Source of the DNA: Thermoanaerobaculia bacterium
GTDB lineage: Bacteria; Acidobacteriota; Thermoanaerobaculia; Multivoradales; Multivoraceae
Direction: 5' to 3'
DNA length: 64,000 nucleotides
Assembly: GCA_963666565.1 (NCBI GenBank)
Contig: OY762911.1
Span: forward strand, 288,001-352,000
The notes beneath the pieces were generated by a model. The model worked only from the letters and a program-made list of their open reading frames with translations. It was not told where the DNA came from and made no database searches. This document shows, piece after piece, positions 1-64,000 of this stretch. The translations under genes and the position numbers were made by a program. How positions within the stretch are numbered: position 1 is the first letter of the stretch; each line of letters opens with the position of its first letter.

Positions 1-1
1 C

Positions 2-397
2 GCCATCGCCTCGCCGCCGGGCTACGAGGTCGCGGGCAAGTACCTCGACCTGGCGCACGGATTCGCCGCCGGCAGCGGCGCCGCGGTCGAGACCGGCGAC
101 GACCCGGCGGCCGCCGCCGCCGGCGCCGACGCCGTCTACAGCGACGTCTGGACCTCGATGGGCCAGGAGGACGAGCGGCAGCAGCGCCTCGCCGACTTCG
201 CCGGCTACACCGTCGACGACGCGCTGATGGCCCGGGCCGCCGACCACGCGATCTACCTCCACTGCCTGCCCTGCCACCGTGGCGAGGAAGTGACGGCTTC
301 CGTCGTCGACGGTCCGCGGAGCCGCGTCTTCGACCAGGCCGAGAACCGCCTGCACACCCAGAAGGCCGTCATGCTGCGCTTGCTCGACCGCGCGTAG
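2..397 (+). CDS. argF: Ornithine carbamoyltransferase, 5'-truncated by window edge
   Basis: YSDVWTSMGQE, HCLP and DQAENRLH motifs of OTCases. Confidence 0.93.
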   Translation, partial: AIASPPGYEVAGKYLDLAHGFAAGSGAAVETGDDPAAAAAGADAVYSDVWTSMGQEDERQQRLADFAGYTVDDALMARAADHAIYLHCLPCHRGEEVTASVVDGPRSRVFDQAENRLHTQKAVMLRLLDRA

Positions 398-452
398 GCA
401 AGCGGATCGGGCGGTGCGGCGCACCCGTCGGCCTGGGCTTCGATCGCTTAGC

Positions 453-1412
453 ATGGTCGCCATGAACCGCCCGTGCAACTTGTCCCGCGGTGCCGTCGTC
501 GCCGCCTTGTGCGCCGCGCTGCCCTGCATCCCGGATGCGGTCGCCGCCCAGGGTGAGCGCGACGGCGGCTTCTACCTGGGCCTCCAGGCCGGCGCCGCGT
601 TCCCCTCGTCGGTGAAGTCGGCCCGCCGCTACGTGAGCCACCCGACCCGCTGCGACGTGCTGCTGTATCCGCCGTCGGTGAGTCCTCCCGTTGACGATCC
701 GGCCTGCATCGACAGCATGCCCAGGGCCACGAGCAACGAGTTCGACCCCGGCGCCGGGCCGGCCAGCGGCTTCGTGGCCGGCTACGCGACCAGCGGCGGC
801 CTGCGGTTCGAGGTGGAGTACCTGAACGCGTCGCTCGGCAGCGACGAGTCGCCGGTCGGCAGCGGGACGAACACCGTGCTTCAGACCAAGACCTCGGAGT
901 GGAGCAACGAACAACCGCCCTTCGAGTGGATCGGCGAGTACACGGTGCACCAGGCGTTCGCCAATGTGTACTACGACTTCCTCAACGACTCGCGCTGGAC
1001 GCCGTTCGTCGGGGCCGGCATCGGTTGGGCCGCGGCGGAACTGAACTACTTCCTGCAGTTCGTCCGCAAGCCCGAAGCGGAGTACCTGCGGATCGACTTC
1101 GATCCGGACTGGCCGGACGAGGCGAAACGCGCCGCCGCGGGAACCGTGAGCATGCTGGACACCTACCCGAGCCAGGACGTTTTCGGGTATCAGGCGCTGG
1201 CCGGAGTCGACTACGCGCTGACCGAACGCACCTCGCTGGGCCTTGCGCTCCGCTGGGCCAGGTTCGACGACATCGACCACGAGGCGCCGTACAACCTGGT
1301 TCGCAGCCACGCGGGAGTACTCGCCGACGGGGTCACGCCGTTCAACAACGATCTGGAGTTCTCGGACGTCGGCTATCGGGCGCTCACCATCGGCCTGAAG
1401 TACCACTTCTGA
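453..1412 (+). CDS. Outer-membrane beta-barrel protein (OmpA/Msp2-P44-like)
   Basis: Signal peptide (AVAAQ), GFYLG, ANVYYDF, PFVGAGIG, YQALAGVDY strands, C-terminal GLKYHF; start uncertain (453/462). Confidence 0.8.
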   Translation: MVAMNRPCNLSRGAVVAALCAALPCIPDAVAAQGERDGGFYLGLQAGAAFPSSVKSARRYVSHPTRCDVLLYPPSVSPPVDDPACIDSMPRATSNEFDPGAGPASGFVAGYATSGGLRFEVEYLNASLGSDESPVGSGTNTVLQTKTSEWSNEQPPFEWIGEYTVHQAFANVYYDFLNDSRWTPFVGAGIGWAAAELNYFLQFVRKPEAEYLRIDFDPDWPDEAKRAAAGTVSMLDTYPSQDVFGYQALAGVDYALTERTSLGLALRWARFDDIDHEAPYNLVRSHAGVLADGVTPFNNDLEFSDVGYRALTIGLKYHF

Positions 1413-1420
1413 TCTCGCCC

Positions 1421-1563
1421 GCTGGGTGCGCGGGTCTTCCGACCCGCCTTGGGCGGAGGCGCGGAGCGGCGCAGCCCGGAAAGAAAGGCCGCCGGCCGAA
1501 GGCCGGCGACGATGTTGGACGCCGCCTGCGGCGGCAGCGGGTCGGAAGACCCGCGCACCCAGC
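1421..1563. repeat. REPIN/MITE-like palindromic element, full copy
   Basis: Perfect 27-bp terminal inverted repeats 1421-1447 and 1537-1563; each arm has a GCGGGTC-GGAA-GACCCGC hairpin. Confidence 0.92.
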
Positions 1564-1599
1564 AACCGGGCTAAGCGCAGTTTCCACAACGATTTACGC

Positions 1600-1608
1600 T
1601 GGTAGACT
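1600..1608 (+). promoter_or_regulatory. Extended -10 (TGgTAGACT) of probably leaderless purB
   Basis: TAGACT ends 6 nt before ATG 1615, no SD. Confidence 0.55.
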
Positions 1609-1614
1609 CGGCCC

Positions 1615-3045
1615 ATGGCCGCACCCCGGGAGGCGCCGCAGAACCCGCTTCACGAGCGCTACGCGAGCGCGGAGATGGCGCGGCTGTTCTCGGCCCGGCA
1701 CCGGTTCCGGACCTGGCGGCGGCTGTGGATCTGCCTGGCCGAGAACCAGGCGGCGCTGGGCCTCCCGATCGCCGAACGCCAGCTCGACGCGCTGCGCGCC
1801 CACGCCGACGATCTCGACCTGGAACGTGTGGCCGCGCTCGAACGCGAGACGCGCCACGACGTGGTGGCCCACCTGCGCCACTTCGCCGAGGTCAGCGGCG
1901 ACGCCGGCAGCATCCTTCACCTCGGCGCCACGTCGGCGTTCATCACCGACAACACGGACGCGCTGATCGTCCGGGACGCCCTCGACCTGGTCGCGGGCAG
2001 GCTGGCGGCCACCGTCGCCGAACTCGCCTCCTTCGCGCGCAGGGAGCGCACCACCACCGCGCTCGCCTACACCCACTTCCAGTCCGCCCAGTTGACGACG
2101 CTGGGCAAGCGCGCCTGCCTGTGGCTCCAGGACTTCCTGACCGACCTGGAGGAGGTCGCCGGCCGCCGCGACCGCCTGCGCTGCCGGGGCGCCAAGGGCA
2201 CCACCGGAACCCAGGCCTCCTTCCTCACCCTGTTCGGCGGCGACCACGGCAAGGTCCGGGAACTCGATGCCCGGGTCGCCGCGGACCTCGGCTTCGGGGC
2301 GAGCTGGCGCGTCACCGGCCAGACCTACCCGCGCAAGCAGGACAGCCAGGTCCTGCACACGCTGTCGGGGACCGCGGAGAGCTGCCACAAGTTCGGCAGC
2401 GACCTCCGGCTGCTGCAGGGCGTCGGCGAGCTCTCGGAGCCGTTCGACGAGGACCAGGTCGGCTCTTCCGCCATGGCTTACAAGCGCAACCCGGTGCGCG
2501 CCGAGCGCATGTGCTCGCTGTCGCGGCGGGTGATGAGCGACTCCCTGCACGGGGCGCTCAACGCCGGCACCCAGTGGCTCGAGCGCAGCCTCGACGACTC
2601 GGCCAACCGGCGCCTCGTGCTGACCGACTCCTTCCTGACCGTCGACGCCGTGCTGCTGCTGGCCGCGAACATCGCCCAGGGGCTGCGGGTGAACGAGGCG
2701 GCAACCGCGGCCCGCGTCGAGCGCGAGCTTCCCTTCATGGCCACCGAGACCTTCCTGATGGAGGCGTCGCTGCGCGGCGGCGACCGCCAGGAACTGCACG
2801 AGCGCATCCGCCGCCACAGCCTCGCGGCCTACGCGCGGGTCTCGGCGGGAGAGCGGAATCCCCTGATCGACCTGATCGCCGCCGACTCGGCGTTCGGGCT
2901 CGACCGCGACGAACTCGAATCCCTGGTCGACGCGGACTCCTTCACCGGTCGTTCCGCCCAGCAGGTGGACGACTTCCTCGCCGAGGCCGTCGAACCCGCG
3001 CTCGCCCGGCACCGCGCGGCGGCGATCGAGCCGCCGAGGGTGTAG
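1615..3045 (+). CDS. purB: Adenylosuccinate lyase
   Basis: RHDVVAH, HLGATS, GSSAMAYKRNP signature. Confidence 0.96.
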   Translation: MAAPREAPQNPLHERYASAEMARLFSARHRFRTWRRLWICLAENQAALGLPIAERQLDALRAHADDLDLERVAALERETRHDVVAHLRHFAEVSGDAGSILHLGATSAFITDNTDALIVRDALDLVAGRLAATVAELASFARRERTTTALAYTHFQSAQLTTLGKRACLWLQDFLTDLEEVAGRRDRLRCRGAKGTTGTQASFLTLFGGDHGKVRELDARVAADLGFGASWRVTGQTYPRKQDSQVLHTLSGTAESCHKFGSDLRLLQGVGELSEPFDEDQVGSSAMAYKRNPVRAERMCSLSRRVMSDSLHGALNAGTQWLERSLDDSANRRLVLTDSFLTVDAVLLLAANIAQGLRVNEAATAARVERELPFMATETFLMEASLRGGDRQELHERIRRHSLAAYARVSAGERNPLIDLIAADSAFGLDRDELESLVDADSFTGRSAQQVDDFLAEAVEPALARHRAAAIEPPRV

Positions 3046-3050
3046 CGCCG

Positions 3051-3815
3051 ATGCGCCGGCCGCGCTCCATGCCCCGCGACCGAACGAACCGTCGCGGGCC
3101 GCGTCCGTCCGGACCCCCGCCGACCTCGGCCCGAACACCGCTCGCGGCGGCGCTCGCCGCCCTGTTCGCCGCCGCCTTCCTGGCCGGGTGCGCCTCGACC
3201 GCCCGCCTCGAGTCGCCGCGCCGCGGGACCAGCCAGACGGGTCTCGCCTCCTGGTACGGCGCCAAGTTCCACGGCCGGCCCACCGCCAGCGGCGAGATCT
3301 ACGACATGAACCGCATCTCGGCTGCCCACAAGCAGTTGCCGCTCGGCACCGTGGTCCGGGTCAGGAACCGCGACAACGGCAAGAAGCTGAGGGTGCCGAT
3401 CAACGACCGCGGCCCCTTCATCGAGGGCCGCATCATCGACCTCTCCGTCGGCGCCGCCCGCAAGCTCGAGATGTTCGGCCAGGGCCTCGCCAAGGTCCGC
3501 ATCGAAGTCGTCCGCGTGGCGCCGAAGAAGCGCAAGCTGCCGATCTCCTACCCGGCCCGCGGCGGCAAGGTCCGCAAGGCGGACCGCGAGGATCGCCGGG
3601 GCGGCTACACCATCCAGGCCGGCGCTTTCAGCAAGCGCAGCAGGGCCGTGGAGCTCGCCCGCCGCCTCCGCCGCGAACTCGACCTGGACAACGTGAAGAT
3701 CACCCGGGGCGGAGGGGTGCACCGCGTCCGCATCGAACGCCGCCGCCGGCAGGCCGCCGACGACATCCTCAGGCGCCTGAAGGAAGCCGGTATCTCCGCC
3801 TTCCTCATGGGCTGA
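3051..3815 (+). CDS. rlpA: Septal ring lytic transglycosylase RlpA-family lipoprotein with SPOR-like C-terminus
   Basis: Lipobox LAGC, GLASWYG...TASGEIYD, AAHKQLP, INDRGPF, IIDLS; YTIQAGAF SPOR motif. Confidence 0.92.
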   Translation: MRRPRSMPRDRTNRRGPRPSGPPPTSARTPLAAALAALFAAAFLAGCASTARLESPRRGTSQTGLASWYGAKFHGRPTASGEIYDMNRISAAHKQLPLGTVVRVRNRDNGKKLRVPINDRGPFIEGRIIDLSVGAARKLEMFGQGLAKVRIEVVRVAPKKRKLPISYPARGGKVRKADREDRRGGYTIQAGAFSKRSRAVELARRLRRELDLDNVKITRGGGVHRVRIERRRRQAADDILRRLKEAGISAFLMG

Positions 3816-3827
3816 CGACCGGCGACG

Positions 3828-5402
3828 CTACGAGAGGTCGACCAGGTCGACCGAGATCGACTCGTCGAGCGCCTTGAGGGCGGCGAGGCACTCTTCGCCG
3901 GGCGCCTCGTCGAGGCGCAGGACGGCCAGGGCGTCGCGGGCGCCGGGCTCGCGGGCCAGGTGGATGTCGGCGATGTTGATGTCGTCGTTGCCGAGCAGGG
4001 TGCCGAGCCGGCCGACGAAGCCGGGCACGTCGCGGTTGCGGACGATGAGCAGCAGTCCCTCGGGCCGGAACTCCAGGCGGAAGCCTCCGAACGAGACGAC
4101 CCGGAGGTCGCCCTGGCGGTAGACGGTGCCGGCGACCTGGATGCCGGCGCCTTTGGCGTTCCGGGTCTCGACGCGCACCAGGTGGGCGTAGGAGGCCTGG
4201 TCGCTGTGCGTCGCCTGCACGAGTTCGACGCGGCGGTCGGCGGCGGTCCGTTCGGCGTTCACGTAGTTCACGGCTTCGCCGCAGGAGGGCGTGAGCGCGC
4301 CCTTGAGCGCGGCAACGGCGACCGACTTGCGGAGGTCCGCGTCGACTCCCCACAGATCGGCCTGCACGCGCTTCAGGCTGCCACCGACGCTGACCGCGGC
4401 CAGACGGCCGAGCTGCTCGGAGAGGCGCAGGTACGGCTCGCCGCGAGCCCCCGAGGAGCGGAACGGCAGGTTCACCGCCGAGACGGCGAGCGAACCCTCG
4501 AGCGCCGCCAGCACCATGCGCGCGGTCTCGGTGGCAATCCGCTCCTGCGCCTCGGAGGTCTGGGCGCCGATGTGGGGCGTCGCCACCACCCGGGGGTGGG
4601 CGGCCAGCCGGTAGTCCGTCGGCGGTTCCACCGGGAACACGTCGAGGCCGGCGCCCGCCAGCTTGCCGGAGTCGAGCGCCTCGAGCAGCGCCTCCGCGTC
4701 GACGACGCCGCCCCGGCCGACGTTGATCACCGCCGCGCCGTCTTTCATGGAAGCGATGCGGCGGCGGTTCAGCATGTTCCGGGTCTGATCGGTGAGCGGC
4801 GTGTGGAAGGTGATGAAGTCCGAGCCCGCCAGCAGGTCGTCGAGCGAGGTCGGCTCGACGTCCAACCGCTGGGCGACCTCGGCCTGCAGGTACGGGTCGT
4901 AGGCCAGGACGTCCATCTCGAACGCGCGGGCGCGGCGGGCGACCCGCTGGCCGATCTGGCCGAAACCGACGATCCCCAGCGTCTTGCCGTGGAGCTCGCT
5001 GCCGACGTGGCTCTTGCGGTCCCAGCGCCCCGCCTTCAGCGAGGCGTCGGCGGCGGGGATCCGCCGCGCCAGCGCCAGCAGCAGGGCGAACGTGTGCTCC
5101 GTGGCCGAGAGCGAGTTCGCGGTCGGCGCGTTGATGACCAGCACGCCGCGTTGCGTGGCGGCGGCCACGTCGATGTTGTCGACGCCGACCCCGGCCCGGC
5201 CCACCACCCTGAGGCGGTCGCCGCCCTCCAGCACATCGCGCGTGATCTGCGTGCCGCTGCGAACGATGACGGCGTCGTAGTCGGCGATCAGCGAAGCGAG
5301 CCGCGGCCGGTCCTCGTCTTGAAGCTGGTCCACTTCCGCGCTCCGGCGCAGGACGTCGGCGCCGGCCGGCGCCAGGGGGTCGGCAATCAGGATCCGCAGC
5401 AT
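3828..5402 (-). CDS. serA: D-3-phosphoglycerate dehydrogenase
   Basis: GRAGVGVDNID, GIVGFGQIG, TPHIGAQT, C-terminal ACT domain; ATG at 5402. Confidence 0.95.
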   Translation of the reverse strand: MLRILIADPLAPAGADVLRRSAEVDQLQDEDRPRLASLIADYDAVIVRSGTQITRDVLEGGDRLRVVGRAGVGVDNIDVAAATQRGVLVINAPTANSLSATEHTFALLLALARRIPAADASLKAGRWDRKSHVGSELHGKTLGIVGFGQIGQRVARRARAFEMDVLAYDPYLQAEVAQRLDVEPTSLDDLLAGSDFITFHTPLTDQTRNMLNRRRIASMKDGAAVINVGRGGVVDAEALLEALDSGKLAGAGLDVFPVEPPTDYRLAAHPRVVATPHIGAQTSEAQERIATETARMVLAALEGSLAVSAVNLPFRSSGARGEPYLRLSEQLGRLAAVSVGGSLKRVQADLWGVDADLRKSVAVAALKGALTPSCGEAVNYVNAERTAADRRVELVQATHSDQASYAHLVRVETRNAKGAGIQVAGTVYRQGDLRVVSFGGFRLEFRPEGLLLIVRNRDVPGFVGRLGTLLGNDDINIADIHLAREPGARDALAVLRLDEAPGEECLAALKALDESISVDLVDLS

Positions 5403-5503
5403 GGAGGCGGATTGTTGCAGCGCTTCAGGAGTACGGCAAGACCGGCGGCGCGGCCCGCGAACTCGTCTTCCCCCGCGGCCCGGCAGCGGGGCCGCGGCCC
5501 GCA

Positions 5504-6688
5504 TCACGGATACAGCAGGACCGCCTCGCGCTCGGCCCGGAATTCACCCTCGTCGTGGCGCCAGCTCGCGAACCAGGCATCGAGCGCGTCCGGCGCGTCG
5601 AGTGCGCGGCGGAAGCGGTCGCCGCCGGCCAGCAGGTCGATTGCCGGCGTGTCCGACACGAACTCGTAGGGCTCGGCCCGCCACTCGAAGGACGTCCCGA
5701 GGACGTCGCGAAACGCGAGCACCAGCTCGAAGCCCAGCCGAACCGGCCGAACGGCTCCGGCGTCCGCCACCCGCAGTTCCACGCCGGCGCAGACCCTGCC
5801 CGCGTGCTTCTGGAACTGGGGCCGGAACAGGGCGGGAATCACGGAAACCCCGTCGAGCCCGGCAGCATCGAGCCGGCAGCGGCAGCGGTCCGCGAGGGCG
5901 AGCGCGTCGGCGCCGGGCATGCCGAGCAGGTGGAACGGCCGCGTCGTGCCCCGGCCCTCGGAGACGTTGGTCGCCTCGAACAGGCAGAGCCCCGGGTAGA
6001 TGGCCGCGGTGTCCGGCGCCGGCATGTTCGGCGAGGGCGCCGTCCACGACCAGCCCGTGTCCTCCCAGGTCTGCCCGCGCCGCCAGCCCTCGACCTCGAA
6101 GACGGTCAGCGGAGCGGCGGCCCAGCCACGCCGGCGCGCCTCCAGCAGGACGATCTCCGCCAGCGTCAGGCCGTGGCGCTGCGGCATCCGGAACGCGCCC
6201 ACGAAGGAGGCGAAGTCCAGGTCGAGCAGGTTGCCTTCCACCTCTCGGCCGCCCAGGGGGTTCGGACGGTCGAGGATCCAGACCTCGCAGTCCGCGGCGA
6301 GCGCCGCCTCGGCGGCCCACACGGCGGTGGCGGCGAAGGTGTAGTAGCGCGCTCCCACGTCCTGGAGATCGATAACCAGCAGGTCGCAGCCGTCGAAGAC
6401 CTCCGGCCGGGGACGCAGGCTGGCGGCCTGCTCGCCGTAGAGGGAGACGACCGGGGCGCCCGTCCACGGATCCCGTTCGTCCCGCGAGGCGACCATGTCC
6501 TGTTCGACGCCGTAGAAGCCGTGCTCGGGGCCGAGCAGGGCCGCCGGCGGCTGCGCCGCTCGGAGGGCCACATGGGCGTGGACGCCGTCGCGGCTCAGCG
6601 AAGCCTGGTGGCACAGGAGCGCGTAGCGGCGCCCCGCAAGAAGCCCCGCGTCGTCGAGCAGGCGGTCGAGGCCGGACCGGATCGCCAT
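5504..6688 (-). CDS. DUF1343 / NamZ-family exo-beta-N-acetylmuramidase
   Basis: GPEHGF, DLQDVGARYYTF, LDRPNPLGG, SPNMP, SEGRGTT motifs. Confidence 0.88.
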   Translation of the reverse strand: MAIRSGLDRLLDDAGLLAGRRYALLCHQASLSRDGVHAHVALRAAQPPAALLGPEHGFYGVEQDMVASRDERDPWTGAPVVSLYGEQAASLRPRPEVFDGCDLLVIDLQDVGARYYTFAATAVWAAEAALAADCEVWILDRPNPLGGREVEGNLLDLDFASFVGAFRMPQRHGLTLAEIVLLEARRRGWAAAPLTVFEVEGWRRGQTWEDTGWSWTAPSPNMPAPDTAAIYPGLCLFEATNVSEGRGTTRPFHLLGMPGADALALADRCRCRLDAAGLDGVSVIPALFRPQFQKHAGRVCAGVELRVADAGAVRPVRLGFELVLAFRDVLGTSFEWRAEPYEFVSDTPAIDLLAGGDRFRRALDAPDALDAWFASWRHDEGEFRAEREAVLLYP

Positions 6689-6709
6689 GATCGGCGGAAC
6701 TACCAGACT

Positions 6710-7189
6710 CTAGGAGCTCGCGCCGCGGCGGTACTCGCCGCTCCGGCCGCCGCTCTTGCCTTCCAGCAGCAGGTCGGTGACGACCGCGCCGCGTTCGACC
6801 GACTTGACCATGTCGTAGAGCGCGAGAGCCGCCGCGGCGCACGCGGTCAGCGCTTCCATCTCGGCGCCGGTGCGGGCCGTGGCGACGACGCGGCTCCGGA
6901 TCCTGACGCCGCCGTCGGTCGGCTCGATCTCCACCTCGATCTGGTCGAGCGGAAGGGGATGGGCCAGGGGAATCCACGTCGCCGTGCCCTTCGCGGCCTG
7001 CACGCCCGCGATCCGGGCCACGGTCAGCGCGTCGCCCTTGGGCAGGCTCTCCAGACGCTCGACGGTCGGCGCGGAGAGCAGCACGCGGCAGGAGGCTTCG
7101 GCCACGCGGCGGGTCACGTCCTTGGCGGAGACGTCGACCATGGCGGCCCGGCCGCGGCTGTCGAGGTGGCTGAAGGCGTCGGCGCTCAT
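6710..7189 (-). CDS. moaC: Cyclic pyranopterin monophosphate synthase
   Basis: MVDVSAK, KGDALTVARIAG, TGAEMEAL, YDMVKS, KSGG. Confidence 0.95.
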   Translation of the reverse strand: MSADAFSHLDSRGRAAMVDVSAKDVTRRVAEASCRVLLSAPTVERLESLPKGDALTVARIAGVQAAKGTATWIPLAHPLPLDQIEVEIEPTDGGVRIRSRVVATARTGAEMEALTACAAAALALYDMVKSVERGAVVTDLLLEGKSGGRSGEYRRGASS

Positions 7190-7363
7190 CCCGGCGGCGC
7201 CGGAGCGCGCGGGAGGCCGCCGGCGTCGCTCGCTAACCTACAGCAGCCCGTGGCGAAAGTCGCGCCGCCGTCGATGCGCGCTTCCGCCGCGGACCGCCGA
7301 CAGCCAATGCGTCTCGCGATCGCCATACGCCACCCGGATCGCTCGCCTCCCTGAGAGTTCCCG

Positions 7364-8047
7364 ATGCGCCTGGCCATCGTCATGCCCGTGCTCGATGAGG
7401 CGTCGCGGATACAGGCCGCCGTCGCCGCGGCGCGGCGCCACTGCGACCTGCTGATCGTCGTCGACGGCGGCAGCGGCGACGGCACCGCCGACCTGGCTGC
7501 CGGCGCCGGCGCGCGGGTCGAGACCGTGCCGCGGGCCGGGCGCGGGCTCCAGTTGCGAACGGGCGCCGACCTGGCGATCGAGGCGGGGGCCGAGGCACTG
7601 CTGTTCCTCCACGCCGACGCGCGGTTGCCGGCGGCGGCGCGACCCGCGGTGGAACGAGCGGTGAGGAACGGTGCGGCGGGCGGCGGATTCCTGATCGACT
7701 TCGAGGCGGCTCCGCGGCTGCTGCGATGGGGACGCGGGCTCATCGACGTCCGCACGCGCCGGCTGCGCCTGCCGCTCGGCGACCAGGCCCAGTTCGCGAC
7801 GGCGGCCGCCTACGCCGCCTGCGGCGGCTTCCCGGACCTGCCGATCCTGGAGGACCTGGATTTCATCCGCCGCCTGCGCCGGCAGGGGCCGATCTCGATC
7901 GTCGAGCGGCGCGTGACGACGTCGTCCAGACGCTTCGTGGAGCGAGGCGTCGTGCGCACGGTGGCGACGAACTGGCTGATCTGGCTGCTGTTCGCCGCCG
8001 GCGTGAAGCCGGCGCGGCTGGCGGGCCTCTACCCCCTGGTGCGGTAG
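7364..8047 (+). CDS. GT2 glycosyltransferase (TIGR04283-like)
   Basis: MPVLDE, VVDGGSGD, LLFLHAD, GDQAQF, LEDLDF, TSSRRF. Confidence 0.85.
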   Translation: MRLAIVMPVLDEASRIQAAVAAARRHCDLLIVVDGGSGDGTADLAAGAGARVETVPRAGRGLQLRTGADLAIEAGAEALLFLHADARLPAAARPAVERAVRNGAAGGGFLIDFEAAPRLLRWGRGLIDVRTRRLRLPLGDQAQFATAAAYAACGGFPDLPILEDLDFIRRLRRQGPISIVERRVTTSSRRFVERGVVRTVATNWLIWLLFAAGVKPARLAGLYPLVR

Positions 8048-8090
8048 CGCCAGGAGGCAGAGGCGACGCGCCTGCATGGAGCCGGCCTTG

Positions 8091-8153
8091 CGGCCGGCGC
8101 GCCCTTTGGCTGCCTTCGGCGGGAGCGGGTCGGAGGACCCGCGCACGCAGCGG
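8091..8153. repeat. Partial copy (one arm) of the palindromic repeat family
   Basis: GCGGGTCGGAGGACCCGCGCACGCAG between convergent genes. Confidence 0.8.
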
Positions 8154-8155
8154 AC

Positions 8156-8431
8156 CTAGTTGAGCGCGTCCTTCAGGGGACGGCTGACCTTGAACCGAAC
8201 GCCGTTGCTGGCCGCGATCGTCAGGGCCTCGCCGGTCTTCGGGTTGCGCCCTGCGCGGGCCGCTCGGTGCGACACGGAGAAGCTCCCGAGGCCGGGAAGC
8301 TGCACGCGGTCGCCGCTCTGCAGATGGCTCGAGATGCTGTCGATCAGGGACTGGACGGCATCCGCCGCCTGCTTCTTGCTGAGACCCGCGCCCTCGGCGA
8401 CGGCGTCTACGATGTCTGCCTTTCCGGCCAT
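8156..8431 (-). CDS. HU family DNA-binding protein
   Basis: GKADIV, GLGSF, RAGRNPKTGE, VRFK. Confidence 0.95.
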   Translation of the reverse strand: MAGKADIVDAVAEGAGLSKKQAADAVQSLIDSISSHLQSGDRVQLPGLGSFSVSHRAARAGRNPKTGEALTIAASNGVRFKVSRPLKDALN

Positions 8432-8497
8432 CGAACATCCTCCTCAAGAGTCGGTTATACTCGCCGGTTTTGTTCGTGAAACCCGCGAAGCCCCGAG

Positions 8498-8527
8498 AAT
8501 CTATGGCAACACGTTGAGTATTGTCAA
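8498..8527 (-). promoter_or_regulatory. Sigma70-type promoter of HU gene (TTGACA-N18-TAGATT)
   Basis: Perfect -35 and TAnnnT -10 in an AT-rich patch upstream of GAGG-RBS/ATG. Confidence 0.65.
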
Positions 8528-8709
8528 TGTTGACATACGTTTCCGGCCGGTAGAGGCGACCTTCCCCGGCGCAGCCCAGCGCCTGCGGCCGCCTCTGGAA
8601 CGCTCGATGGGTCCGGGCGTCCGCGCTGGCGCGATCCGCGCTACCCACGAACCAGTCCTTGGGCACGTCACCGCCGCGCGGACGACAGGCCCTCGCACCG
8701 GCACGCGCT

Positions 8710-10116
8710 TCAGCCAGCCGAACGCCGGAGCGCCTGGACGGTGAAGCCGTCGTGCTCTTCGCCCGGCAGCAGCCGCCACAGGCCCGGCGCCTGCACGTGG
8801 TCGGCCGCCGGCCGCCGCAGATCGGCGCTCAGGTCCTGCGGCTCGAAGTCGGGCCGGGACTCCCGGAAGGCCGAGACGACCTCCTCGTTCTCCTCGGGTT
8901 CGATCGAGCAGGTGACGACGACGAGCAACCCCCCGGGCCGCACGCACTCGGCCGCGCCGCGGACGAGCGACCGGGCCTGCTCCGCCAGCCGCTCGATCTC
9001 GGCCGCGCTGATGCGCCACTTGAGTTCCGGGTGCTTGCGCAGGGTGCCGGTGCCGCTGCACGGCAGGTCGACGACCACCCGGTCGAAGCGGTCGCCGAAC
9101 GGGAGGGCGGCGCCGTCGGCGGCGCACAGGAACGGCGCCAGAGCCAGGCGTGCGGCGTTGCGGCGCATCGTCTGCAGGCGCGCGAGCGACACGTCGCTGG
9201 CCACGCAGAAGGCGTCCGGCTGGTCCGCCAGCAGCGCGAACGTCTTGCCGCCCGGCGCCGCGGCGATGTCGAGCACCCGTTCGCCGGGCGCGGGCGGCGG
9301 CACGAGCGCCGCCAGTTGACTCGCCTCGTCCTGGACGTAGAAGGCGCCGCGGCGCCAGGCCTCCGAGAAGAGCGGGTTGCCCCACTGGACCGTGAGGCAG
9401 TGCGGCGCCAGCACGGACGGCTCGACGCCGACATCGTCGTCGATCAACTGCTCCGCCAGCAGGGCGCGGCCGCCCCGGTCGCGGAAGGCGAGCAGATGGA
9501 GCGGCTTCGGCCGGTTGTTCGCGGTCAGGATGGCGATCGTCCGCTTCTCGCCGTAGGCGCGAAGCCAGCGTTCGACCAGCAGGTCCGGGTGCGAGTGCAG
9601 GACGCCGAGGCGGGCCGCGGGATCGGCCGCCTCGACCGGCCAGGCGTCGCGGCGGGGCGAACGGGCGATCCGCCGCAGCACGCCGTTGACGAAGCTGGCG
9701 CCGCCGGCGTGGGTGCGGCTCGCGGCCTGTTCGACCGCCTCGTTGACCGCGGCGTGCGCGGGAACCCGGTCCAGGAAGAAGAGCTGGTACACGCCCATCC
9801 GCAGCGGCGCCAGCAGGGAACGCTGGATCCGGTCCAGGGGCCGCCCGGAGGCCGAGGCGAGCACGTGGTCGATGAAGCGCAGCCAGCGCAGCGTCCCCAG
9901 CACGAGCTCCCGCAGCAGCCCATGATCCCTCGGGTCGCAGCGCTCGAGCGCGCCGTCCAGGAAGGTCGAGGCCGGCGCCCTGGACTCCAGGGTGCGCTCC
10001 AGCACGAAGGCGGCCGATTCCCGCACCTTGGCGTGGGCCGTCCGCGGCGCCTCCGCCCGGCGCCGGCGCCAACCGGGACCGGAACCCAGGTTCCGGATCG
10101 GCCGACGCCTGCTCAT
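8710..10116 (-). CDS. rsmB: 16S rRNA m5C967 methyltransferase RsmB/Sun
   Basis: NusB-like N-domain (AAVNEAVE, FVNGVLR), VQDEASQ, AAPGGKT, DLPCSGTG, TCS; coupled to fmt. Confidence 0.9.
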   Translation of the reverse strand: MSRRRPIRNLGSGPGWRRRRAEAPRTAHAKVRESAAFVLERTLESRAPASTFLDGALERCDPRDHGLLRELVLGTLRWLRFIDHVLASASGRPLDRIQRSLLAPLRMGVYQLFFLDRVPAHAAVNEAVEQAASRTHAGGASFVNGVLRRIARSPRRDAWPVEAADPAARLGVLHSHPDLLVERWLRAYGEKRTIAILTANNRPKPLHLLAFRDRGGRALLAEQLIDDDVGVEPSVLAPHCLTVQWGNPLFSEAWRRGAFYVQDEASQLAALVPPPAPGERVLDIAAAPGGKTFALLADQPDAFCVASDVSLARLQTMRRNAARLALAPFLCAADGAALPFGDRFDRVVVDLPCSGTGTLRKHPELKWRISAAEIERLAEQARSLVRGAAECVRPGGLLVVVTCSIEPEENEEVVSAFRESRPDFEPQDLSADLRRPAADHVQAPGLWRLLPGEEHDGFTVQALRRSAG

Positions 10117-11216
10117 TCCGGCGCCCCGAAGCGCTCGCCGACCGCCAGGCGCAGGCCGTTCGCCAGGTCGACGCCGCCGACCGCGCGGCGGCCCGGCCGC
10201 TGCACGCGGTCGAGCGCCAGGGTCGATCCGCCGCCGCAACGGACCAGGGCGGCCCGGCCGAGGCCCTCGATCCGATGGCACCCCAGGAACGTGCCCGGCC
10301 CACCGGACGAGCCGGTCTTCCGACCCGCCGCCGCCTCCACGCCACCGTCGCCATCCAGCGCGGCCTGCCCACCGGGTGCGCGAGTCTTCCGACCCGCTGC
10401 CGCCGCCTCCGGGCCGCCGGCGCCAACCGGCACGTCGGGCAGGCTCACGGGCCGCGCCGCGACGATCCGCACAGCTTCGCCCCGCAGCCAGGCGCGCGAC
10501 CCGGGCCACGGCTCGTAGGCGCGCACCCGGCAGGCGATGTCGCCGGCTTCCCGGTTCCAGTCCACGACGCCGTCGGCCGCGCGGAGCATCGGCGCATGGG
10601 TCGCGCGCGCGCCGCACTGCGGCCGGGGCGCGACCTCGCCGCACTCCAGGCCGTCGAGCGTGCGGACGAGCAGCCGGGCGCCGGCGGCGGCAAGGCGCGG
10701 CGTCAGCTCGCCGGCGGTCTCGCGTGGGCCGATCGCCACTTCCTCCCGAAGCAGGATCGGCCCGGTGTCGAGTCCTTCCTCCATGACCATCGTGGTGACT
10801 CCCGTCACCGTGTCGCCGTTCGCGATCGCCGCCTGGATCGGCGAGGCGCCGCGCCAGGCCGGCAGCAGGGAGGCGTGGACGTTCAGGCAGCCGCCGGCCG
10901 GCAGCTCGAGCAGCGCCCGCGGGAAGATCCTGCCGTAGGCCGCGACGACGGCCAGGTCGGGGTCCAGCGCGCGGAGCCGTTCGAGGAACTCGTCGTCCCG
11001 CACCTTCGCCGGCTGCAGCAGGTCGATGCCGTGCCGGGCCGCCCAGCGGGCGACCGGCGGTTCGGCGAGCCGGCCGCCCCGGCCCGCGCGCCGGGCAGGC
11101 TGGCTGACGACCGCGAACGGACGGCGGCCCGCCGCGTCCAGGGCGGCCAGCGACGGCACCGCGAACTCCGGCGTGCCGAAGAAGACGATCCTCTCGAAGC
11201 TCGGCCGCGCGGACAT
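10113..11216 (-). CDS. fmt: Methionyl-tRNA formyltransferase with repeat-derived insertion
   Basis: FGTPEFA, NVHASLLPAWRGASPI, GLDTGP. Confidence 0.95.
   Translation of the reverse strand: MSARPSFERIVFFGTPEFAVPSLAALDAAGRRPFAVVSQPARRAGRGGRLAEPPVARWAARHGIDLLQPAKVRDDEFLERLRALDPDLAVVAAYGRIFPRALLELPAGGCLNVHASLLPAWRGASPIQAAIANGDTVTGVTTMVMEEGLDTGPILLREEVAIGPRETAGELTPRLAAAGARLLVRTLDGLECGEVAPRPQCGARATHAPMLRAADGVVDWNREAGDIACRVRAYEPWPGSRAWLRGEAVRIVAARPVSLPDVPVGAGGPEAAAAGRKTRAPGGQAALDGDGGVEAAAGRKTGSSGGPGTFLGCHRIEGLGRAALVRCGGGSTLALDRVQRPGRRAVGGVDLANGLRLAVGERFGAPE
10311..10408. repeat. Two degenerate repeat arms inside fmt coding sequence
   Basis: GGTCTTCCGACCCGC at ~10313 and GGGTGCGCGAGTCTTCCGACCCGC at ~10374. 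Confidence 0.8.
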
Positions 11217-11286
11217 GAGCGCGAGCCTAGCGCCCGACGTTCTCCGGCCCCCTTCGGCGAATGCGGGTCAGGCACCCGGCTGGCGA

Positions 11287-13650
11287 CTACTCGAACGCGA
11301 TCTGCGACTGGTCGATCTCTTCGAAGTAGTCCGGGGGCACGAGGACGTCCCGGGGCTTGCTACCCTGGGCCGGGCCCAGGATGCCGTCCTGCTCCATCAG
11401 ATCGACGAGGCGCGAGGCGCGCGAAAAGCCCACCCTCATGCGGCGCTGGAGGAAGCTCGCCGATCCCATCCGTTCCGAGACGACCAGCCGGGCCGCCTCG
11501 TCGTAGAGGACGTCGCCGCCGCCGTTGTCGCCGCCGTGCGCGGAACGCTCCTCCGGCGGCGGCGCCAGCACGGCCGGGTCGAGGTTGGGCTGGCCCTGGC
11601 GCTTGAGCCAGCGAACCAGCGCCGCCGTTTCCTGCTCGGTCACGAAGGCGCCGTGGAGGCGAAGCGTCCGGGCGCTGCCCGGCGGCATGAACAGCATGTC
11701 GCCCTTGCCAAGCAGTTTCTCGGCGCCGACCTGGTCGAGGATCGTGCGCGAGTCGTGCCGGGTCGCCGCCGCGTACGAGATCCGGCACGGGAAGTTCGCC
11801 TTGATCGTGCCGGTCAGGACGTCGACGGACGGGCGCTGGGTGGCGACGATCAGGTGGATGCCGACCGCGCGCGCCATCTGCGCCAGCCGGGCGATCGAGG
11901 TCTCGACCTCGGACGAGGCGACCATCATCAGGTCGGCCAGTTCGTCGATCACGATCACGTAGTACGGGAGCGGTTCGAGACTGCGCGGTTCGGCGGGTTC
12001 GTCCGCCTCCTCGTCCCGCAGCCGCAGCCGGCGGGCCACCTCCGGATCGGCGATCGCCTCGTTGTAGAAAGCGATCGACCGGACGTGAACCTCGGCGAGC
12101 AGACGGTAGCGGCGCTCCATCTCGGCCACCGCCCAGCGCAGCGCGTTCGAAGCCTGCTTCGGCTCCACCACGACCGCAGTCTTCAGGTGCGGGATGTCCG
12201 CGTAGACCCCGAGTTCGATCCGCTTCGGGTCGATCAGGATGAACTGGACTTCGTCGCTCCGCGCCCGGTAGAGGATCGAGGTCAGCATGCCCTGGAGGCC
12301 GACGCTCTTGCCGGCGCCGGTGGCCCCCGCGACCAGCAGATGCGGCATCTTCGCGAGGTCCGCGAAGTACGGTTCGCCGCGAAGCGTCCGCCCGAGCGCC
12401 ATGGTGAGCGGGGACTTGCCGTCCCGGCACTCCGGTTCGGCCAGGAGGCTGCCCAGCGGAATGATCGTCCGGCGCTTGTTCGGCACCTCGATGCCGAGGG
12501 TGGACCGGCCGGGCATCCGCTCGATCCGGATCGCCTCGGCCTTGAGCGAGAGCGCCAGGTCGTCCTGCAGGTTGACGATCTGGGCGACCTTGACGCCGGG
12601 CGCCGGGCGGAACTCGAACACGGTGATGACCGGGCCGGGGCTGATCCCCTCGATCGTGCCTTCGACGCCGAACTCGGCGCAGCGGGCCCGGATCAGTTCG
12701 CCGAGTTCCCGTAGTTCGTCCTCGTCGACCTCGGCGTTCACTTCGTCGCTGAAGAGCAGGTCGAGCGGCGGCAGCTCCGCGTTCTCCGCCTGCGGCTCGG
12801 CCTGCTCCGCCGCCCCGGCCGCGGCCGTCGGGGGCGCCGGCGCGGGGGCTGGCGCGGCCTCGACCGGCGCCGATCGGGCGGCCTTCGCCTTTGCCTTCGC
12901 CTTCTTCCGCGCCGAGCGGCGCAGCGGAAGGTCCGCGAGCGGCGCCTCGCCAGCCTCCGCGTCGGCCTTCTCCTCGCCGCGGTCGGAGGCGCCGGCAGCC
13001 TTCGGCTTCTTCTTCCGCGGCCTCGGCTTGAGCCCGACGAAGAACGCCTTGAGCCCAACGAAGAGTGCCTGGAGCCGTCGCCAGCCGGCGGCGAGAGACT
13101 CGTCCAGGCTGCCGCGCATGGTCAGCGCGATCCCGAACACGAGGGCCGAGAAGGCGATCACTCCGGCGCCGATCCCGCCCAACTGGCTCGCGACCCCGCC
13201 GGCGATCGTCGAGCCCAGGAAGCCGCCGGCGACGAGGGGTTCGCCCCGGAACGACACCTCGCCCGCGGCCAGCGCGATCAGCGTCGGCGTGGCGACCAGG
13301 GCGAGGAAGATGCCGATTCCCTGCAGGACGGACGGAGCGTCCGCGCGAGCGCGCACCAACCGGTAGCCCAGGGCGAGGACCGCCAGCGCCACCGCGAGCA
13401 CGGCGAACCCGAAGAACCCGTAGCCGGCGGCGGCGACGTGGGCGCCCACCGGCCCGATCAGGTTCCCCGTCTCGGCCGGTTCGTCGGCGCTCCGCATGAA
13501 GCTCGGGTCGCTCGGCTGGTAGCTCAGCAGACTGAGCAGCAGCAGCGCGCCGAGCATGAGCAACAGCAGGCCGACCAGTTCTCCGGCCTTGCCGGCCGGA
13601 AGACCGGCGGCCAGCGCAAAGCGCCTGGGGCGATCATCCGAGCGAATCAT
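11287..13650 (-). CDS. ftsK: DNA translocase FtsK/SpoIIIE
   Basis: N-terminal 4TM region, GATGAGKS Walker A, IDELADLMM, gamma domain; start uncertain. Confidence 0.95.
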   Translation of the reverse strand: MIRSDDRPRRFALAAGLPAGKAGELVGLLLLMLGALLLLSLLSYQPSDPSFMRSADEPAETGNLIGPVGAHVAAAGYGFFGFAVLAVALAVLALGYRLVRARADAPSVLQGIGIFLALVATPTLIALAAGEVSFRGEPLVAGGFLGSTIAGGVASQLGGIGAGVIAFSALVFGIALTMRGSLDESLAAGWRRLQALFVGLKAFFVGLKPRPRKKKPKAAGASDRGEEKADAEAGEAPLADLPLRRSARKKAKAKAKAARSAPVEAAPAPAPAPPTAAAGAAEQAEPQAENAELPPLDLLFSDEVNAEVDEDELRELGELIRARCAEFGVEGTIEGISPGPVITVFEFRPAPGVKVAQIVNLQDDLALSLKAEAIRIERMPGRSTLGIEVPNKRRTIIPLGSLLAEPECRDGKSPLTMALGRTLRGEPYFADLAKMPHLLVAGATGAGKSVGLQGMLTSILYRARSDEVQFILIDPKRIELGVYADIPHLKTAVVVEPKQASNALRWAVAEMERRYRLLAEVHVRSIAFYNEAIADPEVARRLRLRDEEADEPAEPRSLEPLPYYVIVIDELADLMMVASSEVETSIARLAQMARAVGIHLIVATQRPSVDVLTGTIKANFPCRISYAAATRHDSRTILDQVGAEKLLGKGDMLFMPPGSARTLRLHGAFVTEQETAALVRWLKRQGQPNLDPAVLAPPPEERSAHGGDNGGGDVLYDEAARLVVSERMGSASFLQRRMRVGFSRASRLVDLMEQDGILGPAQGSKPRDVLVPPDYFEEIDQSQIAFE

Positions 13651-13759
13651 CGACGCCCTCCCACGAAGCGTTGACGGGAACATGCACGGGCCGACGATTG
13701 TATCCGATGTAGCCGAATATGGCTATATTCCTGTGGTTTGGCGGATCGGCGCCGCCGAT

Positions 13760-14569
13760 TCAGGCCCGTGCCGGCCGCCGCCGGGCGCGGAACAGCGCGA
13801 CGAACTCCGCCAGGCCGAGGGCCTCCGCGCGGACCTTCGCCGGCAGTCCCAGGGCCGCGATCGCGGCCGCCGCCGCGGGCCGTCCCAGCGATGGGCCCAG
13901 GTTGTTCAGCAGGGTCTTCCGGCGCTGGCCGAACGCGGTTCGCACCAGCGCCCTGAAGTCGGCCCAGTCGTCGTCCGCGACGGCGGGCTCGATCCGTTCC
14001 AGGCCGACGAAGGCGCTCGTGACGGCCGGCGGCGGCACGAAGCTCCCCGGCGGAACGAGGTTGAGCCGGCGGGCGGCGGCCCGGGCCCGGGTCAGCACGG
14101 TCAGCGCGCCGTAGGCGCCGTCGCCCGGCGCGGCGGTCAGCCGGTCCGCGACCTCGCGCTGAACCAGGAAGGCCGACCGCAGGCCGACCGGGGCGCGCTC
14201 GAGGACCGCGGAGACGATCCGGGTGGCCACGTTGTAGGGCAGATTGCCGGCGATCCGGGTCGCGGCCGGCGCACGGCCGTAGCCGAGGTCGCAGGCGTCG
14301 CCCACGGCGAGCCGGAGCCTGGGGTCGGCGAGGCGCCGGCGCAGCGCGAAGGCCCAGGCCGGATCGAGTTCGCAGGCGAACACGCGGCTAGCGCCCCGCT
14401 CGAGCAGCAGCCGCGTCAGGACGCCGCCGCCGGGACCGATCTCGATCACCGTCCGGCCGGACACGTCCAGGAAGTCGACCGCGGGCGCCGCCGATTCCGC
14501 GTGGCGAAGGTGGTGCTGGCCCAGGGATCGGCGGAGCGGCGGATCGCTCCTGCGCGGCGAGGCGGTCAC
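13760..14569 (-). CDS. rsmA: 16S rRNA dimethyltransferase RsmA/KsgA
   Basis: LGQHHL, EIGPGGG, GNLPYN, FVPPPAVTS, FGQRRKTL; GTG start inferred. Confidence 0.92.
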   Translation of the reverse strand: MTASPRRSDPPLRRSLGQHHLRHAESAAPAVDFLDVSGRTVIEIGPGGGVLTRLLLERGASRVFACELDPAWAFALRRRLADPRLRLAVGDACDLGYGRAPAATRIAGNLPYNVATRIVSAVLERAPVGLRSAFLVQREVADRLTAAPGDGAYGALTVLTRARAAARRLNLVPPGSFVPPPAVTSAFVGLERIEPAVADDDWADFRALVRTAFGQRRKTLLNNLGPSLGRPAAAAAIAALGLPAKVRAEALGLAEFVALFRARRRPARA

Positions 14570-14762
14570 CGGGCCGCACGGTAGCAGCCGGCGGCGGGGG
14601 ACCCGGACTGGACGTTGTTGGCGGACGCGGGTGGTTCTGCAGATGTGGGTGCCGGGGTGCCAACGAGGAGCGGAGCTTCCAAGCGGCTGCTTCGTGCGTC
14701 GGCATAAGCTCGGCGTTCCTGTCACGAGCGCCGTGATCCCTCACCGTCCTTCAGGAGCCGTC

Positions 14763-17084
14763 ATGGATTCAACGAGCCCGCAACCGAGCCGACCGGAAGA
14801 GGCGCCGCCCTGGGAGCCGACTGCCTGCATTCTTTGCGAGTGCAACTGCGGCATCCAGATCCAGCTCGGCGGCGACGACGGGCGGCAGTTTGCGCGCATT
14901 CGCGGCGACCGGGCGAATCCGGTGTCGAAGGGGTACGTCTGCCAGAAGGCCGGCCGGCTGAACCACTACCAGAACAGCCGCGACCGGCTGCTGTCGCCCA
15001 TGCGCCGACGGCCGGACGGCGGTTACGAGGAGATCGACTGGGACACGGCGATCCGCGAGGTCGCCGAGCGGCTGTCGGGCGTGCGCGACCGCTTCGGCGG
15101 CGAGTCGATCTTCTACTATGGCGGCGGCGGCCAGGGGAACCACCTGCCGGGCTTCTACGCCCGCTCCACCCTGCGCGCGCTCGGCTCCACGTTCCGCTCC
15201 AACGCGCTCGCGCAGGAGAAGACGGGCGAGTTCTGGGTCGCCCAGCAGATGGCCGGCGCGCCTTCGCGGGGCGACTTCGAACATTGCGAGGTCGGGGTGT
15301 TCCTGGGCAAGAACCCGTGGCAGTCGCACGGCATCCCCCGCGCGCGGGTGACGCTGCGCGAGCTCTCGAAGGACCCGGAGCGCTGCCTCATCGTGATCGA
15401 CGTCCGGCGCACGGAGACCGCCGACCTGGCCGACATCTTCCTTCAGGTGAAGCCGGGCAGCGACGCCTGGCTGCTGGCGGCGATGCTGGCAGCCCTGCTG
15501 GAGGAGGACCTGACGGACGCGGACTTCATCGCCCGGCACACGGACGGCTTCGAGGACGTGCGCCCCTGGCTGGAGCGGATCGACGTCGCCGCCGCCTGCG
15601 CCGCGTGCGGCGTGCCCGAGGAGCAGGTCCGGCTCGCCACGCGCCGCATCGCGGCCGCGTCGAGCGTCGCCGTGTTCGAGGACCTCGGCGTCCAGATGAA
15701 CCGCAACTCGACCCTCGTCAGCTACCTGCAGCGGCTGGTCTGGATGCTGACCGGCAACTTCGCCAGGCACGGCGCCCAGAACGTCTCCACCTCCCTGGTC
15801 CCGATCGCCGCGTCGCGGTCCGCCGGACCGCGGAAGACGCCGGTGACCGGCGCTCCCGTCATCGCCGGCCTCGTGCCCTGCAACGCGATCGCCGAGGAAA
15901 TCGTCACCGAGCACCCGAAGCGCTTCCGCGCGATGATCGTCGAGAGCGCGAACCCGGCGCACTCCCTGGCGGACAGCAACGCGATGCGCGAGGCGTTGCG
16001 GGCGCTCGAATGCGTCGTCGTCATCGACATCGCGATGACCGAGACCGCCCGCCTGGCCGACTACGTCCTGCCCGCGACCACGCAGTACGAGAAGGCGGAG
16101 GCGGTGTTCTTCAACTTCGAGTTCCCGGACAACGCCTTCTTCCTGCGCCGGCCGCTGCTCGATCCTCCGGCCACCGACAAGGCGGGACCGCTGCCGGAGC
16201 CGGAGATCCACTGCCGGCTCACGGAAGCCCTGGGCGGCTACTCGCAGGGGCAGGTCGACGAACTGCGGGCGGCCCTGCGCGACGGCGGCCGGACCGCGTT
16301 CGGGCTCGCCTTCCAGGCCGCGACCCGGAACGACCCGCGCCTCGCCGGCGTCGCTCCGGCGCTCCTCTACCGCACCCTGGGCGAGACGCTGCCGGACGGC
16401 CTGGAGTCCGCCGCCGCGTTGTGGAGCGCGGCCCACATCTGCGCCCACCGGTTCGGCGACTCGATCCGGCGCGCCGGCATCGAAGGCGAGGGGCCCGCGC
16501 TCGGCGAAGCCCTCTTCGACGCGATCGTCGACAGCCCGACCGGCCTGGTGTTCTCGAGCGACCCGCCCGAGGTCTCCTGGCAGCGCGTCGGGACGGCGAA
16601 CGGGCGCCTCCAGCTCGCGATCCCGGAGCTTTACGGCGCGATCGAGGAACTTCTCGCCGAAGCCGGCCCAGGCATCACCAGCCCGTCGTTCCCGCTCGTG
16701 CTCTCCGCGGGCGAGCGGCGCTCCTACACCGCGAACACGATCTACCGCGACCCGGCCTGGCGGCGGAAGGCGATGGAGGAGGCGCTCGCCCTCTCGGCTG
16801 CCGACGCTGCGGAACTCGAGATCGCCGACGGCGACCGCGTCCGCCTGGTGACGCCACGCGGCGCCGCCGAAGTTCCGGCGATGGTCAGCGACCGGATGCA
16901 GGCGGGGCACATATCGCTGCCGAACGGCCTCGGGCTGGACTACCCGGACGAGGCCGGCGAGCGCGAGAGCGACGGCGTCGCGCCCAACGAACTGACGAGC
17001 GCCGCGGATCGCGACCCGATCGCCGGCACGCCGTGGCACAAGAGCGTGCCGGCGCGCCTGGAGCGCATTGCCGATGCCGGCTAG
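14763..17084 (+). CDS. Molybdopterin-dependent oxidoreductase (DMSO reductase superfamily) with 4Fe-4S domain
   Basis: CILCECNCG...CQK, ANPAHS, ADYVLPA, C-terminal molybdopterin dinucleotide-binding domain. Confidence 0.88.
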   Translation: MDSTSPQPSRPEEAPPWEPTACILCECNCGIQIQLGGDDGRQFARIRGDRANPVSKGYVCQKAGRLNHYQNSRDRLLSPMRRRPDGGYEEIDWDTAIREVAERLSGVRDRFGGESIFYYGGGGQGNHLPGFYARSTLRALGSTFRSNALAQEKTGEFWVAQQMAGAPSRGDFEHCEVGVFLGKNPWQSHGIPRARVTLRELSKDPERCLIVIDVRRTETADLADIFLQVKPGSDAWLLAAMLAALLEEDLTDADFIARHTDGFEDVRPWLERIDVAAACAACGVPEEQVRLATRRIAAASSVAVFEDLGVQMNRNSTLVSYLQRLVWMLTGNFARHGAQNVSTSLVPIAASRSAGPRKTPVTGAPVIAGLVPCNAIAEEIVTEHPKRFRAMIVESANPAHSLADSNAMREALRALECVVVIDIAMTETARLADYVLPATTQYEKAEAVFFNFEFPDNAFFLRRPLLDPPATDKAGPLPEPEIHCRLTEALGGYSQGQVDELRAALRDGGRTAFGLAFQAATRNDPRLAGVAPALLYRTLGETLPDGLESAAALWSAAHICAHRFGDSIRRAGIEGEGPALGEALFDAIVDSPTGLVFSSDPPEVSWQRVGTANGRLQLAIPELYGAIEELLAEAGPGITSPSFPLVLSAGERRSYTANTIYRDPAWRRKAMEEALALSAADAAELEIADGDRVRLVTPRGAAEVPAMVSDRMQAGHISLPNGLGLDYPDEAGERESDGVAPNELTSAADRDPIAGTPWHKSVPARLERIADAG

Positions 17085-17826
17085 CGCCGGCCCGCGTTGC
17101 TCGCCGGAAGGGCGGACCGAGGTCGACCCGGGGATCCGTGCCGTGACCGGGAGAGACGACGGCGGGAGAACGCCGGTCGAAGATCTCGCGGCGAGAGCCG
17201 CGGCCGCTCTCCGGGAAGTCGCCGGCACGGCGGTCGCCGAAGACTCGCGGCGCGACGGCCTGACCGGCCTTCGCAACGGCGAGGCGCTGCACGGCGCGCT
17301 CACCGAGGCGATCCAGGCGACCCAACGCGATGGCGGCCATGTCGGCCTGCTCTTCATCGACCTGGACCGTTTCAAGCGCGTGAACGACCGCCACGGCCAC
17401 GTGACCGGCAGCCGCATCTTGAGCCGTGTGGCGAGGCTCGTCGATGCCGCCGCGAAGCGGGCAGGAGGTCTTGCCGCCCGCTACGGCGGCGACGAGTTCG
17501 TCGTCGTCCTGCCCGGCGCCGACCTCGATGGGTGCCTGCGGCGCGCCGAGGGTCTCCGGTCTGCCCTGGCCGCCACCCTCCTGCCCGGCGGCGAGCCACC
17601 GCGTCGCCGTCCGCTGGTCCGCGTGACCTGCTCCATCGGCGCCGCCTCCGTGCGGCCCGAGGCTGGCGGCGACCGCGACGAGACGTCGGCCCAGGCGGAT
17701 GCCGCAACGCGCCTGCTGCAACTGGCCGACAACGCGATGTACGACGCCAAGCGCGCCGGCCGCAACCGCGTGGCCGCCGCCGGCGCCGAAGCAGCCACCG
17801 GCGCGCTGGGTGCGCGGGTCCTCTGA
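17068..17826 (+). CDS. Stand-alone GGDEF domain protein (diguanylate cyclase)
   Basis: DGLTGL, DLDRFKRVND.HGH, RYGGDEF, ADNAMYDAK.AGRNRV; start uncertain. Confidence 0.88.
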   Translation: MPMPASAGPRCSPEGRTEVDPGIRAVTGRDDGGRTPVEDLAARAAAALREVAGTAVAEDSRRDGLTGLRNGEALHGALTEAIQATQRDGGHVGLLFIDLDRFKRVNDRHGHVTGSRILSRVARLVDAAAKRAGGLAARYGGDEFVVVLPGADLDGCLRRAEGLRSALAATLLPGGEPPRRRPLVRVTCSIGAASVRPEAGGDRDETSAQADAATRLLQLADNAMYDAKRAGRNRVAAAGAEAATGALGARVL

Positions 17827-17948
17827 CCCGCTGCCGCCGAAGGCGGCGAACGGTGTCGCCGCCGGCCTCTGGCCGGCGACCTTGTTGTCCGGGCTGCGCC
17901 GCTTCGCGGCTTCGCCCGCGGGCGGGTCAGAGGACCCGCGCACCCAGC
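17805..17948. repeat. REPIN/MITE-like element, full copy (opposite orientation to 1421 copy)
   Basis: Terminal IRs GCTGGGTGCGCGGGTCCTCTGACCCGC / GCGGGTCAGAGGACCCGCGCACCCAGC. Confidence 0.92.
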
Positions 17949-20104
17949 TACTCGAGGCCGCAACGGCGGATCCAGAACGGTTCCGGCGCTGTTTCGGGCA
18001 AACGGGTCACCGCCGGCAAATCGTGAGCGGCGACGAAGTCGAGGCGATGGCGGCGTAGCGACACGGCGCCGATCGAGAGCGGCCAGGGCGGACGCCGGAA
18101 GGCGAACAGACTGAAGGAGACCGCGGGACGACCGTCGGCGTCGACCGAGAGCACGTCCGGCGGCGAGTCTTCCTGCCCGGTCGACCAGTCGAGACCGAAC
18201 CACAACTCCTCGAAGGCCGCCAGCCAGCCCGGCGGAAGACCCGGCCACGACTGGATCCCGCGATGCGCCGCGGCCCGGAGATCCGGGTCTCCCTCGAAGG
18301 CGGCCGCGGCCAGCAGCAACGGCTCGGCCAGGATGGCGCGGGCCGCCCGCGCGGCCACCCGCGGATCGGCTGCCTCGGCGCCGGCTCCGCGCTCCAGGCG
18401 CATCAGTTCGAACGGGGCGAGCGCCGACAGGGGATCGAGGTCGCACGCCCGCTCGAGCGCCTGCAGCCGCATGTCGACGTCCATGGCCTGATCGACTCCG
18501 GCCATCAGCCACAGGGGCGCCAGACCGTCGGCGGCCTCGGCTGCGGCCCAGGGATCGAGTCGGACGTGGTACAGCGGGAAGGACGGCTCCCGGGCGGCCG
18601 CCCGGCCAAGGAGATCGGTCGTTCCCGCGGTCTCGGCCGCCACCGCGAGTTCGTACGCCCGAGCGGCGGATGTCCGCTGCCAGGTCCAGCCCAGGGCGAC
18701 GACCAGCCAGAGATGGAAGGCGATCCGAAGTCCTCGCCGCCAGCGGCCTCTCTCCAGGGTCGGAGGCGGCCGGCCAGACGCAGCGGCTGCGAGGCCCAGG
18801 TTCAGGATCACGACCGCGGGAACCGCCGTCACGACCGCGAAGACGCCGAAGGCCAGGCAGACTCCGGCGCCCAGCAGGCCCAACAGCGCGGCGGCCAGCA
18901 GCGCCCGGTCCGTGCCAACGGCGGCGTCCTCCCCTACGCCAGCCGGCGCGGGGGACGGTCGGACCAGTTCGCTCAGCCGCCGATGGCCGTATCTGCCAGC
19001 AACGGCCAGCAGCAGGAGCGAACCGACAACGCCCAGTTCGTACGGCGCCTGGGCCAGCAGGCTATGCGCGTCCGTCACCACCTCGCCGGGCGGATGGACG
19101 CCCGGCGCCGGCCGCCAGTGGTTCGCCAGGGTCCAGCTCGTGGACCCCGGACCCCAGCCGAGAACCGGACGCTCCGCGAAGCCGGAGAGAGCCGCCTCGG
19201 CATAGGTGCGGCGCGCCAGGAGCGACGGATCCTCAAGCCGCAGCACCGCGCCGAGACGGCCGATCGGGCCCGGCACGTCGAGCCGGGAACCCGCCCAGGC
19301 TGTCGCGAGCGCCAGTCCGGCGGCGAGCGCCAGCAACGCGACGAGCGGGGCGAGCAGCCGGCGTCCTCTGCTTCGCCAGAGGATCCACGCCGCGGCCGCC
19401 GCCGCCTGCACGGCCAGCGCCGCCAGCCCGGACATCGAGCCGGTGGCCGCCAGCGTCCAGACCAGCGCCGCGCCGACGAAGAGCGCCGCGCCCTGACGCA
19501 GCCGCGGCCGGTCCGGCGCGCCGCCGCGCGGCTCTCCGTCGCCGGGCCGGGACGCCGTGCCGGCCGCGCGCCAGGCGCCGAGCACCGCAAGCGGCAGGAT
19601 CGCCACGAGCACCAGCGCCAACTGGTTGTGGTGGCCGATCGGCAACGCGGCCCGGCCCTGTTCGTGAAGCGGCTGCATGGCCAGCGCCCAGGCGGACGCC
19701 GCCACGCCGACCGCGGCGCAGCCGCCGAGGGTCCAGCGAACGGCCGCCGCCGAGCCGAGCAGCCGGCCGATGCCCGCCGCCGCCCAGGCCGCGGGCAGGA
19801 GGAAGAGAACGATCGCCTCGCCGGCGCGGGCGACCGGGGAGAGAAGCCAGCTCAGGGCGACGGAGAGCCAGAGCGCGCCGAGCAGGGCTGGCCACCAGTT
19901 CCGCCCCGGCGACTCCCGGACGCCGAGCGCCAGCGGATCCAGGAAGGACCGGCGGCCTGGGAGCGCGAACAGGAGCAGCAGAACTGCGCCGGCAGCCAGG
20001 GAGAAGGCGGCAGCGCCGCGGTGGAACGTGCCGGCGTGGAACAGCATCGCCGCCAGGGCGGACACGACGGCGAGGCCGGCGAGCGTTCTCGGGGCGTGCG
20101 CCAC
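17948..20104 (-). CDS. O-antigen ligase family membrane protein
   Basis: Multiple TM helices, GHHNQLA, PVLGWGPGS, DAHSL Wzy_C-like motifs. Confidence 0.75.
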   Translation of the reverse strand: MAHAPRTLAGLAVVSALAAMLFHAGTFHRGAAAFSLAAGAVLLLLFALPGRRSFLDPLALGVRESPGRNWWPALLGALWLSVALSWLLSPVARAGEAIVLFLLPAAWAAAGIGRLLGSAAAVRWTLGGCAAVGVAASAWALAMQPLHEQGRAALPIGHHNQLALVLVAILPLAVLGAWRAAGTASRPGDGEPRGGAPDRPRLRQGAALFVGAALVWTLAATGSMSGLAALAVQAAAAAAWILWRSRGRRLLAPLVALLALAAGLALATAWAGSRLDVPGPIGRLGAVLRLEDPSLLARRTYAEAALSGFAERPVLGWGPGSTSWTLANHWRPAPGVHPPGEVVTDAHSLLAQAPYELGVVGSLLLLAVAGRYGHRRLSELVRPSPAPAGVGEDAAVGTDRALLAAALLGLLGAGVCLAFGVFAVVTAVPAVVILNLGLAAAASGRPPPTLERGRWRRGLRIAFHLWLVVALGWTWQRTSAARAYELAVAAETAGTTDLLGRAAAREPSFPLYHVRLDPWAAAEAADGLAPLWLMAGVDQAMDVDMRLQALERACDLDPLSALAPFELMRLERGAGAEAADPRVAARAARAILAEPLLLAAAAFEGDPDLRAAAHRGIQSWPGLPPGWLAAFEELWFGLDWSTGQEDSPPDVLSVDADGRPAVSFSLFAFRRPPWPLSIGAVSLRRHRLDFVAAHDLPAVTRLPETAPEPFWIRRCGLE

Positions 20105-20112
20105 CGAAGGGC

Positions 20113-21408
20113 TCAGGAACCCGAACCGTGAACGCCGGTGGCGCCGGAGCGGCGGCTCAGGCGCATCGCGACTTCAGGCGCTTCGCGCAGGCAGGTCCAG
20201 AGGATGCGAAGCGAGGTCAGGAAGGCCCGCCAGCCGGTCCGGAACGCGACCGCCGGCCGCGCGGCGATCTCCGGATAGCCCCGACCGTCCGTCCTGGCCT
20301 TCTCCCAGCCGGCGAACAGGCGCCCCCAGGGGCTCGCCAGCGCCTCGGCCATCTGCCGCTTCGCCTTGTACGGATACCAGAAGGTGTCGTGGTAGAGGAC
20401 GCTCGCCAGGTACGCCCAGGGCGCGAGAAACGTGCGGAGCGACCACTCGACGGGTCGCCGCAGCGGCCCCCAGTAGATCTTGTGCTGCATCCGCGCGGCG
20501 AACGTCATCTTGCGGAAAGGACCGACGAAGCCCCAGCTCTTCCCCGCAACCGCCGGATCCCCCGCGATCTCGATGTCTCGCGGATCGCCGCAACCGAGGC
20601 CGAGATCGTGCGCGAGGCGGATGTAGCGGATCGACAGCGGGTCGAATCCCATCAGCTTCGCGGCCACGGCGTCGATCGCCACCTGGTCCGCGCTGGCCAG
20701 GATCGCGTTGCCAACTCGCGGGATCATGCAGCGCGGCCCCGGCCCGTCGCCGGCAAACGTGCCGTCCATCGCCGCGAAGACGCCCCGGTGGATGCGCTGC
20801 TGGATCATCAGCAGGTCGACCAGGGTCTCGTGGATGACCGGGTGGGTCCAGTGCCGGCGCTCGTTCAGCAATCCCCCGAACGCGTTCTTCATCGCCCCGG
20901 TCGTCGTCGTGAAGACGTGGGTCTTCACCGTCGGCAGGTGGATGATGTTCTCGCCGACGAACCGCGCCGGGATGTGGAAGCCCCGCGGGTACACGTCGTT
21001 CAGGCACAGGAAGCGCTCCGCCAGGTCGCCCACGGCGTCCCGGACCGGCAGCCACTCCTCGCCCTCCTCGTACAGGTGAACGTTGCGCAGGCCGTGCGCC
21101 TCGACGACGTCGATCTGCTTGTTCTCCCGCTCGCCCAGACGCGCGTCGATCACGACCGTCCGGTTGTGGCAGCCGTGGATCAGGGCCGGGTCGTAGCCGT
21201 CCTTCTTCATCGCCCGCACGACGCCTTCGAGCTGCCAGGGCGTGGTCGAACTGCCCGGGTAGAAGAAGTGCCAGGAGATGTTGATCTTGAGCGCCGTGTC
21301 GACGGACGGATCGACCACCTCGCGGTAGCCCGCGAGATTCAGGAGCTCGTGGTAGTCGGCCAGGATCGAACCGGGCGCCGTCGGCAACACGGCGACCCGC
21401 GAGCTCAA
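20113..21408 (-). CDS. DUF362 domain protein
   Basis: [38 protein letters not shown]; TTG start inferred at 21408. Confidence 0.8.
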
Positions 21409-21720
21409 TTCGGCGCCCCCCGCGCGCCCCCGCACATGGCGGCCCGGCAACGCGGGCCGTTCGGCGAACGGAAGCGATCGCGACCGGCGCTCAATTCGGC
21501 GCCCCCCGCGCGCCCCCGCACATGGCGGCCCGGCAACGCGGGCCGTTCGGCGAACGGAAGCGATTCGCGACCGGCGCTCAATTCGGCGCCCCTCGCGCGC
21601 CCCCGCACATGGCGGCCCGGCAAGGCGGGCCGTTCGGCGAACGGAAGCGATTCGCGACCGGCGCTCAATTCGGCGCCCCTCGCGCGCCCCTCGACATGGC
21701 GGCCAGGAAATCGCCGTTCG
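21403..21720. repeat. Tandem repeat, 86/87/87-bp units plus partial fourth copy in the rho 3' end
   Basis: GCTCAATTCGGCGCCCC starts at 21403, 21489, 21576, 21663. Confidence 0.93.
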
Positions 21721-23020
21721 ACAGCGTGTTCTTCAGCCGCTCCTGGAGCACCTCCATCGCCTCGACCGTGGGCAGCGGGTTCAGCACCTTGCGCAGCACC
21801 CATACCCGTTGCAACTCGTCCGGCGACAGCAGCAGTTCCTCCTTGCGGGTGCCGGACTTCTCGATGTCGATCGCGGGGAAGATCCGCTTGTCGACCAGCT
21901 TGCGGTCCAGGTGGAGCTCGGAGTTGCCGGTGCCCTTGAACTCCTCGAAGATCACGTCGTCCATCCGGCTGCCGGTGTCGACCAGCGCGGTGGCCACGAT
22001 GGTCAGGGAACCGCCGCTCTCGATGTTCCGGGCGGCGCCGAAGAACCGCTTCGGCCGCTGCAGGGCGCTCGCGTCGATGCCGCCGGACAGCACCTTGCCC
22101 GACGGCGGCTGCATCGTGTTGTAGGCGCGGGCCAGCCGGGTGATCGAGTCGAGCAGGATGACGACCTCCTTGCCGTACTCGACCAGCCGCTTCGCCTTCT
22201 CGATCACCATCTCGGCGACCTGGATGTGGCGCGAGGCGGGTTCGTCGAAGGTGGACGAGACGACCTCCCCGCGAACGGACCGCTCCATGTCCGTCACTTC
22301 CTCGGGGCGCTCGTCGATCAGCAGGACGACCAGCAGCACTTCCGGGTGGTTCGTGGCGATCGAGTTCGCCAGGGACTGCAGGAGCATCGTCTTGCCGGTA
22401 CGCGGCGGCGCGACGATCAGGGCGCGCTGGCCCTTGCCCATCGGCGCGACCAGGTCGGTGACCCGCGACGACAGGTCGCCGGCGACCTCCAGGCGAAGCC
22501 TCTCCTCGGGATACAGCGGCGTCAGGTTGTCGAAGAAGATCTTCTGCCGCACCACGTCCGGGTGCTCGAAGTTCACCGCCTCCAGCTTCATCAGGGCCAG
22601 GTAGCGCTCGCCCTCCTTGTACGGCTTGCGCACCTGGCCGGAGACGGTGTCCCCGGTGCGCAGATCGAAACGCCGGATCTGGCTGCGGGAGACGTAGATG
22701 TCGTCCGGCCCCGGCATGTAGCTGTACTCGGGAGCGCGCAGGAAGCCGAAGCCGTCGTTCACCCGCTCGAGCACCCCTTCGCCGAACGCCAGGCCGCTCC
22801 TCTCGGTCTGCTTCTCCAGGATCTTGAAGGTCAGCTCCTGCCTGGCCATGCCGGCGGCGCCCTCGACGTCCAGCTCGCGGGCGAGCTTGAGGATGTCGGG
22901 GTTGCTCAGGTCCTTCATGGCCTTCAGATCGAAGGCCAGATCGGCGCTCTGCGCGGCCCTCGAGCCGCCTCCTCCATCACGCCCGTCTTCACGGGCTGCA
23001 TCGGTCGTCATGTTCCTCAT
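21665..23020 (-). CDS. rho: Transcription termination factor Rho
   Basis: [39 protein letters not shown]. Confidence 0.98.
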
Positions 23021-23052
23021 CCTTGCCCGAAGAAGCCCGCCGGCCCTGATTT

Positions 23053-23631
23053 TCAGGGGTCGAGCAACTCCTTGTACAGCCGGGAGACTCCTTCTCCGGT
23101 TCGAGACGACACGGGGAACAGCTCGGCCCCGGTCGCCATTCCCAACAGGTCCCTGACCCTGGCAAGGGCACCGGCCCGAGCCCCCCGCTTCACCCGGTCG
23201 ATCTTGGTCACCGCCACGACGGGTTCGAGTCCCAAGCCCTGGAGGTATCCGTACGCTTCGGAGTCGAGCGGCGTACCGGCGACCTTACCATCGACCAGCA
23301 GGACGACCCGGACCGGACCGGCGGCCGACCGGAAGTACCGCTCGACGCGCCGGCCCCAGGCCTCCCGTTCGCTCTTCGAGACCCGGGCGTACCCGTAGCC
23401 GGGAAGATCGACGACGTACCAGGAGTCGTCGACCAGGAAGAAGTTGACGCTCCGGGTCCGCCCCGGCCGGGAGCTCGTCCGCGCCAGGTTCTTTCGGCCG
23501 AGCAGCCGGTTGATCAGGCTCGACTTGCCGACGTTCGAGCGGCCGGCGAAGGCGAACTGCGGCCGGCCGTCCCGGGGCAGATCGGCCGCCCGGACGGCGG
23601 AGACGACGAAGCGGGCGTCACGGACCCTCAA
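23053..23631 (-). CDS. engB: Ribosome biogenesis GTPase YihA/YsxC
   Basis: [19 protein letters not shown]; follows lon. Confidence 0.94.
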
Positions 23632-23661
23632 GGTCCCGCTCGACTTCCTGAGTGGGCCTCG

Positions 23662-26151
<2,490 letters not shown>

Positions 26152-26153
26152 CC

Positions 26154-27389
<1,236 letters not shown>

Positions 27390-27573
27390 CCGTCGGTCGT
27401 TCCAGCCTGTCTATCGGGTCTCTTCGAGCGTACCTGCACGGGCCGGACAGACCGCGCCCGGCGCCGCATGGTAGCACGGGCCGGCCTGCCGGGGCCGCCG
27501 CGAGAGCTCCGTTCGCCCGGCAGGCCGCGCCAGGGCCCGGACCAGACACGGCACCCGCGACGGGTTGGCGGCG

Positions 27574-28170
27574 CTACTCGTCCGAGGCGCCCCGGCGCTC
27601 GACGACGCGGTCGGCGAGGCCGTACTCGACGGCCATCTCGGCGGTCAGGATCTTGTCGCGCTCGGTGTCCGAGTGCACCTCTTCGATGGACTTTCCGGTG
27701 TGCTGAGCCAGCAGTTCGTCGATCCGGCCGCGCATCCGCAGCAGGTCCTGGGCGTGGATGTCGATGTCCGTCTGCTGGCCGCCGAGGCTCTGCACCCAGG
27801 GCTGGTGGATCAGCACCCTGGCGTTCGGCAGCACCATCCGCTTCTCCTGCGCGCCGCCCGCGAGCAGGACCGCGGCGAAGGACGCGGCTTGGCCGACGCA
27901 GAGGGTGGAGACATCCGGCTTGACGTGCTGCATCGTGTCGTAGATGGCGAAGCCGGCGGTCACCGAACCTCCGGGCGAGTTGATGTAGAGCGAGATGTCC
28001 TTCTCCGGGTTCTCGGACTCCAGGAACAGCATCTGCGCGATGACCAGGTTCGCCACGTCGTCGTCGATCGGCCGGCCCAGGAACACGATGTTGTCCTTGA
28101 GCAGGCGCGAGTAGATGTCGTAAGCCCGTTCGCCCCGGTTGGTCTGCTCGACCACCATCGGTACCAGCAT
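27574..28170 (-). CDS. clpP: Clp protease proteolytic subunit
   Basis: [23 protein letters not shown]. Confidence 0.97.
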
Positions 28171-28174
28171 CGCT

Positions 28175-29566
28175 CTAGTCCTCTCCTTCCGCGGCGGGCT
28201 CGTCCGCGCCGCCGGCCGGTTCCTCGGGCGGCGCGTTGGCCGCCAGCAGGGCCTGCACGGTGCGGTCCCGCCGGAGTTCGATCCTCAGCATCTCCAGGCC
28301 GCCTTCCCGCTCCATCTCGCGGCGCAGCTTCGCCCGGTTCACGTTGCGGCCGCGCGCCATGATCTCCAGCGCCCGTTCGAGGTCCTCGGCCGACGCCTCG
28401 ATCCCGTCCGCGCGGGCGATCCGGTCGAGCAGGAAGGACGCGTGCGCCCGCTTCAGGGCCTGCGGCCGGATCTCCTCCATCAACTGGTCCCAGGGCAGTT
28501 GCTGCCGCTCGAGGTCGACCCCCTGGCGCGCCAGGTTGGTCGCGTACGACCTGGCCATCTGGACCGCCTCGCGCTCCACCACCGCCTCCGGCAGGGTCGC
28601 CGGATAGCGCTCGCGCAACTGCTCGAGCAGGGCGTCGGCGCGCCGATTGCCAGCCTGCTCGGTCTTCTGGGCGCGCACCTGGTCGCGCAACTGTGCGCGC
28701 AGGTCGTCGACGGTGTCGATCGTCGAGGCCAGGCTGGCCGCCCATTCGTCGTTCACTTCCGGGAGCTTGCGCTCCAGCACCTCGTCGACCTCGATCTCGT
28801 AGCCTCGTTGCCGCTCGACGTCTTCGTCCATCTCGGTGCGCTTGAAGTCCGCCTTCCCGCCCGCCGACAGGCCGGTCAGGTTGTCCGTCAGTTCGGGCCA
28901 AGCGCGCTCGTCGCCGAGTTCCAGGTCGATGTCGTGGGTCGCCGGACCCCGCGGGTCGTGGTCGTGGTCATGGCCGTGATCGTGGTCGTGCCCGTGATCG
29001 TGGCCGTGGCTGTCGACCTCCGTTCCGGGGACGTAGCCGGGCAGGGCGGCGCGGTGGATCCTGCCCCGCACCCGGTCGCCGCGCGCTGCCGCCCGTTCGA
29101 CCGGCGCCCAGGTCGAGCGCTGGAGCCGCAACTGCTCCAGGAGTTCGTCGACCTCGGCTTCGCTGGGCGCCGTCTCGGGCTGCGGCAACGAGAAGCTCCG
29201 GCTGTCGTCGATCTCCACGTCGGGCTCGACGTCGACGGTCACCGTGAACCGCAGCGGTTGCCCCGGCTCGGCCCGAACCGGCGCCACGCTGGGCGGCAGC
29301 ATGGCGTGGACGTCTTCCTCGTCGCGCGCCTTCCGCCAGTACTTCGGGGCCAGACGCTCCGAGACGTCCTCGCCGATGGACCCGGCGAACCGCTGCCGCA
29401 CCAGATCGAGCGGCGCCTTCCCCTTGCGGAAGCCGTCGATGCGCGCCCGGCGGCGGTAGTCCCTGGCGACCCGCAGGTACTCGGCGTCCACCTCGGCGGC
29501 GGGCGCCTCGATCTCGAACTCCTGGCGGCAAACGCCGACCTCCCGCTTGGAGACCACCACAGTCAT
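28175..29566 (-). CDS. tig: Trigger factor with His-rich insertion
   Basis: [10 protein letters not shown] signature; tig-clpP-clpX-lon synteny. Confidence 0.93.
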
Positions 29567-29625
29567 GGCCGAACGGGTTGCTCAGGAAGTTCCGGTTGCG
29601 AAGGGGGATGGCGACGTGAGGGAGG

Positions 29626-29713
<88 letters not shown>

Positions 29714-29748
29714 CCGACGCCAACGCGGAAGCCGCCGGGGGCGAGGCA

Positions 29749-29824
29749 TGGTGAGCCGCCTAGGAATCGAACCTAGAACCCACAGATTAAGAGTCTGTTG
29801 CTCTGCCAATTGAGCTAGCGGCCC
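29749..29824 (-). tRNA. tRNA-Lys(CTT)
   Basis: GGGCCGCTAGCTCAATTGG...ACAGACT-CTT-AATCTGT...GGTTCGATTCC...CACCA, 76 nt. Confidence 0.96.
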
Positions 29825-29894
29825 AGCCTCCGCGCCGCCTCGTCGAGCCGCTCCAGCGGCCGGCGGCGACGGGCGACTATACCCGATCCCGCGC

Positions 29895-30149
29895 TCAGCC
29901 GCCCTGGACGAAACGGACGATCTCCACCCGGTCGCCGTCCTCGAGGCGCGTCCCGCCGAACCGGGCGCGCGGCACGAGCTCGCGGTTCACCTCCACCGCC
30001 ACCGTCTTCGGGTGCTGATCGAGGCTCGCCAGCAGGTCGAGCACGCTGGCCCCGGCTTCCGGCGCGGCCAGCTCCCGCTCCTGGCCGTTGACCCGGAGTC
30101 GCAGCGTGCGGCCCGGAGCGCCCGGGCGCCCGGTCGGCGACGGCGCCAT
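29895..30149 (-). CDS. thiS: Sulfur carrier protein ThiS
   Basis: VNGQ, VAVEVN, C-terminal EIVRFVQGG. Confidence 0.92.
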   Translation of the reverse strand: MAPSPTGRPGAPGRTLRLRVNGQERELAAPEAGASVLDLLASLDQHPKTVAVEVNRELVPRARFGGTRLEDGDRVEIVRFVQGG

Positions 30150-30162
30150 CGCGGAACCCGCC

Positions 30163-30657
30163 TCAGGCGGGCGCCAGGTCCGCCGTGCGGTCCGGCGCGT
30201 CGGACCACAGGCGCTCCAGCCGGTAGAGCTCCCGCCGCTCGGCGTCGAAGACGTGGACCACCACGTCGCCGTAGTCGAGCAGCACCCACTGGCCCCTGCC
30301 TCTGCCCTCCAGGTGAAGCGGCCGGGCGCCGTCGCCGCGCAGCCGGCGTTCCACCGCCTCGGCGATGCTGCCCACCTGGCGGGCGTTGGCGCCGTTGCAA
30401 ATGACGAAGTAGTCGGTGAAGTCGCTGACTTCGGTGAGTTCGAGCACCCGGAGGTCCAGCGCCTTGCGATCGAGCGCCGCGGCGGCGGCGGCGCGGACGC
30501 GGTTCTCGGTGGCGGCCCGCGGATCGTGGCCGCTCTCCGGCTCGCCGCCTTCCAGGGCCTGGACGCCTTCCGCCGGGGGGGTCTCCGGGGCGCGGCTCGT
30601 CTCCGGCTCGGGGATCGTCGTGCCCGCCTGGGCCTGGAGCGTCTGCGTTTGCGTCAA
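30163..30657 (-). CDS. rsfS: Ribosome silencing factor
   Basis: DYFVICNG, WVLLDYGDVVVHVF, YRLERLW. Confidence 0.94.
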   Translation of the reverse strand: MTQTQTLQAQAGTTIPEPETSRAPETPPAEGVQALEGGEPESGHDPRAATENRVRAAAAAALDRKALDLRVLELTEVSDFTDYFVICNGANARQVGSIAEAVERRLRGDGARPLHLEGRGRGQWVLLDYGDVVVHVFDAERRELYRLERLWSDAPDRTADLAPA

Positions 30658-31259
30658 CGGTACAACCCGTACTTGCGACAGTACCGCAGCACGGCATCGG
30701 GCAGCAAGCCGGCGTCGACCTCCTCGCCCCGGGCAAGCCGCCGGCGAATGGCGCTGGAGGAGACGTCGACGGACCGGTGAGGCACCATGTCGAACCCGCG
30801 CGCGCCCTCGACCGCCGCGCGCACCGCCGGATCCAGCCCGCGTTCGCCGGGCCGCGCCAGGACGACCAGCCGGACCGCGCCGATCAGGTCCTCGAACCGG
30901 CGCCAGGAGGCGAGTTCGTTGAAGCTGTCGACGCCGAGCAGCAGGTGGAGGTCGGCGTCCGGACGCTCCGCCGCGTACCGCTCCACCGTGTCGACGGTGT
31001 ACGCGGTGCGGCCGAGATCGAGTTCGGCGTCGGAAACGACGAGTGCGGGGTGCGGCAACAGCGCCAGCTCGACCATCGTGTTCCGCATCAGCGCGGGCGC
31101 CCTCGTGCCGCCCGGCTTGTGCGGCGGACGAGCGGTCGGCAGGTAGTGGACGACGTCGAGGTCCAGGGCTTCCCGCGCGGCGAGCACCGGCAGGATGTGG
31201 CCGTTGTGGATCGGGTCGAAGCTGCCGCCGAAGAGGCCGATGCGCGCCTTGCGGCTCAT
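30654..31259 (-). CDS. nadD: Nicotinate-nucleotide adenylyltransferase
   Basis: GGSFDPIHNGH, PPHK, YTVDT, SSSAIR. Confidence 0.95.
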   Translation of the reverse strand: MSRKARIGLFGGSFDPIHNGHILPVLAAREALDLDVVHYLPTARPPHKPGGTRAPALMRNTMVELALLPHPALVVSDAELDLGRTAYTVDTVERYAAERPDADLHLLLGVDSFNELASWRRFEDLIGAVRLVVLARPGERGLDPAVRAAVEGARGFDMVPHRSVDVSSSAIRRRLARGEEVDAGLLPDAVLRYCRKYGLYR

Positions 31260-32371
31260 GGCGGTACTTCCGGGGCCGTGTCCGCGCCGCCTGCGGCTGG
31301 GGCCGCCGGTTCCGCCGTGTCCGCGCCGCCGGGCGCCAGGGCCGCGCCGGCGTCCTCGTCGTCGAGCAGGCGCCGCAGGTTGCGCGCCAGGGGCGCCAAG
31401 CCCGCTCCCGCCACCGCCGAGATCTCGAAGACGGGCAGGTCCCGGCCGGCGGCCGCCTCCCGGAGCGCGCGGCGGCGCTCCTCGTCGGCGACGTCGAGCT
31501 TCGAACCGCACAGGATCCGCGGCCGCCGCGGGAGATCCTCGTTGAAGGCGCCCAGTTCGGCGTCGATGGTGTCCAGGGACTCCTCGACGCCGCCGCCCGC
31601 GCCCTCCGGCTGCGGTCCGAGGTCGACCAGGTGCAGCAGCACGCGGCAACGCTCCACGTGCCGGAGGAAGCGGATTCCCAGCCCGGCGCCCTGGGCCGCG
31701 CCGGCGATCAGCCCCGGCAGATCGGCGATCACGAAGGGCTCGGCCTCCACCGGCAGAGCCGGCGCGCCGACCACGCCGAGCTGCGGCACGAGCGTCGTGA
31801 ACGGATAGTCCGCGATCTTCGGCCGGGCGGACGTCAGCACGCCGATCAGCGTCGATTTGCCGGCGTTCGGCAGGCCGACGACGCCGACGTCGGCGAGCAG
31901 CTTGAGTTCAAGACGCAGCCGCCGTTGCTCGCCCGGCGTCCCCGGCTCCGTCCGCCTCGGCGCCCGCTGGCGCGCGCTCTTGAAGCGGGCGTTGCCGCGG
32001 CCGCCGGCGCCGCCTCGCGCCACCACCAACCGCTCGTCCCCGGTAAGGACCTCGCCGAGAGGCTCGCCGGTGGCAGCGTCGCGGACCTCGGTTCCGAGCG
32101 GCACGGGGATCACGAGGTCGCGGCCGCTTCGGCCCGTCTTGTTCGAACCCTCGCCGTGCCGGCCGCGCTCGGCCCGGCAGGAGGCCGGGAAGGTGAGGCG
32201 GTAGAGCGTGCCGAGCCCCGGCGAGCCGACCAGGACGACGTCCCCGCCATTGCCGCCGTCGCCCCCGGAGGGACCGCCCTGCGGGACGAACTTCTCGCGC
32301 CGGAAAGCCAGGCAGCCGTTGCCGCCCGAACCCGCGAGGACATCGATGACGGCCTCGTCGATGAAGTGCAT
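31256..32371 (-). CDS. obgE: GTPase ObgE/CgtA
   Basis: FIDE, Gly-rich Obg domain, GLPNAGKST, YPFTT, DLPG. Confidence 0.97.
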   Translation of the reverse strand: MHFIDEAVIDVLAGSGGNGCLAFRREKFVPQGGPSGGDGGNGGDVVLVGSPGLGTLYRLTFPASCRAERGRHGEGSNKTGRSGRDLVIPVPLGTEVRDAATGEPLGEVLTGDERLVVARGGAGGRGNARFKSARQRAPRRTEPGTPGEQRRLRLELKLLADVGVVGLPNAGKSTLIGVLTSARPKIADYPFTTLVPQLGVVGAPALPVEAEPFVIADLPGLIAGAAQGAGLGIRFLRHVERCRVLLHLVDLGPQPEGAGGGVEESLDTIDAELGAFNEDLPRRPRILCGSKLDVADEERRRALREAAAGRDLPVFEISAVAGAGLAPLARNLRRLLDDEDAGAALAPGGADTAEPAAPAAGGADTAPEVPP

Positions 32372-32406
32372 GGGCCGCTCCCGCGGCGTTGCGCGCCTGG
32401 CCGGAG

Positions 32407-32664
32407 TTACACGGCCGGGTGGACGTTGACCACCTTGCCCCGTCGGCCCCGGTCGCGGAACTCCACCACGCCGTCCGCCCGCGCGTAGAGCGTGTCGTCG
32501 CCGCCGCGTCCCACGTTCTCGCCGGGGAAGAAGCGGGTGCCGCGCTGGCGCACGATGATCGTGCCGCCGGTCACGCTCTCGCCGGAGTAACGCTTCACGC
32601 CCAGGTTCTTGGGGTTCGAATCCCGGCCGTTGCGGCTGGAGCCCTGGCCTTTCTTGTGCGCCAT
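32407..32664 (-). CDS. rpmA: 50S ribosomal protein L27
   Basis: [16 protein letters not shown]. Confidence 0.98.
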
Positions 32665-32695
32665 CTCTTCGACCTCCGTTGCTCCGGCGAGAGGC

Positions 32696-33025
32696 TTACG
32701 CCCCGCCGTTCCGTTCGATCGCCTCGATCCGGAAGCGCTGCAGCTCCTGCCGGTGTCCGCGGCGCCGGCGGTAGCCCTTGCGGCGCTTGAACTTGAACAC
32801 GACGATCTTCGGGCCGCGCAGGTCGGTCACGAGTTGCGCCCGGACCCGGGCTCCCTCGACGTGGGGATCCCCGACCGCGGCTTCGTCCTCGCCGCCGCCG
32901 ATCATCAGCACCCGGTCGAAGACCACCTCCGAACCGGCCTCGGCGCCGGCGACGCGTTCCAGGTCGACAACATCGCCTTCCGCGACCCGGACCTGCTTGC
33001 CGCCGGTCTCTATCACTGCGTACAT
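32696..33025 (-). CDS. rplU: 50S ribosomal protein L21
   Basis: [15 protein letters not shown]. Confidence 0.98.
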
Positions 33026-33285
33026 GGTGTTCTCCCCCCGCGCCGCCCGCCGCCGGAGCGCCAAGCGACGGCGGACAATAGCACCGGCCTGGCTGCCGGG
33101 TCAATGACGGGCGTGGAGCCGGATGCGCCGCCCGACGCGCCGCTTCAGCGTGCGCCCTGGAACGAGCGGTCCACGGTTTCAGTGTACGCTCCCGGAGTTC
33201 AGCCCGCCCGGCGGCGCGCGTCGCAATCAGGAGAACGAAGACCAGCACCCGCAACGACCAAGCAGACCCGACGTCGGGCAACGGG

Positions 33286-33741
33286 ATGGATTTGGATCGC
33301 CGGCTGGAGGGTTCCGCGCACGACGGCCTGTTCCGGTACTGGGAGCTGGAAGACGTTCTGGTGGGGGGCGAACTTTGGGCCGTGCTGGAGGCTCGCGGCA
33401 TGGATGTGCAGAGGACCTGCGGGGGTCTGCACGTTGAGCGCGACGGCAAGGTGTTCGCCACGGGACCCGTCGCGATGACCAGCAACGAAGTCGTGGCCGT
33501 CTTCCTGGAGACGACCATGCGGCTCGAGTGGATCCAGAACTTCCTGGCCACTTTGTCCAGGCTTCTCCACTGGTGGCCGGCCTACCGAGGCCGGAAGATC
33601 CACGGCGCGCTGGCCTATCTGGATTGCGAGGAAGAGGCGAGGCGGTACGCGGAGCGCGTGGGGTTGTTCCTCATCCGGGTCGTCGACGGCCATGCACGCA
33701 TCGAGAACGGCCCCGGCTTCGAACCGCGCTCCTTCGGCTGA
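33286..33741 (+). CDS. Hypothetical protein resembling a DUF3782-like PD-(D/E)XK fold, apparently degenerate
   Basis: C-terminal YRGRKIHGALAYL...RYAERVGLFLI...FEPRSF pattern, recognised from memory. Confidence 0.55.
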   Translation: MDLDRRLEGSAHDGLFRYWELEDVLVGGELWAVLEARGMDVQRTCGGLHVERDGKVFATGPVAMTSNEVVAVFLETTMRLEWIQNFLATLSRLLHWWPAYRGRKIHGALAYLDCEEEARRYAERVGLFLIRVVDGHARIENGPGFEPRSFG

Positions 33742-33750
33742 GCGGCGCTG

Positions 33751-36714
33751 CTACGCGGACGACGTACAGGGAAACGCCGTCACGTCGCTCGCCGCGTCGG
33801 CCGTCTGGCCGAGCCGGTTCGTGTGGGTCCAGCGCTCGCCGCTCGGACTCTCGACGACCAGGTTGAACGCCAGGTCGGTGACCGGGGCCACGAACACCCA
33901 GCGATGGCCGTTGACGCCGCAGGCGTCCAGGACCTTGATGAGGACCTCCGCGTTGTTGCGGTCGAAGAAGTACAGCAGGCCCGACTGGGTTGAGTCGAGA
34001 CCCCAGTCCTTGGCGGCGCCGACGCTTCCCTGAGCCGTCTCGTAGCACATACTCACCGTGTGGCCGCCGCTCAGGGTCAGGGCAGGGCCTGAGGGGATGC
34101 AGTCGGTTGCGGCGCCGGCGGCCAGCCGGGTGGCGGAAGCGGCCGCGGTCGACACCGTCGGCGGACCGCCGCCTGGGGCCAGATTGCCGGCGTCGCCGTC
34201 GGCTTCCGCCAGCCGCGCCTTCGCGGCCGCGACCTCGGCCGTTGTGCAGGGGAAGGCGGTCGTGTCGCTTACCGTGCGGGCGGTACGGCCCTTCGGGTTG
34301 CCCGCGAAGCCCGAGATCTGCTCCTGCGCGCGTCGCTTCGAGTCGTAGCGCCACGACTTACTGCGGCCAGAGATGTATGGACCCGGCTCCGTGATACTCA
34401 GCCGGAACGCCAGGTCGGTGACTGGCGCCACGAACACCCAGCGGTGGCCGTTCACGCCGCAGCCGTCGAGCACCTTGACCAAGATCTCCGCGTTGTCCCG
34501 CTCGAAGAAGTAGAGGAGACCGCTTTGGTCCGCCTCGAGCTGGTAGTCCCACATCCGCCGCCGGGCGCCGTCGGGGGTCTCCAGGCAGGCAGAGACCCGG
34601 TAGCCGTCCAAGTCGATTCCCGTGGATCTCCGGTAGCAGTTCGTTCGCTTCCCGGATGCGGTCACCTCCGGGTGAGGTCCCGGCATGAACTCCAGGTGGT
34701 AGGTCTCACTGGCGTTCCAACCCCTGTCGTTGTAAGCCACGACCACGAACGAGTAGCGGCCTCTCATGGCCGAGCCTGCTCCGCTGTAGGTTATCTCCTC
34801 CGCTGCCAGCTCCTCTATCTCCATGTGGCGGGTGCCGGCCGGGAGCGAACCGCCGTAGCGACTCCAGATCTCGTCCGGCTCTCCGCCCGACCACTTGCGG
34901 TGCCAGATCTTGAAGCCGGACTCGTTGGTCGAGTTGTCGCGCCAGTGCAGACGGACGCTGTCGGGGCCGGTCACCCGGGTACCGACGTTGCTCGGCGCGG
35001 CAGGTGCCCCCGCAGACATTCGCGGCGGCTCAAGCTCGAGTACCGGACCACCCCCGGAAGCACCGATGCTCCTCCTCTTGTGACCGATTGCGACTCGGTA
35101 CCCTCCACCAGGCCGTAGCCCACGAACGTCCACCCCCAATACACGCTCGCCGTTCTTGTCTTCCTCTTTCAGCGGCGTGAGCCACGCGCCCTCAACATAA
35201 GCGTCATTCCATCCTTCGGTCGCGCCACTAAAGTGCACGCTCCCCGCAAAGCTACCAGCGTCCCCCCAAGTTACCCTGACTGTGTCGACATCGGCCCACT
35301 CCGCAACCACCGCTCCGCGGCCATCATTTCGCATTCCACCACCGTTGACTCTCACGACAACGGGTATCGTTTCCTGAAACACACGCTCGTTCTCTCGCTC
35401 GCCGGCAACCCCGATCGTCCAGCCGTTCGGCTTGTGGCGCACAGACGAATAGAACGGCTCACCGAAGGAGATGGTCTTGGAATTGTCGTCCGTGCGTGCC
35501 TCGCTACCGAGGCTCATGATCGTCGCTGGGCATAGCAACTGGTCGCCATAGCCTTCGCGTTTGCTGCACGACGTCAGGTCGGTGTGACCGAAGGCGTAAG
35601 GACGAAGATAGTCGGACGGACCCGGGAAAGACGCTGGCGGATCGTGCCCGCCGCCAAGATTGTGACCGATCTCGTGGGCGAAAACGTGCGGCACTGGCAC
35701 AGACCATCCTGTGTAGACGCTGCCATACAGGCCAGTCCTTATCGTAGCCCGGCCGGCAAAGCCGGACACCCCTACGACCGGAACGAAGTGCACGAGATCC
35801 GGAGCATGCCGTGCAACCAAGCGCCTTACGTCTCTACTGCTAACGAATTCGTAATGCCAGCCGTAGTAGGGGGATCGAGTCACGAAGTGACCGCCTTGTG
35901 TGGAGGGGTGGTTTCGCAGCTCCGGATCCCAACGCACAGCAGTCAGGTTCGCCGTCGCCGGAAGAGCTCCGTTGCGAAACACCATACTCAGATAGTCGCC
36001 GAGCTGCCGGACGCCCACCGCCGGCCCGCCGATCACCCGCCAGTAGCGCTCCGTCCCCTCGGGATACAGCACGAGGATGTCGATGCGGTCGCCGCTCGAC
36101 TCCGAGGCCACGGACGAGGGGCGATCCAGCGTTGCGGCCGCGTCCTGCACCAGGTGGCGAGCCGGCCCGGCCTCGACCCCGCACCAGTCGCCGACGGGCC
36201 CGACTTCCTCGGACAGCGAGCCGCGGCCGTCCGGTCCCGCGTACACCACGTACTTCGGCCCGCCCGGCTCGCCGAACCAGCCCACGAGGTGCCCGTCCTG
36301 CACCGTGAACAGCACGCTCTCGTAGCCGGCGCCCGGCACCTCGCCGCTCCACATCAGGTTGCCGCCGCCCCGGTCCTCGAACACCGCGTTCTCCGCCTCG
36401 ATCGTCAAACCGTCCGGCAGCGGCAGTTCCAGGAAGCCCATGCCAAGACGCAGGTAGTCGTACGTCACCTGGATCTCCACCGACACCCGAGGCAACGCCT
36501 CGCCGACCGGCCCACCAGCGCCGGGCGCCACCCTGGCGCCCTCCATCATCACCGCCGGACCGTCCGGCGCGCGGGTCACATCGCCCACGCTCCACAGCCG
36601 CTGCGCGTTCGCCCCTGCGGACGCGACCGCCTAGGCGAAGATGAACGCCACGATCGCCGTCGTCCAACGCAGACGCCCTTCTCTGCCCTGCGTTCGTTGC
36701 TGCTCTTCACTCAT
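33751..36714 (-). pseudogene. Secreted metzincin (reprolysin/M12-like) protease with FN3 and two Cys-rich C-terminal domains; in-frame TAG in signal peptide
   Basis: AGGAGG RBS + ATG 36714, TAG at 36631-36633, then open 945 aa; HEIGHNLGGGH + TIMS Met-turn; LHWRDNSTNESGF FN3. Confidence 0.8.
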
Positions 36715-36760
36715 CGACTCGCTCCTCCTACGACCTAGCCGGCTTGCAAGCCGTACTCCT

Positions 36761-38131
36761 TCAGGGTCCGTCCGGATTCCTGATACGCCATACAATCTGG
36801 TCACGATGACGGTTCATGTGCTCGTCGACTCTCTCGAAGCTCCTTCTGAGCTCCTCCCTCAAGCGACGCTCCTGCGCCTCCAACTCATCGCTCCTTGCGA
36901 GAACATCCAGCCGGTTAAGCAAGCGCTTCACGCCCTCGCCTTCTGGACGATCCAGCTCTCTCCTCTCTTGGTCAACGCAGGCTTCACCGCCTGCGTGACA
37001 GACCAAGAGGGCGCGGTCCATGACCAATACGCGTCCAGACTGCACATGCCTCGCCCCAACTAAGCCCGAACCGGCTGCGGCTACCACTGTCTCCCGATCC
37101 ACCGACCAATCGGCGGGCCCCCCCCTTTCGCACCTGCCAAGATAGCGTTCGCCGCTCTCCGGCTCCGCCAAACCCCAGTCACAAACCTGTAGAAACGTCG
37201 CCGTTCGAGACGTAGTGCCAACCAAGTACACGTCCCGAAGCACCGTGCCGTCCATGACCGTCGCTACTTCGATCTCTTCGGGACTCATCCGGAAAAACTC
37301 GCCTTGCCTCCCCTTCCCAAGAAACCAGCCCGACAGGCTCGAACCAGCCGTCAACAACAGGAGCGCGCCCGCCGCTACACGAAAGGGGTGGCGGAGGATC
37401 CACCAATGCGTCCTGTATGACCATTCGTGCGACGGATTCTGGAACTTCCGGACAAGCCATAGGATCGCCTCCGCGACAGCCAGAAACGCCACAAACAGAT
37501 AGAGGCCTCGAACTCCCTCGTCAAGGAAGTCCTCGAGCGTGACGAAGCGAAAAACGCTACCCTCGATCGCCGCACGATAGAAGGTCTCCGTGAACGCCGC
37601 CCCAAGGAAGACCAGTAGCCCCGAAAACAGAGTTGCTACCTGCACCCGACCCAACTCCGCGACTCTGAGAAACGCATGGATGAGCAACACGTCGGGGATC
37701 TTCTTCCCGACGCTCTCGCGAACAGCACGCCAGCAGCTTTCTCCGTTCTTGACGATGTCCTCCACTCTGCTACTTGTCTCTTCGTCCCCCAACGCTCTCC
37801 TTATGGGATTGACCAACTCTGCGTAGGTGTCTTCGCTCATCTTGAGTCTGGCAGCTTTGTCGAGAGTCCTCATGACTTCTTCGAGTGCGCGGACTTGTGA
37901 GTCGCACACTTGGTGGATTTCAATTAGTTCACGCCAGGACCTCCACCATTTCTTGCTGTCTAGACCCTTCGAGAGCCCCGCTGCCTCGCTACGTTTCTCT
38001 CTGGCGCAACTCTTCGGACGGAGGATCCGACTGAGGTCAGCAGCGATAAGCACCAACTTTTTTTGTCGCCATCGTCGCCACTGTTGGACCCAGCGGCGCA
38101 CGCGCTTACGAAGGACACGTATTGCCAGCAT
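36761..38131 (-). CDS. Hypothetical membrane protein, lower GC
   Basis: 456-aa ORF with ~3-4 hydrophobic segments and C-terminal coiled coil; atypical codon usage. Confidence 0.6.
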   Translation of the reverse strand: MLAIRVLRKRVRRWVQQWRRWRQKKLVLIAADLSRILRPKSCAREKRSEAAGLSKGLDSKKWWRSWRELIEIHQVCDSQVRALEEVMRTLDKAARLKMSEDTYAELVNPIRRALGDEETSSRVEDIVKNGESCWRAVRESVGKKIPDVLLIHAFLRVAELGRVQVATLFSGLLVFLGAAFTETFYRAAIEGSVFRFVTLEDFLDEGVRGLYLFVAFLAVAEAILWLVRKFQNPSHEWSYRTHWWILRHPFRVAAGALLLLTAGSSLSGWFLGKGRQGEFFRMSPEEIEVATVMDGTVLRDVYLVGTTSRTATFLQVCDWGLAEPESGERYLGRCERGGPADWSVDRETVVAAAGSGLVGARHVQSGRVLVMDRALLVCHAGGEACVDQERRELDRPEGEGVKRLLNRLDVLARSDELEAQERRLREELRRSFERVDEHMNRHRDQIVWRIRNPDGP

Positions 38132-38294
38132 CCGCTAGCTTCTGTACTTGGCTAGGGCAGTGAACGGCAGGTAGAGGGCGATCTTCACGTCAATCATTCG
38201 GGAGCAAGAGCTTGCGTCGGGCACCCAAGCAGCAATCGTGCCCGCGGCTTTTCTCCTCTCGGTCTTGCGCTCCGCACCATCACTTCACGGAAGC

Positions 38295-38432
38295 TCATGC
38301 GGTTTCGAGTGTATGGGAGCGCCACATCAAGGGCCCGGACAGAATGACCGTGGCGACGATGGAGAGAAACTGGAGCATAGCGGCCTCGTGGCCAAGTGCT
38401 GCTTGGTGAGGAGAACTGGTGCGGATCTTCAT
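38295..38432 (-). pseudogene. Truncated remnant (signal peptide only) of a third protease paralog
   Basis: MKIRTSSPHQAALGHEAAMLQFLSIVATVILSGPL aligns to the paralog N-termini; same ATGA overlap. Confidence 0.6.
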
Positions 38433-39775
38433 CGGCCGCACGCGAACGCCGTCAAGTCGGATCTCGTCGACGCCGTGGCGGCGAGCGGGTTCCGGTACGT
38501 CCACCGGCCGCCGTCGATGTCGTCTATGTGCAGGTTGAACGCCAGGTCGGTGACTGGCGCCACGTACACCCAGTGGTGGCCGTTCACGCCGCAGGCGTCC
38601 AGCGCCTTGACCAGAACCTCCGCGTTGCCGCGGTCGAAGAACCACAAGAGGCCGGACTCGCCGTACGAGAAGAGTCCCCCGTTGCCGTCGCCGACCTGCC
38701 CGTCGGAGGTCTCCCAGCACATGCTGACCCTGTAGCCGTCGCGGTACTCGCCGTGCGAGCCGTAGCGGTTCAGCCCCAGCGTGAGGGGAGAACTTCCGGG
38801 AACGCAGTCCGTGAACGCGCCCGGCCGGAGAGGCGGTCGCTGGATCGGACCAACTTTGGACTCACGGTACCTGCTGACGGCGACGATGCTGTACTGCAAC
38901 GCCGCCGACGCTTCGTGGACGCCCGGTTTCCCGACGACAAGACCGTGAAACCGCTCCGACGACGTGCTGAACCTGGGCAGCCAGTTCGCCCCCATGACCG
39001 TGCCGTACGCCTCGGGCTTCTGCGGGATGTTGACGAAGGAGCCGCTCGAGTAGCCCACGGCGCCTCTCCGGAAACCTCCGTTCGGGTCGCCGCCGAATTC
39101 GGGGCTGTGCTGAATGCCCAGGTTGTGGCCGACCTCGTGGCGGAGAATGGTCCGCCACGCGAGGGGATTCACGAAGTTGTTCACCGAGCCGTAGAAGCAC
39201 GATTCCGCGTCGAACCCGGCCTCGGAGCCCGGTTGGCACGCAACGCCGGCGACGCCGGATCGGTCGTCGACCAGTGCGTACACGAGGTCCGCTCCGAGGG
39301 CGTTCCGGCGCTGGATCGCGTGGGCGTCCTGCACGATCATGCGGTGCGCGACGTCCTGATCGTCGGGCATTCCCGGCAGTTGCTCGATTCCGACGATGCG
39401 GAACGTCGCGTTCACCTTGCTGTTCGCCAACGCCGCGTTCAACAAGCTCACCGACTGCCATATCTCGTGAGTCATCGAAGCCCCGAAGTAGGCGAACTCG
39501 TCCTCGAAGCCGTCCGTGTAGAAGAACAGGATGTCGATGAAGTAGGTCCTGTTCGGATCGGCGCGGTCCATCGCTGCGCCCCTTGAGACGCCGATGGCCG
39601 GACCGCCCGCAGTGGCGGGAGCTTCCTCGACCCGGCAGAACCAGGGATCGGCCGGACCCTGGCCAGCCACGGGCACGGACAAGAGAACCGCTGCGACGAC
39701 GACTGCGACACGTTGGAGCATGACGAACCTCTTGGTCAAGGCCTGCTCGGCAAGGGAAACTGGAACCACCTTCAT
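38429..39775 (-). CDS. Secreted metzincin protease with Cys-rich C-terminal domain (paralog 2)
   Basis: Signal peptide ...VPVAGQ, HEVGHNLGIQH, YGTVMG Met-turn. Confidence 0.85.
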   Translation of the reverse strand: MKVVPVSLAEQALTKRFVMLQRVAVVVAAVLLSVPVAGQGPADPWFCRVEEAPATAGGPAIGVSRGAAMDRADPNRTYFIDILFFYTDGFEDEFAYFGASMTHEIWQSVSLLNAALANSKVNATFRIVGIEQLPGMPDDQDVAHRMIVQDAHAIQRRNALGADLVYALVDDRSGVAGVACQPGSEAGFDAESCFYGSVNNFVNPLAWRTILRHEVGHNLGIQHSPEFGGDPNGGFRRGAVGYSSGSFVNIPQKPEAYGTVMGANWLPRFSTSSERFHGLVVGKPGVHEASAALQYSIVAVSRYRESKVGPIQRPPLRPGAFTDCVPGSSPLTLGLNRYGSHGEYRDGYRVSMCWETSDGQVGDGNGGLFSYGESGLLWFFDRGNAEVLVKALDACGVNGHHWVYVAPVTDLAFNLHIDDIDGGRWTYRNPLAATASTRSDLTAFACGR

Positions 39776-41121
39776 CGGCCGCACGCAAACGCCTCCAGGT
39801 CGGACCTCGTCGAGGCGATGGCGCCGAGCCGGTTCCGGTACGTCCACCGGGTGCCGTCGAGGCCATCGATGTGCAAGTTGAAGGCCAAGTCGGTGACCGG
39901 CGCGACGTACACCCAGTGATGCCGGTTCACGCCACAGCCGTTCAGCACCTTGACGAGAACTTCCGCGTTTCCTCGGTCGAAGAACCACAACAGGCCGGAC
40001 TCGCCGTACGAGAAGAGCCCTCCGTTGCCGGCACCGACCTTGCCGTCGTACGTCTCGTAGCACATGCTGACGCGGTAGCCTTCTCGATAATTCAAGTACG
40101 GCCAGCGGCGGATGCCCAGGGTCAGGGGCGTACTTTCGGGGACGCAGTCCGTGTACTGACCCGGCTGGAGAGACGGTCGCTCCGTCGAACCGCTCACGGA
40201 CTCCCGGTAGTTGCTCACGGCAACGACGCTGTACTGCAACGCCGTCGAGGCTTCGTGAACACCCGGTTCTCCGACAACGAGACCGTGGTACCGCTCGGAC
40301 GATGTGGAGAACCTCGGCAGCTCGTTACCTCCCATGGTGCTTCCGTACCACTCGGGGCTGTTCGTCGGGTAGGGACTCGAGTAGCCCACGGCGCCTCGCC
40401 GAAAGCCCCCTTCCGGATCGCCGCCGAATCTAGGGCTGTGCTGAATGCCCAGATTGTGACCGACCTCGTGGCGAAGCACCGTCCTCCAGACCGAGTCGCA
40501 CCCAAAGCCCCCGCCGCCGCAGAAGTTGTTCACCGAACCATAGAAGCAACCGCCGTTGTTGAACGATGCCTCCGAGCCCGGTTGACAGGCGACACCAAGG
40601 TAACCGGCCCGATCGTCAACCAGGGCGTACACCAAATCTGCCCCGAGCGCGTTCCGGCGCGCGATCGCACGCTCGTCCTGCCGGATCATCTCGAGCGCAA
40701 CATCCTGATCGTCGGGCATTCCCGGCAGTTGCTCGACTCCGGCGATACGCGCCGTTGCGTTGACCTTGCTGTTCGCCAGTGCCGCGTTCAGCATGCTGAC
40801 GGATTGCCATATCTCATGGGACATCGAATCTCCCCGCCGAACGAAGTCGTCCGCGAAGCCGTCCGTGTAGAAGAACAGGATGTCGATGAAGTACATCCTG
40901 TTCGGATCGGCGCGCTCCATCGCGGCCTGCCTCGAGACACCGATGGCGGATTCCCCCGCGATCGCGGGCGCTTCCTCGACCCGGCAGAACCGGGGGTCGT
41001 CCGGACCCTGACCGGCCAGGGGCACGGACAGAAGCGTGGCGGCGACAACCGAGGCGGAGCATCGGAGCACGACGGACCTCCTGGTCAATGCGTGCGTGGC
41101 GAGGAGAGCAGGGCTTCTCAT
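39772..41121 (-). CDS. Secreted metzincin protease with Cys-rich C-terminal domain (paralog 1)
   Basis: Signal peptide ...VPLAGQ, HEVGHNLGIQH, YGSTMG. Confidence 0.85.
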   Translation of the reverse strand: MRSPALLATHALTRRSVVLRCSASVVAATLLSVPLAGQGPDDPRFCRVEEAPAIAGESAIGVSRQAAMERADPNRMYFIDILFFYTDGFADDFVRRGDSMSHEIWQSVSMLNAALANSKVNATARIAGVEQLPGMPDDQDVALEMIRQDERAIARRNALGADLVYALVDDRAGYLGVACQPGSEASFNNGGCFYGSVNNFCGGGGFGCDSVWRTVLRHEVGHNLGIQHSPRFGGDPEGGFRRGAVGYSSPYPTNSPEWYGSTMGGNELPRFSTSSERYHGLVVGEPGVHEASTALQYSVVAVSNYRESVSGSTERPSLQPGQYTDCVPESTPLTLGIRRWPYLNYREGYRVSMCYETYDGKVGAGNGGLFSYGESGLLWFFDRGNAEVLVKVLNGCGVNRHHWVYVAPVTDLAFNLHIDGLDGTRWTYRNRLGAIASTRSDLEAFACGR

Positions 41122-41137
41122 TTCCGGCCGGCGTCCA

Positions 41138-41971
41138 CTACGGATGACATGGAAACGCCGCCACGTCGTTGATCAACGGGTTCGTGCTGTTGCGGTGGTA
41201 GGGCAGCCTCACGCCGGTGGCGTTGTCGGTGACCAGGACGGAGTAGTCGAGATGCGCGGGCGCGGCGCCGGCCGAGGACAAACGGCCCTCCCCGAGGAGC
41301 TTGGCCGCCCTGGTTGACGACTCGCCGGCCCGGAACGCCCCGGCGGTCGCGCCCGCCGGAACCGGGCAGGGGAACGACACGACGTCCCCGATCAGGGGGT
41401 TCGACCGGTTGCGGCGGTACACTCTCTCCCGGCCGGTCGCCATGTCCGTCACGTTGACCGAATAGTTCAGGTCCGTACCGGCCGAGCCGAAGACCCAGTA
41501 CCGGTCGTTGATGGCGCAGCCGTCCAGGACCTTCACCATCAGCTCGGGGTTGTCGAAGGTGAAGAAGTAGAAGAGCGAAGCCGCGTCGCCCACGAGGGCT
41601 TGCCTGATACGGGCCTGCTTGGTCTTGTACTCGCCATCTGCCGAATCCGTATAGGACACGGTCGCCTTGACCTTGATCCTGCCGTCCTGCAGGCACGATA
41701 CATAGGCATTCTCCAGGCATCCGTAGTCCTCCGCCCCCGCCAAGGCCGGCAGCGCCGGCAGGAGCGCCGTCAGCAGGCGCGCAGCCCGGAGCGCACGCCG
41801 CCCGGCACCGGCGCGGCTGCGCCAAGGCGCCGCGGAGGCCCCACGCAGCCACGACCGCCAGCGGCGGGCGGCGCGGGATCTGACTATCCGGCTGTACGAT
41901 TCGGGGGGGGTAACCGAGCGGAAGTCGGCGAGCACCGATTCGGTACCGTGCACCCTGTCGCCAAGCCGCAT
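41138..41971 (-). CDS. Exported protein made only of the Cys-rich domain plus a duplicated terminal motif
   Basis: SLFYFFTFDNPELMVKVLDGCAINDRYWVF; two ...YSV.VTD.ATG...NPLI.DV..FPC motifs; start uncertain. Confidence 0.7.
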   Translation of the reverse strand: MRLGDRVHGTESVLADFRSVTPPESYSRIVRSRAARRWRSWLRGASAAPWRSRAGAGRRALRAARLLTALLPALPALAGAEDYGCLENAYVSCLQDGRIKVKATVSYTDSADGEYKTKQARIRQALVGDAASLFYFFTFDNPELMVKVLDGCAINDRYWVFGSAGTDLNYSVNVTDMATGRERVYRRNRSNPLIGDVVSFPCPVPAGATAGAFRAGESSTRAAKLLGEGRLSSAGAAPAHLDYSVLVTDNATGVRLPYHRNSTNPLINDVAAFPCHP

Positions 41972-42008
41972 CCTGCCGGTCTCCCCTGCCTGTCGTTCGG
42001 AAGTCACG

Positions 42009-42038
42009 AATCTAGCGCGCATCGCGCGGGAATGTCAA
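42009..42038 (-). promoter_or_regulatory. Sigma70-type promoter of protease operon (TTGACA-N18-TAGATT)
   Basis: Same hexamers and spacing as the HU promoter. Confidence 0.65.
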
Positions 42039-42088
42039 CGCTTTGGTGGCGGTGCAAGACCTGCTCGCGAGCCACGGCGCGCCCGGAT

Positions 42089-42212
42089 GCGGGTCGGAAG
42101 ACCCGCGCACCCAGCGGGCGGGTCGGAAGTCCCGCGCACCCAGCGGGCGGGTCGGAAAGACCCGCGCACCCAGGGCAGGTCAGGAAGACCCGCGCACCGA
42201 CCCGCGCACCCA
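42089..42212. repeat. Head-to-tail tandem of ~29-bp repeat arms (3 near-complete plus degenerate copies)
   Basis: GCGGGTCGGAAGACCCGCGCACCCAGCGG-like units at 42089, 42118, 42147. Confidence 0.9.
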
Positions 42213-42218
42213 AGGGGT

Positions 42219-43835
42219 TCAGGCGCCCCAGACGGTCACGGGCCAGCCGCCGAGGGACTCCTCGCGACGGTAGAGCTTCTCCTCCCACGGCTTCGACTCG
42301 TCCCGGTCGAAGATCACCAGGTGGCCCGACTCGGCGCCGCACTTGTCCGTGTAGGCCAAGGTCTGCTCCAGGCCTTCGCGGATCGTCGCCTCCAGGCTGC
42401 CGCGGAGGATCTTGCACTCCACGACGTAGCGGCACGCCGGCACGCCGGGCTCGGCGGCGCCGGCGAAGCGGCCCGGCGGCCACACGATCAGCAGGTCCGT
42501 CCGGCGGCTGCCCAGCGCGTACTCCCGCTCGATCCGCCCGCCGCCGTTGACGATCCGCTGCAGGAACGTCTGCAGAATCAACTGCGAACCCGCCTCCTTG
42601 TACTGGAACCGCTCCAGCCAGTGCTCCGAGTGCTCCCGGAAGAAGCGCTGGAACGCCGCCAACAGGCCCTCCACGTCCAGGTCGCCGTCCGGCTTCACGT
42701 ACCACTCCGTCTCCTGGAGGATCTCGTCCTCGCGGGCGTACATGAGCTCCCGCGGGATCACTTCCCGGTAGATGGGATTGGCGATCCGGCGCGGGCGGCG
42801 CCGCGCCAGCAGGCCCAAGTCCCGGACGTACTCCACGTCGTTCGAACTGGCCATGTCCGCGCCACTCGTCGCCCCGCCGCTCAGGACCGGTTCGACGACG
42901 CGCCGCACCCGCTCCTCCTGGAGCTTGTCCGCCAACTGGTGCAGATGGGTCTGGCGGCTGAGGATCAGCTCCTCGCGCGCCTCCATGATCTCTTCCTCGT
43001 CGATCGTCCGGGAGCGGTCCCGGTTCGCCTTGTTCTCGAAGCAGGCCTCGTTGGCCAGCGCGTTCACCAGCCACGGCTGGCCCCGGGACTGGTTCCACAC
43101 CGCGGCGACCGCGCCCTCGGTGAACTCCTGTTCCGTCTCCTCCGCGTGCTGGCCGAGCAGCGCGCGCACGTCCGCCTCGTCGAAGTCGCCCAGCCGCAGC
43201 GACTTCGCCTTGATGTTGAAGGCGCTGCCGCCGGCGATGATCTCGCCCGCCGACTCCGAGTGGATGCGATAGTCCCGCACGTCGCGGATGCCGCACAGGA
43301 TGACGCTCTGGGGAAACGCGGCCGGGCGGTTCGCGTACCCGGCCCGCAACTGGCGAAGCACGGAGATCAGCGTGTCGCCCACCAGGGCGTCGATCTCGTC
43401 GATCATCAACACCAGCGGCCTTGGGTCGTTCAGGGACCATCGCCCCAGCGCCTGCCGCAATGCACCGTGCGGGCCGGCGCGCGACAGCGCCTGCTCCCAC
43501 GTTCCGTCCAGAAAGTCGTCGCCCAGAGTTATGAGCGCCTCCTCCGACAGGCCCGCCAGCACGGCTCGCATTCCCGCGCCGACGTCCCCGCGCGCCGTCT
43601 GCCCGGTCTCGACGTTGGCGTAGACGCACCGGTAGTCGTCGCCCGCGTTCAGGAGGTCGCGCAGCGCCAGCAGCGCCGAGGTCTTCCCCGTCTGCCGCGG
43701 CGCGTGCAGCACGAAGTAGCGCTCGTCCCGGATGAGGCGCAGGACCTCGTCGAGGTCGAACCGCTCGAGCGGCGGGATGCTGTAGTGCTTGGCCGGAACT
43801 ACCGGCCCGGAAGTGTTGAAGAAGCGCTCGGCCAT
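42219..43835 (-). CDS. AAA-like ATPase with C-terminal PD-(D/E)XK nuclease-like domain
   Basis: FFNTSGP, APRQTGKTS Walker A, LMIDEID Walker B, EREY...RTDLLI...VECK. Confidence 0.82.
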   Translation of the reverse strand: MAERFFNTSGPVVPAKHYSIPPLERFDLDEVLRLIRDERYFVLHAPRQTGKTSALLALRDLLNAGDDYRCVYANVETGQTARGDVGAGMRAVLAGLSEEALITLGDDFLDGTWEQALSRAGPHGALRQALGRWSLNDPRPLVLMIDEIDALVGDTLISVLRQLRAGYANRPAAFPQSVILCGIRDVRDYRIHSESAGEIIAGGSAFNIKAKSLRLGDFDEADVRALLGQHAEETEQEFTEGAVAAVWNQSRGQPWLVNALANEACFENKANRDRSRTIDEEEIMEAREELILSRQTHLHQLADKLQEERVRRVVEPVLSGGATSGADMASSNDVEYVRDLGLLARRRPRRIANPIYREVIPRELMYAREDEILQETEWYVKPDGDLDVEGLLAAFQRFFREHSEHWLERFQYKEAGSQLILQTFLQRIVNGGGRIEREYALGSRRTDLLIVWPPGRFAGAAEPGVPACRYVVECKILRGSLEATIREGLEQTLAYTDKCGAESGHLVIFDRDESKPWEEKLYRREESLGGWPVTVWGA

Positions 43836-43927
43836 CGTGCCGCCCTCGCCGTTCGGCGATGCCTGGCGTCATCGTACCGCGCAGTCCGGCGCGAACTCCC
43901 CGGCGCTTTGCGGCTTCACCCCGGAGA

Positions 43928-43956
43928 GCGGGTCAGAAGACCCGCGCACCCAGCGG
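43928..43956. repeat. Single repeat arm
   Basis: GCGGGTCAGAAGACCCGCGCACCCAGCGG. Confidence 0.85.
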
Positions 43957-43983
43957 CCCGGTCCGCGGCCGATTCGCCGCGAT

Positions 43984-45318
43984 TCAGCCCGACGCCAGCG
44001 GCAGTTCCACTTCGAAGGTGGCCCCCGGGCCGCCGTCGTCCCGCACCCGCGCCTCGCCGCCGTGGGCCACGGCGATGCGGCGGACGATCGCGAGGCCCAG
44101 GCCGGTGCCTCCGCGACGGCCGGAATGGAACAGGTCGAACACCTGCTCCCGCTCCGCGGCATCCACGCCCGGCCCGTTGTCGCTCACCGCGAGCACGACG
44201 GAACCGGGCCGGGCTTCCGCTTCCAGCCGGAGCCGGGGCCGGTCGCAATCGCTCATCGCGGCCACGGCGTTGTCGATCAGGTTGAGCAGCAATTGGTTCA
44301 ACTGTTCGCGGTCGACCTGGAGCGGCGCTCCGCCGGTCCGGTCCTCTATCTCCACCGGGATGCCGGCGGACCGGAGCTTGCCGGCCACGACTTCGGCGCC
44401 GTGGCGCAGCAGTTCGTCGGCGGTGGTCCGTTCGAGCTTCAGTTCGGCCGGGCGCGCGTAGCTCAGGAAATCGGACACGAGCCGCTCCAGGCGGCCGACT
44501 TCGGAGCGCGTGATGGCGACCAGCCGCTGCGAAGAACCGCCGGCGGAGGCTTCGCGGGCCGTCATCTCCTCCTGGAGCATCTGCATGTTCAGGTTCAGCG
44601 AGTTCAGGGGACTGCGGATCTCGTGCGCCAGGCCGGACGCCAGGGTGCCCACATAAGCCATCTGCTCCGCCTCCTGCGCCTGCCGCTCGGCCAGGGCGGT
44701 CCGCCGCGAGAGGCGACCGTACAGAAGGTAGCCCGCCGCGAACAGCGCTACCGTCAGCACCGCGACGATTGCCGTCTGCCGCAACAGTTCGCGGCGCAGC
44801 GTGGCGAGGCGCTGCTGCAGCTCGGTGCTGGAGATTCCGATCTGGAACGTGCCGACGCTTCCCACCGGAACCGAAACGGTTTCGTAAGGCGTCTGGCGGT
44901 TGACCGATTCCGCGACGATGGAAGGCGATTCCAGGTTCGGCGGGCCGTCGCCGTCGGTACGGGTCTCCTCCCGGCGGTTGCGAAACACCAAGTGTCCCTC
45001 GCTGTCGAAGACCTCGACGGTCTCGACGATGTCGCGCTGCACCAGCACGGAGTCGATGTAGCGCCTGGTGTCGGACTCGGTCGCCATCGCCGTGTAGAGG
45101 TCGCGGCCGGTTGCCTCCACCCGGCCGGCGATGCGCTCGGCCAGGTCCTCGGCCTCCGTTCGCGCCTCGACCACGATCCGGGTCACCTCCCGCTCGGACA
45201 GCGACCGGAAGATCAGCCAGCCGAACAGGGCGAGGTCGGCGAGCACGAAGGCGCCGAGCACCGCCGCCCAGATGCGCCGCCGCCGCTGGCGCCGGTCGCT
45301 GCCGATCCAGTCCCACAC
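43984..45318 (-). CDS. Membrane sensor histidine kinase
   Basis: Two TM helices, LAHEIRSPL H-box, NLIDNA, DNGPG, GTGLGL; GTG start inferred. Confidence 0.92.
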   Translation of the reverse strand: MWDWIGSDRRQRRRRIWAAVLGAFVLADLALFGWLIFRSLSEREVTRIVVEARTEAEDLAERIAGRVEATGRDLYTAMATESDTRRYIDSVLVQRDIVETVEVFDSEGHLVFRNRREETRTDGDGPPNLESPSIVAESVNRQTPYETVSVPVGSVGTFQIGISSTELQQRLATLRRELLRQTAIVAVLTVALFAAGYLLYGRLSRRTALAERQAQEAEQMAYVGTLASGLAHEIRSPLNSLNLNMQMLQEEMTAREASAGGSSQRLVAITRSEVGRLERLVSDFLSYARPAELKLERTTADELLRHGAEVVAGKLRSAGIPVEIEDRTGGAPLQVDREQLNQLLLNLIDNAVAAMSDCDRPRLRLEAEARPGSVVLAVSDNGPGVDAAEREQVFDLFHSGRRGGTGLGLAIVRRIAVAHGGEARVRDDGGPGATFEVELPLASG

Positions 45319-45358
45319 GCTCGAACGGTACAAGACGGACGCGGTGTACGATGATTCC

Positions 45359-46945
45359 GTGCTTGCGTTGCGGCTTGGCGCCGGATTGGCCGCCGCCCTC
45401 GTTGCGGGCTGCGCCCCGGACGCCCCGCGCGACACGACGCGCCTGACCGTCGGCATGCGGTTCGAGTATCCGACGCCGAACGAACTGATCGTCCCCCCGA
45501 CCCTCGGCCACAAGGCGATCACCTCCCAGTTCCTGCTGCCGCTGATGGACGAGGAACCCGACTACCGCGAAGGCCCGCCTTCCTGGAATCCGGCCCTGGC
45601 CGAGACGTGGGAGTTCTCGGAGGACCGTCTGGCCCTGACCGTCCGGCTCCGCGCCGGCGCACGGTGGAGCGACGGCCAGCCGGTCACGGCGGACGACGTT
45701 CGCTTCTCCTGGCAGGCGCAGACCGACCCGGACGTCGCCTGGACGTTCGCGACCGCCAAGGAAGCCATCGCCGACGTGGAGGCAGTGGACGAGCGCACCG
45801 TGCGGTTCCGTTTCAGCCGGGCCTCGCCCACGCAACTGGCCGACGCGGCGCCGGAGGCCGTGCTTCCGCGTCATGCCTGGGGAGAGCGGCCGTTCGGCGA
45901 GTGGCGGAGCGACCCGGGCTGGTTCTTCGAGAACCCGGTCGCCAGTGGGCCGTTCCTGATCGAGAACCGCACGCCGGGCCGGGAGCTCGTCCTTGGCCGC
46001 AACCCGGAGTACTTCGAAGCGGACCTGCCGCGGCTCGACCGGGTCGTCCTGCGCACCGCCGCCGACGGCGCCGCGCTCGCGACGCAACTCCTCGCCGGCG
46101 AACTCGACGTGGTCACGGGCATCGGCGCCGCGGACGCGGAGCGCATCGAGGGCCGGCCCGACCTCCGGGTCCACGCCTACTCCAGCCGGCAGTACACGTT
46201 CGTCTCCTGGAACACGGGCCGGCCGCAGTTCGAGGACGCGGCGACCCGGCGGGCGCTGGCACTGGCGGTCGATCGCCAGGCGATCGTCGACACCGTCTGG
46301 CGCGGCTATGCACGGGCCGGCAGCAGCCCGATCCCGTCCGACGTCTGGGCGCGCGACCCGGAGCTCGAACCGTGGCGGCACGACCGGGAGGCCGCCCGCG
46401 CCGCGCTGGCCGAGGCCGGCTGGAGCGACGGCGACGGCGACGGCGTCCTCGAGCGCGGCGGCAAGCCGTTCAGCTTCGAGCTGGCGACCTTCGCCGGCGC
46501 CGCGGCGCGCTGGGACGCGATGCAGATGATCCAGGCCGACCTGCGCGCCGTCGGCATCGACGCCCAGCCCCGGCGCTTCGATCCGAACGCGCTGCTGCCG
46601 CGGCTGCTCGGCAACGACTTCGACGCGGCCGTCGCCGGGTTCGCGATCGACACCAGCCTGGACCTCCGCCCCACCTTTCACAGCGAGTCCATCGGTGGCG
46701 GCCACAACTGGGCCGCCTACGCGAATCCCGAGGTCGACGCGCTGATCGAGAGCGTCGCCGGCCGGCTCGATCCCCAGGCGAGCCTGGAGGACCTGCACCG
46801 GCTGCAGCGCATCCTGCACGACGACCAGCCCATGCTGGTGCTGTGGGAACCGCTGAGCCTGGCGGCGTTCGACGCGGAACTGGAATCCGTGACGCCGAAC
46901 GCGCTGAGCCCGCTCGCGAACCTGGAGGAGTGGGCGTGGCGCTGA
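45359..46945 (+). CDS. Peptide/nickel ABC transporter substrate-binding lipoprotein (family 5)
   Basis: Lipobox VAGC, PALAETW, WSDGQPVTADDV, SGPF. Confidence 0.92.
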   Translation: MLALRLGAGLAAALVAGCAPDAPRDTTRLTVGMRFEYPTPNELIVPPTLGHKAITSQFLLPLMDEEPDYREGPPSWNPALAETWEFSEDRLALTVRLRAGARWSDGQPVTADDVRFSWQAQTDPDVAWTFATAKEAIADVEAVDERTVRFRFSRASPTQLADAAPEAVLPRHAWGERPFGEWRSDPGWFFENPVASGPFLIENRTPGRELVLGRNPEYFEADLPRLDRVVLRTAADGAALATQLLAGELDVVTGIGAADAERIEGRPDLRVHAYSSRQYTFVSWNTGRPQFEDAATRRALALAVDRQAIVDTVWRGYARAGSSPIPSDVWARDPELEPWRHDREAARAALAEAGWSDGDGDGVLERGGKPFSFELATFAGAAARWDAMQMIQADLRAVGIDAQPRRFDPNALLPRLLGNDFDAAVAGFAIDTSLDLRPTFHSESIGGGHNWAAYANPEVDALIESVAGRLDPQASLEDLHRLQRILHDDQPMLVLWEPLSLAAFDAELESVTPNALSPLANLEEWAWR

Positions 46946-46967
46946 TCGTTGCCGGCCGGCCGCGCCG

Positions 46968-47933
46968 GTGATCCGCTTCGTCCTGCGCCGCCTGCTGGCC
47001 GCGGCGGTCCTCTTCCTCATCGTCCTGACCCTGGCCTTCGCCGCGGTGGCGCTGGCGCCCGGCGACCCGCTCGCGCCCTCCGACCCGCGGATACCGCCGG
47101 AGCAGGCGGAGCGGCTGCGCGCGCTCTACGGGCTCGACCAGCCGGTTCCGGTGCAGTACGTCCGCTGGCTGGGCGCCGTCGGCCTGCGCTGGGACTGGGG
47201 GCAGTCCTACCGGACCGGCCAGCCGGTGGCCGACGTCCTGTTCGAGGCCCTGCCGCCCACCCTGCTGCTGGCCGGCGCGGCCCTGCTCGCGCAGTATCTG
47301 CTCGGGATCGGCCTGGGGCTGCTCGCCGCCTTCCGGCCGAACTCGTGGCTCGACCTGGGCGTGCGGGTGGCGAGCCTGGTCGTCTACGCCCTGCCGACGT
47401 TCTGGGTCGGCCTGATGGCGGTGCTCGTGCTGGCGGTGGGGCTGGGCGTGGCGCCGGCCGGCGGCATGACGTCCGCCGCGGCCTTCGAGCTGGGTCCCGC
47501 GGCGGCGGCGCTCGACGTGCTGGCGCATCTCTGGCTGCCGGCGCTGGTGCTCGGCCTTTCGATGGCCGGCGACATCGCCCGCTACACCCGCACTTCGGTG
47601 ATCGAGTTCCAGGCGACGGAGGCGGGCCGCGCGGCGCGGGCTCGCGGCCTGTCCGAATCCCGGATCCTGCTCGTCCACGGTCTCGCTCACGCGGCGCCGC
47701 GTCTGCTGCAGCTCGCCTCGGTCTCGGCGCCGCTCCTGTTGTCGGGGGCGGTGGTGGCCGAGGTCGTCTTCGCCTGGCCCGGCCTGGGGAGCGCGACGCT
47801 TCTGGCGATCCAGTCGCGCGACATTCCCGTGGTGCTCGCGGCGACCGCCTACGGGGCCGTCCTGGTGATCGCCGCGTCGCTGGCCGCCGATCTCCTGCTC
47901 GCCCGGCTTGACCCGAGGATCCGGGCGGAATGA
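46968..47933 (+). CDS. Peptide ABC transporter permease (OppB/DppB-like)
   Basis: APGDP, YGLDQP, ARARGL EAA loop, VFAWPGLG. Confidence 0.92.
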   Translation: MIRFVLRRLLAAAVLFLIVLTLAFAAVALAPGDPLAPSDPRIPPEQAERLRALYGLDQPVPVQYVRWLGAVGLRWDWGQSYRTGQPVADVLFEALPPTLLLAGAALLAQYLLGIGLGLLAAFRPNSWLDLGVRVASLVVYALPTFWVGLMAVLVLAVGLGVAPAGGMTSAAAFELGPAAAALDVLAHLWLPALVLGLSMAGDIARYTRTSVIEFQATEAGRAARARGLSESRILLVHGLAHAAPRLLQLASVSAPLLLSGAVVAEVVFAWPGLGSATLLAIQSRDIPVVLAATAYGAVLVIAASLAADLLLARLDPRIRAE

Positions 47934-48973
47934 GGCGTTCCTCCCTGCCGCCGGCGGCGCGCGCCGGCGCCGGCATCCTGGGCTGTCTGGCGCTGCTGGC
48001 GGCGGCCGCTCCGCTGCTCGCTCCGCGCGACCCGGCCGAGCAACTGGACGCCGCCGAATCGAGCCGGCGGCCGCCGCTGTCGTCCCTGCTCGTCGTGCGC
48101 ACGGTGGACGCCGAACCGCGGTTGGCGGAGAGCGTGACGGTCGAGCGGGGCGACCTCGTCCTGGCGCGGCGCTCGGGTTCGCTGCGCGTACCGCTCGGTT
48201 CCGTGACGAACTACGGCGACGACGGCATCGAAGAGCGCCGGCGGAACTGGCTGGGCACGGACGCCCTGGGCCGCGATGTCCTCTCGCGGTTGCTCCACGG
48301 CGCCCGCGTGTCGCTGACGATCGGCCTGCTCGCCGCCGCTCTCGCGCTGACGGCGGGCACCGTGGTGGGAGCGTGCGCGGCGATCGGCGGGCGCTTCGTC
48401 GACCAGGCGCTGATGCGCGCGGTGGACGGCCTGCTCTGCTTTCCCCATCTGGCGCTGGTGCTGCTGCTGGCGGCGCTCTACCGGCCCAGCACGGCGCTGC
48501 TCGTGCTGCTGATCGGCGGCACCGGCTGGATGGGGCTCGCACGGCTCGTGCGGGCCGAGATCCTGCGGCTGAGAGAGGAACCGTTCGCCCTGGCCGCCGC
48601 CGCCGCGGGCCGCTCGCCGGCCGGCGTCCTCGTCCGCCATCTGCTGCCGAACGCAACGACGCCGCTGCTGGTCGACGCGAGCCTGCGGGTGGGCGCCAGC
48701 ATCCTGGTCGAGTCGGCGCTCTCGTTCCTGGGGCTCGGCGTGCAGCCGCCGCAGCCGAGCTGGGGCTCGATGATCGCGGACGGCCAGAGCCACCTGACGA
48801 CGGCATGGTGGATCGCCGCCTTCCCCGGCCTGATGGTCGCCGCCGCCGTGCTCGGTTCGAGCCTCCTCGCCGACGGCCTGAGCGACCGGCTCGCGGGCCT
48901 GCGGGCCGGCCGCCGCGCACCCTGGGCGTTCCGCACCTGGCTGGGAGTCGACGCCGCGGGGTCGCGGCGTTGA
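47930..48973 (+). CDS. Peptide ABC transporter permease (OppC/DppC-like)
   Basis: LGTDALGRDVLSR, HLLPN, ESALSFLGLG, SWGSMI. Confidence 0.92.
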   Translation: MRRSSLPPAARAGAGILGCLALLAAAAPLLAPRDPAEQLDAAESSRRPPLSSLLVVRTVDAEPRLAESVTVERGDLVLARRSGSLRVPLGSVTNYGDDGIEERRRNWLGTDALGRDVLSRLLHGARVSLTIGLLAAALALTAGTVVGACAAIGGRFVDQALMRAVDGLLCFPHLALVLLLAALYRPSTALLVLLIGGTGWMGLARLVRAEILRLREEPFALAAAAAGRSPAGVLVRHLLPNATTPLLVDASLRVGASILVESALSFLGLGVQPPQPSWGSMIADGQSHLTTAWWIAAFPGLMVAAAVLGSSLLADGLSDRLAGLRAGRRAPWAFRTWLGVDAAGSRR

Positions 48974-48995
48974 CCCGCACGGAAGCGGTCGCCGG

Positions 48996-49183
48996 CCGGT
49001 GCGCGGGTCTTCCGACCCGCCGCCGCCGAAGGCGGCCAGGAGGACGTGCCGGCCGTCAGGCCGGCGCCGCTCGGGTGGGCGTCTCGTCTGGCGCGGTCGC
49101 CGGCCCTGGGCCGGCGGCCCCGTTGTCCGGGCTGCGCCGCTCCGCGGCGCCGCCCGTGAGCGGGTCGGAAGACCCGCGCACCG
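48996..49183. repeat. REPIN/MITE-like element, long variant
   Basis: Terminal IRs CGGTGCGCGGGTCTTCCGACCCGC / GCGGGTCGGAAGACCCGCGCACCG. Confidence 0.9.
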
Positions 49184-49226
49184 ACACCCGGAGACGTGCC
49201 GACACTCCGGCAGAGGCGGGCGAAGC

Positions 49227-50405
49227 GTGACCGGCAGCGAACTCAGGACCTCGGACTTCGACTACGACCTGCCGCCGGAGGCGATCGCTCAGCACGCCGG
49301 CGAACGCGGCGAGAGCCGGCTGCTGGTCCTGGGCCAGGCCGCCGAGGAACGGCTCTTCGCCGAGCTGCCGGACCTGCTCGATCCCGGCGACCTGCTTGTC
49401 GTCAACGACACTTGGGTCATTCCGGCCCGGCTGCGTGCGCGGCGGCCGACGGGCGGGAGCGTGGAGATCCTGCTGATCGAACCGGCGGACGGCGCGCGCC
49501 AACCGGACGGCGAACCGGACAGCGCGCCCGAGCCGCCAGACGCACGCGAACCGGCAGGCGCCGCTTCCTGGTGGTGCCTGCTCCGTCCCGGCCGCCGGCT
49601 GCCGCCGGGCGCGACTCTCACTGTCGAGGGCGGCCCGGCGGCCCGGGTCGAGGAGCGCGCGGACGGGCGCTTCCGGCTCGCCTTCTCGCAGCCGATCGAA
49701 CCCCTGCTGGAAGAGATCGGCAAGACGCCGCTGCCTCCGTACATCGAACGGCCGGCCGAGCCGCGAGACAAGGAGCGCTACCAGACCGTCTACGCCGCGC
49801 AACCCGGCGCCGTCGCGGCGCCGACCGCCGGCCTCCACTTCACGCCGGAACTTCTCGAGGCGCTCGAACGACGCGGAATCCGGCGGGCGACCGTCACCCT
49901 GCACGTCGGCCCCGGCACCTTCCGGCCGGTCAAGACGGAAGACCCGGCGGTGCACGTCATGGACTCCGAACGCTTCGAGATCCCGGTAGCCACGGCCGAG
50001 GCGATCGCCGCCACGCGCCGGCGCGGGGGACGGGTGGTGGCCGTCGGCACGACGGTCGTCCGCTCGCTCGAGACCGCCGCGACCGACGCCCCGGACTGGG
50101 AGCTCTCGGCCGAGCGAGATACGCCGGAGACGCCGGTACCCTCGCCGACCGGTGCGGGAGGTAGCAGCGACGGACCGGTCGCCGCTGGCGCCGGACGAAC
50201 GGAGCTCTACATCCGCCCCGGCTACCGGTTCCGCGTCGTCGACCGCCTGATCACGAACTTCCACCTGCCTCGCTCGACCCTGCTCATGCTGGTCTGCGCG
50301 TTCGCCGGCCGCCGCCGCACGCTCGACGCCTACCGGCAGGCGGCAGCGAGCGGCTTCCGCTTCGCCTCCTACGGCGACGCGATGCTGGTCGACAGGATGC
50401 GGTGA
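49227..50405 (+). CDS. queA: S-adenosylmethionine:tRNA ribosyltransferase-isomerase
   Basis: DFDYDLPPEAIAQ, PLPPYI, AAPTAGLHF, TNFHLPRSTL, SYGDAM. Confidence 0.96.
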   Translation: MTGSELRTSDFDYDLPPEAIAQHAGERGESRLLVLGQAAEERLFAELPDLLDPGDLLVVNDTWVIPARLRARRPTGGSVEILLIEPADGARQPDGEPDSAPEPPDAREPAGAASWWCLLRPGRRLPPGATLTVEGGPAARVEERADGRFRLAFSQPIEPLLEEIGKTPLPPYIERPAEPRDKERYQTVYAAQPGAVAAPTAGLHFTPELLEALERRGIRRATVTLHVGPGTFRPVKTEDPAVHVMDSERFEIPVATAEAIAATRRRGGRVVAVGTTVVRSLETAATDAPDWELSAERDTPETPVPSPTGAGGSSDGPVAAGAGRTELYIRPGYRFRVVDRLITNFHLPRSTLLMLVCAFAGRRRTLDAYRQAAASGFRFASYGDAMLVDRMR

Positions 50406-51130
50406 GCGAGCGCCGCCGCGCCGAAGCCGTTGTCGATGTTGACGACGGCGATGCCCGGCGCGCAGGCCGTCAGCATGGTGAGCAGCGGGCCGATCCCCTC
50501 GAAGCTCGCGCCGTAGCCGACGCTGGTCGGCACCGCGACCACCGGACAGGGCGCCAGGCCGGCGATCACCGTGGGCAGGGCGCCGTCCATTCCCGCCACG
50601 ACCACGGCGACGGCGGCCCGGCGGATGGAATCGACCGAGTCGAGCAGGCGCTGGAGCCCGGCGACGCCGACGTCGCGGATCGATTCGACCTCGTGGCCCA
50701 GCCACTCGGCGCAGACGGCCGCCTCCCGCGCAACCGGGAAGTCGGCGGTACCGGCGCTCACGACGGCGATCCGGCGCCCCGAGGGCGGTCCGAAGCGGCC
50801 GGCGCTCCAGACCCTCGCGCGCGGCTCGAAGCGGCCCTCGGGCAGTGCGGCGCCCAGCAGCGCGGCGGCCTCCGGGCCGACCCGCGTGACCAGCACGCGG
50901 CCCGAGTCCGCCACCATCGCTTCGACGATGCCGACCAGCTCGTCCTCGCTCTTGCCCTGGCCGAAGACGACTTCGGGCAGGCCGCTGCGAAGTTCCCGCT
51001 GGAGGTCGAGCTTGGCGGCGCCCAGGTCGAGGTAGGGCAGGCGGGCCACGCGTTCGTGTGCGGCCTCGGGCGAGACGTCGCCGGTGGCGACGTCCCGAAG
51101 CAGATCGAGGAGCTCGTCTCTCGAGGGCAC
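50369..51130 (-). CDS. larB: Nickel pincer cofactor biosynthesis protein LarB
   Basis: PEVVFGQGK, AGTAD, DVGVAG, AGMDGAL, PTSVGYG, VNIDNGFGAA. Confidence 0.93.
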   Translation of the reverse strand: MPSRDELLDLLRDVATGDVSPEAAHERVARLPYLDLGAAKLDLQRELRSGLPEVVFGQGKSEDELVGIVEAMVADSGRVLVTRVGPEAAALLGAALPEGRFEPRARVWSAGRFGPPSGRRIAVVSAGTADFPVAREAAVCAEWLGHEVESIRDVGVAGLQRLLDSVDSIRRAAVAVVVAGMDGALPTVIAGLAPCPVVAVPTSVGYGASFEGIGPLLTMLTACAPGIAVVNIDNGFGAAALAHRILSTSIASP

Positions 51131-51134
51131 CGGC

Positions 51135-52001
51135 CTACACGGCGTCGGCGCCGCCGCTCCGGTAGCCGCGCGGGTCGAGCGCGGCGCTCTCGAAGCCGAA
51201 CTCGCGCAGGCGCGCCTCGATCTCGCCCCACTGCCGCTCGGCCTCGGGAAGTTCGCCCTGCCCTACTTCGACCCGGGCCGCGGCGCCGTCGTGGCGCACC
51301 CTCAGAACGCGGAAGCCCCGCCCCTGGAGTTCCGCCTCGGCGGCCTCGATCCGGCGGAGCTTGGGCAGGGTGACGAGCTGGCCATGCGGTATCCGCGACG
51401 ACAGGCAGGCGTTCGCGGGCCGGTCCCAGACGGTGAGGCCGAGCGACCGCGCCAGCCGGCGTGCGGCCGCCTTCGTCACGCCGTGCGCCAGCAGCGGGCT
51501 GTAGACCCCCCGCTCGCGCACCGCCCGCAGGCCCGGCCGATCCGGGCCCGGATCGGATGCGTTCGTGCCGTCGCAGACGGTGGCGAAACAGCCGGTTTCC
51601 GCCAGTTCCAGCATGCGGTCCATGCGCAGCCCCTGGCACACGTAGCAGCGATGCCGCGGGTTCGCCCGGAACTCCGGTTCGTCCAGCTCGCTGTAGGTCG
51701 TCACCAGGTGGCGGATGCCGATCTCGGCCGCCAGCCGGCGGGCGTGGTCAAGTTCCGAGCCGGCCAGCGTCTCGGCCGCCGCCGTCACCGCCAGGGCCCG
51801 GCCGCCGAGGGCGCGTTGGGCCAGGGCCGCTACCAGCCCGGAATCGACGCCTCCCGAGAAGGCGACCAGCACGGAGCCGCGACTGCCGAGATCCTCCTCG
51901 AGCGCCCGCAGAAGCCCTGCCGAGTGCGCCGGCTGCCGCGCGGGCCGGCGCTGCGCCCCGGTTCCGCCAGCCCCGGCCGGCGCCGCCGTCAAGTCCACCA
52001 T
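51135..52001 (-). CDS. larE: ATP-dependent sulfur transferase LarE
   Basis: SGGVDS PP-loop, RCYVC, DGTN, RPG, ACLSSRIP, GYRSG. Confidence 0.92.
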   Translation of the reverse strand: MVDLTAAPAGAGGTGAQRRPARQPAHSAGLLRALEEDLGSRGSVLVAFSGGVDSGLVAALAQRALGGRALAVTAAAETLAGSELDHARRLAAEIGIRHLVTTYSELDEPEFRANPRHRCYVCQGLRMDRMLELAETGCFATVCDGTNASDPGPDRPGLRAVRERGVYSPLLAHGVTKAAARRLARSLGLTVWDRPANACLSSRIPHGQLVTLPKLRRIEAAEAELQGRGFRVLRVRHDGAAARVEVGQGELPEAERQWGEIEARLREFGFESAALDPRGYRSGGADAV

Positions 52002-52011
52002 GTCCGCGAGC

Positions 52012-52473
52012 CTATGGTTCCTGGCCCTGATCGTCGCCGCGGCCGAGTTCGAACTTCCGGCGCGGCGCGGCGGTGCCCCGCAGCATGACGGGCACCGCGA
52101 ACAGGGCCGCGTACACGCCGAAGGTCAGAATCGGCACCAGCGGCATCGCCTCGAGCTGTTCGCGCCGGGCCATGGAACGGATCAGGTAGAGCCAGCCCGG
52201 CGGGCCGAACAGGTAGAGCACGAACAGGAGCCGCGTGCGCGCCACCTGCAGGACGAACTGGTCCAGGCTGCGGCCGGCGAAGCGGCGCTCGCGGCCCGAG
52301 CGCTGGACGTAGACGTTGCCGAAGAACCAGCCGGCGAACGCGGCCAGGATGTACAGCGGGTACAGCTCCAGTTCGAAGGTCAGGTTCCACCGCAGGATGC
52401 CGAGTTGGGCCAGGATGCCGACCGACCACGCCGCCAGGCTCGACGACAGGGTGACGGTCTCCAGGCCCTTCAT
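52012..52473 (-). CDS. Hypothetical membrane protein
   Basis: Four hydrophobic segments; lies between gcvH and larE; GGAGG RBS. Confidence 0.65.
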   Translation of the reverse strand: MKGLETVTLSSSLAAWSVGILAQLGILRWNLTFELELYPLYILAAFAGWFFGNVYVQRSGRERRFAGRSLDQFVLQVARTRLLFVLYLFGPPGWLYLIRSMARREQLEAMPLVPILTFGVYAALFAVPVMLRGTAAPRRKFELGRGDDQGQEP

Positions 52474-52495
52474 CGACGCGCCTCCGGCCAAGGCC

Positions 52496-52876
52496 CTAGC
52501 CGGCGGCCAACTGCGCCTCGTAGTCGGCGGCGCTCAGCAGATCGTCCGGCAGGTCGGCGCCGTCCAGCCGCAGCCGGACCAGCCAGCCCTCGCCGTAGGG
52601 GTCCTCGTTGACGAGTTCGGGGGCGTCCTCCAGTCCGACGTTCACGGCCAGGACCGCTCCCGCCACCGGCGTGTAGATCTCCGCCACCGCCTTGACCGAC
52701 TCGATCGCGCCGACCTCGGCGCCGGCCGCGAACTCCAGGTCCGGTGCCGGCAGTTCGACGAACACGACGTCTCCCAGCTCCTGCTGGGCGAAGTCCGTGA
52801 TGCCGAGCACGGCTTCGTCGTCCTCGACCTTGAGCCACTCGTGTTGCGCCGTGTACAGGCGGTCGTCGGGGATCAT
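52496..52876 (-). CDS. gcvH: Glycine cleavage system H protein
   Basis: HEW, GITDFAQ, ESVKA lipoyl-Lys, DPYGEGWL. Confidence 0.96.
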   Translation of the reverse strand: MIPDDRLYTAQHEWLKVEDDEAVLGITDFAQQELGDVVFVELPAPDLEFAAGAEVGAIESVKAVAEIYTPVAGAVLAVNVGLEDAPELVNEDPYGEGWLVRLRLDGADLPDDLLSAADYEAQLAAG

Positions 52877-52892
52877 TGGCACCTCGTATTGC

Positions 52893-54017
52893 TCAGGCGC
52901 CCGCCTTCGGACGCCGGTAGAAAGGTAGTTTGACGATACGGCAGTCGAGTTCCCGGCCGCGAACCGCAACCGTGGCCGCGCTGCCGGGAGCGGGCGGCCC
53001 GGCGTCGCCGCAGTCCAGCCGGGCGATGCCGATGGCCCGGCCCAGCGTGGGCGCGAAGGCGCCGCTGGTCACCGGGCCGGCACAGCCCGGAACATCCCGG
53101 AGCGTCAGGCGATGGCCGTGCCGGGCGATGCCGCGACCGTCGACTTCGAAGCCGACCAGCCGGTGGCGGCAGCCGTCCTCCCGCTGGCGGACAAGGGCGT
53201 CGCGGCCGGCGAACTCGCCCTTCTTCCACTTGACGATCCAGGACAGGCCCGCCTCGATGGGGGTCGTCTCCTCGTCGATGTCCTGGCCGCAGAGCATCAT
53301 CCCGGCTTCGAGCCGGAGCGTGTCGCGAGCGCCCAGGCCCGCCGGAACGAGGCCAACGTCGCGGCCGCGCTCCAGCAGTTCGGCCCACAGATCCTCCGCC
53401 CGGCCGGCGGCGACGTAGATCTCGAAGCCGTCCTCGCCCGTGTAGCCGGTGCGCGACACCAGGCGCCGAGCCTCGTCCTCCGCCGGGCGGTCGCGGAGGA
53501 ACGAGTAGTACCGGAGTTCCGCCGCGGCGGCGCCGACGACGTCCGCGACGATCTCCGCCGCGCGCGGCCCCTGCACGGCGATCAGGGCGGTCTCGTCGCT
53601 CCGGTCGTCGACCCGGACGCCGTCGGCCTCCGCCGCGGCCGCCGCCTCGACGAGTTCCAGGTCGCGCGCCCTCGACGCGGCGTTGACCACGAGGAGGTAG
53701 TCCTCCGGGTCGAGGCAGTAGACGAGCAGGTCGTCGATGAAGGTGCCCCGCTCCGTCAGCAGCGCGCTGTACTGGGCGCGGCACGGCTCGAGCGCGGCGA
53801 CGTCGTTCGGGGTCAACCGCTGGAGGAGGGGCAGCGCCCGCGGCCCGCGCACGCGGATCTCCCCCATGTGGGAGACGTCGAACATCCCGGCGCGCTCGCG
53901 CACCGCGCGGTGCTCGGCGAGCACGCCCTCGTACCGGATCGGCATCTCGTAGCCGGCGAAGGGTCCGAAGCGGGCGCCCGCCTCGACGTGACGCCTGTGC
54001 AGCACCGTCCGTTGCAT
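52893..54017 (-). CDS. gcvT: Glycine cleavage system aminomethyltransferase T
   Basis: FDVSHMG, VQGP, RTGYTGEDGFE, GLGARDTLRLEAG. Confidence 0.96.
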   Translation of the reverse strand: MQRTVLHRRHVEAGARFGPFAGYEMPIRYEGVLAEHRAVRERAGMFDVSHMGEIRVRGPRALPLLQRLTPNDVAALEPCRAQYSALLTERGTFIDDLLVYCLDPEDYLLVVNAASRARDLELVEAAAAAEADGVRVDDRSDETALIAVQGPRAAEIVADVVGAAAAELRYYSFLRDRPAEDEARRLVSRTGYTGEDGFEIYVAAGRAEDLWAELLERGRDVGLVPAGLGARDTLRLEAGMMLCGQDIDEETTPIEAGLSWIVKWKKGEFAGRDALVRQREDGCRHRLVGFEVDGRGIARHGHRLTLRDVPGCAGPVTSGAFAPTLGRAIGIARLDCGDAGPPAPGSAATVAVRGRELDCRIVKLPFYRRPKAGA

Positions 54018-54090
54018 GGTCCCTACCTTGTCACCAGTCGGCCTTCGGCGGTAGGCCTCGACCCACCCCGCGGGCCGGGACGCCCGAACG

Positions 54091-55416
54091 TCACGTGCGC
54101 GCGACCGGGCGGCCGCCCTTCGTTGGCAGGTCCCGTTCGCCGTCCCGGGCGGGAAGCCCGACCGTCACCCGCAGGCGATCCGGGTGGATGTGGCGCCGGG
54201 CGGCCTCGAAGACGCCCGCGGGGGTGAGCCGCACGATCCGTTCGAGCCGCCAGGAACGGCGGTGGCTGGGCAGGCCGTGGAGCAACGAGTCCACCAGCAG
54301 GGCGGCCTGGAGAGCGGCGGTCTCGGTGGCGAAGGGCTCGCGGCCGAACATGCCGGTCCTGCACTCCTCGACGACCGGCGCCGCGGGGGGTTCGCTCAAC
54401 ACGAGCCGGAGCGAGTCCCGGACGAGTTCGAGGCCGCGCTCGACGCGGTCGGGATGGGTGCCGAGGTAGACGGAGAGGGCGCCCGGATCGGTTCCGGCGC
54501 CGGCCAGCAGGTCGACGTGGGCGGCGTAGGCGAGTCCCTCCCGCTCGCGGACGCGGTTCGGGATCAGGCCGGCAAGACCGTCGGAACCGAGGAGGATGCC
54601 GAGGGCCCGGAGTTCGGGCAGGTCGGGGTGGGTGCGGTTCACCGTGAAGTGGCCGGCGTAGACGTGGGCCTGCTCGCGCGAGGCGGTGGCGACTTCGATG
54701 CGGCGTTCGGGGCGGCCGGGCGGCGGCGGGGGCGGCGCCGGGGACTCGTCCGCGGACGGAGTGCGGGTCGGAAGACCCGCGCACCCAGTCCCGAAGAGGC
54801 GTTCGAGCCGGGCCAGGACTTCGTGCTCGTCGATGGCGCCGGCGACCGCGACGACGCCGCCCCGCGCGAGGGCGTCCCGGTGGAACCGCCGGCAGTCCTC
54901 CGGCGACAGGCCGGCGAGCGACTCCGGCGTTCCCTGGCTCGGCGCCGCGAGCGGGTGCGGGTGGTAGAGCTGATCGCGGAAGGCCCAGCCGGTGACGACC
55001 TCCGGACGGTCCGCCAGGCTCAGCAGGTCGCCGAGGGTCTGGTCGCGGAGGAGCTCGAACCGGTCGTGCGGGAACGTCGGCGAGAGCAGCAGTTCGGCCA
55101 GCCAGTCGAGGGCGAGGCCGGCATCGGCAGCGAGGGCGTCGACGGACAGGCCGTGGACCTCGGCGGTCGCCGAGCCGTCGACGGAGACGCCGTGCGCCTC
55201 GGCCTGCTCGGCGATCTCGCGCCAGGCGCGCGACTTCGTGCCCTCGACCAGCATCCGGCCGGTGAGCAGCGAGATGCCCGGGGACGGCTCCGTACGGGCG
55301 CCGCCCCGCAACCAGGCGCGCGCGGCGACGACGTCGGCGGCGGGGACGCGCAGAGCGGCCAGGCGGAGGCGGCCGGACCAGAGGTCGAGACGGGAAGGCT
55401 CGCGGTCGGGCGGCAT
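54091..55416 (-). CDS. M16 peptidase family, non-catalytic subunit
   Basis: M16 fold without HXXEH; VREREGLAY motif. Confidence 0.85.
   Translation of the reverse strand: MPPDREPSRLDLWSGRLRLAALRVPAADVVAARAWLRGGARTEPSPGISLLTGRMLVEGTKSRAWREIAEQAEAHGVSVDGSATAEVHGLSVDALAADAGLALDWLAELLLSPTFPHDRFELLRDQTLGDLLSLADRPEVVTGWAFRDQLYHPHPLAAPSQGTPESLAGLSPEDCRRFHRDALARGGVVAVAGAIDEHEVLARLERLFGTGCAGLPTRTPSADESPAPPPPPPGRPERRIEVATASREQAHVYAGHFTVNRTHPDLPELRALGILLGSDGLAGLIPNRVREREGLAYAAHVDLLAGAGTDPGALSVYLGTHPDRVERGLELVRDSLRLVLSEPPAAPVVEECRTGMFGREPFATETAALQAALLVDSLLHGLPSHRRSWRLERIVRLTPAGVFEAARRHIHPDRLRVTVGLPARDGERDLPTKGGRPVART
54763..54788. repeat. Repeat arm in frame inside M16 non-catalytic subunit
   Basis: GCGGGTCGGAAGACCCGCGCACCCAG encodes TGCAGLPTR. 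Confidence 0.85.
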
Positions 55417-55419
55417 TCG

Positions 55420-56832
55420 TTACGGCGCGCCTTCGGGGAGAGACCAGCCGACGACGCGCGTTTCCGGGGCGAGCCAGGCGGCACAGGCGGCGGCGACGTC
55501 GGAGGCGGTTGCGGCCGCCAGGGACTCGAAGGAGTCGCGGCTGAATCCGGGTCGGAACAGGGCGTGTTCGAGGGCCGCCGTCACGGCGCGTTCGGCGATT
55601 CGCTCGTGCAGGAAGACCCAGTCGGCGAAGAGGATTCCCTTTGCGCGCTCAAGTTCTTCGGCCGCCGGCGGATGGCTCGCGAGCGCGTCGACCCGCGAGC
55701 AGAATTCCTGCTCCAGCCGCTCGGGCTCGACCCCGGCCGCGGCCTCCGCGGAGAGGGTCGCCATGCCGCCGAGCCGGTGTCCGGTCACGGCGGCCGAGGC
55801 CCAGAGCGCCAGCGGGTTCTCCTCGACGAGTTCGCGCTGGACGCGGCTGGAGCGTCCGCTGCCGAGGACGGCGAGCGCGAGACGGAGATGAACGTATGCC
55901 GGATCGTCCGGCGCGGGCGCCGGGTGCGCGACGAGCAGCCGCGGCGTCTCGCCGCGGCGCAACGCGACCCGGCGATACCGGGCGCCTTGGGCGCGCCGGG
56001 TGCGCGGGTCCTCCGACCCGCTGCCGCCAGAGGCGGCGTCCAACATCGTCGCCGGCCTTTGGCCGGCGGCCCCTTCGTTCGGGCTACGCCGCTCCGCGGC
56101 GCCGCCCGTGAGCGGGTCGGAAGACCCGCGCACCCAGGGCGGGTCGGAAGACCCGCGCGCCCGGCGCACCCGGCGGACAGCTCCGAGCGCCGCTTCGATC
56201 CGTTCCATCGCATCCGCCGGCACGCCCCCGGCACAGACCAGCACCGCCCGGCCGGGCCGGTAGTGCAGCCGGTGAAACGACCGGAGCGCCGCGGCGTCGA
56301 GCGAGCGCAGGCTCTCCCTCGTGCCGAGTACGGGCCGCGCGTAGGGATGGTCGCCGAAGACGCGCTCGGCGACGGCCTGCCCGAGGGCGTCCCACGGATC
56401 GTCCTCGACCATCCGGATCTCCTCCAGGATCACCTCCCGCTCGAGCTCCAGTTCCTCGGCCAGCAGGCTCAGGCCCCGCATCCGGTCGGCCTCGATCCGG
56501 AGCGCCTCCCGCCAGGATCCGCGCTCGAACTGGAAGTGGTACACGGTCGCGTCGTGCGAGGTGAAGGCGTTGTTCGTGCCGCCCAAACGCTGGGTCAGAC
56601 GGTCGATGGCGCCGGGCTCGTAGTCCGCGGAGCCCTTGAACATCATGTGCTCCAGGAAGTGGGCGAGGCCGGACTCGTCCGGCGCTTCGTCGCGGCTGCC
56701 GGCGCGATAGCAGAGGACGACGGCGACGGACCCGGCGTCCGCCTGAGGCAGCAGGACGACGCGCAGGCCGTTGCCGAGCGTCTCGGTCCGGCCGGCGACC
56801 CGGTCGAACGCGCGCAGATCGATGGCGGTCAT
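55420..56832 (-). CDS. M16 zinc peptidase catalytic subunit with large repeat-derived insertion
   Basis: LGNGL, GLAHFLEHMMFKGS, NAFTS, EREVILEE, HPY. Confidence 0.9.
   Translation of the reverse strand: MTAIDLRAFDRVAGRTETLGNGLRVVLLPQADAGSVAVVLCYRAGSRDEAPDESGLAHFLEHMMFKGSADYEPGAIDRLTQRLGGTNNAFTSHDATVYHFQFERGSWREALRIEADRMRGLSLLAEELELEREVILEEIRMVEDDPWDALGQAVAERVFGDHPYARPVLGTRESLRSLDAAALRSFHRLHYRPGRAVLVCAGGVPADAMERIEAALGAVRRVRRARGSSDPPWVRGSSDPLTGGAAERRSPNEGAAGQRPATMLDAASGGSGSEDPRTRRAQGARYRRVALRRGETPRLLVAHPAPAPDDPAYVHLRLALAVLGSGRSSRVQRELVEENPLALWASAAVTGHRLGGMATLSAEAAAGVEPERLEQEFCSRVDALASHPPAAEELERAKGILFADWVFLHERIAERAVTAALEHALFRPGFSRDSFESLAAATASDVAAACAAWLAPETRVVGWSLPEGAP
55996..56176. repeat. Full REPIN plus extra arm in frame inside M16 catalytic subunit
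   Basis: Internal sequence matches the 1421 copy (reverse strand); reading frame stays open. Confidence 0.9.
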
Positions 56833-57746
56833 GCCAGCGCGCAGTCGTGGACCGCGTCCACTTCGAAGCGCCCGCCCACGTTCGACCAGACCAGTTGTTC
56901 GACCCGGGCCGACCGGCTCTCCGGTCCGGCGTCCAGGACGATCCAGTTGCAACTGTTCCTGCCCTCTTCCGTTCCGCGCCCGCGCCTGGAGGTGGACGTG
57001 CCGCTGTGCACCAGCCAGAGCGGGCGCGGGCAGTTCGGCGCCAAGCCCACGGCGGCAACGTGGACGTGGCCCGACAGGACGAGGTCGACGCCGGCCTCCG
57101 CGAACGCGGCCAGGGCTTCGTCGCTCCGGCACGCGGTGCGCCAACCCATCAACTCCGGCAGGGCCGCCAGCGGGTGATGGGCGATCGCTATCCGTACGGG
57201 CGCCGACGGGTCGCCCGCCGCACTTTCGGCTGTGCCCCCGCCGGCGGCCGCAACCGCCTCGCGGCCTGCAACTCCGGCCGCCGCCGGGGCGGGCGCGCCG
57301 GCCTTCCGGTCCGCGTCGCGCGCGGCCCCGGCGCCGAACCGCGCGCCGACGCCCGCCAACTGCCCGCGGGTGAAGCGGCCGTTGTCGATCGTCAGGTTGA
57401 ACGCCGTGTTGAAGCCGGCGACTTCCATCTCCGCGTCGCGGAAGCCGGGCTCGAGGTCGCGGCTGAAGTGCCGGCGGTAGGCGCCGTAGCGGTCGAGCAG
57501 GCGCTCCCACACCCGGTACATCGGCACGTCGTGGTTGCCCGGAACGGCGAGGAAGGGAGCGCCGAGCCCTTCCAGAAACCGGCGCGCGTCCCGGAACTGG
57601 TCGGCCCTGGCCCGCTGGGTCAGGTCTCCCGACACGACGACGAGGTCCGGCCGCCGCTCCGCGACCAGCGCTTCGACGCCCACGGCCGCCGGCCGGTAGT
57701 GCGGCGGCCCGAAGTGGATGTCGGAGAGGTGAAGCAGACGGCGCAG
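56829..57746 (-). CDS. Calcineurin-like metallophosphoesterase (CpdA-like)
   Basis: HLSDIHFG, SGDLT, PGNHD, AHHP, SGHVH; CTG start inferred. Confidence 0.85.
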   Translation of the reverse strand: MRRLLHLSDIHFGPPHYRPAAVGVEALVAERRPDLVVVSGDLTQRARADQFRDARRFLEGLGAPFLAVPGNHDVPMYRVWERLLDRYGAYRRHFSRDLEPGFRDAEMEVAGFNTAFNLTIDNGRFTRGQLAGVGARFGAGAARDADRKAGAPAPAAAGVAGREAVAAAGGGTAESAAGDPSAPVRIAIAHHPLAALPELMGWRTACRSDEALAAFAEAGVDLVLSGHVHVAAVGLAPNCPRPLWLVHSGTSTSRRGRGTEEGRNSCNWIVLDAGPESRSARVEQLVWSNVGGRFEVDAVHDCALA

Positions 57747-57759
57747 CGGACCAGCGGCT

Positions 57760-57990
57760 CTAGCGGATGAGGAAGCCGCGCACGCTCTCGTCGACCCGCT
57801 CGCCGGCGAGGTCGCCCAGAATGCCGAGGATCTCCCGGCCCCTGGCCCGACCGATCAGGAAACCGACCGAGGCCGCGACCGCCACCGAGGCAAGCGGATA
57901 CGCCCGCACCAGGGCCACCCAGTCGAGACCCGGCGTCAGGCTGCCGACGATCCGGTCTTCGATGGCCTGCCGCTCAGGATCGGCGGTCAC
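57760..57990 (-). CDS. Small hypothetical membrane protein (YqjD/DUF883-like tail)
   Basis: VRAYPLASVAVAASVGFLIGR; overlaps upstream gene. Confidence 0.65.
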   Translation of the reverse strand: MTADPERQAIEDRIVGSLTPGLDWVALVRAYPLASVAVAASVGFLIGRARGREILGILGDLAGERVDESVRGFLIR

Positions 57991-58366
57991 GGCGCAGGAG
58001 GAATCCCAGGACGAAGCCCGCCGCGGCGGCGATCAGCACCGCCCGGCCCGGGTTGTCGCGGACGTACACGTTCACGTCGCCGACCAGTTGGTCCAGATCC
58101 TTGCGCGCGCGCTCGTAGCCGTGGCCGAGCTTCTCCCTGGCGACGCCGTAGCCCTCCTTGGCCGCTTCGCCGGCCCGGGACGACGCCTTCTTGACCCGTG
58201 CCGACAGGCGGGAGTCCCTCATCCGCTCGCGGGCCGCGTCGACGCCGTGGCTGACGGCCGAGCGGGCCTTCTCCACCCCTTCGGCGACCGCTTCGCGGGC
58301 CAGATCCATCGACGTCACGTTGCCGCCCCCGTCCTCGTCGCCGTCCTTCTTCCTGGCGTTGCTCAT
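57974..58366 (-). CDS. DUF883/ElaB/YqjD family membrane-anchored protein
   Basis: YVRDNPGRAVLIAAAAGFVLGFLLRR C-terminal anchor. Confidence 0.85.
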   Translation of the reverse strand: MSNARKKDGDEDGGGNVTSMDLAREAVAEGVEKARSAVSHGVDAARERMRDSRLSARVKKASSRAGEAAKEGYGVAREKLGHGYERARKDLDQLVGDVNVYVRDNPGRAVLIAAAAGFVLGFLLRRDRRS

Positions 58367-58426
58367 GTCTCGTCTTCTGGTTGTTCGTGAATGGTGCTTC
58401 TCGCCCGCCGATCATACACCCGACGC

Positions 58427-58435
58427 TGCTACAAT
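58427..58435 (+). promoter_or_regulatory. Extended -10 (TGcTACAAT) upstream of tRNA-Ala
   Basis: Near-consensus motif ~33 nt before the tRNA. Confidence 0.55.
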
Positions 58436-58468
58436 CCGCCGCCGCTGGAGGCGCGGCAGCGTTCTCGT

Positions 58469-58544
58469 GGGGCAGTAGCTCAGTTGGGAGAGCACCACGT
58501 TCGCAACGTGGGGGTCGAGGGTTCAAGTCCCTTCTGCTCCACCA
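58469..58544 (+). tRNA. tRNA-Ala(CGC)
   Basis: GGGGCAGTAGCTCAGTTGGGAGAGC...CCACG-TT-CGC-AA-CGTGG...GGTTCAAGTCC...CTCCACCA. Confidence 0.96.
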
Positions 58545-58549
58545 CTTCC

Positions 58550-59353
58550 TCAGAAGTTCGGATTCTCGCCTTCCGGGTCTTCCTGGGCGCGGCCGACCAT
58601 CGGCACGAAGCGGACGACGTCGACCTGGCGGCGTTCGAGTCCGTCGGGGGTCTTGCGGATGACCACCAGGTCCTGAAGAGCGCCGCCGACCGGCGCCACG
58701 AGGATGCCGTTCACCTTGAGCTGTTCGATCAGCGGCGGCGGCACTTCAGCCGGCGCGGCGGCAACCAGGATGCCGTCGAAGGGCGCCTCTTCCGGCCAAC
58801 CGCGGTAGCCGTCGCCGACCCGGATCTCGACGTTGCCGTACCCCAGGTCGGCCAGCACGTCCCGCGCCCGCTCGGCCAGGCCGTCGATGATCTCGATGGA
58901 ATGGACGCGCCGGGCCAGGCGCGCCAGCACCGCCGTCGTGTAGCCGGAACCGGTGCCGATCTCGAGCAGCTTCTCGTCGCCGTCGAGCTCCAGGAGGTCG
59001 GCCATCAACGCCACCACGTACGGCTGGGAGACCGTCTGGCCGGCGCCGATCTGCACCGGTTCGTCGCCGTAGGCGTCGTCTCGCAGGGAATCCGGCACGA
59101 ACTCGTGGCGGGGCACCGTCCGGAGCGCGTTCAGCAGCCTCGGTTCCTCGATCCCCCGGCCCCGGATCTGCTCCTCGACCATGGCCCGGCGCTGCGCGGC
59201 GAAGAGGTCGCCCTGGCCCGGCGGCTGGGCGGACGCGCCGGCCGCCGCGAACACGCAGACGGCGGCGGCGAGCGCAAGCGCGGTCCGAACCGGCCGCCCG
59301 GGGCGGCCGCCGGTCCGCGGCGCCTTCGACTTCGACTGCCGGACCCGTCGCAC
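58550..59353 (-). CDS. pcm: Protein-L-isoaspartate O-methyltransferase with N-terminal signal-like peptide
   Basis: VPRHEF, QTVSQP, LEIGTGSGY, GDGYRGWPEEAPFD, VRFVPM. Confidence 0.93.
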   Translation of the reverse strand: MRRVRQSKSKAPRTGGRPGRPVRTALALAAAVCVFAAAGASAQPPGQGDLFAAQRRAMVEEQIRGRGIEEPRLLNALRTVPRHEFVPDSLRDDAYGDEPVQIGAGQTVSQPYVVALMADLLELDGDEKLLEIGTGSGYTTAVLARLARRVHSIEIIDGLAERARDVLADLGYGNVEIRVGDGYRGWPEEAPFDGILVAAAPAEVPPPLIEQLKVNGILVAPVGGALQDLVVIRKTPDGLERRQVDVVRFVPMVGRAQEDPEGENPNF

Positions 59354-59476
59354 GGCCGCAATGATAGGCAAACGCCGTACCGGGTCGCTGGGTAATGGGA
59401 TGGTCCGCCCCGCCCTCTACGGCCTCTTGTAGGGCCAGAATGGGTTTTTCCCAACCAACAAGGGAGGAGACGGACC

Positions 59477-60535
59477 ATGAAGAAGGTTACTCGAGTCGGT
59501 ATCGATCTGGGCAAGCGCCTGTTCCAGGTGTGCGCGATGGACTCGTCGGGCGCGGTGGTGTTTCAGCGTCAGGTGAAGGCGTCGGGGCTGATGGAGTTGA
59601 TGGTGCAGCTCGAGCCGTGCCTGGTGGGCATGGAGGCGAGCTGCGGCGCGCACTACTGGGTGGAGAAGCTGAGCGCTCTGGGTCACGACGCGCGGATGAT
59701 GAGTCCTCAGTTCGTGCGGCCTTACGTGAAGTCGAACAAGAGCGACTACCACGACGCGGAGGCGATCTGCGAGGCGGTGTCCCGTCCGACGATGCGTTTC
59801 GTGCCGTACAAGACGAAGGAGCAGCGTGCTCTTCAGCAGGTTCATCGGAGCCGGGAGGCGGCGCTTCGCCGTCGCACGCAGTTGGTGAACCAGTTGCGGG
59901 GATTCCTGGGCGAGTACGGGATCGTGCTGCGTCAGGGCCGGGCGGTGGTCATGCGGGCGGTGCCCGACATCGCGAGCGACGCGGAGCGCGAGCTGCCGGG
60001 TCAGTTTCGCGCGCTGCTGTGGATGCAGTACGAGGCTCTGATGCAGGTCCACAAGGAGGTCGAGGACCTGACCGCGATGCTGGTGCGGGAGTCGAAGGAG
60101 AACCCTCACTGCCAGCGTCTGATGTCGATTCCGGGCATCGGTCCGATCGTGGCGACGGCGATCGTGGCGGCGGTGGGCAACGGCTGGGCTTTCAGCAGCG
60201 GTCGTCAGATGTCGGCCTGGATGGGCTTGGTGCCGCGTCAGGACTCGACCGGGGGTCGCACGGTGCTGCGCGGGATCAGCAAGCGCGGCGACCGTTACCT
60301 GCGCTCGCTCCTGATCCACGGTGCGCGGGCGGTCCTGCGCACGGCGGCGAAGGGCGAGCGAACGCGGCTGAAGGGCTGGGCGCTCGACGTCAAGCGGCGC
60401 CGGGGGCCGAACGTCGCCACGGTGGCACTGGCCAACAAGCTGGGCCGCATCGCCTGGGCGGTGCTTCGCCGCGGCGAGCTGTACCGCGACGACCGCCTCG
60501 CCGGGTCTCGGCAGAAGGTCTCTCGGGCCGCGTAG
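59477..60535 (+). CDS. IS110 family transposase/recombinase
   Basis: DEDD RuvC-like motifs (GIDLGK, MEAS, KSDYHDA), SIPGIGP, GLVPRQDSTGG, SKRGDRYLR; GGAGG RBS. Confidence 0.97.
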   Translation: MKKVTRVGIDLGKRLFQVCAMDSSGAVVFQRQVKASGLMELMVQLEPCLVGMEASCGAHYWVEKLSALGHDARMMSPQFVRPYVKSNKSDYHDAEAICEAVSRPTMRFVPYKTKEQRALQQVHRSREAALRRRTQLVNQLRGFLGEYGIVLRQGRAVVMRAVPDIASDAERELPGQFRALLWMQYEALMQVHKEVEDLTAMLVRESKENPHCQRLMSIPGIGPIVATAIVAAVGNGWAFSSGRQMSAWMGLVPRQDSTGGRTVLRGISKRGDRYLRSLLIHGARAVLRTAAKGERTRLKGWALDVKRRRGPNVATVALANKLGRIAWAVLRRGELYRDDRLAGSRQKVSRAA

Positions 60536-60539
60536 CAGG

Positions 60540-60800
60540 CGGCTCGATCCACATCGAATCAACCAAGGAGGATTGCCCCACCAAGTCGTTGCGAGGACAC
60601 AACGGAGCGATGGCGAAACAGGTCGGACCGGCGCGTCGAGAGCCTGAACCCGCGCAGGGCCATTCAACAGGCCGTCTGGGTGTACAGAAGAGACGACGCG
60701 CGCGTATTCCATCGGGGCCAGGGAGCTCGAAACCACGAGACGCCCAACAACAGGCCGAATACATGCAAGCAACGACACCTCTCTCGCCGGAACTCCGGAA
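60540..60800 (+). ncRNA. Putative bridge RNA / seekRNA in IS right non-coding end
   Basis: Stem-loop with ACCCGCGCA (60648-60656) and CTGGGTG (60676-60682) matching the two strands of the target; boundaries approximate. Confidence 0.75.
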
Positions 60801-60833
60801 AGTGCCCTTGCACAAGCGGGGCGGACCATACAT

Positions 60834-60914
60834 GCGCGGGTCGGGACGGCCTTCGGCCGGCGCGTTCCTGGCGGCCTTCGGCGGCAGCGGGTCAGAAGAC
60901 CCGCGCACCCGGCG
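60834..60914. repeat. Right part of the repeat element split by the IS (left part 59386-59393)
   Basis: GCGCGGGTC...GCGGGTCAGAAGACCCGCGCACCCGG. Confidence 0.85.
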
Positions 60915-62571
60915 GTTCGGCCACCCGGCGGATCAGGACGACCGTCTGGTCGTCGCCCTGCGGCAGACCGGCGCCGAAGCGGCTGACCTCGGCGTCGATG
61001 GCGTCCACGATCTCGGACAGCGGCCGCTCGCGGCGTTGGCGGAGGAAGTCCTCCAGCCGTTCCTGCCCGTACTCTTCGCCCTCCGGGGACTCGCACTCCG
61101 TGATCCCGTCGCTGTACAGGCAGAGCAGGTCGCCCGGCCCCATCTCCAGCGGCGCCACCCGGTAGCTGGCCTCGGGCAGCAGGCCGAGCGGCAGGCCGCT
61201 CGCCGGCAGCGGCGTCACTTCGCCGTTCGCACGCGCCAGGAGCCCCGGGTTGTGGCCCGCGTTGAGGTAGCGGACGGCCCGGTTCGCCGGATCGATCTCG
61301 GTCAGGATCAGGGTGATGAAGCGGTTGCTGGCGCTCGTCTCGACGATGTGCTTGTTCAGGCGATCGAAGAGTTCCGGCGAGAGCTCGGCGCCGACGCCTT
61401 CGCCGCCGAGCCGGCAGTCGTCGACGAGCAGCCGCAGCGCCGAGTCCAGGGTGGAGACGAGGAGCGCGGCCGGCATGCCCTTGCCGGTCACGTCGGCGAC
61501 CACCAGGCCGCGGCGGTCGCCGGCGAAGCGGAGCGAGCCGTAGTAGTCGCCGCCGACGTGGCGGGAGGGGCGGCTCCAGCCCACCGTCTCGAAGCAGCCG
61601 GCGCCGGGCATCTCGGCCGGCAGGATCCGGCGCTGGATCTCGGCCGCGAGCTCGACCTCCCGTTCCAGGCGCTCCTTCTCCAGCGCGTCCCGATGGAGCT
61701 TCGCGTTGGTCAGCGCGATGGCGGCCTGATTGGCGAACAGCGAGAGCGCCCGGCGGTCCGAGGCCGCGAAGGGGCCCACGCCCGTCCGGCTCTCCTTGTC
61801 GGCGACCACCAGCAGGCCGACGCTGCCGCTGCCCCCGTCGCCCTCGACGGGCACCGCGAGCGAGTGCTCCGCCGCGCGGATGACGCCCGCCGCCACCGCT
61901 TCCACGCCAGCCTCGTCGAAGCCGGAAGCCGGGTTGCCCGGCTCCCTGACCGGCGGCGCCTCGATCGTCTCGCGGGCGCCGCCGCCGATCGTGCCGGCCA
62001 GCGCCAGGCGCCCGTCCTCGTCGGCCAGGTAGAAGGCGCCGCGCCGGGCGTCCAGGAGGGAGACCGCCCGCAGCAGGATCTCCTCGGTCAGTTCCTCCAG
62101 GTTCAGGGTCGAGGCGATCGCCAGTCCCACGTCGTAGACCGCCTGCAGAGTGACGACGTTGTAGTTGTCCTGGAACTTGCGGTCCTTCAGCTCGTCCGCC
62201 AGTTCGCGCAACCGGAGACCGATGGCCAGCACGCCGGCGAGAGCGCGCTCCTCGGCCGCGTCGCCGGCGGCGCCGGCGGCTTCGTCGCCGCCGCCCGCGC
62301 AGTAGAGGACGAGGTCGTGCTCCAGGCGCCGCTCGCTCTTGCCGAGCACGCCCCAGGAGGCCACCGGGCCGCCGTCCCGCCGGTAGATCTGGGCGCCCTC
62401 CAGGCCGCGGGCCCGGCACCAGTGACCCACGAGCAGGGTCTGGGCCGCGCCCGTCTCCCAGTCCGCGACGTCGGCCGCCGCCGCGAGCCGCCAAAGCTCG
62501 GCGCCGATCCCGGCGCCGGTCGCCGCCGCCGACCCCGGCGCCCGCGCGGAACCGGCGGCCGGCGAGGTCAC
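60892..62571 (-). CDS. GAF + PP2C (SpoIIE/RsbU-like) phosphatase
   Basis: VGGDYY, VADVTGKG, NAGHNP, LYSDGITE, DDQT. Confidence 0.92.
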   Translation of the reverse strand: MTSPAAGSARAPGSAAATGAGIGAELWRLAAAADVADWETGAAQTLLVGHWCRARGLEGAQIYRRDGGPVASWGVLGKSERRLEHDLVLYCAGGGDEAAGAAGDAAEERALAGVLAIGLRLRELADELKDRKFQDNYNVVTLQAVYDVGLAIASTLNLEELTEEILLRAVSLLDARRGAFYLADEDGRLALAGTIGGGARETIEAPPVREPGNPASGFDEAGVEAVAAGVIRAAEHSLAVPVEGDGGSGSVGLLVVADKESRTGVGPFAASDRRALSLFANQAAIALTNAKLHRDALEKERLEREVELAAEIQRRILPAEMPGAGCFETVGWSRPSRHVGGDYYGSLRFAGDRRGLVVADVTGKGMPAALLVSTLDSALRLLVDDCRLGGEGVGAELSPELFDRLNKHIVETSASNRFITLILTEIDPANRAVRYLNAGHNPGLLARANGEVTPLPASGLPLGLLPEASYRVAPLEMGPGDLLCLYSDGITECESPEGEEYGQERLEDFLRQRRERPLSEIVDAIDAEVSRFGAGLPQGDDQTVVLIRRVAEPPGARVF

Positions 62572-62927
62572 GAAGCCCCGGCCTGGAGCTCGGCCGCCGC
62601 CGCCTGTTCGTCGGGGAAGATGCTGGCGTACTGCGCCAGGCCCATGATGTGGAAGGTCTTCTCGATCGTCGGCGTCAGGTTGCAGAACGACAGCCGGCCC
62701 TCCACCTCGATCATCTTCTCGATGATCTCGATCAGGATGGAGATGCCGATCGAGTTGACGATCTTCGTGCTGGCGAGGTTCAGCAGCAGCGTCCTGAAGC
62801 CCTCGTCCAGCAGGCCGTAGGCCGCCTCCGCGATCTCCTCGCCGCCCTGGTTGTTGATGTAACCGTCCGTGTAGATCACCGCCAGACCGTCGCGGCGCTC
62901 CACCTTCAACTTCAGACCTTCGGACAT
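62568..62927 (-). CDS. STAS-domain anti-sigma factor antagonist (RsbV-like)
   Basis: IVNSIGIS phospho-Ser motif; operon context. Confidence 0.88.
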   Translation of the reverse strand: MSEGLKLKVERRDGLAVIYTDGYINNQGGEEIAEAAYGLLDEGFRTLLLNLASTKIVNSIGISILIEIIEKMIEVEGRLSFCNLTPTIEKTFHIMGLAQYASIFPDEQAAAAELQAGAS

Positions 62928-62959
62928 CGAACCAACCGTCTTCCTCGCTCAGCCGAGCG

Positions 62960-63403
62960 TCAGAGTACCTTCGACATGACGACGGAGGTGCCGCCCTCGC
63001 CCGAGAGCACGTTCACCTCGTCCATCAGCCCCTCGATGATCTTCAACCCCCAGCCGCGCTTCCGGATCGACTTGAGATTCTCCTCGATGCTGGGCGGCAC
63101 GAGCTTCGCGCGGTCGAAGCCGACCCCCTGATCCTGAATCGTGATCCGGAGCACGCGCGGTTCCTCCGCCTCGGCGGAACCGAGTACCGCGAACTCGAGA
63201 TGGAGTTTGCCGTCTTCCGCGCGGCTGTGCTCGATCGCGTTGATGCACGCCTCGACCACCGCCATGCCCACTTCCTCGACCTTGTCGGTGCTCATCCGGA
63301 TGGACTTCGCCACCTCGCAGGCGCAGGCTCGCACCTCCAGTTCCATCTCAGGCGCGAGCCTGAACGTCAGGTGGGTTTCTTCGAGAACTCCGAGCTCGGA
63401 CAT
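62960..63403 (-). CDS. Anti-sigma factor Ser/Thr kinase (RsbW-like)
   Basis: EACINAIEH, DQGVGFD, GWGLKII. Confidence 0.9.
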   Translation of the reverse strand: MSELGVLEETHLTFRLAPEMELEVRACACEVAKSIRMSTDKVEEVGMAVVEACINAIEHSRAEDGKLHLEFAVLGSAEAEEPRVLRITIQDQGVGFDRAKLVPPSIEENLKSIRKRGWGLKIIEGLMDEVNVLSGEGGTSVVMSKVL

Positions 63404-63455
63404 CGGGGAAGAAGCCAACGCACCTGCAACGCGGATCCCGGTTCCGGCGCGAAAC

Positions 63456-63641
63456 CTAGGCCAGAAGGAACAGCTTGAGGCAGTAGATCACCGCGGGTTG
63501 GATCCGGTCGTTCAGGAGGAGCCATAGGAAACTGGCGACGACCGCGGAGGACCAGAACACGCCGGCGGAGAGACTCGCCGCCCACGAAACCGGCGCGGCG
63601 GCGCCCCCACGGTCCAAAAAACTGAACGGCGACCCTACCAT
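63456..63641 (-). CDS. Possible small hydrophobic protein
   Basis: GAGGAGG RBS before ATG; one or two hydrophobic stretches; no known motif. Confidence 0.3.
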   Translation of the reverse strand: MVGSPFSFLDRGGAAAPVSWAASLSAGVFWSSAVVASFLWLLLNDRIQPAVIYCLKLFLLA

Positions 63642-64000
63642 TATGTTCGACCTCCTCGCTCGTGCAGTCCGCCGAGGGAGTCGTGGCCGTCAACGGCGAC
63701 TCGCGTACCGCCGGCATCATGTTCGACCTCCCCGTTGGTGCCCCTCGTTAGAGAGCAAGTCCCCTGCCAACCGGCGGGATCGCGGGCCGATTCGCCGCAA
63801 ACACCATCTGCACGGGGGTTCTGGCGGTGAGCGGGCTTGCCGTTGCCGGATCGGGTGTCGGGTCAATTTGTCCCGTTAGAGTCGAGTCGCTTGCCTGGTG
63901 GACAGGTGGGCGGGACGTTGCGACTACTTCGGACGCCAGACGGGACAGAATGTCCGATATCGGGTCACTATGCCCCGCACTCAGCGGAGTCGACCGGCAG

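What the first reader, a model, noticed from the sequence alone, without database searches (positions are those of the whole stretch)
59386..60914. IS1111-type recombinase with a readable bridge/seekRNA programmed against the genome's own palindromic repeat
Seen: the IS splits a repeat arm exactly (CGCTGGGT | IS | GCGCGGGTC) with no target duplication. The 3' non-coding end has an outer stem (GCGCGTCG 60631-60638 / CGACGCGC 60694-60701) and an inner GGCC hairpin. Between them lie ACCCGCGCA (reverse complement of TGCGCGGGT) and CTGGGTG. These overlap on a TG core and spell the 14-nt target CTGGGTGCGCGGGT, which is also found in other repeat copies in this window (e.g. 1421, 17805, 42089). Established: IS110/IS1111 elements use a non-coding RNA for target choice, and IS621 targets REPs. 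Inference: this is an intact RNA-guided recombinase with a new target specificity and possibly very many genomic landing sites. Donor-guide candidates (ATACAT 60759-60764, TTCCAT ~60707) are tentative.
Basis: partly seen in the sequence, partly recalled or inferred. Interest (0 to 1): 0.9.

Follow-up and report, generated by a model that had tools for sequence, protein, structure and literature searches.

The report
RNA-guided IS1111-type insertion sequence targeting REPs
This is an intact jumping gene of the known IS1111 type that carries its own small guide RNA, spelling out the 14-base site inside a host repeat where it inserts; it is a clean new example of a known mechanism, not a new kind of system.

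Summary
Window 59394-60833 is a 1440-bp IS1111-group insertion sequence. It has a 352-aa DEDD transposase, 14-bp subterminal inverted repeats and a 298-nt 3' non-coding region. The genome holds 5 identical copies, all in one orientation at (C/A)TGGGT|GCGCGGGTC with no target duplication. The uninterrupted 14-mer occurs 526 times, inside a REP-like hairpin repeat.

The 3' region encodes a 154-nt seekRNA/bridge-RNA-like element (60621-60774). ACCCGCGCA is complementary to the top strand of the right half-site. CTGGGTG is identical to the left half-site plus one base. They lie on the two sides of one internal loop, in the order published for IS1111 seekRNAs.

The main support is comparative. In 35 full-length copies from six related Thermoanaerobaculia genomes, the guide changes at three positions exactly where the right flank changes (GCGCGGGT to GCGCCGRC). 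A covariance model finds the same RNA 3' of the transposase gene in 10 of 10 unrelated IS1111-type plasmid elements. Guides match their own flanks and not other elements' flanks.

The donor guide ATACAT(GC) is supported. TTCCAT is not resolved. No RNA or transposition data exist. Verdict: new member of a known kind, moderate interest.

The parts
59388..59393 (+). Left half of the target (CTGGGT), left flank of the IS
   Evidence: the same hexamer flanks 4 of 5 own copies (the fifth has ATGGGT) and 35 of 35 full-length copies in relatives.
59394..60833 (+). Whole IS1111-group insertion sequence, 1440 bp
   Evidence: 5 copies in the genome; the fifth copy is identical over all 1440 nt; relatives at 82.6-84.9% identity align exactly from base 1 to base 1440.
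59394..59399 (+). Left terminal extension AATGGG. Its first three bases (AAT) would complete the -10 box of a circle-junction promoter.
   Evidence: AATGxx precedes the sTIR in the relatives and in IS4321. The junction promoter is inferred.
59400..59413 (+). Left subterminal inverted repeat ATGGTCCGCCCCGC
   Evidence: 14-bp exact inverted repeat with 60816-60829.
59477..60535 (+). Transposase gene, 352 aa, DEDD/RuvC-like N-terminal domain plus Transposase_20 C-terminal domain
   Evidence: D10, E53, D90, D93 and G250-L251-x-P253...[S/T]258-G259 are conserved in 12 aligned transposases. T258 aligns with the Ser of the ...ESG... motif of ISCro4.
60621..60774 (+). Predicted seekRNA / bridge RNA (long form, 154 nt)
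   Evidence: covariance model R1 scores 124.9 bits, and this is the only hit in the window; 5 hits in the genome, one per IS copy; covariation.
60631..60638 (+). P1 outer stem, 5' arm (GCGCGTCG)
   Evidence: helix 2, 8 of 8 pairs with changes on both sides, 92.3% of cells paired.
60648..60656 (+). T guide ACCCGCGCA, complementary to the top strand T|GCGCGGGT (last IS or left-flank base plus 8 nt of the right half-site)
   Evidence: it becomes GTCGGCGCA where the flank is GCGCCGAC or GCGCCGGC; the cognate match is 7 nt or longer in 9 of 14 lineages against 1 of 176 cross pairs.
60658..60673 (+). P2 hairpin (GGCC, 8-nt loop, GGCC) separating the two target guides
   Evidence: helix 4, 4 of 4 pairs with changes on both sides, 94.2% paired.
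60676..60682 (+). B guide CTGGGTG, identical to the top strand of the left half-site plus the first base of the right half (so it would pair with the bottom strand)
   Evidence: the cognate match is 6 nt or longer in 12 of 14 lineages against 2 of 176 cross pairs.
60694..60701 (+). P1 outer stem, 3' arm (CGACGCGC)
60706..60712 (+). Candidate donor guide for the left end: AUUCCAU against LE bases 2-8 (ATGGGAT), with one G:U pair
   Evidence: the match is perfect (ATGGAAT) in L052, L055 and L057; not discriminating, because left ends are conserved across the family (own mean 5.4, cross mean 5.0).
60716..60756 (+). P3 two-part hairpin of the second (donor) module, with a variable terminal loop
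   Evidence: helices 5 and 6, 100% and 90% of cells paired.
60759..60766 (+). Donor guide for the right end: ATACATGC, the last 6 nt of the IS plus 2 nt of the right flank
   Evidence: the cognate match is 7 nt or longer in 13 of 14 lineages against 8 of 176 cross pairs. The RE termini differ (ACAT, ACAC, GTAC, ATAT, AGAT, CTAT, GTAT, ATAC, GTAG) and the motif follows them.
60808..60813 (+). Putative -35 box TTGCAC of a junction promoter. It lies 17 nt before CAT (60831-60833), which would join AAT (59394-59396) in a circle to give CATAAT.
   Evidence: Sequence and position. The same geometry is seen in L052 (TTGGCA-17-TATAAT) and IS4321 (TTGCAA-17-GATAAT). Inferred; no circle was observed.
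60816..60829 (+). Right subterminal inverted repeat GCGGGGCGGACCAT, followed by the 4-nt extension ACAT (60830-60833)
60834..60842 (+). Right half of the target (GCGCGGGTC), which is the 5' arm of the REP hairpin in most copies
60899..60912 (-). Partner copy of the repeat in inverted orientation (CCGGGTGCGCGGGT, 1 mismatch)

Best explanation
Window 59394-60833 is an intact, recently active member of the IS1111 group of the IS110 family. Its DEDD transposase is predicted to work as a ribonucleoprotein with a non-coding RNA transcribed from the 3' non-coding region (about 60621-60774).

The RNA has two modules. Module 1 is a stem (P1) closing an internal loop. The 5' side of that loop (ACCCGCGCA) pairs with the top strand of T|GCGCGGGT. 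The 3' side (CUGGGUG) pairs with the bottom strand of CTGGGT|G. The two guides are separated by a small hairpin (P2), and together they read the 14-nt site CTGGGTGCGCGGGT with a 2-nt TG overlap. Module 2 is a hairpin (P3) flanked by AUUCCAU, a candidate reader of the left IS end, and AUACAUGC, a copy of the right IS end plus 2 flank bases.

The target lies at the 5' foot of a REP-like hairpin repeat (CTGGGTGCGCGGGTCTTCYGACCCGC). The genome holds 526 exact sites, and 5 of them (counting one with a left-half mismatch) carry the IS.

Shown here: the anatomy, the site specificity, the conserved RNA structure and the guide-flank covariation. Inferred from the published IS1111/IS110 mechanism: excision to a circle, a junction promoter (TTGCAC-17-CAT|AAT) driving the transposase gene and the RNA, RNA-protein complex formation, and RNA-guided integration without duplication.
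For: Protein:
- Pfam PF01548 + PF02371 and NF033542 'IS110 family RNA-guided transposase', 341 bits against a cut-off of 140.
- 40% identity over residues 1-336 to transposases annotated IS4321 and IS5075.
- D10/E53/D90/D93 and the GLxP....[S/T]G motif are conserved.

Element:
- 14-bp sTIR, an 83-nt 5' NCR and a 298-nt 3' NCR.
- 5 copies, identical.

Site:
- 5 of 5 own copies and 35 of 35 full-length copies in six related genomes sit at xTGGGT|GCGC..., in one orientation, with no duplication.

Natural reprogramming:
- The 21 identical copies in genome G001 carry the guide GTCGGCGCA and sit at GCGCCGAC (7) or GCGCCGGC (14, one rU:dG pair).
- G001 has 0 GGGT-type sites and 413 CCGRC-type sites.
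- Three guide positions change, exactly opposite the three changed target positions.

RNA:
- The same topology appears in 10 of 10 constrained folds.
- Model R1 hits 10 of 10 plasmid IS1111-type loci that were not used to build it, always just 3' of the transposase gene.
- 92.5% of cells are paired against 66.5% in shuffles (0 of 500 reach it). 22 of 24 pairs have compensatory changes. Slid controls give 27-47%.

Guide against flank, over 14 lineages:
- T guide, 7 nt or longer: 9 of 14 against 1 of 176.
- B guide, 6 nt or longer: 12 of 14 against 2 of 176.
- Right-end donor guide, 7 nt or longer: 13 of 14 against 8 of 176.

The order (top-strand match 5' of bottom-strand match, overlapping in the target) is the one reported for IS1111 seekRNAs (PMC11187229, section 'A seekRNA finds the target', read).
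Against: - No RNA evidence: no RNA run holds the element.
- No circle junction and no empty allele of this locus was seen in the contigs of 4 DNA runs.
- No Rfam family matches.
- The MFE fold of the whole NCR is not better than shuffles (z = -1.0).
- Within-sequence chance of the two matches is 12 of 1000.
- RNAalifold on the close relatives pairs the two guides with each other (ACCC/GGGU), so in this IS they could be partly sequestered.
- The left-end donor guide is not supported by my control.
- L006's guide has 1 mismatch to its single flank. L054 and L056 match their flanks poorly.
- The alignment used for pair counts was fitted to the model's structure, which favours that structure.
Confidence: 0.88

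Rival explanations
1. The element is a dead or dormant relic. The anatomy is right but it no longer moves, so the guide RNA reading has no present function in this genome.
For: Only 5 of 526 exact sites are occupied. No circle junction, no empty allele of this locus and no RNA holder were seen. These are absences in data that cannot show them well.
Against: All five copies are identical over 1440 nt with an intact 352-aa reading frame. The sister element in G001 has 21 identical copies. Catalytic residues are conserved. The depth of the IS in 4 DNA runs is about 5-6 times that of the flanks, as 5 copies predict.
Confidence: 0.07
2. Target choice is made by the protein, or by recognition of the REP hairpin as a DNA structure. 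The two matches in the non-coding region are incidental GC-rich matches or a captured piece of a repeat.
For: 12 of 1000 shuffles of the NCR give matches at least as long somewhere. The target is part of a hairpin in most copies.
Against: The guide changes with the flank in relatives at three positions. The matches sit at fixed positions of a structure conserved across 28 sequences. Cognate matches far exceed cross-locus matches. A captured repeat would carry both halves on one strand and contiguous, whereas here one is complementary and the other identical, split by a hairpin. The window copy and L022 lack the second hairpin arm next to the site yet carry the IS.
Confidence: 0.03
3. The RNA serves only target recognition, like the short seekRNA. 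The second module is not a donor-binding loop, the ends are recognised by the protein through the sTIR, and the ATACAUGC motif has another role such as processing or excision from the flanked state.
For: Siddiquee et al. report that the short 82-nt seekRNA alone supports ISEc11 movement, and that the donor must be flanked by the target (PMC11187229, sections read). The left-end guide is not discriminated. ATACAUGC matches the integrated right junction (8 nt) better than the predicted circle junction (6 nt).
Against: The right-end motif follows the RE terminus in 13 of 14 lineages. Durrant et al. report donor-complementary loops in IS1111 bridge RNAs (PMC11208160, passage read; I could not see the figures).
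Confidence: 0.25

Closest known systems
ISPa11 (IS1111 group; targets a Pseudomonas aeruginosa REP; seekRNA shown experimentally, Siddiquee et al. 2024, PMC11187229)
   Same: IS1111 layout (sTIR, 3' NCR). Inserts at one position and in one orientation in a REP. The paper reports an NCR-derived RNA with the top-strand match 5' of the bottom-strand match (sections read).
   Different: Different host phylum (the closest relatives of this element are labelled Thermoanaerobaculia, Acidobacteriota) and a different 14-nt target. I did not fetch the ISPa11 sequence, so no direct alignment was made. The element here has no experimental support.
[quoted passage not shown]
   Same: Transposase 40% identical over residues 1-336. 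The layout matches: AATGxG extension plus sTIR beginning ATGGTC on the left, and sTIR plus a 4-nt extension on the right. Model R1 aligns its 3' NCR over the full length, though L051 was in the training alignment. In the IS4321 copy examined, the T guide matches T|TCCGTTTT (9 nt), the B guide matches TATTT|TC (7 nt) and the right-end guide is ATAGAT+TC.
   Different: Different target, and a 3-nt rather than 2-nt overlap of the two guides. That target is a transposon end, not a chromosomal repeat.
ISEc11 / ISXne4 pair (natural re-direction of an IS1111 seekRNA, PMC11187229 section 'The seekRNA is programmable')
   Same: Related transposases with a conserved RNA stem but changed guide bases that match a changed target (read). 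The WIN-type and G001-type elements here show the same thing (79% aa identity, 3 guide positions).
   Different: Here only the right half-site changed (3 of 14 positions). The change tracks which variant of one host repeat family is present: G001 has 0 against 413 sites.
IS621 (IS110 group; bridge RNA; targets E. coli REPs; structures 8WT6 and others)
   Same: DEDD plus C-terminal Ser-type domain (phmmer E = 2e-09 over the C-terminal half). REP targeting. A two-loop RNA that reads both strands of target and donor.
   Different: In IS621 the RNA is encoded in the left end, 5' of the gene, the guide order is reversed and the sTIR is only 2-3 bp (PMC11208160 passage read; PMC11187229 abstract). 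Only the C-terminal half of the protein aligns by sequence.
ISPpu9 (Pseudomonas putida KT2440; inserted into REPs; sRNA Ssr9 downstream of the transposase gene; PMC12288879, abstract only, seen)
   Same: REP-inserted IS110-family element with a small RNA gene 3' of the transposase gene.
   Different: ISPpu9 has extra orphan copies of its RNA gene. Here model R1 finds only the 5 IS-borne copies.

Membership tests
IS1111 group of the IS110 family | DEDD (RuvC-like) N-terminal domain plus Transposase_20 C-terminal domain | tested here: met
   PF01548 at 72.6 bits and PF02371 at 84.4 bits. NF033542 at 341 bits against a cut-off of 140. D10, E53, D90 and D93 are invariant in 12 sequences. Reading these four as the catalytic tetrad is my inference from the D..E..DxxD pattern.
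IS1111 group of the IS110 family | Transposase related over its full length to IS1111-group transposases, with the GL-P----S(t)G motif (PMC11187229, section 'IS1111 and IS110 family features') | tested here: met
   40% identity over residues 1-336 to IS4321 and IS5075 transposases. GLVPRQDSTG is at residues 250-259, and T258 aligns with the Ser of ISCro4. The founder IS1111 itself was not compared.
IS1111 group of the IS110 family | Subterminal inverted repeats of 7-17 bp (PMC11208160 passage) | tested here: met
   14-bp exact sTIR at 59400-59413 and 60816-60829, lying 6 nt and 4 nt inside the ends.
IS1111 group of the IS110 family | The longer non-coding region lies downstream of the transposase gene | tested here: met
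   298 nt downstream against 83 nt upstream.
IS1111 group of the IS110 family | Site-specific and orientation-specific insertion without target duplication | tested here: met
   40 of 40 full-length copies (5 own plus 35 in relatives) sit at xTGGGT|GCGC... The uninterrupted site exists 526 times.
IS1111 group of the IS110 family | Circular intermediate with a promoter assembled at the junction | not testable with these tools
   The sequence allows TTGCAC-17 nt-CAT|AAT, and relatives have the same geometry. Contigs of 4 DNA runs show no junction, but they could not be expected to.
seekRNA / bridge RNA | [quoted passage not shown] | tested here: met
   60648-60656 and 60676-60682, with a TG overlap. 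The order is as in PMC11187229.
seekRNA / bridge RNA | Guides change with the target among related elements | tested here: met
   ACCCGCGCA pairs with GCGCGGGT, and GTCGGCGCA with GCGCCGAC or GCGCCGGC. Cognate against cross-locus matches: 9 of 14 against 1 of 176 (T), and 12 of 14 against 2 of 176 (B).
seekRNA / bridge RNA | Conserved secondary structure placing the guides in an internal loop | tested here: met
   92.5% of cells paired, 22 of 24 pairs with compensatory changes, 0 of 500 shuffles reach the observed values. The alignment was fitted to the model.
seekRNA / bridge RNA | Second loop that reads the IS ends (donor) | tested here: inconclusive
   Right-end guide met: 13 of 14 against 8 of 176. 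Left-end guide not discriminated: own mean 5.4 against cross mean 5.0.
seekRNA / bridge RNA | The RNA is made, binds the transposase and is required for movement | not testable with these tools
   No RNA run is listed for this sequence.
REP-type host repeat as landing site | Short imperfect palindrome present in hundreds of copies, often in inverted pairs | tested here: met
   526 exact 14-mers. The consensus is CTGGGTGCGCGGGTCTTCYGACCCGC followed by a second hairpin. Inverted pairs lie about 127 nt apart in the window. Intergenic location was not tested. There is one Y1-transposase (PF01797) hit in the genome.

The most novel reading that the evidence does not exclude
The IS lineage and the host's REP family are co-evolving. 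Within one clade of Thermoanaerobaculia, the same IS has re-aimed its right-half guide by three bases to whichever REP stem variant its host carries: 526 GGGT-type sites here, against 0 GGGT-type and 413 CCGRC-type in G001, where the re-aimed element has expanded to at least 21 copies. The left-half guide and the shared CTGGGT foot of the repeat stay fixed. On this reading, REP variants act as lineage-specific landing pads, and guide drift of a few bases decides whether the IS can invade a new host. A second point is that the right-end donor guide regularly runs 1-3 nt into the flank (11 of the 12 different elements among the 14 lineages tested). This would fit a handshake-like pairing with the recombination product or a role in excision.
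Probability: 0.5. Interest if true: 0.45.

Novelty: new member of a known kind. Interest (0 to 1): 0.35.

Why it matters
It adds a fully readable IS1111-type RNA-guided recombinase from a little-studied, 70% G+C acidobacterial lineage. All four guide segments are assignable by eye. It also comes with a ready-made natural experiment: sister elements differ at three guide bases and at the three matching target bases. That pair is a convenient test case for how many guide changes suffice to retarget an IS1111 enzyme, and whether rU:dG pairs are tolerated. In G001, insertions fall at the A and G variants in proportion to their availability: 7 of 21 insertions against 138 of 413 sites.

It does not reveal a new mechanism. 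NCBI's family model already names this protein type 'RNA-guided transposase', and Durrant et al. predicted bridge RNAs in 93% of the IS1111 elements in ISfinder.

Tried and rejected
Rfam scan of 59300-61000 at E up to 10: only chance-level hits, and no bridge RNA or seekRNA family reached its threshold.

Unconstrained MFE fold of the whole NCR: z = -1.0, uninformative in this GC-rich sequence.

RNAalifold on 11 close relatives: it produced long-range pairs and paired the two guides with each other. I did not adopt that structure, because those pairs break in L012 and L006.

The look-up of sequencing runs, kind rna: no RNA holder listed. 4 DNA holders from one study.

Read laying on contigs of those 4 runs: no contig joins across the IS, and no circle junction was seen. 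The IS sits on a collapsed repeat contig spanning 59388-60842, at about 5-6 times the flank depth. This says nothing about excision.

Preference test in G001: 7 of 21 insertions lie at CCGAC, against 138 of 413 free sites. There is no preference for the perfectly matched variant over the G:U variant.

Left-end donor guide: not separable from cross-locus background.

sTIR-based end calling failed for L034, L043, L044, L060, L062, L063 and L064. The causes were a mutated repeat, a contig edge, or no exact repeat of 8 nt or more starting at ATGG. Those loci were left out of the 14-lineage test. L029 and L047 and the second hits in L056 and L062 were also left out, as truncated or extra matches.

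Literature: a full-text search for 'Thermoanaerobaculia' with 'IS110' found 0 papers. 'Multivorans' with 'Thermoanaerobaculia' found 2 unrelated papers, seen as listing only.

ISfinder, Durrant et al.'s supplementary tables and the figures of both 2024 papers could not be seen. I therefore cannot say whether this element or a close relative is already catalogued or drawn there.

Full report
**1. What is in the sequence**

Between CGCTGGGT (ending at 59393) and GCGCGGGTC (starting at 60834) lies a 1440-bp element, 59394-60833. It starts AATGGG-ATGGTCCGCCCCGC and ends GCGGGGCGGACCAT-ACAT. This gives 14-bp subterminal inverted repeats at 59400-13 and 60816-29, set 6 nt and 4 nt inside the ends.

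One ORF fills it, 59477-60535, 352 aa. It matches:
- Pfam DEDD_Tnp_IS110 and Transposase_20;
- NCBIfam NF033542 'IS110 family RNA-guided transposase' at 341 bits, against a cut-off of 140.

The 5' non-coding part is 83 nt and the 3' part is 298 nt.

**2. Copies and target**

The window lies in a single-contig genome of 4,786,144 bp with 70% G+C. BLAST finds 5 copies. The fifth, reported at 99.93%, is identical over all 1440 nt; the difference lay in the flank.

- Four copies are flanked CTGGGT|...|GCGCGGGTC. One is flanked ATGGGT|...|GCGCGGGTC.
- There is no duplication. A single T is ambiguous between the flank and the IS end.
- The uninterrupted 14-mer CTGGGTGCGCGGGT occurs 526 times (288 + 238).
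- In the window it occurs 14 times at up to 1 mismatch, against 0.10 expected.
- The consensus around it is CTGGGTGCGCGGGTCTTCYGACCCGC followed by a second GC hairpin, a REP-like repeat often found in inverted pairs.
- The IS always sits at the 5' foot of the first hairpin.
- The window copy and locus L022 lack the second arm of the hairpin next to the site. The 14-15 nt sequence, not the hairpin, therefore seems sufficient.

**3. Relatives and natural retargeting**

A scan of one genome per species found 50 loci. Those at 76-92% amino-acid identity came mostly from Thermoanaerobaculia and 'Candidatus Multivorans' MAGs, with fragments in one MAG labelled Vicinamibacteraceae.

35 loci carry a full-length element that aligns from base 1 to base 1440 at 82.6-84.9% identity, which confirms the ends. 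All 35 have CTGGGT on the left. On the right:
- 13 have GCGCGGGT;
- 15 have GCGCCGGC;
- 7 have GCGCCGAC.

Aligning the 11 distinct elements gives this picture:
- CTGGGTG is invariant.
- ACCCGCGCA is kept in every element that sits at GCGCGGGT.
- It reads GTCGGCGCA in the 21 identical copies of genome G001, which sit at GCGCCGAC (7) or GCGCCGGC (14). GCGCCGGC needs one rU:dG pair.
- It reads GCCGCCGCA in L006, a single copy at GCGCCGGC, with one mismatch.

The three guide positions that differ between the window element and the G001 element lie exactly opposite the three target positions that differ.

Site counts fit this:

| Genome | GGGT-type sites | CCGRC-type sites |
|---|---|---|
| G001 | 0 | 413 |
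| G002 | 52 | 21 |
| G003 | 69 | 40 |
| G004 | 166 | 72 |
| G005 | 60 | 232 |

In G001, 138 of the 413 free sites are the A variant, against 7 of 21 insertions. The G:U variant is therefore used as readily as the perfect match.

**4. The RNA**

The matches lie in a defined architecture:

| Feature | Coordinates | Sequence / note |
|---|---|---|
| P0 hairpin | 60621-29 | |
| P1 stem | 60631-38 with 60694-701 | |
| Short helix | | CUG/CAG |
| T guide | 60648-56 | |
| P2 hairpin | 60658-73 | |
| B guide | 60676-82 | |
| Candidate left-end guide | 60706-12 | AUUCCAU |
| P3 hairpin (two-part) | 60716-56 | |
| Right-end guide | 60759-66 | AUACAUGC |

Folding ten diverse elements with the guides held single-stranded gave this same topology in 10 of 10.

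A covariance model built from them (R1) gave these results:
- One hit in the window (124.9 bits).
- Five hits in the genome, one per IS copy and no orphan.
- A full-length hit just 3' of the transposase gene in 10 of 10 plasmid IS1111-type loci that were not in the training set, at 38.8-94.9 bits.

On the resulting 28-sequence alignment:
- 92.5% of cells form standard pairs, against 66.5% in shuffles (0 of 500 reach it).
- 22 of 24 pairs show changes on both sides.
- Sliding the partners by 1-3 columns drops pairing to 27-47%.
- The alignment is fitted to the model, which favours the structure. The helices differ completely in sequence between lineages, which shared ancestry alone would not explain.

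**5. Guides against flanks across the family**

I tested 14 lineages whose ends I could place from the sTIR alone. For each, I compared the loop segments defined by alignment columns with the element's own flanks and with the flanks of the other lineages.

| Segment | Threshold | Own flanks | Other lineages' flanks |
|---|---|---|---|
| T guide | 7 nt or more, exact | 9 of 14 | 1 of 176 |
| B guide | 6 nt or more | 12 of 14 | 2 of 176 |
| Right-end donor guide | 7 nt or more | 13 of 14 | 8 of 176 |
| Left-end donor guide | mean length | 5.4 | 5.0 |

The left-end guide is uninformative because left ends are nearly the same in all lineages. Poor cognate matches (L054, L056, partly L006 and L059) are single copies that may sit at secondary sites.

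The IS4321 copy examined shows the same reading frame of guides as the window element. The right-end guide extends 1-3 nt into the right flank in most lineages, and 2 nt (GC) here. It therefore matches the integrated right junction better than the predicted circle junction. I can only offer a shared core, a handshake-like pairing or a role in excision as inferences.

**6. Protein**

- tblastn against plasmids gives 46-49% identity to unnamed IS110-family transposases.
- It gives 40% over residues 1-336 to transposases annotated IS4321 and IS5075.
- In a 12-sequence alignment, D10, E53, D90 and D93 are invariant, as is G250-L251-x-P253-x-Q255...G259 with S or T at 258.
- phmmer against PDB sequences hits ISCro4 (9T56) and IS621 (8WT6) at about 1e-9, over the C-terminal half only. 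T258 aligns to the Ser of their ...SG motif.
- This fits the 'GL-P----S(t)G' motif that Siddiquee et al. give for IS1111 transposases.

**7. How it most likely works**

This follows the published mechanism: PMC11187229, sections read, and PMC11208160, passages read. All steps below are inferred for this element.

1. The element excises as a circle.
2. Joining the ends creates TTGCAC-17 nt-CAT|AAT, a near-consensus promoter. The same geometry gives TATAAT in L052 and GATAAT in IS4321.
3. This promoter drives the transposase gene and the downstream RNA.
4. The RNA, perhaps processed to a module-1 form of about 75-80 nt, binds the transposase.
5. The T guide pairs with the top strand of T|GCGCGGGT, and the B guide with the bottom strand of CTGGGT|G.
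6. Recombination at the T|G step inserts the IS in one orientation without duplication.

What I have shown is the anatomy, the specificity, the conserved structure and the covariation. I found no RNA run, and the contigs of four DNA runs show neither a circle nor an empty allele.

**8. Comparison and novelty**

The element passes every membership test for the IS1111 group that can be run on sequence. It also passes the sequence-level tests for a seekRNA/bridge RNA. REP targeting is known for ISPa11, IS621 and ISPpu9, and natural retargeting is known for ISEc11/ISXne4.

Three things are new:
- the host lineage;
- the particular 14-nt target;
- a well-documented three-base guide switch that follows the REP variant of the host.

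A full-text search for Thermoanaerobaculia with IS110 found no paper.

Verdict: a real, intact and very probably RNA-guided IS1111-type element. It is a new member of a known kind and of moderate interest.

Noticed in passing
window 42101-42213 (- strand): Four copies of the target 14-mer (two exact, two with 1 mismatch) lie in tandem at 29-40-nt spacing, forming a small array of the REP-like unit. The IS copies at genome 724502 and 803510 also sit inside such tandem arrays.
   Followed up: no
G000:C1:749427-749648 (outside the window): The genome has a single Y1-transposase (PF01797) match, at 36.3 bits and over the cut-off, in a 304-aa open frame. It is a candidate REP-associated tyrosine transposase that could be the spreader of the repeat family the IS targets. 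It lies about 8 kb from the IS copy at 740358-741813.
   Followed up: no
L056:548-688 and L062:572-674: In two plasmid loci (Mesorhizobium, Paracoccus), model R1 finds a second seekRNA-like match upstream of the transposase gene (51.5 and 21.8 bits). It could be a remnant of a neighbouring element or an orphan guide RNA.
   Followed up: no
window 59388-59752, as seen in runs X2-X4: Besides the exact IS, contigs of three DNA runs carry a variant of the left end with 27 substitutions and 4 gaps over 365 nt, at about one tenth of the depth. This suggests that a related IS, or a related strain, coexists in the same samples.
   Followed up: no
L034 (genome G005): This is a single copy whose right sTIR carries a substitution (GGGCCAT for GGACCAT) and whose P1 3' arm is rearranged. 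It sits in a genome where the other REP variant dominates (232 against 60 sites). It may be a decaying copy.
   Followed up: partly
L029, L030, L031, L035, L039, L042, L045, L047, L048, L050: Truncated or interrupted copies of the same IS occur in the related genomes. One example is L029, where the last ~77 nt, including the right-end guide and the sTIR, are replaced.
   Followed up: no
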